From: Callorhinchus milii
Lineage: Eukaryota
Length of the DNA stretch: 64,000 bases
Reading direction: 5' to 3'
Assembly (NCBI RefSeq): GCF_018977255.1
Contig: NW_024704742.1
Span: 120,158,001-120,222,000 of the forward strand
The notes under the pieces: generated by a model
The model's input: only the letters and a program-made list of their open reading frames with translations
What the model was told of the DNA's origin: nothing
Databases searched by the model: none
Shown: in pieces, positions 1-64,000 of the stretch
How positions within the stretch are numbered: the first letter of the stretch is position 1
Layout of the letters: every line of letters begins with the position of its first letter
Made by a program: the position numbers and the translations under genes

Positions 1-929
1 CAGGACCAGTCAGTTCAGTCTGGTACAGAGTTAGGGTCGTAGCTTCACCAAGCTGACGACCCCGTTGTGGGATTCAACAATGGCATTTATACAAGTATGG
101 GGAGGATCCTTCTCCTCCAATCGTTAGATTTGGTCATAGGTGACAATGTGGTCGAGATATAGGATGTGTATTGGGCAACTATCCATTGTCTCATACTCCA
201 AGGCTGCGGTTAGTCTGCGCATATATCTGTTGATTCGGGCTTACTTCCTTCATGGAAACAGTCGTAACTGGTTCCATGCAGTTGAGCTGTACGTTTCTAA
301 AATCAGATAACACAGCCTGCCAAGCTTCTCATTGCAGGGTTTACTAAAGGTTATAACTTTGTGCCTTTTTATCCATCAGAAGGTGGACGGGGTGGTAAAG
401 GAGGAGGTCAGGGAAGAGGTGAGGAATAGAAATAAAAAATGTATACTTAAGTCTGTGGAAGATTTGAAAGCCGGCACGCTGAAATGACGTCACACGATGT
501 TTGGGCCATTGGTCCAAGTGGGAGATTTCGAAATGGTGTCTCCAAGCCTGGAACCTCCTCACCTGGAACACTGAACCCTCGGCCCCTCGCTGGTCACTGC
601 CTGTTGGCTCACTCCCACCGTCACATTTCCCCTCTTGGTAGATTGTAATCATAGCAAGCAAGCCATCAACCAGATGATATCCCATTTTCCCCTAAAATGA
701 GGTAGGAAATAATAGCCACATATACTCTTGATCTCTACTACCAAGATCCATAGCCACTTGCTGAATCTTGCTTTCCTGTCCTTAAGGTAGATTTAGCCAT
801 AGGCAATTGAACACAGACTGATGATCATCCTTCTCAGACTGGAATCAAGAAAATAGTCGCTTGAGTTGGTTTGGGGCCACTGTGACTGCCATCTGTTTAT
901 GTTTGAATTTGAATAACAATGTCAGGAAT

Positions 930-1395
930 GTCAACAACAACAAATTATATTTATATAGCGCCTTTCAAATCGGGAGGACATCGCAAGGTGCTGGAGAATC
1001 AGGGATTGGACCCAAGCAGGGGGTTGGGATCAGGGTGGAGTGGAGGGCAGGGAGGCTAAAGGTAAGAAGGGTATTGAGACATGCCTTGAAGGAGGCAAAG
1101 GAGGAAGCAAGGCTAAGGGACTGTGGGGGCAGAGAGACTGAAGGCCTGACCACTGATGGTGGGGCTGGCAGGGGGTGTGGAGCAGACAGGAGTCTGCTGA
1201 GCGGAGGGAGTGGACAGATCGATGTGGAGTTAGCAGATCATAAAGGTAGGGAGGAGCAAGGCCGTGGGGGCTTTGAAGGTGAGAACAAGGATTTTGAACT
1301 CAATCTTGGGGGAGCGGGAGCCAGTGGAGCCGGGCAGGGGTGGTAATGGGGTCACAGAGCCTGGTGCGGGAAAGGACACGAGCTGCAGAGTTAGA
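930..1395 (-). mobile_element. Degenerate L2 3' fragment
   Basis: (CAA)n tail plus similarity to the 3' end of the 3373-5750 element. Confidence 0.75.
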
Positions 1396-1974
1396 AAATG
1401 AATGAATGTGTAATAACATCGCCTCCTGCATTGCCTGATACCATAGCTGGTTAAAAACTTGTCTTTGGTACTTGTTCACTGTTCTACACTGTAACAGGTT
1501 TAGCTGGTCCTGTTCTGGGTAGTGATGCCAGCAGTTGTGTCTTCCTCTTTCTTGTCTCCAAACACTATCGAGACTGGCTTTTTACAGATAATTATATATC
1601 CTGTACTTCATGCAGTTAGTCGCATAAGCCACCCCGACTTTCATCACCTGGTCACCCTTAACTACAGCTAGAACATTCTATACTATCTCAATTCCGCTTA
1701 TCAATCACACACAGCCTAATCTTACTCAACCTTACTTCTTGTTTTTCCTGCCCTCACGTGACTATGTTGGTCAGTTTCACTGACCAGTTCTGCAATCTAC
1801 ACAATCATCTTGATATTGCAACTAACATCTTTTGATATTCAAGCAGTTATCTTCCTTAGGCAATATCACACGATGAAGCAATGACATGAGTTGTTTTAAT
1901 CACTACACTCGCGCAACACAACATTCTGTTAATATAACTACATAATATATATATTTCTCAGCAATGCTGGGCAT

Positions 1975-3008
1975 GCGATCCTTCGGCAGCCTATCAGTAT
2001 TTTGCAGCACATATGCAATCGCAGCTAATTCTGCCTCCTGTACTGACCAATGATCAGGTAACTCAATCCCTCGCAAATACAGTCTATCAGGAAGGCAAGA
2101 GCATCTCTTACCAACCGCTGGGTCCTGCCGCTGCAAATGGTGATTGCCGCATGACTGATTTGGGTGAGAGAGGGATTGAGATGGGGGAAGAGGGTGGAGA
2201 GAGAGGAGGGGGGAAGAGAGGGGGTGAGGTGAGAGAGGTGAGAGAGAGGAGGCAGCAGGGACAGAGAGGGGGAAAGGGCATTCCCCCCCTCACACACACA
2301 CTCTCAATTACTCTCGCTGCCCTTCTCACACTATCTCACACTCTCTTCCCTCTCACACTCCACCTCCCCCATCTCAATCACTCTCCCCCTCCTCTCAATC
2401 ACTCTCTCCCCCCTCTCACACATTCTCCTTCTCTCAATTACTCTCACTCCTCTCCCACACTCACTCACTCTATCCCCATTCAAACTCTCAATCTCCCCAT
2501 CTGTTTTTTTCTCTCCCCCTCCCTCATTCACTCCCTCCCACCTCCCACTCTCCCCCCTTCTCTCAATCACTTTCACAGTCCCTCTCTCTCACTCCCTCTT
2601 TCTTACCTCTCACACACTCACTTCTTCCCCCCACCCTCTCTTTTCCCCCCACCTCCCTCCCCCATCTCTCTCCTCTCCCCCTCTCTCTGCACCTCCTCCC
2701 CCCACACCCCGAATGCCTTCTCTCTCCCAATCAGTCATAGAGATCTCTATCTGCAGTGACAGGAGCCAGTGGTTGGTTGCTGAGGATGTGATTGGTAAGA
2801 GACGCTCTTGCCCTCCTGACAGGCTGCAGTAACAGCCGGGATTATTTCCACTCTCCGCGCTGCATCCTCCCAACCGCCGGCTCCTGCCGCTGCCCTGGGA
2901 GGACGTCCACCAGGGAGGAAGGGAGTGGAAGTTGGAAATGGCCGTGAGACGCATAAAATCACCAGCTGGGCCGCATGCTGCCCGCGGGCCGCTTGTTTGA
3001 CCGCACTG
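1975..3008 (-). mobile_element. hAT-Charlie-like non-autonomous element with low-complexity GA/CT interior (left boundary uncertain)
   Basis: Minus-strand terminus CAGTGCGGTCAAACAAGCGGCCCGCGGGCAGCATGCGGCCC resembles Charlie-type ends. Confidence 0.55.
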
Positions 3009-3089
3009 ACATAGACAATGAAAGAGACCGAAAAAGTGCCCACAATTGTGAGGTGTCTGGATTACCGAGGTGACCACAAAACAGGTTTC

Positions 3090-3355
3090 TAGTGTAGCTA
3101 CGTTTCTCCTTAAACCATGCAAGCTGTGCTTTAACCACGTCTGTTTCATTGCTTTCGGGTTTTTATTTTTATCCGGGTTACAATTACTCTCCCATTCTTG
3201 AATTGTGGCATCTTTGCTCTTCAGGATTCTTGATACTTGAGCCTGGGAAATCTTAAAGCTTTGCTGCTAATATCACTTGACTTCTGTTCTTCTGCCCTTT
3301 CGAGAAGTTTTAACCTTCTCACTAAGTTGCAAGTTTTTGCAAGAGCCCTTCTGTT
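3090..3355 (-). mobile_element. pogo/Tigger-like transposase N-terminal (CENP-B-type HTH) relic
   Basis: Frameshifted translation LSEKVKLLERAE...SQAQVSRILKSKDATIQEWESNCNPDK...DVVKAQLAWFKEKR. Confidence 0.65.
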
Positions 3356-3372
3356 ACCACGTAAAGTAAAAA

Positions 3373-5750
3373 CAACAACAACAACAACAACAAGATTCCA
3401 TTTATAAAGCGCCTTTCACGTCAGGAGGACGTCCCAAGGCGCTGCACAGTTGGGTCATGACCCGAGCAGGGGGGAAATGGTCAGGGTGAGGGGAGGGAAG
3501 GGAGGGAGCGAGGAGGGGGAAATGGTCAGGGTGAGGGGAGGGAAGGGAGGGAGCGAGGAGGGGAAGAGAGTCGAGAGGGGAGCTGAAGGCACGGTCAAAG
3601 AGAAAGGTTTTGAGACCGGCCTTGAAGGAGGAAAGGGAGGAAGCAAGGCGAAGGCACTGGGGGATGGAGTTCCAGAGCCTGGGGCTGAGAGGCTGAAGGC
3701 CCGACCACCGATGGTAGGGCGGTTGGGGCGGGGGACGTGGAGCAGACCGGAGCCAGAGGAACGGAGGGTACGGGCAGGTAGGTAGGGGGATAGTAGGTTG
3801 GAGAGGTAGGAGGGAGCAAGGCCGTGAATGGCCTTGTAGGTGAGGATGAGGATCTTGAAATCAATCCTCTGGGGGATGGGGAGCCAGTGGAGGCGAGCGA
3901 GGGTGGGAGTGATGTGGTCCCGAAGCCTGGTGCGGGACAGTACACGAGCTGCAGAGTTCTGAATGACCTGCAGCTTGTGGAGGGAGGTGGCGGGAAGGCC
4001 GGCGAGGAGAGAGTTCCCATAGTCCAGCCTTGAGGTGACAAAGGCGTGGACCAGGGTTTCAGCAGCGTGAGGGGTGAGGTAGTGCCGTAGTCTGGCGATG
4101 TTCCGGAGGTGATGGAAGGCGGTGCCAGTTGTGGTGCGGATGTGAGGGAGAAAGGACAGCTCAGGGTCGAACAAAACGCCGAGGTTCCTGACTGGCTTTG
4201 AGAGGTGGAGAGTGCAGCCTTGGATGCTGATGGTGTCAGCGCCTGAGGTGCGGAGGCGCTGACGTGAGCCAATCAGGAGGGCCTCGGTTTTTCGCACGTT
4301 GAGCTGAAGAAAGTTGTCTCTCGTCCAGGACTCGATGTCGGACAGGCAGGCTGTCAGGACATCGGTGGTCGTGGAGTTGAGAGTAGAGGAGGAAAGGTAG
4401 AGTTGGGTGTCATCCGCATACATGTGGAAGTTAACTCCATGTCTGCGGATGATGTCACCAAGGGGGAGCATATAGAGGGTGAAGAGGAGGGGACCGAGGA
4501 CAGAGCCCTGAGGGACACCACATGAGACAGTGCGGGGGGTGGAGGAGAAGCCATTCGTCGAGACAAAGTGAAGACGGTGAGAAAGGTACGACCTAAACCA
4601 TTCAAGGACAGTGCCTTGAAGGTTGAGGTGGGAGGACAAGCGGTGGAGTAGGATAGCGTGGTCGACCGTATCGAATGCTGCCGATAGGTCGAGGAGGACG
4701 AGGAGACAGAGGGAGCCCTGGTCACAGATGGTCAGGATATCATTGGTGACCTTGACCAGGGCAGTTTCTGTGCTATGGGCAGCACGGAAACCTGACTGAA
4801 GGGGTTCGAAAAGAGAATGGGTGGAAAGGAAAGAGCGCAGTTGGGAGGCGACAACTCTTTCCAAGACCTTGGAGAGAAAGGGGAGGTTGGAGATGGGCCG
4901 GTAGCTTGATAGCTGCGACGCATCAAGGGAGGGTTTTTTCAGGGTGGGCGTGATGATGGCAGTTTTTAATGGAATGGGGACAGAGCCAGAGGAGAGGGAC
5001 AGGTTGATGATGTCAGTGATATGTGGGGCAAGAAAGTGGAGCTGGGAGATAAGGAGTGGAGTGGGGATGGGGTCAAGGGAGCAGGTGGTTGGTTTTAGGG
5101 ATAGGATGAGTTCAGTGACAGAGGGTGGGGAAACGGGTACGAAGGTGTGTAGGGGAGGATGGGTAGGAGTCGGAGTGTGGGAGGGAAGGGGTGGGTGGTG
5201 GGTGGAAGTTGGAGGGGAAGTGACCGCGGAGCGGATTCCCTTGATCTTGGATTCAAGGAAATCCAGCATCTCCTCGCAGTGAAGGTTGGAGGAGATGACC
5301 TGCGCGGGGTGGCGGGGGGGACGGAGGAGTCGGGTTGTGGTGGAAAACAGTAGCCTGGGGTTGTTCTTCGCCTCCAGGATTATCCTGGAGTAGAAGGACG
5401 ACTTGGCCGAGGCTAGAGTGGAGCGGTAAATTTTGAGGAGGTCCAGCCAGATTTGTCGGTGGACCGTTAGGCCAGATTTGACACAGGTGCGTTCAGCAGC
5501 CCGCACCTGGCTTTTCAGTGAGCGGAGGTGGGTGGTGTACCAGGGGGAGGAGCGGGAGTAGGAGACAGTGCGGGAAGTGATGGGGGCAAGAGTATCGAGT
5601 GTGGAGGAGAGGGTATTGTGGAGGAGGGAGAGAGGAGAAGAGGGGTCGGTGAGGGTTGAAGGCCAGAGGGATAGGAGTTCAGAGGACTCCAAGGCATCGG
5701 TTAGGGATTGTGGGGGTAACTTCTTCCAAGGGCGGTAGAAGATGGTGGTG
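3373..5750 (-). mobile_element. L2-clade LINE, 5'-truncated, with long open reverse transcriptase frame and (TTG)n tail
   Basis: ORF 3455-5692 has [42 protein letters not shown] and the L2-type C-terminus LHWLPI..RIDFK. Frameshift near the 3' end; duplicated segment in the 3' UTR. Confidence 0.93.
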
Positions 5751-6383
5751 GGTCAAAACAAGTGACATAATTTTCTAGAAAGTTGTACTTACGTAAAAAA
5801 TAGTAAGCGATCCTAATTATAGACTATGCTGTGGAGCGTAGGTGCTTAGTGTAGAATATAGTGATTTAGGACTGTGCGTTTATCTGGAATCAAATTAATT
5901 GGTTTTATACAAATGTTCACGAGGAAAGTTATGTGTTAACCCGAATTATTTATATTCCCAGTATTCAATTAATGGGTCTGTGTTCTTAGATTAGCCTTGC
6001 AAATGGTTTAAGATTTCTAAATTCTATTCAATAAACCAAATTATTCAATTAAATGAACTTCACCGTATGTTACTAACTCAGTCCTCAAGATGTAGACAAA
6101 ATTACCTGATATAATGCTTCTGGTATCAGATTCCTGCAGCAATGATACTTTTTACTTTATAAAGTATGATTAGTTTTTTAAAGTAACTATTCCAATTGAT
6201 TCAGAAGTGGCTGGTAGTACCGACAACAGATGATTTAATAGAAACTAGAATAAAAGCAGAAAGTTACACTCAGTATTTGAAAACATTTTAAAGAAGAATT
6301 GTTCAAAAATTCTGCAGGACTTCTCCTTCCTTAATGAAGCCCCTTCTCTGCTCCCCAAGTTTTCTATCTCCACCAGGCTTCAG

Positions 6384-7004
6384 CAACAACAACAGCTTGC
6401 ATTACATAGCTCCCATCATGCAGGGTAGCGTCCCGGAGCGCTTCATAGTGGCGGAGTCTGACCCTGAGCTGGGGTAGAGAGAGGGGGGAGGTGACCGTAA
6501 GCACGATCAAAAAGGAAGATTTTTAGGTGGGATTTGAAGGTGGGGAGGGGCAAGGTGGAGGGATTGAGAAAAAGATTTCCAAAGTTTTGGGGCATAGTGG
6601 CTGAAGGCCTGGCCACCAACGGTGGACGGAGGGGACGAAGGACAAACAGGAGGCCAGAGGGTGGGGGAGTGGAGGGTAAGCAGGTCGGAGAGGTAAAGAG
6701 GTGCGAGGGCATGAAGGAATTTGAAAAGGAGTGAGAGGATCTTGAAATCGATCCGTTTGGTGGTTGGGAGCCAGAGGAGCCTAGCAAGGACTGGTGTGAT
6801 GGGGGTACAGAGCTTTGTGCGGGTCAGTATCCGGGCCGGGGAGTTTTGAATTAATTGGATTTTGGGTATGCTGGGGAGACCAGCAAGGAGGACGCTGGGA
6901 TAGTCCAGCCGGGAAGTGACGGAGGTGTAGATGAGGGTTTCAGCTGCATCGTTTATGAGGTACGGATGGAGGTGGGCAATGTGGTGGAGGTGGAAAAAAG
7001 CAGT
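6384..7004 (-). mobile_element. L2 3' fragment
   Basis: SRLDYPSVLLAGLP..ARLLWLP..RIDFKIL; tail at about 6384. Confidence 0.85.
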
Positions 7005-8500
7005 CAACAACAACAATAACTTGGATTTATATAGCACCCTCCACGCCGGACGGCGTCTCAGAGCGCTTTACAGTAACAGGTCCCGGGACAGAGCCAGGGG
7101 GAGGGAGAAGAAGGTGACCAAAGGCGTGGTCAAAAAGAAAGGTCTTCAGAGACATGAAAATGGGAAGGGAGAGAGTGAGGCGAAGGGAGTGCGGAAGGCA
7201 TAGTGGCCTGAAGGCACGGCCGCCAAGGGTTGAGCGGAGGACTCGGGGGACGAGGAGGAGGATAGACCCGGAGGAATGGAGGCAACGGGTACTGTTTTGA
7301 GGAGAGAGGAGGTCAGAGAGGTAGGGGGGGTCAGAGGAGTGCAGGGACTTGAATACAAGGGTGAGGATCTTGAAATGGATCCTCTCTGGGATAGGCAGCC
7401 AGTGCAAGGACTGGGGTGATTGGGGAGCGGAGTTTCGTGCGGATGAGAATGCGGGCGGCAGTTTTGATTGAATTTGATTTCATGGATGGTAGTGGATGGG
7501 AGACCGGCGAGGAGGGCATTTGAATAGTCCAGCCGATAGGTGACAAAGGCATGGACTAGGGTTTCAGCGGCTTTTGGGAGAGGTATTGACGGAGATGGGC
7601 AATGCGTCGGAGATGGAAGAAAGCGGCGCTGGTGAGGGACCGGATGTGGGGGAGGAAGGATAATTGGGGGTCGAACCTGACGCCTAGGTTGCATATGGGT
7701 TTGGAGAGTCTGAGGCAGAGCCCAGGGAGGTTGAGGAGTTCAGACCTGCAGGAGAAAAGACATTGATGGGAACCAAAGAGTATGGCTTCTGTCTTGCTGA
7801 CATTCAGCTGCAGGAAATTTGCGCTCATCCGGGCCTAGATGACCGTCAAACAAGCTGACAGGACATCAGCGGGCTGGGAGTTGCAGCTGGAGAAGTAGAT
7901 TTGTGTGTCATCCGCATACATGTGGAAGTTGATCAATGTCTGTCGATTACATTGCCGAGAGGAAGCATGTAGAGAAAAATAAAGGGGCCAAGTATGGAGT
8001 CTTGGTGTACTCCGCAGGTGATTGGGTGGGGGTGAGAGGAAAATCCATTTGCCGAGATGAAGTGCTGATGGTTGATTAAGTAGGATTCGGAAACATGCGA
8101 GTGGGGTCCCACCAAGGTGGATGAGAGAGGAGAGGTGGAGGAGTATGGCGTGATCAACTGTTGAACAAAGCGAAGAGGTCCAGGAGCGCAAGGAGGCAGA
8201 GGAAGCCCTGGTCACAGAGGATGTCATTTGCTACTTTGATGAGTGCTTTTTTGTGCTGTGGGCTGGGCGGTTTGAAACGAAATAGTGTGTGAGGTTGAAG
8301 GGACCAACTGTAGGTTTTTTAAGGAGGGGCGTGATGACAGATGTTTCGAGGGGGAGTGGGACTGAGCCTGAGGAGAGGGATTGATTTATTGTGTCAGCCA
8401 GCAGTGGACAGAGGAGGGGGAAATGAGGGACCAGCAGCTGGGTGGGGAGGATATCGAGGCAGCAGGTGGTGGGTTTCATCTGGGTGATGGAGGCGAAGGA
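7005..8500 (-). mobile_element. L2 fragment with frameshifted RT
   Basis: ORF pieces [39 protein letters not shown]; (CAA) tail at 7005. Confidence 0.88.
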
Positions 8501-9391
8501 GTGTAGGTTTCATCACACCCATATAGAGGATGTCCCATCTCAACTGAATATTTGACTTTCACACCAACCTACTTTAACATTGTTATGAAACATTTGCAAT
8601 TTCCTATTCACATATTCACTTATCAACCTGTTATGATCAGAACAGCCAGGGACTTTTCAGCTGGAGATGTCTCTACATCATTGTTGGTCCATTTCACAAG
8701 AGTCTCAAATAGTGTAGATCAAGACAGACTGACTATTTGGTATCTTGGGCCAGTTAAAGGTGAGAACGATTAAGACCCAACTTTTCGACTGTGCTTTGTG
8801 TTATTTGTTTCTTCTCCACCCCCCCACAGCAGCTCGAGGGCCCAGTCAGTTGTGTAATGTGCTTTGAAATGTCCTCCGCATGTGCAAGTCACTGTATAAA
8901 TGTAAATTGCACAATATATGAGAATAATTTGCTTTAAGTTGGGTCAGTGGGTGATAGTGGAGAAATCCAATACAAGTCAGACATGTACATGTTTGATATT
9001 ATGAATTTGATGTTAACTTGTAAATTACAATTTTTAGCATTTAACAGGATTATCTGAAAGTCTGTTTTTCTTTAAACCTGTATGATTTCCCATGTCTTGT
9101 AATTTGTACATTAAAATTATCTTTCAACATTTTGCATGTGTTGCTCTTCTTTAGATAACATATGTGCACTTTTTTCTGGTTTTCTTTTAGTAAACTTACA
9201 TGGGTTGAGGCTTAGCTTCATTTAGTATAACTACCAGAGTAATTGCACTGTATAATCTAAATGCAACTATCTATAAGACCATAAATCATAAATGCTCCCT
9301 AAAGATTTTCTGAGTTTCCTGACTTTCAGGTTGACCTTATGCTGGGACTAATACCAGTCTCCTTTAATAGTTGCATGATGAAATCTGCATT

Positions 9392-9806
9392 ACAACAAGA
9401 TTTCATTTATAGAGCGCCTTTCACGTCGGGAGGATGTCCCAAGGCGCTGGACAGTTGGGTTGGGACCCGAGCAGGGGGGAAATGATCAGGGTGAGGGGAG
9501 GAAAGGGAGGGAGCGAGGAGGGGGTAGAGAGTCGAGAGGGGAGCTGAAGGCACGGTCGAAGAGAAAGGTCTAGAGACCGGCCTTGAAGGAGGAAAGGGAG
9601 GAGGCGGCGAAGGCACTGGGGGATGGAGTTCCAGAGCCTAGGGGCTGAGACCCGGCCACCGATGGTAGGGCGGGGGATGTGGAGCAGACCGGAGCCAGAG
9701 GAACGGAAGGTACGGGCAGGTAAGTAGGGGGATAGTAGGTCAGAGAGGAAGGAGGGAGCGAGGCCGTGAATGGCCTTGTAGGTGAGGACTAGGATCTTGA
9801 ACTCCG
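9392..9806 (-). mobile_element. L2 3' fragment, same subfamily as 3373-5750
   Basis: [23 protein letters not shown]; 3' UTR closely similar to 3400-3860. Confidence 0.88.
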
Positions 9807-11929
9807 TTTCATAAGGCAAGAAAAAAGATGGGTCAGTCTTTACAGCTCACAAGACCAGTTTGGTGATCTCATCCCTCCAACAACCCAATAAGGCACTTGT
9901 GTTTGCGGTTCTTCCACATTATTTAGTTAAGAGCTGAAACAAGTACCATTTTCTTATGTTATTTCAGCATTGCAAAAGATGATGCACGTCTTTATGAAAC
10001 ACTAATGTCAAATCTCAGGAGTAGTATTCTCTTGCAATCCTGCATTTGACAGTCTGTTGTATTCAGCTGAAGGATCATTAGTTGTTCTGTTGGTTTGTTT
10101 AAATAATCGGGGAACGAGGAGATAAAGAAATAAAATCTAGGGATTTATTTTGTCCTTTTGGGACAATGCGCCCTTATACTGACCTGCCCTATGAAAAAAT
10201 TGCCGTAGTGTATTGCTGGTTACCTTGGTTGCTAGTAGCTTACCTTGAGGTGAAACATTATCTCACACAGGCACGGAATAGTGTTTTGTTGCCAGATGTT
10301 GGGCCAAGTGATTAACACCAGTGTCGAAGCTGCAATGTGGCCACTCAGATGTGACAGTCCCTCTATTTATGAAGTAAACAACTTCAACATGGTTTAAGAG
10401 ATGCAACTACTTATCTTCAGTTTGTGATATGGTAAATAAAACTACACACGACTAAACAGTTTGATTAGTAAGGGAATAGAGGATTACAGTAGTACATTGG
10501 TTATCTACATGTTCATTTATGTGTATAAGGCTCGAAAGCAAAAACTGATAGGGCTGGAAATACCAGCAAAATACGGTTGTATGCATGTATGAAGGTGTGT
10601 GAGGAAAAGGTATCTAAGGACTGATCCTAACTATATCAATCACTATCCTAGCAATGTCATACACACACAAGAACTTCACACAAATGTGCAACAGTATTTT
10701 TTTGCCAGTAGCCTTTATACTTTCAGTTTACAGTGAAGGGTTAGAGATACTGTCCTGATACACATAAGGAAAAAAGGTCAAAATGGCAGCAAAGCCTGGA
10801 CCTAAATGAGTACAGCAAACATATTTTAGTTAGTGCTGCAGCTAATTTGTATTTTACACATTGTCCAATTATTCCCATGAACTTGCTTATCCACAAAAAG
10901 GCCCAACTCCTCTAATCAGCTCTACTGTAAAAGATTTGTCATGCTAGAATCAAAATAGCGGAACAGTCAACAGACCAAATGTCTCATTCCTGGTCCTGCA
11001 TTCCCAGATAATTGCATATCTTAAAATAGTTTCCTTTGTGGGTTTGGAGAAGCAGTTATTATGGTAGAATGGGACTTTTACACTGGACAGCTCTGTTGGA
11101 CAACTATTCAAGCATTTGATAGCTATTCAAGCATTTGCAACATATCGGACATAGGTAGTTTAGCTTAGTCCCAACACAGACTCATTCGGCCAAATGGTCC
11201 GTTCCCATGCTGTATTCTATGCAAAAGAAATGTTCTGCTCTGAAGGGATTCAAAGCATCACGTCAGTACCTGCTTTTCGGTTGGCCTTTTTTGTTTGTTA
11301 ACCCTACATTCCAGTCTCTCACATTCCTTAATGCTTTTACTTCTAAAGGGCTTCTCCTTTAGTTTTCTAGGTACTTTTAAAGAAAACTGTAGAGTAAAAT
11401 AGGGAAGTTAAAATGGTTCATCACTTAGACATATAAACGGGACATGGGTTCTCACCTGTGGCTCTTTAACATGGGAGCAAAATGAGAAGCAAACATATAC
11501 TATAAATTCAATGAGTTAGCTTCAAGCAAGGTAAATCAATCCACATCAAATCTTTCTTCCCTAGATAGAGTGCAGTGCAGATTGTTTTTCAAGAGAGGCA
11601 GAGTATTTCTGGCAGCAAAATGTTAAACAGCAATTCAAAACTTGTAGAAATTAGTATTGCCATTGCTTTACAAGAGTTGTCCCAATGTGTAAAGAGTAAA
11701 TACATTATCCAGTATAGTGTCCAATACAAACTTTACAAAAGCTCGACAAGAGGTGTGCAAATATTAAAAACCTTTAATTCCTCACTAGGCAGCCATTGCT
11801 TGACCACCCTGAACACAGTACAGAGATCATCTAAGCAAGTCCCATTTCAGTTTTTTTTCACCACCAGAGATGGCAGTCCAGCCAAGTCTCAATTCACAGT
11901 GCTTTCAATCGTTCAGGAAAGTATATAGT

Positions 11930-12465
11930 GGTGTCCCCCACTGCTATTTTTGATCTATATAAATGACCTGGACTGGGTATAGGGAGTACAATTTCCAAGT
12001 TTGCAGATGATACAAAGCTAGGAAAAGTAGCAAACGGTGAGGAAGATAGTCGCAGACTGCAAGAGGACATACAGACTGGTGAAATGGGCAAACACGTAAC
12101 TGATTAAATTTATTATGGAGAAATGAGAAGTGATGCATTTTGGTAGGAAGAATGAAGAAAGGCAATATAAGCTGATGGTACAATCTTAAAGGGTGTGAAG
12201 GAACAGAGAGACCTGGGGGTTCATCTTTGAAGGTGGCAGGATAGGTGGATAAAACTGTTAAAAAAGCATACAGGATACTCGGCTTTATAAATAGGGGCAC
12301 AAAATACAAAAGGAGGTTTTGATGAATCTTCATAAAATACTGCTTAGGCCTCAGCTAGAGTACTGTGTTCAGTTCTGGACACCACACTTTAGGAAGGATG
12401 TCAATGCCTTGGATTGGGTGCAAAAGAGATTTACCAGGATGGTACCAAGAATGAGGGACTTCAGT
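11930..12465 (+). mobile_element. CR1-clade LINE RT fragment
   Basis: tccaagtttgcagatgatacaaagcta (SKFADDTKL) and aggcctcagctagagtactgtgttcagttctgg (RPQLEYCVQFW). Confidence 0.85.
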
Positions 12466-13450
12466 CAACAAAAGTGCATTGAATAGTTCAAAGGCTGAGA
12501 CTGAGTTATGCTAAGAGGCTCAGGAACAGAATGTTTTTTTAAAAAAAAAACATTTTCTTTACAAAAATGACAAATAATGAAACCAATTACCTGCTCTTTA
12601 TGTGGTAATCATGATTTAAAACTTCAGAAGTAAATATAATATCTGGGAAATCTTTTCAGGTGAAATTAAAAAGCTCTCTGCACCATTAACTCTGGTGGAC
12701 CAAGTTCATCACAATGCTAAAAAGCTCCACTTCCTTTCAGTTGAGTTTTTCCCAAACATTTTGACCAAGGTTACCACAATGAGATTTATTTCAGTTAATT
12801 GTATACGTCCCGGCTTCTTCACAGGTCATTTTTAGGGTCCCTTTTCAAGTAGCGATTACTCACAGAGTCCCAAGTATAAAGCTTGGTTAGCTATTTCAAT
12901 AAGTATCATAGACAAAGTATACATTTGGGGAGGGAAATTAGTCTCCTCCTGTCATCTCTTTATTCACAATGAAAGAAATCCCATGACCTCAAATCCCATC
13001 AGATTATACATTTTCCTTTCAATTCCACAGATATTATCCAGTTTACCAAAGCAGCTACAATAGTATTTTTTATTTAAATTAGTATTAGGGTCACAACTGC
13101 AAGCGGATCAATGATTCCCAGAAAGTTTTATTGTCGGAACAAAATGTCCACACTGGATATTAACTGTAAAAGTAATGTAGCATTGAAACGCAAGTTTTCT
13201 TTCTTTCAAAAAAGCAGGTATGTGCCCTTTAGCTCATTTTTGGTAAGTATATTTAAAGCTTTATTACATTTACACAAAGATAAAAACCAGTTTGGTAATA
13301 TCAGATGGTAATAGCACATTTTTTAAAATAATAAAATCTTTCATGTTTGGTTTTCCATGGTGTCTTTCAATAATGAAAAAGGCAAATATCCTTAAAACAC
13401 AAACAATTGGTCCACTGAGATCCACGAAGGGAACAGTATCACAAGATGTT

Positions 13451-13558
13451 TCAGCTTTCTGGCTTCAAGTGCGAAAAAACCACACATACTTGTGCAATAT
13501 CATCATACTCATATGTTCGTTTTAAAAATGTATCAGTCAGTCGTAATCCCGAAATACT
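13451..13558 (-). CDS. TRAPPC13: TRAPPC13 last coding exon
   Basis: [35 protein letters not shown]; candidate AATAAA (minus strand) at about 13260, 13127 and 13069. Confidence 0.95.
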
Positions 13559-16500
13559 CTGAAAAGAGAAATGGGACAAGATTTTGGACTGATTCAAGCA
13601 TAGGGAGAGAAAGGTCAAGTTGAACATTTTCATTTCTATAACATACATTGGAAACTTGTTTCAAGTATTATTAATATTTGCATTTGCTATAGCAGCTTAT
13701 CATGTCATCAAGACATCTCAAAGTGCTTCACAGAAGATAACCCTGTAGCTCAGTGGTTAGAGCACTCGCCTTGCAAGCGAGAGACCTGGGTTCTATTCCC
13801 GGCCGGGAGAAATGTTGGGCAGGTATCCTTACTCCACACGCCTCTGTTCACCTAGCATCAAGTAGGAACCCGGTTGTTAGTCGAGTGGCAGATCGCTTTT
13901 CCGGAGATAATAATTCTTTTAAAAAATAATTGGTAACTTCAATGCACAGCTGTTTGTGGGACACTGCTGTGCGCAATCAGCTTCCACGTTTCGTCCGCAA
14001 AATATACTGTCAATTCACTTTACAGTATATTCTGTGAAGCACTTTGAGACGTCTCGAAGATGTGATCAAGTGCTATATCAAATGTAAGGATTATTATTAT
14101 TGTCGTAAAGTCAATTCACTATATTTTTTGGGTGAACACAGCAGATAATTGCACACAGCAGTGTCCAACAAACATTCGTGGATTGAGTGACCAATTTTTT
14201 TTGAGGGATTATTACCCCCAGAAAGGTTTCGCCCCACCCAAGAATCGAGCACAGGGCCTTACACTTGAGAGGCGAGTGCTCTAACCACTACACGATGGAC
14301 TCCACAAAGGAAGCATCATTCACTGTTGGAAAACCTTCACTTGCAAACACAGTATTGAAAAGCATGCTGAAACCACACCACTGAAAAGGAAAATACAAGC
14401 TCTCACAAACCCAAAAGAAAACTGACAAAACTTTTTCTTGAAGACAAATCTCAGCACAGATGTGAATAGAACATAAGACAATGATAGAAGATAAGTTCTC
14501 ACATATACAGGTTCAGCTCCATCATATTTTGCTGAAAGAACAAACATGCTGTGGAGATTCTGCCCTATAGAATACATTTTTTAATTTTACCGATTAAGGA
14601 AACCATATTTTAACATTATTTCCGTATTAATAGTTTTTGGTCTGAAGATTTACCTGTAAACCTTGCACAGAGGCAAGCAGTTTCAGTGCAAGATGTAATG
14701 ATGAATTTGGACTCAATTTTCCAAGCTGTCTCCCTGAAATGCCACACCAGTGGATTGCATTTGTATTGCACATCTCCAGCACCAGATCCATTGTCCTCTC
14801 ACTGCTGGTAGAATAAAACTGAATGATTAATTGTACCAAAGACAGATAGCTCATTATAATACACCTGCTGGTAGAACATTTCAATACAACAGATCAGTTT
14901 ACAACAACAAATTGCATTTATATTGCGCCTTTTATGTTGGGAGGATATCCCAAGGCGCTGAACAATAAAGGGTGGTCTGCACCCGAGCTGGGGGTTGGAG
15001 TTGAGAGGGATGGAGGGGAGGGGGAAGGTCTCGAGACAGGCCTTGAAGGAAGCAAGGGAGGGGGTGAGGCTGAGGGGCTCTGGGATGGAGTTTTAGAGGG
15101 TAGGGGCAGAAAGGTTGAAGGCTCAATCACCATGTGATATGGAGCAGGCCAGTGCCCGCCAAGCAGAGGGAGTGGACAGTTGGTAACGTTTCAGTCGGTC
15201 TCAAAGACAGGGATGAGTTTAGGATTACTAATATATTAACATAAAATGGGGAGAGAGGAAAGTACTCTTCCCTCTAACCAAACTTTCCTTTAATGAGTCA
15301 AAACACAGCATAGTTAACATGCACAAATATTTCCTTATGGTGAAAATTAGTGTCCTTACTATTACCTGCAATTAGTTATTTTACACATGACTTCAAAAGG
15401 TTCTTCAAGGTTTACAGTATCAGGGATCATCTCCAAGGAAAGTCTTACATCACCATATCCAGGAGCCTGAAGTAAACCATACAAGGAGTACAATTCAACT
15501 TACAGCAGACAAAAGCAGCATCTACTTTTCAGCCATTTCCAGCAATTGTACCACATAGCAGACAAGCATTCTGTAGTTTATGTAGAAATGGAACACAGGC
15601 TCATATAGAACAGCGACTAAAAGTGCAGCAAGTACACAGCTCCAGTCATGTAAAAACAAAACTCAAAGTGCTTATGGGAGACTGAGTAAGAAGTAGGAAG
15701 GAAGTTAGGAATAATCAAAACGAGAGGTTTTGAAGAGACTTTGAAAGCAAGGTCAGAAATAGCAGGATTTTGGAAGATAATAACAGCTTGCATTCATATA
15801 GTGCCCTTCACATAGGATAGTATTAACTTAAGTAACCAGATTGGGCAAAAATTAATTACAGTGAAGTATAGAAAAACTGCTCAGTTCCCAGGGAAAGCTC
15901 AGTGGAAAATGCAAGATTGTGAACACAAACCTGCAAAAACTAAATTTGTACCATTAATAATCCTTGCATTTGTGCCTTATCACATCTTTGAGATGTCTAA
16001 TAACACTCCACATAATATATGGTAAGGTAAATTGACTGTATATGTTGCGGATGAAATGAGGCAGCCAATTGCACACAGCAGTGTCCCATAAACAGTCTTG
16101 GATTGAGTGACCAAATTATTATTTAAAACTTTTTTGTTGTTGAAGGGATTATTACTCCTTGGAAAGGGATCCACCAGTCAACTAACAAATGGGTTCCTAC
16201 TTACTGCTAGGTAAACAAAGATGTGTGGAGAAAGGAAACTTGCCTAACATTTCGTCCGGGAATCGAACCCAGGTCTTCTCGCTTGGGAGACGAGTGCTCT
16301 AACCAATACACCGTTTTGATAAAATCATGCAAACATCTACTGACCATTCTTTGCAACTGACTTGTCTGCAGTCGTCCTCTTTCACCCAAATTTGTTTTCC
16401 AGACTATATCCAATTTACCAATTACTGTAACCCCCTTGATGACTCCAGCTCTCTCTGCAAATTCAGGTTTAGGTTTAAGGCAATACAGATATTGACGTGT

Positions 16501-19500
16501 GTCCATAGGCTGCAAATAGGTCATTTTTCCAAATGTAGAGAACCTGAGGAGAAAATGTGAACGAATTACAGTAGTTTTCATTAATCTACATAAACAAGCA
16601 GCAAACGCCCCATTATATCCCATATTGCTACATTTAAAAGGCATCAGTGTGAAGCATTTCAATGAATTAAGTTTACAACATAATTAGTTTCACACTGAAT
16701 GCTGAGTAATCTTGATGAAACTTTTATCTGATTGCTAATTTTTCTTGTGACCACCACAGAATATGTTCAGCCATTTTATATCTTCACTAGATTGCACTGC
16801 AAATAACTTACTACAACAATAGATTGCACTGAAAATAACTTACTACAACAATAATCCTTGCATTTGATATAGCGCTTTTCACGTCTTCTAGACGTCCCAA
16901 AGCGCTTCACAGAATATACTGTAAAGTGAATTGACTGTATATTTGTGGGCGAACGCGGCAGCCAATTGCACACAGCAGTGTCCCACAAACAGTCGTGGAT
17001 TGAAAATGACCAATTTATTATTGTTTTTTGTTTTTTTGGAGGGATTATTATTAGGCGTGTGGAGTAAGGATCCTTGGATCCTCCCAGATAACTGAACCTT
17101 ACTCTGCTTCCTTCAGAGTGAAATCCCACCAAAAATGGATAGCCTGAGCTAGAACACGCCTTCCTTTATTAGGACCAAGTCACTTCCTTATGAAGTCATT
17201 ATAATATGGCCAAAATTGCTCCAAAACGATATTTGTCATCTATTGAATCTAAATTGAGTCACTGTGGATGTTCCGATACACTATCCTGTTTGAAGGCCAC
17301 TATATAGTTGTTAAGTTGTGAATACTTAAAATGAAACAGCAGAATAATTGCTGTTTTGAAACTGTAACAAAGATTGCAGTTAAGTTGTTGAAGTCCTACA
17401 TTGTTAGTAATACTTAATAATTTCCTATTTCTCCTATTTCTTCAAACTGTGCAACTGTTAGCTGATTTACTTCAAAACAACAATCACCCATGCATTTGAT
17501 ACGTTGGGAGGATGTCTCAAAGGATTTACTAAAGTGTAGTGACTATTTTGTAGGTTTTAAAATCTTAGGGATTGTTTGCTAAGGGACCAGGAAAAATTTC
17601 CTTCTCTTTTCAAACAGCACCCTGGGATCTTTAATGCCCACTTGAATAGGTAGACAAATCCTTGGTTTAAACATCTCATCCAAATGACAGCACTTCTGAC
17701 AATGCAGTGCTCCTCCAGCACTGTGCTGGAATATCTGTCTAGACTATGAGCTCAAAATGCCAACTATAGGTTAAGAATAATTTGCCCAGGAAGAATTCCT
17801 GAAGTGGCACCACTGATCAATAAGGAGGTCACTTTCATTGTATCTAGTTCATGCTTATATCCAGAAGAGATCCTGGGGTACTTTGAATAAAATCTGCTTG
17901 CACGTCTTAAAACAGTCAGCAAGGAAATTGTTGTAGCAAATTATATGCAACTCCATCAATGCCCCATCACTCATAGCATAGATTAAAGTAACATAATAGT
18001 GACTCAATGTATAGGAACCTTGATGCAAAATTTTACTCTACCTGATCTGAGAATCCTCACTCACTCCACAAAACCCCAGGAAAGAGAATATGATTGTAAG
18101 GCTTGATGGGAATTGGCAGTCGTAAATCGATGCCTAATTTCTCCTTACCCCTCTCCGCCTGTATCAATGGTGTTCAGTTCTGTGACATTGTACATCATGG
18201 ATGGCTCTAAAGAAACCTTTTCCATAAACATCGGGGAGGTTGTGATATTCTGAATCTGAGCTTCCAGAAAGACTTCATCTGTCTGTGGGGCGAAAAATAA
18301 AAGTATAAAAATAAAGGTGCTCTGACAAGAAGTCTTGCAATTAATTCTCAAAAAAAAATCAATTCAAATACGTGATTAGTTCATGCCTCTGAATCACAAT
18401 GCAGTAATTAATGAAAGCAGAAGCATTAATCCCAAGATATTTCAATTCACTTCAATCAATATTAGTTTTATTAATTTAGGTCCTGCAATGGATTTGGGAT
18501 AACTTCATACAATTGTTTATGGTTACTAAATTCTCATCTTTCAATGATCAATCACATGGGATAAACACACTAACTTTAGTCTTGAGTGAATGAACATACA
18601 GGTTTGGAAGAACTTAATCGTATTTATAATTTATTGGTAGAGAACCTCCCATTCAGTTGCTCTCACCTTTGTATGAAGAATTGTCTTGTTACACTAGATA
18701 CTAACTATTCTTAAAATTCCTGTTGTATTTCAAAATCAGATTTTACATCAAGTTAAATTTAACCTGGTATTAAATGCAAAGGGGAAAAAAGTTGAAATCT
18801 AGGGAGTGATGGTTGTATGTTATTGAACTGATCTCTTGGGGTGTACATTTACTTTATTTATTCAGCATTTTAAAGCATTCAGAATTAGGCAACTTGTAAA
18901 ATTCCATCTTAACTTTGAATATAGCTTTCTGTGGTTCTTAAAATGACTTCAAAATTAAGGCTGTATTTTAGTGTTCTCAAATGCTACATAAAAAGAGTAA
19001 ATCTAGAGCCAAGTGGAATTCAGAATTTAATTCACTTTGAGAATTTTTAGTATTGTGATTTTCAGCTATCCAAATGGCTTTTAATTTACTTCTGGGGGAT
19101 ACCAAATAATATAAATGTCACTCTTGCCTATTTGTAATAACTCAACCCCACACTTTATTTATGCAAATCTTATACACACACACAAATAGTTAAGTACATT
19201 AGACCTTTTTTGTATTGAAAGACTGAAAGCTACAAATCTTGTATTTATATAATATGGAGGATATTATTCATTATACCAAATTCTTGAATACATACTGCAA
19301 TTTTAAGAATGCAAGTTTACAAGCACCCAAAATAATCTTGCAGAAAAACATATTAGGGAAGTTCTGAATAGCTAAACAGGTCTATACAACAGGATTTTTG
19401 TTTTACATAATGGTCACTTATTTTGAAATGACTAGCACATCAAAGATGTACTAATGCCTAACCCAATGCATTGAATCAGTGCCTTCAGCTCAAACATTGC

Positions 19501-22500
19501 ACACAAAGCAATTTTTAGTGCAGAATCACTAATTTAAATACCTTTCATTCTCTCAACATAGTAATAGCAGACTCTGGCAGTAGTTATTTGATATTAAGAT
19601 TTAGGGCAAATTTAAGCCATATATTGGAGCAGGTTTTTGCAATACAATATTTATTGCATATTACCAACAAATATATATTGGGTACGTCAAAGGGTTAGAG
19701 AGAATGACAACTTATCTTTTCCTCAAAAATGACTACAAGGCAATTTTTTTTAAACAATCAGGGTTAAACATATCTGGTTTACAATTTTGATCTTCTTGTG
19801 GAGTGACCACTTCACTGAAATGTTAAACTGCATATTAGTTATGATCCAAGAGCAGTTACTAAAATCGCTTTAGGATGACATTGAACAATATAGTCTCCTC
19901 TCTGCTAGAGTCCTAACATTGAATACAGTTGCACAGTTTCAACCATCTCCTAATAATCTCAGGATGTACTGTAGCTGCCCATAACTCAGATTGTGTTTTC
20001 AAAGAGTGCTATTGTACAAACATATGAAGGGATAGCTTCGCTGGCGTTATGGTTAAAGCCTATTTTAAACAGAGTAATTAATGGTAGTTTACATCTTGCC
20101 TTTGCTACATCTAATTTAGAAGTGCTTTATTCAGAAACTGTGTCAAAGGATTTGGTTACTGAAGTTATTGGCAGAATTGAAGTGACCTATTTTACATTGC
20201 TGGTTAAAACTTTGTTGGTTGTCAATTTATTTCTTTGCATCATTGTAGTTAGGATTTTTACATTGTCACCTTGTATAATGGTCACAATTTTTTTTTACTC
20301 GAGACAAACCATATTTCATAATTCACAAATCCATTGCTCCATTTATCTTAAATCAATCGCATTTTCTGGGTCATTGTAAGCATTTTACTTTAGCAGAGAT
20401 TTCAGGCAAGCTTGGGATGATGAGATTAGTGGTATAATGGAAAAGCATAACAAATTTGGTACAATTCAATCAAGTGACTCAAGATATCTAAGTTTGCTAA
20501 CAGTTATTTTCATTTGTGAAATGAAGTCCAAGAAAAAACTGTACAAAGACTATAGTTCACTCCATTTTACAAAACTCTAAATTTTACATTTCCCCCTCTT
20601 TCTAGTCCAAATCCTGCCCAAGTTGCCATTATTCATAAGCAAACTTGAACAGTGACTGTAAGCAGTAGAGCCCAATTCCATTTCAATTGGCATCCCCATG
20701 CACCTCCAGCAGGGGTCAATGGATGGCAGCCAGCAATAGGAATTCTGTCTGTCTTTCACCTCCTTAATCAAATGCCCTGAAGCAAGTTGTAATAATAATA
20801 ATACTTGCATTTGATATAGCACCTTTTCACGTCTTCTAGACGTCTCAAAGCGCTTCACAGAATATACTGTAAATTGAAGTGACTGAATATTTGTGGGTGA
20901 AACACGGCATCCAATTGCGAACAGCAGTGTCCCACAAACAGTCATGGATTGAAGTGATCAATTTTTTTTTCTTGAGGGATTATTATCAGGCGTGTGGAGT
21001 AAGGAAACTTGCCCAAGGTTTCACCCTGCCAGAAATCGAATCCAGGTCTCTTCCGAGGCGAGTGCTCTAACCACTGAGCTACAGGACTCCTGTAGATACC
21101 TCTAGAGACGTTGTAGAGAAGTGTAGGTACCTCTAGAGTCAACCTGGCTGAGATCAGCCAACTTAGCCCAAGAAAACAACCTTTAAATTTGGACTGATGC
21201 TTCTCCATTATGCTTCTGCAAATTTAGCCAATGTTAATCATGGTGGGGGTGATTTTGCTGCAATTAAATTAAAGCACACAGTAGCAATAAATAAATAAAA
21301 ATTACCACAGAACTGAGGTCACTCTAATAAGAGAAACATAAAAAAAATACATTAGAGAAGGGTTAAATGTTAAAAGAAAAAAACAACTAGTTTACCAAAC
21401 AATTTCATGAAAAGCTGAACTAACTTCTTCATTATGTTTCCAATGCAACTAACAGTAGCAAAGAAAGCAGGGATCAAAGGATCTGCCATCAGTGTGTGTA
21501 GTCAGGTACAACACACTGAGATGTAAAAACTTCTGATCCAAGATATGTACACCTGACCAGCATTTTCATATCCCATAATAATTACAAACAATATAATGGA
21601 CATTAATCCAATTTTCAAATGATATCCAGTCATGGAATTATTTAAAGGATCAAAACATTTTAGTTATTCTACAACTGGGCAGAAAAAAAAAATACACCAG
21701 GGGAAATGATATCCTCCATTACCTGTTCAAGGGAAACTGAAGTTGTACTAATTATTTCTACCGCTGGAAACCATAAGGAAGAAGGTTAATGCAAGGTACT
21801 ACATACATGTTATTGCTTTTCAAAAAGGTTTGGTTTCAATTATAAAAACATCCGAGAATCTTTGCACAAAAACCTGTTAATTAAAATACAGTAGAAGGCG
21901 TTACAGGTTTGGATTGTCAGGTATTTGAGTTCTCAATTATAGCCGCACTGCTGAGGGGAACAGGGAGAGAGAAAAATGGCAAGCCAGTTAAGAGTCTGGA
22001 GGGATACCTAAAGAGAGGCTCAGGGATGGTGAAAGCAAAAGCCCGGGAATAGATTATATTACCTGTCTTCTTGGCTGCATAGTGCAGATCACCCTACGTG
22101 CCATATCTAAAATGGAATGCACACAAACTCTCCAGAGAAGCTAATTCCAGGCACAATTTAATTAGAGAAAAATTCAAAATAAATAGAAATTAAATAAAAA
22201 TATAAGTTTGCTGATATCAAATGCGTATTATTATTGCGATTTGAAGGGTCTCCAGATATTGGAGATTAAATATTAAAAGGTTCTTCTTCACAATCAACTA
22301 ATTGTGTTCAATAAGTAGACACTCCTTACCTCACAAGTTCTCTTTGCAAGCAGGATGGGTCCCTTCAGGGAGAGAGTGCACATTCCATTCCGACAATCTA
22401 TCCCTGGGATTTTCATGTGTAGGTGGAACACGGAATTTTGGTTTGGATACTCTTAAGCATGGCAATGGGTTTCCGCATGTGTCAGACATCTGGCCGACCA

Positions 22501-25500
22501 AAAAACAATGCAAGCCAAAGACCCAAAGATAGGGTGTTCCTAGCTGGCAAGCGGTGGGAAGCTTGCGAAATAGTGCACTCAATAGCAAACTACGTGGTTT
22601 TAGCTATTTAAACTCAAGCAGTCATCAAACATACAATTAAGGGCCTCCAAGTCTTGGTTCATTAATCTTCACCTAATGCTCTCTGGAATGGAGAAAGTTG
22701 CCAATGATAAGTAATGATTGATCCTTCAATAGTCTGTAAACCCTCTAAACAAAGAAAAGCTTTGCACAGCAAGTTCCACATAACCTTGCAAAGCTCACTT
22801 GAAATGAACCTTTAGCTGCCTACAACAAAGAGCTACACAGAGGCAATATCTGCAAACCAGGGTTTTTATCTGCAAAGATTCACCAAAGCCAAAATGCTGA
22901 CTGCAACCATGACCTTAACTAAATGCTTCTGGCATTTCATATGCTAAGAAAGGCAATGAATACAAAATAAAATAAACAAAAGTAACAAGATGAGTAGACA
23001 AATACCAGAACATTTCAGCAGCTAAGTTATATAACTTGCTTACTAGCTTGTAAAATCTTTACAACCTGGCTCAAGAAATTCAGGTCATACATTGTTAAAA
23101 ACTTTGCAAAGACACTATAAATAGTTGGAAGTCAATGTAACCTTTTCTAATGTGATACTTTATGCCCCTTTTATATTTCAGCACTGGCAACATCATAAAT
23201 ATTGCATCTCATGTTGCCGAAGCTTTCTTTTATATAAAACAGGTGTGTACCTGCTTTCCCATTCCAAGTAATTTATGGCAATTTACTCCAAGCTCATATA
23301 TAATAATCCTTGCATTTGATATAGTGCTTTTACATGTCTTCTAGACGTCTCAAAGCGCTTCACTGAATAGACTGTAAAGTGAATTGACCGTATATTTGTG
23401 GGCGAAACGCGGCAGCCAATTGCGCACAGCAGTGTCCCACAAACAGTCACGGATTGAAAATGACCAATTTATTATTGTTTTTGTTTTTTCGAGGGATTAT
23501 TATTAGGCGTTTGGAGTAAGGAAACTTGCCCAAGGTTTCACCCTGCTGTGTTATTATATGTGGTATGATGGCAGTCAAGAATCATAAGAATCATACAAAA
23601 TCTGACCACCCTCTCCAAATCAAGTCCACCTCAGCATAAAAATGCCTCAATGAAGCAAGTTATTCTAAAGAATAAACACATTTCAATGCATCATTACGAC
23701 AGTGGCTGATTTAGTCAAAAATATTTGCAGGCAGCAAAGAACAGAAATGACATGGCTTAAAGCCCCTCTTCGTTAATATAAGTAGTGTAATCATGTACTT
23801 ACTTCAGCATTGTAGAACTTAGTCTTCACATCAAGTGGTTTAAGGACCTGCGTAAATAGAGAATGCAGACTGAAGATCGCTTTTTCAGGGTGGTTTTCCA
23901 TCAAAACTGTTAAGATGTAGATTCTTCCTGAATTACACTAATTAAGTGCCAGTTACTTAAACTGCAAGTCGACTGAAGTGCTTGATTACTGAAGAAAATG
24001 TAGCACATTTGACAAACTCGAGTAATGGGTGCGCTGTGGCCAGCAGAATCCTATCCATTTTGTAAAAAGTTCAGCACGTTATCAGTTGCAGAGACCTGTA
24101 GCCTTCAAAAACAATCTGTTACGTCACAGGGATTTAAAGGTTTAATAACCAAGCCACTGATTTAATCCACAGCTAGTGTAAATTGTTGTACCAGTTCGAT
24201 AGCTTCACTTCTGTTCCTGACCAGAAGATGCTAAATGCTTTTTGTGTAAAGTTGATGTTTATTGTAGGAGGTGTTAAAAGTCACTCAGTTGTGATACATA
24301 CTGAAACTCAGAACCATCCTGCAGGACACACTGTGAAGGCATTACACACTGTATTAGATTAGCACAGCATAATCCTCCATTTGTTTAGCTGTGACTCCAG
24401 CAAAGTCTGGTATTTGTTGTTAGCAACCATTTGGGGTACTGAAAAACAGATGTACATCAACAGTCTATGTGACAGTTCTTGCCAACTCCCATTGATGGGT
24501 TTTATTTTGATTTAAGGTGTTAAATATTGCTCATTTCTTTCAGTTAGATTGTTCCACTTAAGATGAACAATTAAAGGCTTCCTGAAAACTTCAACACAAG
24601 GATTGAGAGGAGCAATTTGAGAGATACATTGCCATCTTGAGAGAACAACAACTTGCAGTTATATAGTGCCCTTCATGTGGGTAGTGTCCCAGAGCACTTC
24701 GGGACATGCAACTTGCAATAAATTAGCAAAGTAACGAGGAGAGTTTCTGTAAGACTTTGGCTTAAAATCAATGGATCCGAACTGGATATTATACAATTAT
24801 TTTAAAACTACAGCAAGACAGTCCTGGCTCATCTTATGAAACCGTCTGAATAGTTAGCATATTAACATAGCTTAACTGTATGGTTTTGACAAATGCATTT
24901 TTAATTTTTGACAATATAAAATGCAGTACGGGCTGCATGGTAGGCTAACCAATAAGCATAACCAGTTATGTCCATGTGCAGTCCCGGGTCACAGAAAATT
25001 AACAAATGATAATAAACAATGGGAGTTTAGCAAAAGACTTCTCAGGGTTATCCCGAAAAATGTAATCTACCTGAAATTTGAAGAACTTCCTAAAATACAA
25101 CTTCTCTCCAGCCTGTGTTGTGTAGCTGACTGCACAGACTAAACTGTAAAAGAAAAGACAAGTGAATAAAATCAGAAAATGGGATACAAAATAAAAGATT
25201 GCTGAAATCCATGAAAGCACAATAAGTTAGGCTTCAGGACACAATAAGGACATTAACAAATGGATTCAGTAGGAAGATATGCATACTACTTATTTTATCT
25301 ATCCAAATGGAGTTCAGATCTTTAACTGTACGAGGAAGGTACATAGAGAGTTCACTGTTGGCATCCATCAACATGAAATTCCTACACTATTATTTGATGA
25401 AAACTTGTAACACATTCTGACAATGTGATGTGTAGCTTCTTGACTGTTGGGTTAATACCAATGAAGAGGACTTCAGAAATTATATGGAAGAAGGTGAAGT

Positions 25501-28500
25501 GGTAAGTGTTCATCCTTCATATGTGAGTCAAAATAGCAGTGTTGGCAGCCTAACTGGTCATGGGAGGGTGGGGGGGAAAAGAAAAATGAGAAATAGGATT
25601 TCCTGCTTTCTAACCAAGGATACTGTTCTGCCCACACTGCTTCCTTGGCTGATGTAGTAGTCAGTTCAGCTCTACAAAATAAAGATAAACAGTCACATTT
25701 TACTGCTTAAATGAGCTGAATTTACCACTAGACCAAGGGGAGGATCTGAAACAGATTGAAGATGATAGTTACTGAGTCCGTGGCATGGGAATGTGCAACA
25801 TGACATACAGAATATCAAACTAAAACATTTTCTGGAAGAAAATACGCTCGGTTATAATGGACTTAAAATAACTAGTTGAAGGGCGACTAGGAAATGAACA
25901 AACAGAAGGTTGAGACATTGCTTCCAATGATGGCGGAAAAGATTTCCAGATGGAAACCTCCATAGAGTGGGAGCTTTTGTAACGTATACACTACATTTGG
26001 TTACCCTGGTTTGTCAAAAGCTAGGCTGGAAGGGATCTGCCACAAGTGCAAAGTGATGCAGCAGCAACAAATGGAGCAGCACCCTTATCAGCACCTTCAT
26101 TTTTGAGTCACTATACTCATCACTAGAGGCAGAAGTCGAACATGTCATTGGTTGAGCACTGCACAGTTTTCTAGTAGTAAAATACGATGCAAGATTCCAG
26201 GGATGATTTTTGTCACAGAGTACGTCACCAAGAGTAGCTCCTTTACTCTGTAGCTCAGTTATGCAACATTCATGAAAGAACATCTTTACGTGCACAATTT
26301 TCACATGCAAATACATGGTTCTTGGGCGAGTCAAGTCAAACTTTTAAAGCACCTTTAGTTTTCCCAAAAAACTTACATGTGTGTTCCAATTTCTTTAACT
26401 TCATGGTGAATCACGTCATCAATGCAACTGTCAGGTTTAAGATCAGCCACAGCAGCATTAGAAGCTGACAGATTCAAACGCTGGGAGCTGGTCTGCAAGT
26501 CAGCCTGATTTAATAAAAAAACAGAATCATTAGAAAACTATAAATTGGTGGCTTTTTCTTTTTATTATTAAAAAGTCCAGCAGTTACTTATTGCTGGCCA
26601 AATAAGTTTAACATTCCAGTGACCAGTAAGATACAGGTTTGCATCTGAAAATTTGAGATGTCAAAGGCATTATAAGGCGCTACATCAAATGCAAAGATTA
26701 TTATTATTATATGTGAATTTCACAGAAAGAAAAATAATAATGAAGTCTGATCACTCTCGCAGGGTTAGAATCAGTTATACAACAGTAGTCTTGGTCAGTT
26801 AAGTCTGGTCCATAACACTAACGGGATGCAGGAGGAAAAAAGGAAAAGAAAAATGAACTTAAAAAAACTGATCGATGAGGAGGAGAAATTGCATAGATCA
26901 AGTGCCGCATGTATTGGTTTCCAAAAAATTAGTCAGAAAAAAAAACTGTCACCAAGTCCAAACTGTCACCCCCATTGGTAAGGAGGAAAAATATAGTAAT
27001 CCAAACATTCTTACCTTAACTAGTATATCCTTAACAACTTGTGTGCTGTCATTATGTACACTGATGTAACTTGAGAAAGTTTCTCCTAAAAAGATATTTC
27101 TGCCCAAAATATGAAAGGTACACTTTAGTAAAGCAGACCTACAAAACATAAATTGTGTACTGGAGCATTCTGTAATGAACACTTATGAACAAGTGCAAGG
27201 TCATATAGCAGCAAAGAAAGCAAGATCCCACTGTTAGACCCTCCAATCAGATGGGGAGGCATTTAGGAAATTATTTAATCTGGTTCTCTCAAGGTTTAAC
27301 CAGCAACTCCTGCTGGAAAGTGTACCACTCAAATAACATAACCCAACATAATTCAGAACCAACAAGAAAGCAATGAGTCCTGTGGCTCAGTGGTTAGAGC
27401 ACTCGCTTTAGAAGCGAGAGACCCGAGTTCAATTCCAGGCAGGGCGAAACCTTGGGCAAGTTTCCTTACTCCACACACCTAATAATAATCCCTCCAAAAC
27501 CAAAAACAATAATAAATTGGTCATTTTCAATCTACAACTGTTTGTGGGACATTGCTGTGCGCAATTGGTGCCACGTTCGCCCACAAATATACAGTCAATT
27601 CACTTTACAATACATTCTGTGAAGTGCTTTGAGACGTCTAGAAGACGTGAAAAGTGCTATAGCAAATGCAAGGATTATTATTATTATTAATGAGGAAAAA
27701 GTGGAGGAAGAACCATCTATTTGGAATTCCAAAATACCAAACTTGATGCTCATTTACAAAGAAGAAACACAACCAAATCAAGTTGCTGCTGTTGTTGATA
27801 TGGTAGTTAAACATTTGTGTACAACATATTTTCTTTTTCCCACTACCCAAATTTGGTACTCATGAATAGAAATGGATAGCAGTTTCTACTTTATGGGTGT
27901 TCTGATCTTGTATAAACAATATCTACTTCAAATATCATGTGTCCCTCTGCCTCCTTGTCCTCCTGGACCTCTCCGCCGCGTTCGACACAGTCACTCATGC
28001 CATCCTCCTCCACCGCCTTTCCTCCGTCATCCACCTCAGTGGGACCGCACTCGCCTGGTTCGAGTCCTACCTCACGAACCGCCAGCAGTACATCTGCACA
28101 AATGGCTTCTCCTTCCGCTCTCACCCAGTCACCTGCGGGGTACCCCAAGGATCCATCCTTGCCCCCATCCTCTTTCTGATCTACATGCTCCCTCTTGAGG
28201 ATGTCATCCGCAGACATAGGGTACACTTCCACATGTATGCAGACGACACCTAACTCTATTTTTCCACCTCTCTTTGCGACCTCCAGTCCCCTGATGTTCT
28301 GTCAGTCTGCCTGTCAGCTCTCAGGGGCTGGATGAGCGCAAATTTCCTTCAGTTGAACGTTGACAAGATGGAAACCATACTCTTCGGCTCTCGTCAACGT
28401 CTAAAATCTCACAGCTCTCACCTCCTCCACCTACCCGACCTCCCCTTAAAACTCTCTGAACCTGTACGCAATCTAGGCGTCAGGTTCGACCCCCAATTAT

Positions 28501-31500
28501 CCTACCTCCCTCACATCCGGTCCCTCACCAGCACTGCTTTCTTCCATCTCGGACGCATCGCCCGTCTCCGCCTATACCGCACTCCAAAAGCCGCTAAAAC
28601 TCTGGTCCATGCCTTTGTCACCTCTCGGCTGGACTAGTCTAATGCCCTCCTCGCCAGTCTCCCATCCACTACCATCCATAAAATCCAAATCATTCAAAAT
28701 TCTGCCGCCCGCATTCTCACCTGCACAAAACTCAGCTCCCCGATCACCCCAGTCCTTGCCAGACTACACTGGCTGCCTATCCCAGAGAGGATCGATTTCA
28801 AGACCCTCACCCTCGTATTCAAGTCCCTGCACTCATCTGCACCCCCCCCCACCTCTGATATCCTCTCCTCAAACCATTCCTCTGGGTCTGGCCTCCTCCT
28901 CATCCCCCACTCCACCCTCGGCGGCCGTAGCTTCAGCCACTAAGCCCTGAAGCTCTGGAACTGCCTTCCTCACTCCCTTCGCCTCGCTCCCTCCCTTCCC
29001 ATTTTCAGGTCTCTGCTGAAGACCTTTCTTTTCAAGCGCGCCTTTGATCACCTTCCCCCCCTCCCCTGGCTCGGTCCCGGCATCCGTTACTGTAAAGCGC
29101 TCTGAGACGCCATCCGGTGTGGATGGCGCTATATAAATCCAAGTTGTTGTTGTTGAAGTTGTTGTCCTTTCTCAAGGTGTTAAGCACAGCTCAAGTCTAT
29201 TTTTTTTGCATTCATTCCCTCTGTAAAATATATTATTCCACATCTCCTCTTGCAATGGGTAAGTGAAACAAACACAGAACAAATTATGTAGATGATATTC
29301 TTACCCAAAATTCTGAGGGAGAGTCAACATTTCTCCTAACATAAAAATCTCTGCTCCCTTTACTGTAGAGGGATCATCCTTCATAAGTTGACTGAAAAGG
29401 TCTCCTATTATAAAATGGATGATAGTTAACTTGCATTCTTGTTTATGAAATACTTATGAAATCATACAAAGGTGACATTTCTACTTTGACAACTTTGTTT
29501 TACAGGATCTTCATAACATCAAAGAAACCCACAGTTAAATGTACCAGGTTCTTCCTGAAGATGTACAAAAGAATATCCATTTCACTGGATTCCATTGCCT
29601 CAATCAAATCTGTTCCTTGTAAAATATTTGTATAAAGAAGCAAACATTTGAATTAAAAAAACTTTCAATAATTAATTCAGGTCACAGGATAGAACAAAGT
29701 TATGTCGCTATTTGCTGGAGAGTGAACATTAGAAAATGTGGATTGACAAAAAGCCTTCAAACCCACACCCTTTAGATAAGCAAAACCTATAAATATTTTT
29801 TTAAAACCAAGATATTTGAATTACGAAAGACAGGATCAACTTGGCTGCAACTTGTCCCCAGCCCTCCACTCATGTGCGTGAATAGTGGGAGGGAAGGAAG
29901 CAAGTTAAATGACAATATTTTGTAGATTACGATGTTATAAAGAAATGGTTTTACTTTTTGGAAAGGACCTACATTCACTCCCAATTTAGTTGTAGCAATT
30001 GAAACCAGAACAAATTATTAAAGTGTATCCCCATGTGGCTTTGTTCCATATTGAGAAATAATAAAAAAAGATGAACATCTGCAGGTTGAGGTTGTCCTGA
30101 AACCAATCACTTATACAACTGCAAAAAACTTTTGGTTCAATGGTGATGTGAAGTACATCCCTGCATTGCAGTGAAATGGATTCTATGACACTTCACATTT
30201 TTATTTTGAATAAAGACTTCTTAGAAAATTCAACGAATTGCCCAAAACCAATAACATTAAACATTCTGGTGGAAGAAACCAACTGAAATATACAATCCCA
30301 TAAATATAGAATACTCAGACTAAGTATGTACAGATTATTCTTATAATACAAGACACTGTAGGCTTTCTACAAAAGTCCAGTGAATGTTAACCATTCACAT
30401 TCAGAATGCACTATGTATTGTGCTGAAATGTATATTACTCAATAGCATATGAACCACTAAAGAAGTCTGTACTACACTGTTTTGTTGCCCCCCAAAAAAG
30501 TGGGAACAGTTGTTTTGACTTACCTGGAAGGTCTCGGTCTTCACAGGTCACTGGCAGGTTTGTAAATAAAGTTGGTTTTGTTAGCCTCATCACTGTAACA
30601 TGAAAGTAAAAAGAATTATAGTGCAACAGAAAAGAACTTGGTCATCAACCATTACCTAATATTATTTGACACAAATAAACCACAACCATTTACAATGCTT
30701 AAGAAAGTGACACAGTTAATACTAGATAAATACTGTCACCACACTGCAAGCTCGATATATGTCTCATGTGATTGATTGCTTTAAAGCAAATTCTTCCCGG
30801 GAGAAAATCCAGACTTAATTTTCCACTGATCCTGATATATGTAGGTAGTAATAATCCTCTCCCCAGAGTACCACTGGTCTGCTTTGATTGTTTTGTGCTA
30901 TGATTGTTTTTGCCACTCTCCTTTGCGAATAGGTTGCCTCTCATTAATTAGATGGGACTGTGACGTGAACAAACCTAGGGATTTTGTAAAAAAAATACAG
31001 GGAACCTAACTTAACAGGCTCCCTGAAGTTATATCATCACCCATAGGCAGTTCAAACCTCATACTTATGAGTATTTTATCGTGTAACAGTCAACACATGG
31101 TTTAATATTGGAAGCAAACAGGTTTGAGAAAGGACATTTACTATTAAATGCACCAACCAGCCCAAGGGCTGAACAGCTACGGCAGGCAGGATCGCAGTTA
31201 CATCTATACAGACATTTCACACCAAACAACATTATTTTGCACCCCCCTCAGTGGGAAACTTTGTGAAACAAGAACTAATTTTTGTAATTGAATATTGTTA
31301 TTCCAATTTAATATTAAATTGTTACTAATATTTACTGTTACTCTCTTCTCTAATTCCATTACTTTGCTCTATCGCTTTAATATAGTTTTCTTCCAGTATT
31401 TATCCAATTTCCCTTTTGAACATGGTTTTGTACTCAGCCATTTGTAGTAAAGTATTTCATATTCTAACAACTCTGTGTGTATAATAGAAAAACGTTCCTT

Positions 31501-34500
31501 TTAATTCAATTACCCACCAACCAACTATTCACTCTATATTGTCCACTGTGCTTCTCTGTTGAAGGCTATTTAACTTGGATGGTATCATAGCCCTGTTAAA
31601 CCTTGGGGAATGAAACCTATTGTATCTGCTATCCTGGAATTTAAACCTGTAACTATATGGATCAAATGGCCTGCTGCTATACTTCGTTGAGTTTCCCTGT
31701 GTGGAGAGAAGGGACTAAGGTTAAAGATTACACATAAAGCATTCTAGGCATGTACAGGCCAGAAGGTTGTAGGTTTATCACCGTGTGTTGAATTAACTTA
31801 TTTCAGCCATGACAGAAGTCAGGACTGTAACGTGGTTATAATTTGGAGTCCCGTAATTCAGTGGTTAGAGCACTCGTCTCACAAGCGAGAGGACCTGGGT
31901 TTGATTCTGGTGCAAGGTGAAACCTTAGGCAAGTTTCCTGACTCCACAAGCCTCTGTTTACCTAGCAGTAAGTAGGAACCCGGTTGTTAGTCAATTGGCA
32001 GATCGTTTTTTCGCGAGTAATAATCCCTTAAAAAAATAAGAATAATTTGGTCATTCAATCCACTTTTCCACGTGTATAATAGAAAACTTTTTTCTTTTTT
32101 TTCTATTATACATCCAGAGTTGTTAGAATATTAAATACTTTACTACAAATGGCTGAGTACAAAACCGTGTTCAAAAGAGAAAATGGATAAATGTTGGAAG
32201 AAAACAATATTAAAGCGATAGAGCAAAGTAAAGGAATTAGAAGAGTAACAGTAAATATTAAATATTAGTAACAATTTAATATTAAATTGGATTAACAAGT
32301 TTTTGGAGCATTGCTGTGCGCAATTGGCTACCGTGTTTCACCCACAAAATCTAGTCAATTCACTTTACAGTATATTCTGTGAAACACTTTGAGATGTCTT
32401 GAAGACATCATAAGGCACTATATCTAACAGAAAGATTATTATCATTGCATGCATAGCCATTTGTGGGATCCTGTGCACAAACAAATTGGCTGCTAGTTGT
32501 TTAGAAATGCCTTCCCCCTAGACTTGACAGCATTTACCTGTACTGTGCTTCAAGAGGTTATCCTTGCATAAGTATGAAGTACTTATGCAAGGATTATTAT
32601 AAAACAGGCACAGGACAGATTTACTGCTTTTTAAAAAAAAAACAGTAGTCAATCCTCTGGTAATCTAGTTCTCTGCGGGCCTACAGTACTCCAAGGCACT
32701 TCTGACTATAGCCCCGGAAGAGCAGACCTGTCACTAGGGGCAGGGATTATTCCCTCTCAGCTTCTGGTAACCATACAAGCCAAAGTTCTAATGGATAGGA
32801 TGGTCCTAGCCGGACAAGCATCAGGAAAGCTTGCAAGACAGCGCTTTCAATGGCAAGTTATGTGGTTTTAACTGGTTAAACGCCAGCATTATTCCAACGC
32901 ACATTCTGGGGTCCCCAAGCCTCGACTCTTGACAACCTGCGCCCGATACTCTCCTGAATTAGGTAAGAGAATGCACTTTCCATTCCAATATAAAGGAATT
33001 TCCATGTATAGATGGGATGCATGGAATCCTCAGTCTGGTTTGGATACTCTTAAGCATGGTGATGGGTTTCCAAATTGTCAACCGCTTGACTAACCAAAAA
33101 CAAAAGTAGGCATACAAATCTATAAAGATTACTTTGAGTACAAAAATATTGGAAAGGCAGCAGGAGTGAAACTTCATTCAGAGGCTTTCGTTTATCTCGG
33201 AAAAACGCCACTGAAACCCTAATTCATGCCTTGATTATCACCTGATCTAACGCACTACTCACCAGCATTGTGTAAAGGGCACAATGGTTATAGACACAAT
33301 GGTTATAGTTCCCGGGAGGGTGAAACCTGGGGCAAGTTTCCATACTCCACACGCCTGATAATAATCCCTCAAGAAGATAAAAAACAATTATAAATTGGTC
33401 ACTTCAATCTACGACTGTTTGTGGGACACTGCTGTGCGCAATTGGCTGCCACGTTTAGCCCACAAATATACAGTCAATTCACTTTACAGTCTATTCTGTG
33501 AAGCGCTTTGAGACGTCGAGAAGATGTGAAAAGCACTATATTAAATGCAAGGATTATTATTAAGAGCAATTGGTTATAGTTTCCAAAAAATAATTTAATA
33601 GACAGCTTTGAAACGTTTTGTCAGTGTATTCACATATTTAATCACATTTTTCATACAATATACATTTCCATGTGAACATTTTCTTTAAAAAACTCTACAT
33701 TCATCCCTCGCATTTCCTGGTTGCCTTTTTTAAGAGGGGAAGAGAATTCCTGCAAAGTCAGAAATCCATCGCTTACCTAACAAACCAGTTCTTACTTTAG
33801 GATACCATGCGAGACAAGCAGAGCTGTCATCAATCCAAGATGACCAGTAACACAATAAACAGGATACATTTTATTCTTGCCCAGATTTTCCACATCAATA
33901 AAGGCACTAAAATTAAATATATTTTGCCTTAAAACAAAGTCACATAGAACAATCCCTGATCATGGAAGCAACTCTCAATGGTTCTAAAAGTTAAAGTACA
34001 AATCAAACCATGGCTACTGCTATAGTTGTAAAACCAAAAGAGCACATCTGAATTCATCTTAAGAACATTTGTAAATGTTCATTAATACCAATTAAAATAT
34101 AGCAAAATTGCTTGCAAGTTAATAATTTCCATTAAAAGTCATCAACTATAAACCTGTCACAATGAAGTTTTACTTCTGAACAAATAGAATATGACATTTT
34201 ACTTCCGAAGAAACAAGCTAAGTAACTACAACTTATAAATAACACCATGTCTGTGTACAAGTAAATTGATTTTACCAGTGAGATTTAAAGTTTGTTTAAT
34301 CTGATTACCAACATGTTCACAACATTGAAAGTCACAAAAGATCCATATCTGACCAAGGTCTCTATGTATTTTGGCATTACAGCCAGGTAGATTACCATAT
34401 TTAAGAAGGTTGGTCAGTACAGCCCAGTGCTCTTCCAATTTCCGATTGCTGCAGTTGGATTGATCAATGACCCACTTTGTCCTTTGAAAAGAATGTAGCT

Positions 34501-37500
34501 GTAACTTTGCTTGGATCATCTGGAGTGCTTTGCTCACCGTAAATGTGTTCGATTTTTCCGTTCTGCTGCACTTTGTAATACTCCAAGATCGCTGCGATTT
34601 GCTTTGCCAATCTGTAGCGCCATGCTGTAAGCCGGTCTCAGTAAAAAATTCCGCATCAGCTTCTTGTGTAACAGTACCAACCTTCTGTAAATTGGCAAAA
34701 AACTCTTGGAGATGCTCTGTACAATCATAGCTTTGCACTTGCTCTTTAGGTTCTAATGCAGCTAAATAATTTTCAATCCTTCTTGTTTCTTCATTTGAAA
34801 TTATTGGCGGATGGTTCTTAGGCTTCAATGGTAGATTCTGAAGGTCATTTGAAAACCATGGAGTGAATCTTGTTAAAGGTCTCTTTGGGAAATCCTCTAA
34901 TGCTCTCTGGGCTACTTTCAGCACTTCTGGACCACACTCTCGATTGGACCTATAATGTACCACTAACTCCATATGAGTGGCAACTCTGGGCGTCCAGAAG
35001 TGATTTCATCTTTTTTTAAAAAAAGCTTGAAGTAACAGTCTTCTTTCAAAAACGTCAATCTCTCTCTCTTCATTTTATCAATCTCAAATCTTTCATTCAG
35101 AATGAAATGGATTGTCACTGAGCATGCTCCCTTCTCAAATTTAGTATAGGTTAAATGAGAAAGGAGCTCACGCAAAAGTCCAGTATTGAAGACCTTCAGG
35201 AAGTGCTACCCTGCAGAGATAAAGGTCTTTAAATATCTCACAAGCAATCTTTTACAACGAACAAAAAGTAATACACCATTTTCTTCTTGGCAAGTCTGAA
35301 CTTCATATAAGAACATGCCCTCACCAATATCCATCTATTAAAACACTAAATGTCACGTGCAGGAGTTTCACAGTGCAAAAATTGCATGGAGTTCATTCAA
35401 GAAAATCAGTGCTTTGAAATGCTAACCATTTACATTCAATGTGATGCAAACGCATAGCTTTCAAAAGCGTATGAATAAAAAAAACCTTCATCAGCACCCA
35501 ATACAATACAAATTTACATTGTTTTGAACTGGCTCCAATCTGATATGTTTCCCCTTGGAATGTCGGAATCAAGTCAACTCTGTGGCAGTCTCAGTCCGAT
35601 TTCTGAGATTCTTTCCATTCAGTTCCAGTTAACCATATAATCCAAAGTCCTAACGGGTAGGATGGTCCTAGCTGGACAAGCAGAGTGAAGCTTGCTAGAC
35701 AGTGTTTTCAATGGCAAGCTGTGCAGTTTTAACTGGTTAAACTCCAGCAGCACCCCAACAGACACTCTGGGTTCTTGCCAATCTGTGCCTATTTTCTGGA
35801 AAGAAATGGATCAATGTTCACCACTCTGTGGCAACTACATAAAAATACCAAGAAATATGACAATCCCTACACAAGACAATTGAATTTTACTAAAAGTACA
35901 ACTAGTGAAGCTTGAATTGCAGATGATTTAGTAGCTTTTGCAGTGTACAGAAATAGGTAAACAGAAAGGGATAAACAAAGTTCTAAGACATATTGCAGTG
36001 TTAATAGTATCTTGCTCTACAGTCAAAAAAACAATTAAATCAAACTGTTTTAATAATAATAATAATAATAATCCTTGCATTTGATATAGCGCTTTTCACG
36101 TCGGGAGGACGTCCCAAAGCGCTATATCAAATGCAAGGATTTGTGGGAGAACGCGGCAGCCAATTGCGCACAGCATTGTCCCACAAACAGTCATGGATTG
36201 AAAATGACCAATTTATTATTGTTTTTGGAGGATATTATTAGGCGTGTGGAGTAAGGAAACTTGCCCAAGGTTTCGCCCTGTGCCTGGAATTGAACTCAGG
36301 TCTCTCGCTTGCAAAGCGAGTGCTCTAACCATTGAGCTACAGGACTCCACGAGTTTTCCCCATCTCAGCACGTTTAATCCTCATAGCCATCTCCAGCAAT
36401 GAGCCCCTACCAAGCTAACAATGAACAAACATTGCAACCTCATTTAAAACATACGAGTTTCTTCCCAGCCATTATTTATCCCACCTTCTAAATAATCTTA
36501 AAGATCAGAGAAATAAACTCTTAACATTGTCATTAATCTAAAGTAAACACAGATTTAGGAATAACAAGAGGGAAGAGACACAAATAATTTTAATATAATT
36601 ACACAGAGTGTGGCGAATAGTAGATGGCCTGTGGTAGCAATGGTGGTGGGTGTATCAGCAATTTCAAGAGGGAATTGGATAACTATTTTGCAAAGACAAC
36701 TAATTAAGAGGTATGAGCTATTGTAATATTATTTTCAAAATATCCTAATCCTAATTTAACCAGACAGCTACACATTCATACTTTTCAATAAGGATCGCCA
36801 ACTGATAGCAATCAGGAATGGTATCCGCACTCAATTGTTGCGCTCTATCCCAGTGCCACTGAAATGAAAGGCCAGTCTTAAGCAGCGCACCTACTTTTTA
36901 AAATCTCATCAGCAGAGGCACTGTGATAATAATCAACAACTTGCATTGACAAAGAGCCCTTCACACCAGATGGCGTCTCAGAGCGCTTACATGAAACTTG
37001 TGCCACACCAACACTTTTCAATTACTCCTGTTTAAATGACAACTACCAAACACAGGATAGGTGAGGAGTTGATTCACTAAACATCACTGAACACCAGGTG
37101 TAGTGTATATACTGCCTCTCTTCCTCCACTCCCCCCCCCTCCATGAATCATTCTCCTCATCCATTCCCCCTTTCATTCAACAACACGCATTTACATAGCG
37201 CCCTTCACTCGGGGGGAGTGTCTCGGGAGTGCTTAAAAGTGGCAGAGCCTGACGCCAAGACCCGGGGGGGGGAGAGGGGTGACAGTAGGAATGGTCTTCG
37301 AAGAAGGTCTTACGGGGTGAACTGACAAACGGGGAAGGCAGAGGGAATCAAGTAGGGAGTGCCAGGGTTTGAGTGCGCAGCGACATTCATTCCCTCCCCC
37401 CCTCTCCCTCATCAATCATTGTCATTCCCCCCCTCCCCACCAGCCCCTGTGTGTTTCCCTCCGCTCTCCAGAGGCCCCGTGTCCCCTCCACGGTGTATGG

Positions 37501-37852
37501 ATTTAATCCCTGTCTCCCTCTAACGATGTTGTCTCGGAAGACCGGGCCGGGGGTGTCCGGGCCGGGGCTGTCCGGGCCTGGGGCTGTCGGGCCGGGGCTG
37601 CCGGGCCTGGGGCTGTCGGGCCGGGGCTGCCGGGCCTGGGGCTGTCGGGCCGGGGCTGGGCTGTCCGGGCCGGGCGGGGCTGTCGGGCCGGGCTGGGCTG
37701 TCCGGGCCGGGGCTGTCGGGCCGGGCCTGGGACTGCCGGGCCTGGGCCTGTCCGGGCCGGGCCTGGGCTGTCCGGGACGGGGCTGTCCGGGCGGGGCCGC
37801 TCTCACCTTTCAGGGCCAGCAGGTGCTCCAGTTTCGGTTGATTCACGTCCAT
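13451..37852 (-). CDS. TRAPPC13: Trafficking protein particle complex subunit 13, complete spliced CDS (13 exons, 1254 nt, 417 aa; 418 aa with the upstream NAGNAG acceptor)
   Basis: join(complement) 37807-37852, 30524-30592, 29305-29404, 27015-27099, 26377-26504, 25071-25143, 23803-23847, 21306-21323, 18149-18282, 16345-16543, 15366-15466, 14654-14801, 13451-13558. All introns are GT-AG with consistent phases. Translation [39 protein letters not shown]...[18 protein letters not shown] matches vertebrate TRAPPC13 as recalled. Confidence 0.97.
13741..14100 (+). mobile_element. SINE, longer variant, followed tail-to-tail by a degraded minus-strand copy (about 14105-14303)
   Basis: tRNA head tgtagctcagtggttagagcactcgccttgcaagcgaga plus core and tail. 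Confidence 0.85.
14654..14801 (-). CDS. TRAPPC13: TRAPPC13 exon 12 (alternative start at 14804 via CAGCAG tandem acceptor)
   Basis: [49 protein letters not shown]. Confidence 0.95.
14900..15170 (-). mobile_element. L2 3' end fragment
   Basis: Tail and 3' UTR similar to the 3373 element. Confidence 0.7.
15366..15466 (-). CDS. TRAPPC13: TRAPPC13 exon 11
   Basis: [37 protein letters not shown] flanks. Confidence 0.95.
15954..16306 (-). mobile_element. SINE, longer and more diverged variant
   Basis: Reverse-complement match including the tgtttacctagcagtaagtaggaaccc segment. Confidence 0.8.
16345..16543 (-). CDS. TRAPPC13: TRAPPC13 exon 10
   Basis: [25 protein letters not shown]...[18 protein letters not shown] flanks. 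Confidence 0.95.
16849..17069 (-). mobile_element. SINE, 5'-truncated
   Basis: Reverse-complement match. Confidence 0.85.
18149..18282 (-). CDS. TRAPPC13: TRAPPC13 exon 9
   Basis: [49 protein letters not shown] flanks. Confidence 0.95.
20790..21090 (-). mobile_element. SINE, same family, full length
   Basis: Reverse-complement match. Confidence 0.88.
21306..21323 (-). CDS. TRAPPC13: TRAPPC13 18-nt microexon (SDLSSV)
   Basis: Minus strand reads TTCTCTTATTAG|AGT GAC CTC AGT TCT GTG|GTAATT. Phase 0/0. Encodes the SDLSSV segment recalled between FYNAE and TDEVF in the long mammalian isoform. Confidence 0.9.
23300..23547 (-). mobile_element. SINE, 5'-truncated
   Basis: Reverse-complement match to family body and tail. 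Confidence 0.85.
23803..23847 (-). CDS. TRAPPC13: TRAPPC13 exon 7
   Basis: [20 protein letters not shown]| and |GTAAGT. Confidence 0.93.
25071..25143 (-). CDS. TRAPPC13: TRAPPC13 exon 6
   Basis: [28 protein letters not shown] flanks. Confidence 0.95.
26377..26504 (-). CDS. TRAPPC13: TRAPPC13 exon 5
   Basis: [46 protein letters not shown] flanks. Confidence 0.95.
27015..27099 (-). CDS. TRAPPC13: TRAPPC13 exon 4
   Basis: [32 protein letters not shown] flanks. Confidence 0.95.
27375..27688 (+). mobile_element. SINE, same family, full length
   Basis: Match to 63467-63781. Confidence 0.9.
27942..29160 (+). mobile_element. L2 fragment in TRAPPC13 intron 3
   Basis: [24 protein letters not shown], in-frame stops, (TTG)n tail. 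Confidence 0.9.
29305..29404 (-). CDS. TRAPPC13: TRAPPC13 exon 3
   Basis: [37 protein letters not shown] flanks. Confidence 0.95.
30524..30592 (-). CDS. TRAPPC13: TRAPPC13 exon 2
   Basis: [29 protein letters not shown]| acceptor, |GTAAGT donor. Confidence 0.95.
31845..32445 (+). mobile_element. SINE (longer variant) interrupted by an inverted copy of nearby intron sequence
   Basis: Head at 31845, break at about 32063, resumes at about 32299. Confidence 0.82.
33313..33562 (+). mobile_element. SINE, 5'-truncated, with probable target-site duplication (tggttatagtt)
   Basis: Match to family; tggttatagtt on both flanks. Confidence 0.85.
34226..34972 (-). CDS. SHLD3: Shieldin complex subunit 3 (RINN1), single coding exon nested in TRAPPC13 intron 1, 248 aa
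   Basis: Intact ORF. N-terminus VVHYR...[17 protein letters not shown]...[13 protein letters not shown] resembles the human REV7-binding region (VILHYR...AIQDFPTRPLSRFIPWFP...LPLRPKRSPPVIS, recalled). Same nested position as in mammals. Candidate acceptor CTTTATCTCTGCAG| with exon starting at 35210; candidate AATAAA at about 33870. Confidence 0.93.
   Translation of the reverse strand: MELVVHYRSNRECGPEVLKVAQRALEDFPKRPLTRFTPWFSNDLQNLPLKPKNHPPIISNEETRRIENYLAALEPKEQVQSYDCTEHLQEFFANLQKVGTVTQEADAEFFTETGLQHGATDWQSKSQRSWSITKCSRTEKSNTFTVSKALQMIQAKLQLHSFQRTKWVIDQSNCSNRKLEEHWAVLTNLLKYGNLPGCNAKIHRDLGQIWIFCDFQCCEHVGNQIKQTLNLTGKINLLVHRHGVIYKL
36052..36348 (-). mobile_element. SINE, same family, with fold-back rearranged tail
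   Basis: Reverse-complement match; an internal segment is replaced by an inverted copy of the tail. Confidence 0.88.
37543..37798. repeat. GC-rich degenerate tandem repeat (GGGCC/GGGGCTGTC units) at the start of TRAPPC13 intron 1
   Basis: Directly visible tandem units such as gggccggggctgtcc. Confidence 0.9.
37807..37852 (-). CDS. TRAPPC13: TRAPPC13 coding exon 1 (probably shared with the SHLD3 transcript)
   Basis: ATG at 37852, [15 protein letters not shown], donor G|GTGAGA. Confidence 0.95.
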
Positions 37853-37859
37853 CTTCAGA

Positions 37860-38012
37860 TCGCACCCGCATGCGCAGACGGCAGTACGGAGCCCGAGATG
37901 AGCCGGAAAGCCGCGGGAGAAGAGCGACTCGCGAGATTTCGAAACGAAACCGCAGAGCCCCGGATACAAACCCACGTGATCCCTGGGAGGCCCCGCCCAC
38001 CAATCCAATCAG
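37860..38012 (-). promoter_or_regulatory. TRAPPC13/SHLD3 CpG-island promoter
   Basis: Motif matches: NRF1-like TGCGCATGCGG (37866-37876), ETS CCGGAA (about 37903), BANP/CGCG element TCTCGCGAGT (37927-37936), E-box CACGTG (37973), GC box GGCCCCGCCC (37989), tandem CCAAT (38000, 38005). Confidence 0.75.
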
Positions 38013-38325
38013 AGCTCTCACAGGGATTTTTTTGCCCCCTTCTCTTGTAAAAAAAATCTGAACTTCTCATTGCAGGTAATTTGGTTACGTTTTACTCACG
38101 TGATGCTGGATTTTCAGTTTTATTATTATAATAATAATCTTTGCATTTGATAGAGCGCCTAATCACATTGTCGCGACGTCTCGAAGCGCCTCACAGGGTA
38201 ATAATAATAATAACCCTTGCATTTGACAAAGCGCTTTTCATGTCTTCTAGACGTCTCAAAGCGCTTCACAGAATAGACTGTAAAGTGAATTGACTGTATA
38301 TTTGTGGGCGAAACGCAGCAGCCAG

Positions 38326-39554
38326 TCAGATATGATTCTGACATTCATATCCCTGCTATGGGATGATCTGGAGAAAAAGTTCCCAGAAAATTAACTCAAT
38401 GAATTGTCTGCTTTCGGTTTTGCTTCACTTGCACCAGAACAAACCAGCTATGAATTTGGCACTGAGAATATTGAAAAGATGGTTGACAAATACAGACAAA
38501 TCCTGATCCTTGGTCAAGTAAGGTCTTCTGGGCAAAACGTCATGGATGAAATGGAACTCATTGTGAGCCAATACAATGACAACAAGTACTTAATTGCAGA
38601 GAAGATTGAAACAAAGTCATTGAAAACGTTTCAGGACATGGTGACATTCAGGCTACAAATTACAGAACAGTGCAATGTGGTTTCACAACTAGAGGATATA
38701 TGTGCAACGTTTCAAGCTTCAAGTGCTGATTGTGAGTGTGGGTTCAGCCTTATGAATAATATAAAAACAAAATCCCAAAACCAATTGAAAGAAAATCACC
38801 TTGATATGCTCATGCGGATCAAATCTCATCTGTCAAGTGGTAGAGAAGTAAATCTGGACAAAATATGTCCTGTAGCTCAGTGGTTAGAGCACTCGCCTTG
38901 CAAGCGAGACCTGGGTTTGATTCCTGGCAGCGCGAAACCTTGGGCAAGTTTCCTTACTCCACACACCTGATAATAATCCCTCAAGAAAAAAAAACAATAA
39001 TAAATTGGTCATTTCAATCCACAACTGTTTGAGGGACACTGCTGTGAGCAATTGGCTGCCGCATTTCTCCCACAAATATATAGTTTATTCACTTTACAGT
39101 ATATTCTGTGAAGCACTTTGAGATGTCTGGAAGACGTGAAAAGTGCTACATCAAATGCAGGATTATTATTATTATAAACACTGGAAGAGAGGGAGAGACA
39201 GAAGAGAAAAACATCCGAACCAGAGACAAGTGACCCTTTTCTTCTCCGTCATCTGGCCTGTCATCCTCAGACTCTGGGTCTCACTCAGGATGTCCCTATT
39301 CCTCTGGTGGAGGTGTTTACTTCTGAAATTTCTACAACCAGTTTTGTTTCATTAAAAATCCTTGACCGCTCGCCTTGTTAACACTCATCCATTATTTTGT
39401 ATATTGGTTCTGTTTGTCAGATACCCTAAGATGTTCTATTCAAAGTTTTGAGCCCTTTTTTTTTCTTACGCCGGCGCACACAGCCTTCACATCGGCGCAC
39501 AAACCCAAATTCATTCCGCGCCCGGCCGGAAAAAAACTGAAAGAGGGAACGTAG
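38326..39554 (+). mobile_element. hAT-superfamily DNA transposon relic (transposase C-terminal dimerisation region and probable 3' end), interrupted by a SINE
   Basis: ICATFQASSADCECGFSLMNNIKTKSQNQLKENHLDMLMRIK fits the hAT dimerisation pattern (SS..CERGFS.M..IK...R..L....L..LM.I). In-frame TAA at about 38392. Possible terminus AGAGGGAACGTAG at about 39542-39554. Confidence 0.78.
38867..39175 (+). mobile_element. SINE, same family, inserted in the hAT transposase relic
   Basis: Match to 63467-63781. Confidence 0.9.
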
Positions 39555-39849
39555 CAGCGGCGCGCAGTTTGCGCCCAATTTAAGACTCATGTCAGGCTTT
39601 TCCCTATTGGTGGCGACAACCACTGATTTTATGGTGTGAATAAATCTCCCCTTTTTGCCGGTTGACCCCCCGACCCCCCCCGACACAGCGCTCTGAGGGG
39701 CTTCCGTTCCCGCTCGCACAGCCGCACCGCTTCACGGCGCGATCCTTGTGCGGCGCTTTGCGAAGGCTCTCGACGAGGTTGACGGAGGCGCTGCCCTCCA
39801 CGTCCGAACCATTAACAACTGTGTGAGCGATGATTAACCCCAAATGAAG

Positions 39850-40184
39850 AGGAACAGGAAGTGCGGTCACGTGAGGCGTTGCCTTGACCGGCAGCTGAGC
39901 ATGCGCAGTTCAAAATAACGAGCGCGGTGACGTCACAGCGGGGTCTTGGGCTGCACCATTGACGCTGTGGGCGGGGGGGGGGTCTGAGTGCCCGGTGCAG
40001 GGCCGCACCCGAGGGACGGGGACCTTTCATCCCCTGTATTTTAACTATGGGGTAACACACCCCCCGGGGGTTGGTTCCACGTCAAACTGCTCGGGGGTTC
40101 CCGGGGGGCGGCGCGGAGTGGGCTGTGGAGCGGTTGCCGCGGTTCCCCCCTCTCTTACGGTCGCCGGTGGTGTTGGGCTCCGGG
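39850..40184 (+). promoter_or_regulatory. TRIM23 CpG-island promoter and 5' UTR
   Basis: Motif matches: ETS ACAGGAAGTG (about 39854), extended E-box GTCACGTGA (39866-39874), NRF1-like GCATGCGCA (about 39899), full CRE TGACGTCA (39928-39935), YY1-like GATGGCGGC over the ATG. Confidence 0.72.
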
Positions 40185-52654
<12,470 letters not shown>

Positions 52655-54266
52655 GTGTGGAGCAAGTTCTTTAGCTGATTAACAAGTTTTCTCATTTTGG
52701 CCTGCATTTCCATTCTGCTTATGTCACTATAGTACCTCTACCGTGTGTAATGTATATTTAAGAAAGCTGGCATTGGGAGAGTAAACAGGCTTTAACTTTG
52801 TGGAGAAATTCACACTGTTGAAATTGATCCAAAAATTGACTTGAAGTGTATTACATTATTCTTTAACGCTCACATTTGTGACCTAATTTGGAAAAAAGTA
52901 AGTTCAATTTAATTCTTGTGTACGACAATGCATTAATGAATTGTGAAGTGATTTTTTTTCCCCAATATATAGCTCTTAACAGTCAGTGCAATGACACTTT
53001 AAAACATTTTAAATAGTGCTTCCTTTTAGGAATATACAGTTGTGTGATGCTGTGAAAAGTTTTCAAGATTAAAACAATGCATTGACTTTCTACTTCATTG
53101 ATCGTCCTGGTTCTTAGCAGGACTAATATTTTAATTTCATGGTGCACTATATAATTTTCTTCAGTGCTAATGATGGTAATGATTGAGGTATGTACTGATA
53201 ACCAACTATTGCTGTAAATAACTGCAAACCTGAAGTTATTCTGACTTAAAACAAAAAAGTGAGTCTAAAAGATATCCATATTAGATTTAATTATTACTAC
53301 AGGCACGTGTCTCACCATTTATACCCTGAATGCTCGAGTCAATAAATGGGTCACATTCATACAATTTGCGGTACAGTATTAAGAAATGTTGCACTTGTTA
53401 CTATTTGAGTGTGCTTAATAAAAATCAACTTAATGCTTTTTAATGCAAAAATATTGTTTTGAACTAGCATTATTTTACATCCGAGTGTGAAATATCTGCT
53501 TTCACTCAGTCAACTTTTGGTTATATGTTGGTGGGGGTAAGGTGCATATACATATAATTTAATGTTTACTACTGTTTACGTACCTTAGGGAAGGCTTATT
53601 GTGCACCTAGAGATTGAAACAACCTTCTCCAGTTTTGTATCTTCCAGATTATAAATCATCTTTCCACAAACTCACCCTGCATAAAGCCTCAAAGAGCAGT
53701 TGATGGGTAGGGTTTTTATTTAATGTGAGATCAAGGATGAATAGAATATATAATCTGTACACACTGTCCCAAGTGATTTTTCCAGATGTTAATTTAGCTG
53801 ACCAATCCTATCATTATGCAAAATAAATAAATGCAAGAGTGGTTCCTTCTCCTGCATTCTTTTCCATTTTCAAAATTCCATTATAAAACTGAATATGGTA
53901 TTTATATAAACTTTGAATGACCATACATTCAAGGGTAGGTTTATACAAGCTTTAAAAGACAGAGGGGTTGAAGTCGATCCACAATCATCTCACCAGGCTC
54001 ACACTGGAGCCTGGTGAGATGATGGATATACAAACTTTTATGAGGGCAATAGGATTTCGAATGAGCTTGTGATATTGCAATTATAGAGGCCAGTGAGGAG
54101 CACATTTAAAAAGTGTCAAGTGACAGTACTAGACTTTAATATAAAATATTTATTTATTCAATGGGATTATCAAAAGTAGCACTATTTCACAATGTGGAAA
54201 CTTACAAGATAGGCTTAATAAATTTATAAAATACGACAGATCAGAAAGTGGTACTTATTTTCTATT

Positions 54267-54410
54267 TTACTTTACAGTGATGCTAATAATACTGATATCC
54301 TCATATGGCTTGTCAGTTTTAGGATTGACCTTGACATTAGCAATTCTTTGGACCACTTCCATTCCTTTTGTTACTCTGCCGAAAACTGTGTGTTTGTTGT
54401 CAAGCCATGG
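54267..54410 (-). CDS. PPWD1: PPWD1 last coding exon
   Basis: [47 protein letters not shown]; candidate AATAAA (minus strand) at about 54149-54158. Confidence 0.95.
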
Positions 54411-57400
54411 CTAGAAAAGAAATAACAAGTATTTTATTAAGTGGCAAATACCTCATTTGTAAAACTACACTGCAATAACATTTTAAAGGAAAAACACACC
54501 CTGTGAACAATCCACATGCAGTACAATTTTCAGAAATCTCAGCAAAAAGAGGCCAATCAAATTAGCAAGTTTTTTTTTAAATGAGGACAAGCACTGCATA
54601 GATATGATGGGTCAAATGGTATTTTGTGGTGAAAATGCAACACAGGACAAAAACATACATTGAGCCAGAGGTTTGTGTTTTCCATATATTGCTTAGCATT
54701 TCACATTCTCTCAATAACGTAACAATGGTCTTGCTTCTCCAACCAGATGTTTTGTCACTCAACTACAAGGTTGCCTGGGCTTATTGGCCAAGGATCACTT
54801 CAACATGAGTAAATTACTACCTGACACTGATCAGCAACAAGGTCAGCTAAAAAAGTGCATCACAATGCTTTGTTATAATATGCATTTGCTTATAGTGTGA
54901 ATCGAATGTAAACCCAATTCATTGCACATGGGCCAGCTCCCACATAAAAAATATCTGACTTCTAGATCATCAGGCCTCTGCTTCTGTCACTATGTGCAGT
55001 AGACAAGTTGGCCATTTTGTTTCCTTTGTGCTTAAAAAAAAAGCAAATTTACAGTCATCCGACAGCCACATGATATTGAATACTTGAAAGATAAAGAACT
55101 TACTGTAGGTACAACAGTTATAAAATACTGGGACCCATTGCTGTTGGCGCCTGCATTGGCCATGCTGAATGTGTAGGGTCGATCATGCCTCAACGTTGGG
55201 TGAAATTCATCTTCAAATTCACTTCCCCATATGCTTTCTCCCCCCATTCCTGTGCCAGTTGGATCACCAGTTTGAATCATGAAGCCCTAGGGAAAAATAT
55301 ATAAATACAAACCAAATTACATTTATTGTATAAAGCACTTTAATCTGCATTAAAATATACTTATACAGTGCCGTTCATAGAATGAACATCTTGAAATGCT
55401 TTACAAAGACAGTGGGAATCAGTGAACAGAGGAGAGGAGAGATGTGCTTGTTGAGAAGTACAGAGTTCCAGAGAGTGGAGGCATAGTGGCTGAAGGCTTG
55501 GCAAATTACGATGGGAATAGAGGGAGTGAGGAATGAGCATTAAGTGGAGTCAGAAGATCAGAGTGAACAAAACGGAGAATGCAAGGGGGAGGACTAATTC
55601 TGTGAAGCTATTTGAAGGCCTTTGAAATCCATCTGTGGGTTATTGGGTATCAGTGGAGCTCAGTGAGGAGGGATAATGTGTGTGTGAAACCTAGCATGGG
55701 AGAGAATACAGACTAAAGGTGTGGGATGAGTTGTAGCTTATGTAGCTTATACTGGAGAGGCTGGCGAGAATACTGGGGAAATATAGCCTCAAGGTGACAA
55801 AAGCAGGGATGAGGGTTTTGGTTGCAGAAGAAATGACATAGACATAAGCAGCCAATGTTGGAGAAGGTAGCTTTTGTGAAAATATAAACACAGCGTTTAA
55901 AACGGAGTAGGGATTCAGACATACTTCTCATTCAACCAGAGTAAATAGCCAAGGGAGCTGATGGAGGTAGAACCAAAAGCAAAAAAGTGCTGGTAAGCGC
56001 AAGACAAACTGGCTTCAGTTTTACTGACGTTCAGCTGAAGATAGCTGAGGTTCATCCAGGACTTTACAGTTGACATTTGAACTCTTAATTTGCTATACAA
56101 TTCATCAAATTATCACTAGAGATAGAGTCACGATACCTTGATGACACGGTGAAATACATGACTGTTGTAATATCCATTTCTGCTGTGCACACAGAAGTTC
56201 TCAACAGTTTTGGGACACCTGCAGAGAAAAAAATTAAGTATTGGTTACACATACCCAGAAACACAATTTAAAGAGCACTCTGGACTGGAATGAGAATGAC
56301 AATGCATTCACTTTGAAAGTATTATCTCAAACAAAAACAATTTGATTTTAACTTTCAGAGGAATAGAGTTAGAGAGCAGTGAACTACAAATACACGTCAG
56401 GTTCCCAAACCAGAAAAGAGCTAATGTGGTGAGTTTGTCAAGCAACAACAACAACAACTTGGATTTATATAGCGCCTTCCACGCCGGATGGCGTCTCAGA
56501 GCGCTTCACAGTAACGGATCCCGGGGCCGAGCCAGGGGGAGGGGGAGGAAGGTGACCAAAAGCGCGGTCGAAAAGGACTTCAGAAGGGACCTGAAAGTAG
56601 GAAGAGAGGGAGCGAGGCGAAGGGAGTGAGGAAGGCAGTTCCAGAGCCTCGGGGCATAGTGGCTGAAGGCACAGTCACCAAGGCTGGAGCGGAGGACTCA
56701 GGAGACGAGGAGGCCAGGCCCAGAAGAACGAAGGCAACGGGTGCTGTTCTGAGGAGAGAGGAGCTCAGAGAGGTAGGGGGGTGCAGAGGAGTGGAGGTAT
56801 TTGAATCTTTCTGGGACAGGCAGCCAGTGCAGTCTGGCAAGGACTGTGGTAATCGGGGAACGGAGTTTTGTGCGGATGAGAATGTGGGCGGCAGAGTTTT
56901 GAATGATTTGGATTTTATGGATGGTAGTGGATGGGAGACCGGCGAGGAGGGCATTAGAGTAGTCCAGCCGCGAGGTGACAAAGGCATGGACCTGGGATTC
57001 AGCAGCTTTCGGAGAGAGGTATTTGTGGAGACAGGCGATGCGTCGGAGATGGAAGAAAGCGGTGCTGGTGTGGGACCGGATGTGGGGGAGGAAGGACAAT
57101 TGGGGGTCGAACCTAACGCCGAGGTTGAGTACGGGTTCAGAGAGTTTTAGGGGGAAGTCAGGTAGGTGGAGGAGGTGAGAGTCGTGGGATTTGAGACGTT
57201 AACGAGAGCCAAAGAGTATGGCTTCCGTCTTGTCAACGTTCAGTTGAAGCAAATTTGCGCTCATCCAGCCCCTGACGTCTGATAGGCAGGCTGACAGAAC
57301 ATCAGGGGACTGGGGGTCGCAAAGAGAGGTAGAAAAATAGAGTTGGGTGTCGTCCGCTTATATGTGGAAATGTTCCCCATGTCTGCGGATGACATCCCCA

Positions 57401-60400
57401 AGAGGGAGCATGTGAATCAGAAAGAGGAGGGGATCAAGCATTGATCCTTGGGGTACCCCGCAGGTAACTGGAAGAGAGCGGGAGGAGAAGCCGTTTGTGC
57501 AGATGTACTGCTGGCGATTTGTGAGGTGGGACTCGAACCAGGCGAGCGCGGTCCCACTGAGGTGGATGACGGAGGAAAGGCGGTGGAGGAGGATGGCGTG
57601 ATCGACTGTGTCTAATGCCACAGAGCGGTCCAGGAAGAGGGAGTGGGAGGAGAGGTGTGCGCGAAGTTGATTGGCAACAACGCGTTCTAAGACTTTAGCG
57701 AGGAAGGGCAGGTTAGAAATGGGGTGGTAGTGGCTGGAGTTTGAGGGACCTAGGGAAGGTTTTTTGAGGTGACAAAGGCATGGACTAGGGTTTCAGCGGC
57801 TTTAAGAGAGGTATTTGCAGAGACGGGCGAATGGTCGGAGGTGGAGAAAGCGGTGCTGGTGAGGGACCGGATGTGGGGGAGGAAGGACAATTGGGGGTAG
57901 GACTCAAAGCAGCTCATTATGGTCAAGGAAGCAGTATTCTCCTGGTTAGATTCTTATATCATTTAGGCACTCCTTTTGCACAGCATTCACTGAAATGCTC
58001 ACACTTGACATCACCCAAGCAGCTGTTTTGGCAGGAGACACAGCATGTTGAGTCTCTACCATGCTGCTATGAATGTGATGTCTTACAAGTTAGAACTTAT
58101 TAATAAAGAATCATAATCCTTGCATTTGATACAGCAACCTATCACATTATTGAAACATCACAAAGCGCTCCATGGGATATACTATATAAAGTGTAGTGTA
58201 GGCAAATGCAGCAGTCAATTTGCATTTGGCAATGTTCAAGTGATGACCAATTTTATCTTAAGAACTGTTGGCCAGGACGTTGGAGAAACTGCCTTCTCCG
58301 TTTCAAATAGTGCCATGGGATCTTTAACATCCAACTGAGCAGATAGGACCATGATTTAACATCTCATTTGAACATTGATACCTCTGAAACCTGACAGTGC
58401 AGTGCAGCCTAGATTGTAAGATCAAAATCCCAACATGGGGCTTGAACCTACAACCTTCTGACTCAGAGGTGAAAGTGCTACAAATTGAGCCAGGCTAATC
58501 TACTGTTTCCTCGGTAGTTCATTTTTCTTCCCTTCGTAGGAGAAATTAATGTTTTAAGTATAATATTTGTTTCATTGAAAGTGCTTAAACTTGTTCCTTT
58601 AATAAACTTACGTTCATCTGCACCTGATTTGGATCCAGCTTGTATATTATTGTAACACGTCATGTGATAACAACAGCAATGTCCCACCCAGGACTGAATG
58701 AATCTCTTTCTAATGGTAATAATTTAACCTGGGAATTGCTAAGAGCAGCAATTTACTGCATGTATTTTTTAAATTACCAGTCTAAGAAAATATCTGTTCA
58801 ATGCTTCAAATTTTCAGAGCAAAACAGTTGTAAATAAAAGTGAACTCACTCAACGGGAAACAGCTTAACATGCACATCCCCCATAGTAGTGTGGATAATT
58901 GCACTGTCAGAAACACGCTTAGGACCATCTGCTTGTGTGGCAGCCATAACCTCTTCCTTGGATGGTTTTTCATTGAAGACATCTCGATCGGACTCAGCAC
59001 TCTTTGTATCCTCTGGTTCCCTCTTTGTGAACTAAAAATGCAAAACACTTCATTTTAAAAACGCATCTTTAAAAAATAATTAACGTGAAAGGATCTGAAA
59101 ATTAAAATCTATAAGCAATTTACATTTCAGAGATTACAAGTAGATTATACTTGTGCCATTATCTCTTTCCCTCAGTAAATTTCAGACGTGATGGAAAAAA
59201 ATAAAAAGGAAAATTTGAAGTTTAAAACGTCATTGAAGTTAGTACATTTGCATATTCTTAGATTTTTCACGTACCATATAAAAACGATTCTTTTTAAATG
59301 CTGTACAGAAAATGGTTGGGTCGTGTTGAATATTCTGTAGCACAGGGTTGTCAGAAGCTTTCATCTCCACCGTCATTACAACCTGACTTTGTCTAGCTGC
59401 ACCTTGGAACAAAGCCAGTTGAGCCACCCGGATATTTTCTTGTTTACCAAGGATACGCACACACCTTAAGAGAAAATAGAAAGGCTTTTCATTGGTGTCT
59501 GTGGTGCTGTAATTTACATTTTAAAATATCCATGAAAAATAAAAGCAATAGAAAGCAGCAATGCATTTATCAATCACCAATTTTTAGTTTCTCTGTATTT
59601 CAAAATTTACAATATAAATGGCCTATTTTTGATTCAGTGCCTTGTATTTCGGCTTGTGTTTATTTGTGCAACTCTGGTATTAATACCGAAATCCAGTAAA
59701 TCTTATAATTTACTGTCCTTTAATCCCCGCTAGGGTGAAATTCTGCTATGATTGTTCAATACTTTTTCAAACAATGTTTTTAATTCTCTGCCTTTACCCC
59801 TGGGTTTGGGGTACAATTCTAGCAAACCTTCCAGTACTCCACTCCCAACAATCCCCCACCCCACCCTGCACATAAACACTTCCATAACTCAGGATATTAT
59901 TAAAGTGATCAGTGATTGGTTTTGGATGCTGCTGTTTCCATTACTTAAAACAGCAGGAATGGAAACTCTGACCAATGTTTCCCTTTTCTAACTTAAGGGA
60001 CCAATAAGGCGAACTGTACCAACCCCACTGCCACCCTGAGGTCCTCTAATTCAGCAACTAGAAACAACTAAACCTGGGATCTTCACAGTCCACATCACAA
60101 GATACATTAATAATAATAATAACAATCCTTGCATTTGATATTGTGCTTTTCACATCTTCTAGACGTCTCAAAGCGCTTCACAGAATATGCTGTAAAGTGA
60201 ATTGACTGTATATTTGTGGGCGAAACACGGCAGCCAATTGCACACAGCAGTGTCCCACAAACAGTCGTGGATTGAAAATGACCAATTTATTATTGTTTTG
60301 TTTTGGAGGGATTATTATTAGGCGTGTGGAGTAAGGAAACTTGCCCAAGGTTTCGCCCTGCCTGGAATTGAACTCAGGTGTCTCACTTGCAAGGCGAGTG

Positions 60401-63400
60401 CTCTAACCACTGAGCTACAGGACTCCACTCTCCCACTGAGGCACTGAGGAAATCCATTCAGTGCAAAGTTAGTACAGCAAACTCTTGATAACCCCGACCC
60501 TGGCTTAATTAGTTACTACCACTTAAGTCGCCATGCTGACGATATCCTGCTTGCATCCCATTCAAAATATTGTCACTCCGCTTAACACGCAATAAAGTCA
60601 CATTTCAGAAAATCTCGTAATTACACTCAATGTAAAATCAATGAGATAATTTGCCATGACAAGAAGCAAACTCTCGTAACAATTGCAGAAAAGGTCACTG
60701 CTCAGCCAGCTACGTGGTGTTAATTGTGATGCAAGTTGTGTGTATACAAATACATTATAGTACATCTCTTGAGAAGAGCAGTTTCTAACACAGTAACAGA
60801 TATAAGCAGTAGGAAACAGAATATAAGTGCATTTATACACAAACAAGTCTATTATATATAATATACATTACTTAAATGAGTTTTATTAAACTGTTCTGTC
60901 ACTCTGGCAGGTGCTGTATACACAGGTTGTTGTATACAGTAGGTGCTCTCAGCGCCCCCTTGTGGTCCGGAAAGACCTATGCCTCACTCACCTCTGAATA
61001 ACTCGTCACTGAGCCCTTTACTCTTGGAGTGACGAGATATCAGGAGTTGACTGTATCTGCTGGATTCTTAACCAGGATTATGTGAACTACACTTCACTAT
61101 TCTAGTCATCCTTCTTTAGAATATTTCCATAAATAAGATCTATTGTAAAAGAAATACAAAATTATGTGCAAGATTACGTGATGCATACCAAATGGGTTTA
61201 CAACTATAAAAAGTGCATTATCCCATCACAGAAATAAACAGAAGCTCACTTTTTAAGGGTTTTCTACAGTAAACTGATTAATTTGATGGGATTACAGCTG
61301 TGAACCTCCGATATCTCAAAGCCAGTGCACATGATCTGCCATTGCATTTATTATTGTTTCCAGCAATGAACATACCTGTTAGTTTCAACATTTATTACTT
61401 TGATTCCCAACATTGTAGCATAAAGTATGAAATGTCCAGTTTCATCAAAAATAATATTGGCCAGTCTTATTCCATCCACTTTTTCCAGTTCTCTTTCAAC
61501 AGCCATACGCCGGCCAAACTCCATGTCTGGAAGCTGTTGCCTCATTTGTTGCAATTCTGTAAACATCTTAAAACAAAAGTTTAACTTTTAAGTAGTGAAT
61601 ACCCTTGACAGAATTCTACTATAGGACATTTGCAAATAGAAATTCTTTGCAAGTCAAATACTGATTGAGGAACTAGTGAAATGTATAGATCTGTAGAACT
61701 TTAACAAAAACATTACATTTGAATAGTGCCTTTCACGTCGAGAGGACGTCCCAAGGCGATGGACAGACAGAGTTATGGACGCGAGCTGGGTATTGGTCTT
61801 GTTGACGTTCAACTGAAGAAAGTTAGCTCTCATCCAGGACTTGATGTCTGACAGACATTCTGTCAACATAGCAGTGATCCTGGAGTCAAGGAGGCAAGAC
61901 TTAGTTTCAAATATGTTACTGAAGCCCTCCAAAATAGTGAAAAATTATCAAAAATATTAAGCAAATTTTGGGACTGATCCAGTTATACCAGATAACGATG
62001 AGTCACTTTGGGTTTAGGAAGCCAGTTATGGGTCCATAGGGACCCATAACTGGCTTCCTGTTATAACAAAGCTCTACTTTAGTTTGCACTGAATCAATGT
62101 CAGTCACACTGAAATAACACACGCTCATCATGGTAACAAGCACCAAACTGTTCGAGGAGATAGTCGCTCGTTGCTTTCCATTGGCATTGTCTATAGTATA
62201 ACCACATCTGGTGCAAAGGCAATTTTATTTTTTAAAAAATCAAATTACATGTTTAATAGGTTCCTGGGTAATCCCTTAAATTGAGTCAGCTTTTCAATAA
62301 TATTTAAGTCGCTTGAACAGATGCCTGCAAATTTAAGCAAACTGTTACACTGAAAATGAATTCTGAATGTGAGCATATACCTGTTCTGAGAATGCACAAT
62401 ATTAACAGTAATTTACATTTATAAATTTGCTTTTACATGAGAGAAATGCCTCAAAGAGCTTTACAGAATGTAATTAATTAGGAATAAAGTAAATGTTATG
62501 GAGGCAGACACAGCAGCTAATTTAACAGCATCATCAACAATAAAACGAGAAGGCATTTGAGGGTTGAATTGATGTGTCAAAAAGAGAATATAAGACAAGT
62601 TAACAGAGGCAAACGCCACCATTTTTTGCAATAGTGACAGGAATCCTTTCATATCCATCTGATTTACAAGACGTCCATTGGAAAAATGGAAATGGTTCTA
62701 TACCACTTCACTGATACTTTCTCACCTTGATCAGAATAAAGCAAACTATTTTTCTCTTAAAAAATCTACTTACTGTAAGGGATTCATCGAAGATCCTCAT
62801 GAGCTTTCCCGTCAAAAACCTGAAAATTCTGACTTTGCGATCAGATCCAATGGTGGCCATTTTCTTTCCATCAGGAGAGAATGCAACGCTTATTGGGTAC
62901 GATTTACACTTCGCAAATTCATACAGGTCTGTATCCGTCTTGTATACCCATGCCACATTTCTGGGAAATTTGTAATCATTGGGTGGCCCAGTCCAATATT
63001 CCAGCATTCCTGATTTATCAGTGGATACGACAACCTTGTACACGGGATTTAACTTGATCTGACTGAGGGGGGAGCTATGCAGTTTCTCAATCACATGGAG
63101 CGGTTTGTTATTTCCTCGAGCGTCATACACAAAGATCTTTCCACTGTTCTTTTCAGAACATGCTACAGCAAATATAGCATCTCCTGGTGAGTAAATCCAT
63201 CCACACTTCCCAGGGTGGAAGCTGTAAAACAAAATTGTGAACCCTTAATTTTAAATTCATTATACAACAATGTGAGCAATGCGAGTTTCTCATCTAGATG
63301 CTAGTTACAATGGGAACTCACTAAAATCAATTAACTTCACAGTATATTCTGTGAAGCACTTTTACACGTCTCAACGACGCAATAAGGCACTATATCAAAT

Positions 63401-64000
63401 GCAAGGATTATTTTTAATCAAATAGACTTGACTGTCTAGACCACCTAGATACTCATCTAGGTTTGTGGAGTCCTGTAGCTCAGTGGTTAGAACACTCGCA
63501 TTGCAAGCGAGAGACCTGAGTTCAATTCCAGGCAGGGAGAAACCTTGGGCAAGTTTCCTTACTCCACACACAGCCTAATAATAATCCCTCCAAAACCAAA
63601 GACAATAATAAATTGGTCCTTTTCAATCTACGACTGTTTGTGGGACATTGCTGTGCGCAATTGGCTGCCGCGTTCGCCCACAAATATACAGTCAATTCAC
63701 TTTACAGTGTGTTCTGTGAAGCGCTTTGGGACGTCCTCCCGACGTGAAAAGCGCTATATCAAATGCAAGGATTATTATTATCTCCAAATTTAAAAAAGTT
63801 TAAGAAAAGAAATCTCAATATTACAAATGTTCAGTTAAAGCATTTATAGAAAAAATATGAAAGTAAAATTACTATCTGACTGATACCTACCCCAGTTTGA
63901 CCATATTGATCATATCGAAGTTCACAACATCAAAAATCTTCATTGCTTGGTCATCACCAACTGAACAGTACAGAGCCCCTTCTGAACTAATGTCAGCAGA
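54267..64000 (-). CDS. PPWD1: Peptidylprolyl isomerase domain and WD repeat-containing protein 1, 3' part (8 exons; 5' part outside window)
   Basis: join(complement) 63891->64000, 62774-63221, 61376-61566, 59275-59464, 58850-59031, 56137-56218, 55104-55286, 54267-54410. WD40 segments followed by a cyclophilin domain ([53 protein letters not shown]). Confidence 0.96.
55104..55286 (-). CDS. PPWD1: PPWD1 exon (cyclophilin domain)
   Basis: [28 protein letters not shown]...[12 protein letters not shown]. Confidence 0.95.
55480..56075 (-). mobile_element. Old, degraded L2 fragment
   Basis: [18 protein letters not shown] and AFVTLRLY remnants. Confidence 0.65.
56137..56218 (-). CDS. PPWD1: PPWD1 exon (cyclophilin domain)
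   Basis: [27 protein letters not shown]. Confidence 0.95.
56443..57900 (-). mobile_element. L2 fragment in a PPWD1 intron, with a partial internal duplication at about 57768-57898
   Basis: [38 protein letters not shown]; same tail type as the 27942 and 7005 copies. Confidence 0.9.
58850..59031 (-). CDS. PPWD1: PPWD1 exon
   Basis: [33 protein letters not shown]...[11 protein letters not shown]. Confidence 0.95.
59275..59464 (-). CDS. PPWD1: PPWD1 exon
   Basis: [21 protein letters not shown]...[11 protein letters not shown]. Confidence 0.95.
60110..60426 (-). mobile_element. SINE, same family, full length
   Basis: Reverse-complement match to 63467-63781. Confidence 0.9.
60475..61053. mobile_element. 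Non-autonomous Tc1/mariner-pogo-type element (MITE-like)
   Basis: TA|CAGCAAACTCTTGATAAC ... GATATCAGGAGTTGACTG|TA: imperfect terminal inverted repeats (14/18) with TA flanks. Confidence 0.6.
61376..61566 (-). CDS. PPWD1: PPWD1 exon
   Basis: [31 protein letters not shown]...KVINVETNR. Confidence 0.95.
62774..63221 (-). CDS. PPWD1: PPWD1 exon (WD repeats)
   Basis: [15 protein letters not shown]...[24 protein letters not shown]. Confidence 0.95.
63467..63781 (+). mobile_element. tRNA-derived SINE, full length (tRNA head, Deu-like core, L2-like 3' tail, (TTA)n end)
   Basis: A box TAGCTCAGTGG, B-box-like GTTCAATTCC, core GTGGGACA.TGCTGTGCGCAATTGGCTGCC, tail AAGCGCTTT..AAAGCGCTATATCAAATGCAAGG(ATT)n; many closely similar copies in the window. 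Confidence 0.9.
63891..64000 (-). CDS. PPWD1: PPWD1 exon (runs off window edge)
   Basis: [33 protein letters not shown], donor |GTAGGT. Confidence 0.9.

Follow-up and report, generated by a model that had tools for sequence, protein, structure and literature searches.

A TRAPPC13-derived upstream open reading frame on SHLD3 mRNA probably lowers SHLD3 output in Callorhinchus milii

[quoted passage not shown] The same text gives 16 codons as the mean mammalian uORF length and reports that reinitiation drops as the uORF grows: with reporters in HeLa cells and in vitro, reinitiation past a 9-codon uORF comes at a 5- to 10-fold cost, and a 24-codon uORF costs more. In calicivirus and influenza B TURBS, the stop codon overlaps or adjoins the restart AUG; UGGGA is the motif-1 core, and this motif is missing in some cellular and viral cases of termination-reinitiation (accessible text of PMC5972666). 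Programmed readthrough of type I has the motif CARYYA after the stop, and structures that stimulate readthrough typically start ~8 nt after it (accessible text of PMC3542737). In the ATF4/GCN4 layout, a short first uORF is followed by a later one that runs out of frame over the main AUG. The first uORF of ATF4 has 3 codons. Our literature search returned no description of uORF control for the SHLD3 leader, where the primary shieldin papers may already note a uORF, and the accessible part of PMC11747621 states nothing about the SHLD3 transcript.

We analysed 64,000 nucleotides of Callorhinchus milii (contig NW_024704742.1, positions 120,158,001 to 120,222,000), referred to here as the window. 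Human SHLD3 (RINN1, CTC-534A2.2) presumably derives from the TRAPPC13 locus; in mammals and birds SHLD3 lies in TRAPPC13 intron 1 as a separate exon that has the first exon of its host in common. SHLD3 of bamboo shark, pig and dog is entered in databases as TRAPPC13 isoforms. The window has the same arrangement, with the following parts:

34226..34972, minus strand: SHLD3 coding sequence, 248 aa in one exon, with 57–64% identity to shark and ray SHLD3
37807..37852, minus strand: coding part of TRAPPC13 exon 1, common to the SHLD3 mRNA, 46 nt with a phase-1 GT donor
33620..34225, minus strand: likely 3' UTR of SHLD3, for which the X1 and X2 contig ends at 33620 are a weak hint only

A UniRef cluster mate of the 248-aa ORF is labelled Callorhinchus milii. 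The SHLD3 ATG at 34972 has C at −3 and G at +4, and the TRAPPC13 AUG at 37852 stands in strong context (A at −3, G at +4). An ATTAAA at 33642 precedes the contig ends at 33620 by about 20 nt (X1 and X2, from one study).

Read evidence was taken from the assembled contigs of eight of the 14 matching sequencing runs, from which isoform ratios are not obtainable. No run is on record as RNA; we treated X1, X2, X3, X5, X6 and X9 as RNA-like, which is a guess, and among these X1, X5 and X6 display exon junctions. X11 and X13 behave as DNA: they cover the intron at 35807–35900, and their repeats reach depths of tens of thousands. X9 is without cover in the leader and X5 without cover at 35018–35069, and neither was counted as evidence there. 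The contigs place two 3' splice sites upstream of SHLD3:

35211..35212, minus strand: proximal 3' splice site (exon start 35210), with an exon-1 loose end at 35212 in X5 and X6
35796..35797, minus strand: distal 3' splice site (exon start 35795), with an exon-1 loose end at 35797 in X1

The original prediction had joined TRAPPC13 exon 1 to an exon starting at 35210. Exon-1 letters attached at 35212 in the RNA-like contigs of X5 and X6 (study P2) confirm the junction 37807->35210. Exon-1 letters are attached at 35797 in X1, and the X3 contig stops at that position with 28 unmatched letters; a second acceptor at 35795 is therefore in use. The P1 contigs X1, X2 and X3 cross 35210 unbroken. The predicted acceptor is thus a real one, although not the sole one, and use of another acceptor was among the outcomes that the original prediction had listed against itself. 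Compared with mammal and bird SHLD3, the gene here has two acceptors, with leaders of 239 and 824 nt in the reads (238 and 823 nt in the window).

Joining exon 1 to 35210 turns the TRAPPC13 AUG into the start of a 16-codon uORF on the SHLD3 mRNA, as had been predicted; junction contigs and translated joins both bear this out. The window letters also agree with every coordinate on which that prediction was built (37852–37807, 35210, 35208–35206, 35205–34966, 34965–34963, 35073 and 34972). Downstream of the junction the leader contains:

35206..35208, minus strand: TAG closing the 16-codon TRAPPC13-derived uORF, with CAC TTC next
35122..35173, minus strand: predicted hairpin, −22.2 kcal/mol, z −5.6, single copy in the genome
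35093..35125, minus strand: uORF of 10 codons (A at −3), whose AUG is absent from the 35124 allele found in four runs
35070..35096, minus strand: uORF of 8 codons in weak context (T at −3)
35006..35073, minus strand: uORF from the ATG at 35073 (A at −3), 22 codons in the read alleles and 36 in the window
34950..35009, minus strand: uORF of 19 codons (A at −3), which in every allele runs out of frame across the SHLD3 AUG

The SHLD3 mRNA therefore carries five uAUGs, at 37852 and, in the exon leader, at 35125, 35096, 35073 and 35009; the four in the exon leader compare with 4.7 expected. Those at 35125, 35096 and 35009 had not been listed in the original prediction. On the distal-acceptor leader the TRAPPC13 uORF is extended to 34 codons and 17 uATGs are present. 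AUG-initiated short ORFs thus lie on the same spliced mRNA as the main ORF, as in ordinary repressive uORF leaders, and the 16 codons equal the mean given above; the difference is that the SHLD3 uORF begins where another protein has its conserved start codon. Because this is the TRAPPC13 start codon, selection on TRAPPC13 keeps the uORF strong. All alleles also have the ATF4-type combination of a short first uORF and an out-of-frame uORF over the main AUG. The resemblance is one of layout only: the first SHLD3 uORF has 16 codons, three uORFs lie between, and the overlapping uAUG at 35009 is just 37 nt from the SHLD3 AUG.

Our favoured explanation, which we consider probable, is that the shared exon 1 puts the 16-codon uORF on the SHLD3 mRNA and that SHLD3 is made at a low level by reinitiation and leaky scanning. 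Most scanning subunits would initiate at the TRAPPC13 AUG, given its A at −3 and G at +4, and a fraction of ribosomes may take up scanning again after 16 codons. The predicted hairpin and the uAUGs at 35125, 35096, 35073 and 35009 would then take out most of the resumed subunits, with the 19-codon uORF from 35009 the likely block to SHLD3 itself, through its overlap. Only survivors would reach the SHLD3 AUG (C at −3, G at +4), for a low output, and the long-leader isoform with its 17 uATGs would give still less. The general idea of the original prediction, that SHLD3 translation is kept low by its leader, is in this sense supported by the uORFs from which we infer it. Low SHLD3 output would fit the reported extremely low abundance of SHLD1 and SHLD3, which puts SHLD3 with the scarcest DNA-repair proteins (bioRxiv 2020.07.19.210773, accessible text). 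Damping would then be a by-product of the common first exon, with leader detail not conserved. A low requirement for shieldin may explain why such damping is tolerated, or even favoured.

The original prediction had placed more weight on an open frame that directly follows the TAG and overlaps the SHLD3 ATG. Two features decide how this frame is read:

35011..35024, no strand assigned: T7A7 run, read as T8A7 or T7A8 (one extra base) in 6/6 spanning runs and likely under-called in the assembly
34963..35205, minus strand: open frame after the TAG, 80 codons plus stop in the window, 66 codons in the read alleles

In the window letters the frame of 80 codons is correct and does overlap the SHLD3 ATG, but in all six spanning runs it has 66 codons and no overlap. 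X1 and X6 have T8A7 (extra base behind 35017), and X2, X3, X11 and X13 have T7A8 (extra base behind 35010); the X5 contig ends inside the run and X9 has no cover there. The longer run was found across three studies. Since X11 and X13 behave as DNA, the extra base is genomic, and transcriptional slippage is ruled out as its source. In X13 the longer form makes up 12.4 of a depth of 21.4, the remainder being unlisted short pieces, and contigs lose rare variants. T7A7 in the window is likely a one-base assembly error, an under-called homopolymer being the simplest reading; it might instead be a true allele that is rare. The frame of the read alleles, which is also that of SHLD3, closes at the TGA at 35008–35006, 33 nt upstream of the SHLD3 AUG, so that the TRAPPC13 and SHLD3 AUGs share one frame with two stops between them. 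The animals with the extra base therefore have no 97-aa product, no 36-aa product and no stop/start overlap. The predicted 36-aa ORF from the ATG at 35073 is cut to 22 codons. Neither frame is thus intact across individuals (80 codons become 66, and 36 become 22), as a conserved microprotein would have to be. Frameshifting at the T/A run would exit the SHLD3 frame and not enter it, which removes it as a route into SHLD3. Double readthrough to an exon-1/SHLD3 fusion was also rejected: it would have to pass two stops, the second being UGA-A, and negligible yield would be expected.

An open frame of this length was flagged from the start as unexpected but possibly due to chance. Among 20,000 dinucleotide shuffles, 0.2% reached 80 open codons in the fixed frame and 0.6% did so in any frame; among 10,000 shuffles, at least 65 codons were reached by 0.6% when the frame was fixed and by 3.8% when any frame counted. 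With the frame fixed, 99.4% of shuffles thus fall short of the 66-codon frame. Among stretches of the window matched for GC, 2.0% reached 80 codons and 3.3% reached 65 (starts overlap, and exons and repeats are included), and 120 of the 6715 stop-to-stop intervals in the window measure at least 80 codons. The frame is mildly long, yet within reach of a 64-kb scan.

Database searches did not reveal a relative of the encoded peptide. The 80-aa sequence had no homologue among 5.8 billion proteins (word index, candidates of 44–140 aa), no match at E ≤ 0.001 among 1.84 billion representative proteins and no Pfam family, with the proviso that unannotated small ORFs may be absent from such protein libraries. 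Homologues in other species, expected of a conserved microprotein, were therefore lacking in the protein libraries and Pfam. The peptide maps to a single locus in its own genome, and nothing of a repeat or transposon remnant is detectable in it, an origin that we discarded. Two of the four SNPs in the frame are synonymous and two are radical missense changes (Cys->Arg, Glu->Lys), a small number that is also biased by contig assembly. RNA editing was dismissed as the source of the SNPs at 35100, 35113 and 35124, which are also present in the DNA-like runs X11 and X13.

Comparison with the recoding systems gave partial likenesses. As in programmed readthrough, the UAG is followed by CA and a stem is predicted 8 nt downstream, but UAG-CAC-UUC departs from UAG-CAR-YYA at two of six positions, this first stem is weak (8 bp, three of the eight pairs being G-U), and no conserved extension follows. 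The likeness to TURBS exists in the window only, where no more than 10 nt separate a stop from the downstream AUG; the overlap is missing in the read alleles, in which stop and AUG are 33 nt apart, and the 260 nt that follow the acceptor contain no TGGGA. The AUGA overlap that the read alleles do possess (35009–35006) opens the 19-codon inhibitory uORF and not SHLD3. The leader as a whole folds more stably than 200/200 shuffles (z −4.0), which speaks for the readthrough idea. Background values are 3/58 GC-matched 261-nt windows at z ≤ −3.5 and 7/168 80-nt intron-1 windows at z ≤ −3. The 3' arm of the predicted hairpin contains the uAUG at 35125; one SNP stabilizes the hairpin and removes this uAUG, and another SNP destabilizes it. 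The hairpin matched no Rfam family. The sole Rfam match obtained is tRNA-like and lies at 36281–36341.

Evidence from other species comes from automated protein models with N-terminal extensions, and only open frames appear in protein databases. SHLD3-core proteins that start with TRAPPC13 exon 1 in frame number three of 312, from two tenrecs and one falcon (P0182, P0205 (273 aa) and P0207 (298 aa)). The tenrec models have a 7-residue linker, equal to a leader of about 20 nt, and the falcon model a 34-residue linker, equal to about 101 nt. Unlike these open in-frame fusion models, the gene here has a stop two bases into the exon that closes the TRAPPC13 frame. It also differs from the razorbill model, in which exon 1 (7 of 15 residues matching exon 1 of the window) is read in the −1 frame into SHLD3 through a leader of ~136 nt, so that in razorbill the TRAPPC13 and SHLD3 AUGs do not share a frame. 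Over ~55 nt the falcon leader shows homology to the razorbill and shearwater leaders, with a one-base offset when counted from the AUG (none of 200 shuffles as good in either alignment, using back-translation profiles), and the razorbill and shearwater leaders share one frame. These bird leaders thus carry frame-breaking indels, part of an outcome that the original prediction had itself named as counting against it.

Among cartilaginous fishes, the sawfish and skate extensions resemble each other over no more than the 20 nt directly preceding the AUG (1/200 shuffles as good), where the window encodes the matching Pro-Arg-Val. In the skate model a Met-Lys pair lies 41 codons upstream of the SHLD3 start, which forces a TGA in the 80-codon frame if the extension is contiguous. 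The window leader gave no protein or nucleotide signal against the sawfish, skate, falcon, razorbill and shearwater extensions (10–77 of 100 shuffles as good), and 56 pattern matches to orthologous leader DNA in metagenome contigs yielded no confirmed case. Read with the caution that automated models call for, these comparisons suggest that sharing of the first exon is old and that leader length, acceptor and frame vary freely; such variable leaders argue against conserved uORF spacing of the ATF4 type.

Other readings of the same data were weighed against damping. In one, the leader is a selected and regulated switch, with SHLD3 adjusted by tissue or stress through the choice of acceptor (leader of 239 or 824 nt) and through delayed reinitiation of the ATF4 kind beyond the 19-codon uORF. 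Acceptor use does differ by study, X5 and X6 of P2 splicing at 35210 while X1–X3 of P1 run through it and X1 joins 35795; the short first uORF and the overlapping last uORF are present in all alleles, the hairpin has a z of −5.6, and the common exon 1 is seen again in the tenrec, falcon and razorbill models. A selected switch is nonetheless hard to reconcile with leader lengths (about 20, 101, 136 and 239 nt) and frames that vary among species, with an overlapping uAUG only 37 nt away from the SHLD3 AUG, with the loss of uAUG 35125 in a common allele and with a hairpin strengthened by one SNP and weakened by another. A z of −3 or below is also reached by 7 of the 168 intron-1 windows, and contigs give no isoform quantities. 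We regard the switch as unlikely. Less probable again is that most SHLD3 comes from a minor transcript, made through an in-frame fusion acceptor at 34983, an out-of-frame acceptor at 34985 or a separate start site. Joining exon 1 at 34983 does produce an open frame of 267 codons, reminiscent of the fusion models P0182, P0205 and P0207 in tenrecs and falcon, and the sawfish/skate similarity is confined to the last 20 nt before the AUG. Against this, 34983 is a GAG acceptor, the X1, X2, X3, X5 and X6 contigs pass 34985–34983 unbroken with none of the loose ends listed falling there, and just 3/312 SHLD3-core proteins begin with exon 1.

The two readings favoured by the original prediction fare worse still. 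A functional, lineage-specific microprotein could be made by UAG readthrough (83 aa in the read alleles) or from the 22-aa ORF, and the frame does directly continue that of TRAPPC13, with C after the UAG, four of six CARYYA positions, a predicted structure 8 nt past the stop and a fixed-frame P of 0.006. We consider this very improbable given the missing homologue, the two radical missense changes among four SNPs, the incomplete CARYYA and the lack of similarity to leader translations of five other species; in the form first proposed (97-aa readthrough product or 36-aa ORF) it hinges on the T7A7 of the window, which is absent from the six spanning contigs. Stop/start coupling depends on the same letters. 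If the window is correct for its individual, termination at 34965–34963 ends 10 nt past the A of the SHLD3 AUG and could couple to restart there, and UGGGA is dispensable in some cellular and viral cases (accessible text of PMC5972666). The T7A7 form, however, occurs in 0/6 spanning long contigs, so that the coupling would be missing in animals whose run is longer, and the leader is without UGGGA; we give this reading the smallest chance of all. Damping by the TRAPPC13-derived uORF, with the 80-codon overlap a likely one-base assembly error and the frame of a length that chance can supply, probably remains the best account of the locus.

Had they stood, the claims of a microprotein and of stop/start coupling would have been important; they depend on a likely assembly error, and the lesson is to check read data before trusting ORFs that cross base runs. 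A transcriptional explanation has been published for SHLD1; a uORF borrowed from the start codon of the host gene is a simple candidate cause of SHLD3 scarcity, and one that is testable in human cells. A broader and doubtful extension is that the TRAPPC13 start codon gates SHLD3 across jawed vertebrates, with the choice of intron-1 3' splice site setting the gate. If true, it would take in both the short and long uORF-laden leaders seen here and the in-frame TRAPPC13–SHLD3 fusion of tenrecs and falcons, and splicing and reinitiation factors would tune the level of shieldin, and with it break-repair pathway choice and the response to PARP inhibitors.

The leader of SHLD3, downstream of the uORF stop codon, holds a predicted hairpin and a possible non-AUG start in strong context, and the longer of its two isoforms carries a repeat:

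35122-35173, minus strand: predicted hairpin of -22 kcal/mol, single-copy, beginning 33 nt past the uORF stop
35151-35183, minus strand: CUG in strong context (A at -3, G at +4) opening a 10-codon frame, 10 nt upstream of the hairpin
35640-35760: high-copy repeat fragment in the long-leader isoform, recognised by its very high contig depth

Two of the four leader SNPs fall within the predicted hairpin. The UniRef model P0045 begins with residues of the CUG-opened frame, a start that is probably a gene-model artefact.

Automated models from rays place an upstream methionine in frame with SHLD3, giving predicted N-terminal extensions of 51, 61 and 7 aa in sawfish (P0003), skate (P0046) and electric ray (P0006), respectively, which are mutually dissimilar except for their last residues. 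In tenrec and falcon, RefSeq models (P0182, P0205 and P0207) join TRAPPC13 exon 1 in frame to SHLD3, with predicted fusion proteins of 273 and 298 aa. Models from zebra shark, turkey and deer mouse (P0060, P0102, P0103, P0254 and P0255) splice from late in the SHLD3 coding region to TRAPPC13 exon 2, and the SHLD3-TRAPPC13 chimeras so predicted are 341-635 aa long.

Several further features lie in TRAPPC13 intron 1 and around exon 1:

32520-32680, minus strand: the strongest predicted fold of intron 1, with z down to -7.8 (80-nt windows)
36281-36341, minus strand: tRNA-like Rfam match
37542-37797, immediately 3' of the exon-1 donor: GC-rich tandem array of about 17 units of 15/29 nt
37869-37871, minus strand: weak ATG (C at -3, C at +4), 19 nt upstream of the TRAPPC13 AUG
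38395-38970, plus strand, upstream of exon 1: open frame of 191 codons

The intronic fold is possibly a repeat remnant, and the tRNA-like match is likely a SINE head. The weak ATG, if it lies within the transcript, would open a 35-codon frame once spliced to 35210. The 191-codon frame may be a remnant of a hAT-transposase C terminus, which it appears to resemble.

Beyond these, exon-like frames were found in two further intervals:

44140-46527, plus strand
62711-63244, minus strand

These appear similar to TRIM23 and PPWD1, which neighbour TRAPPC13 in human.
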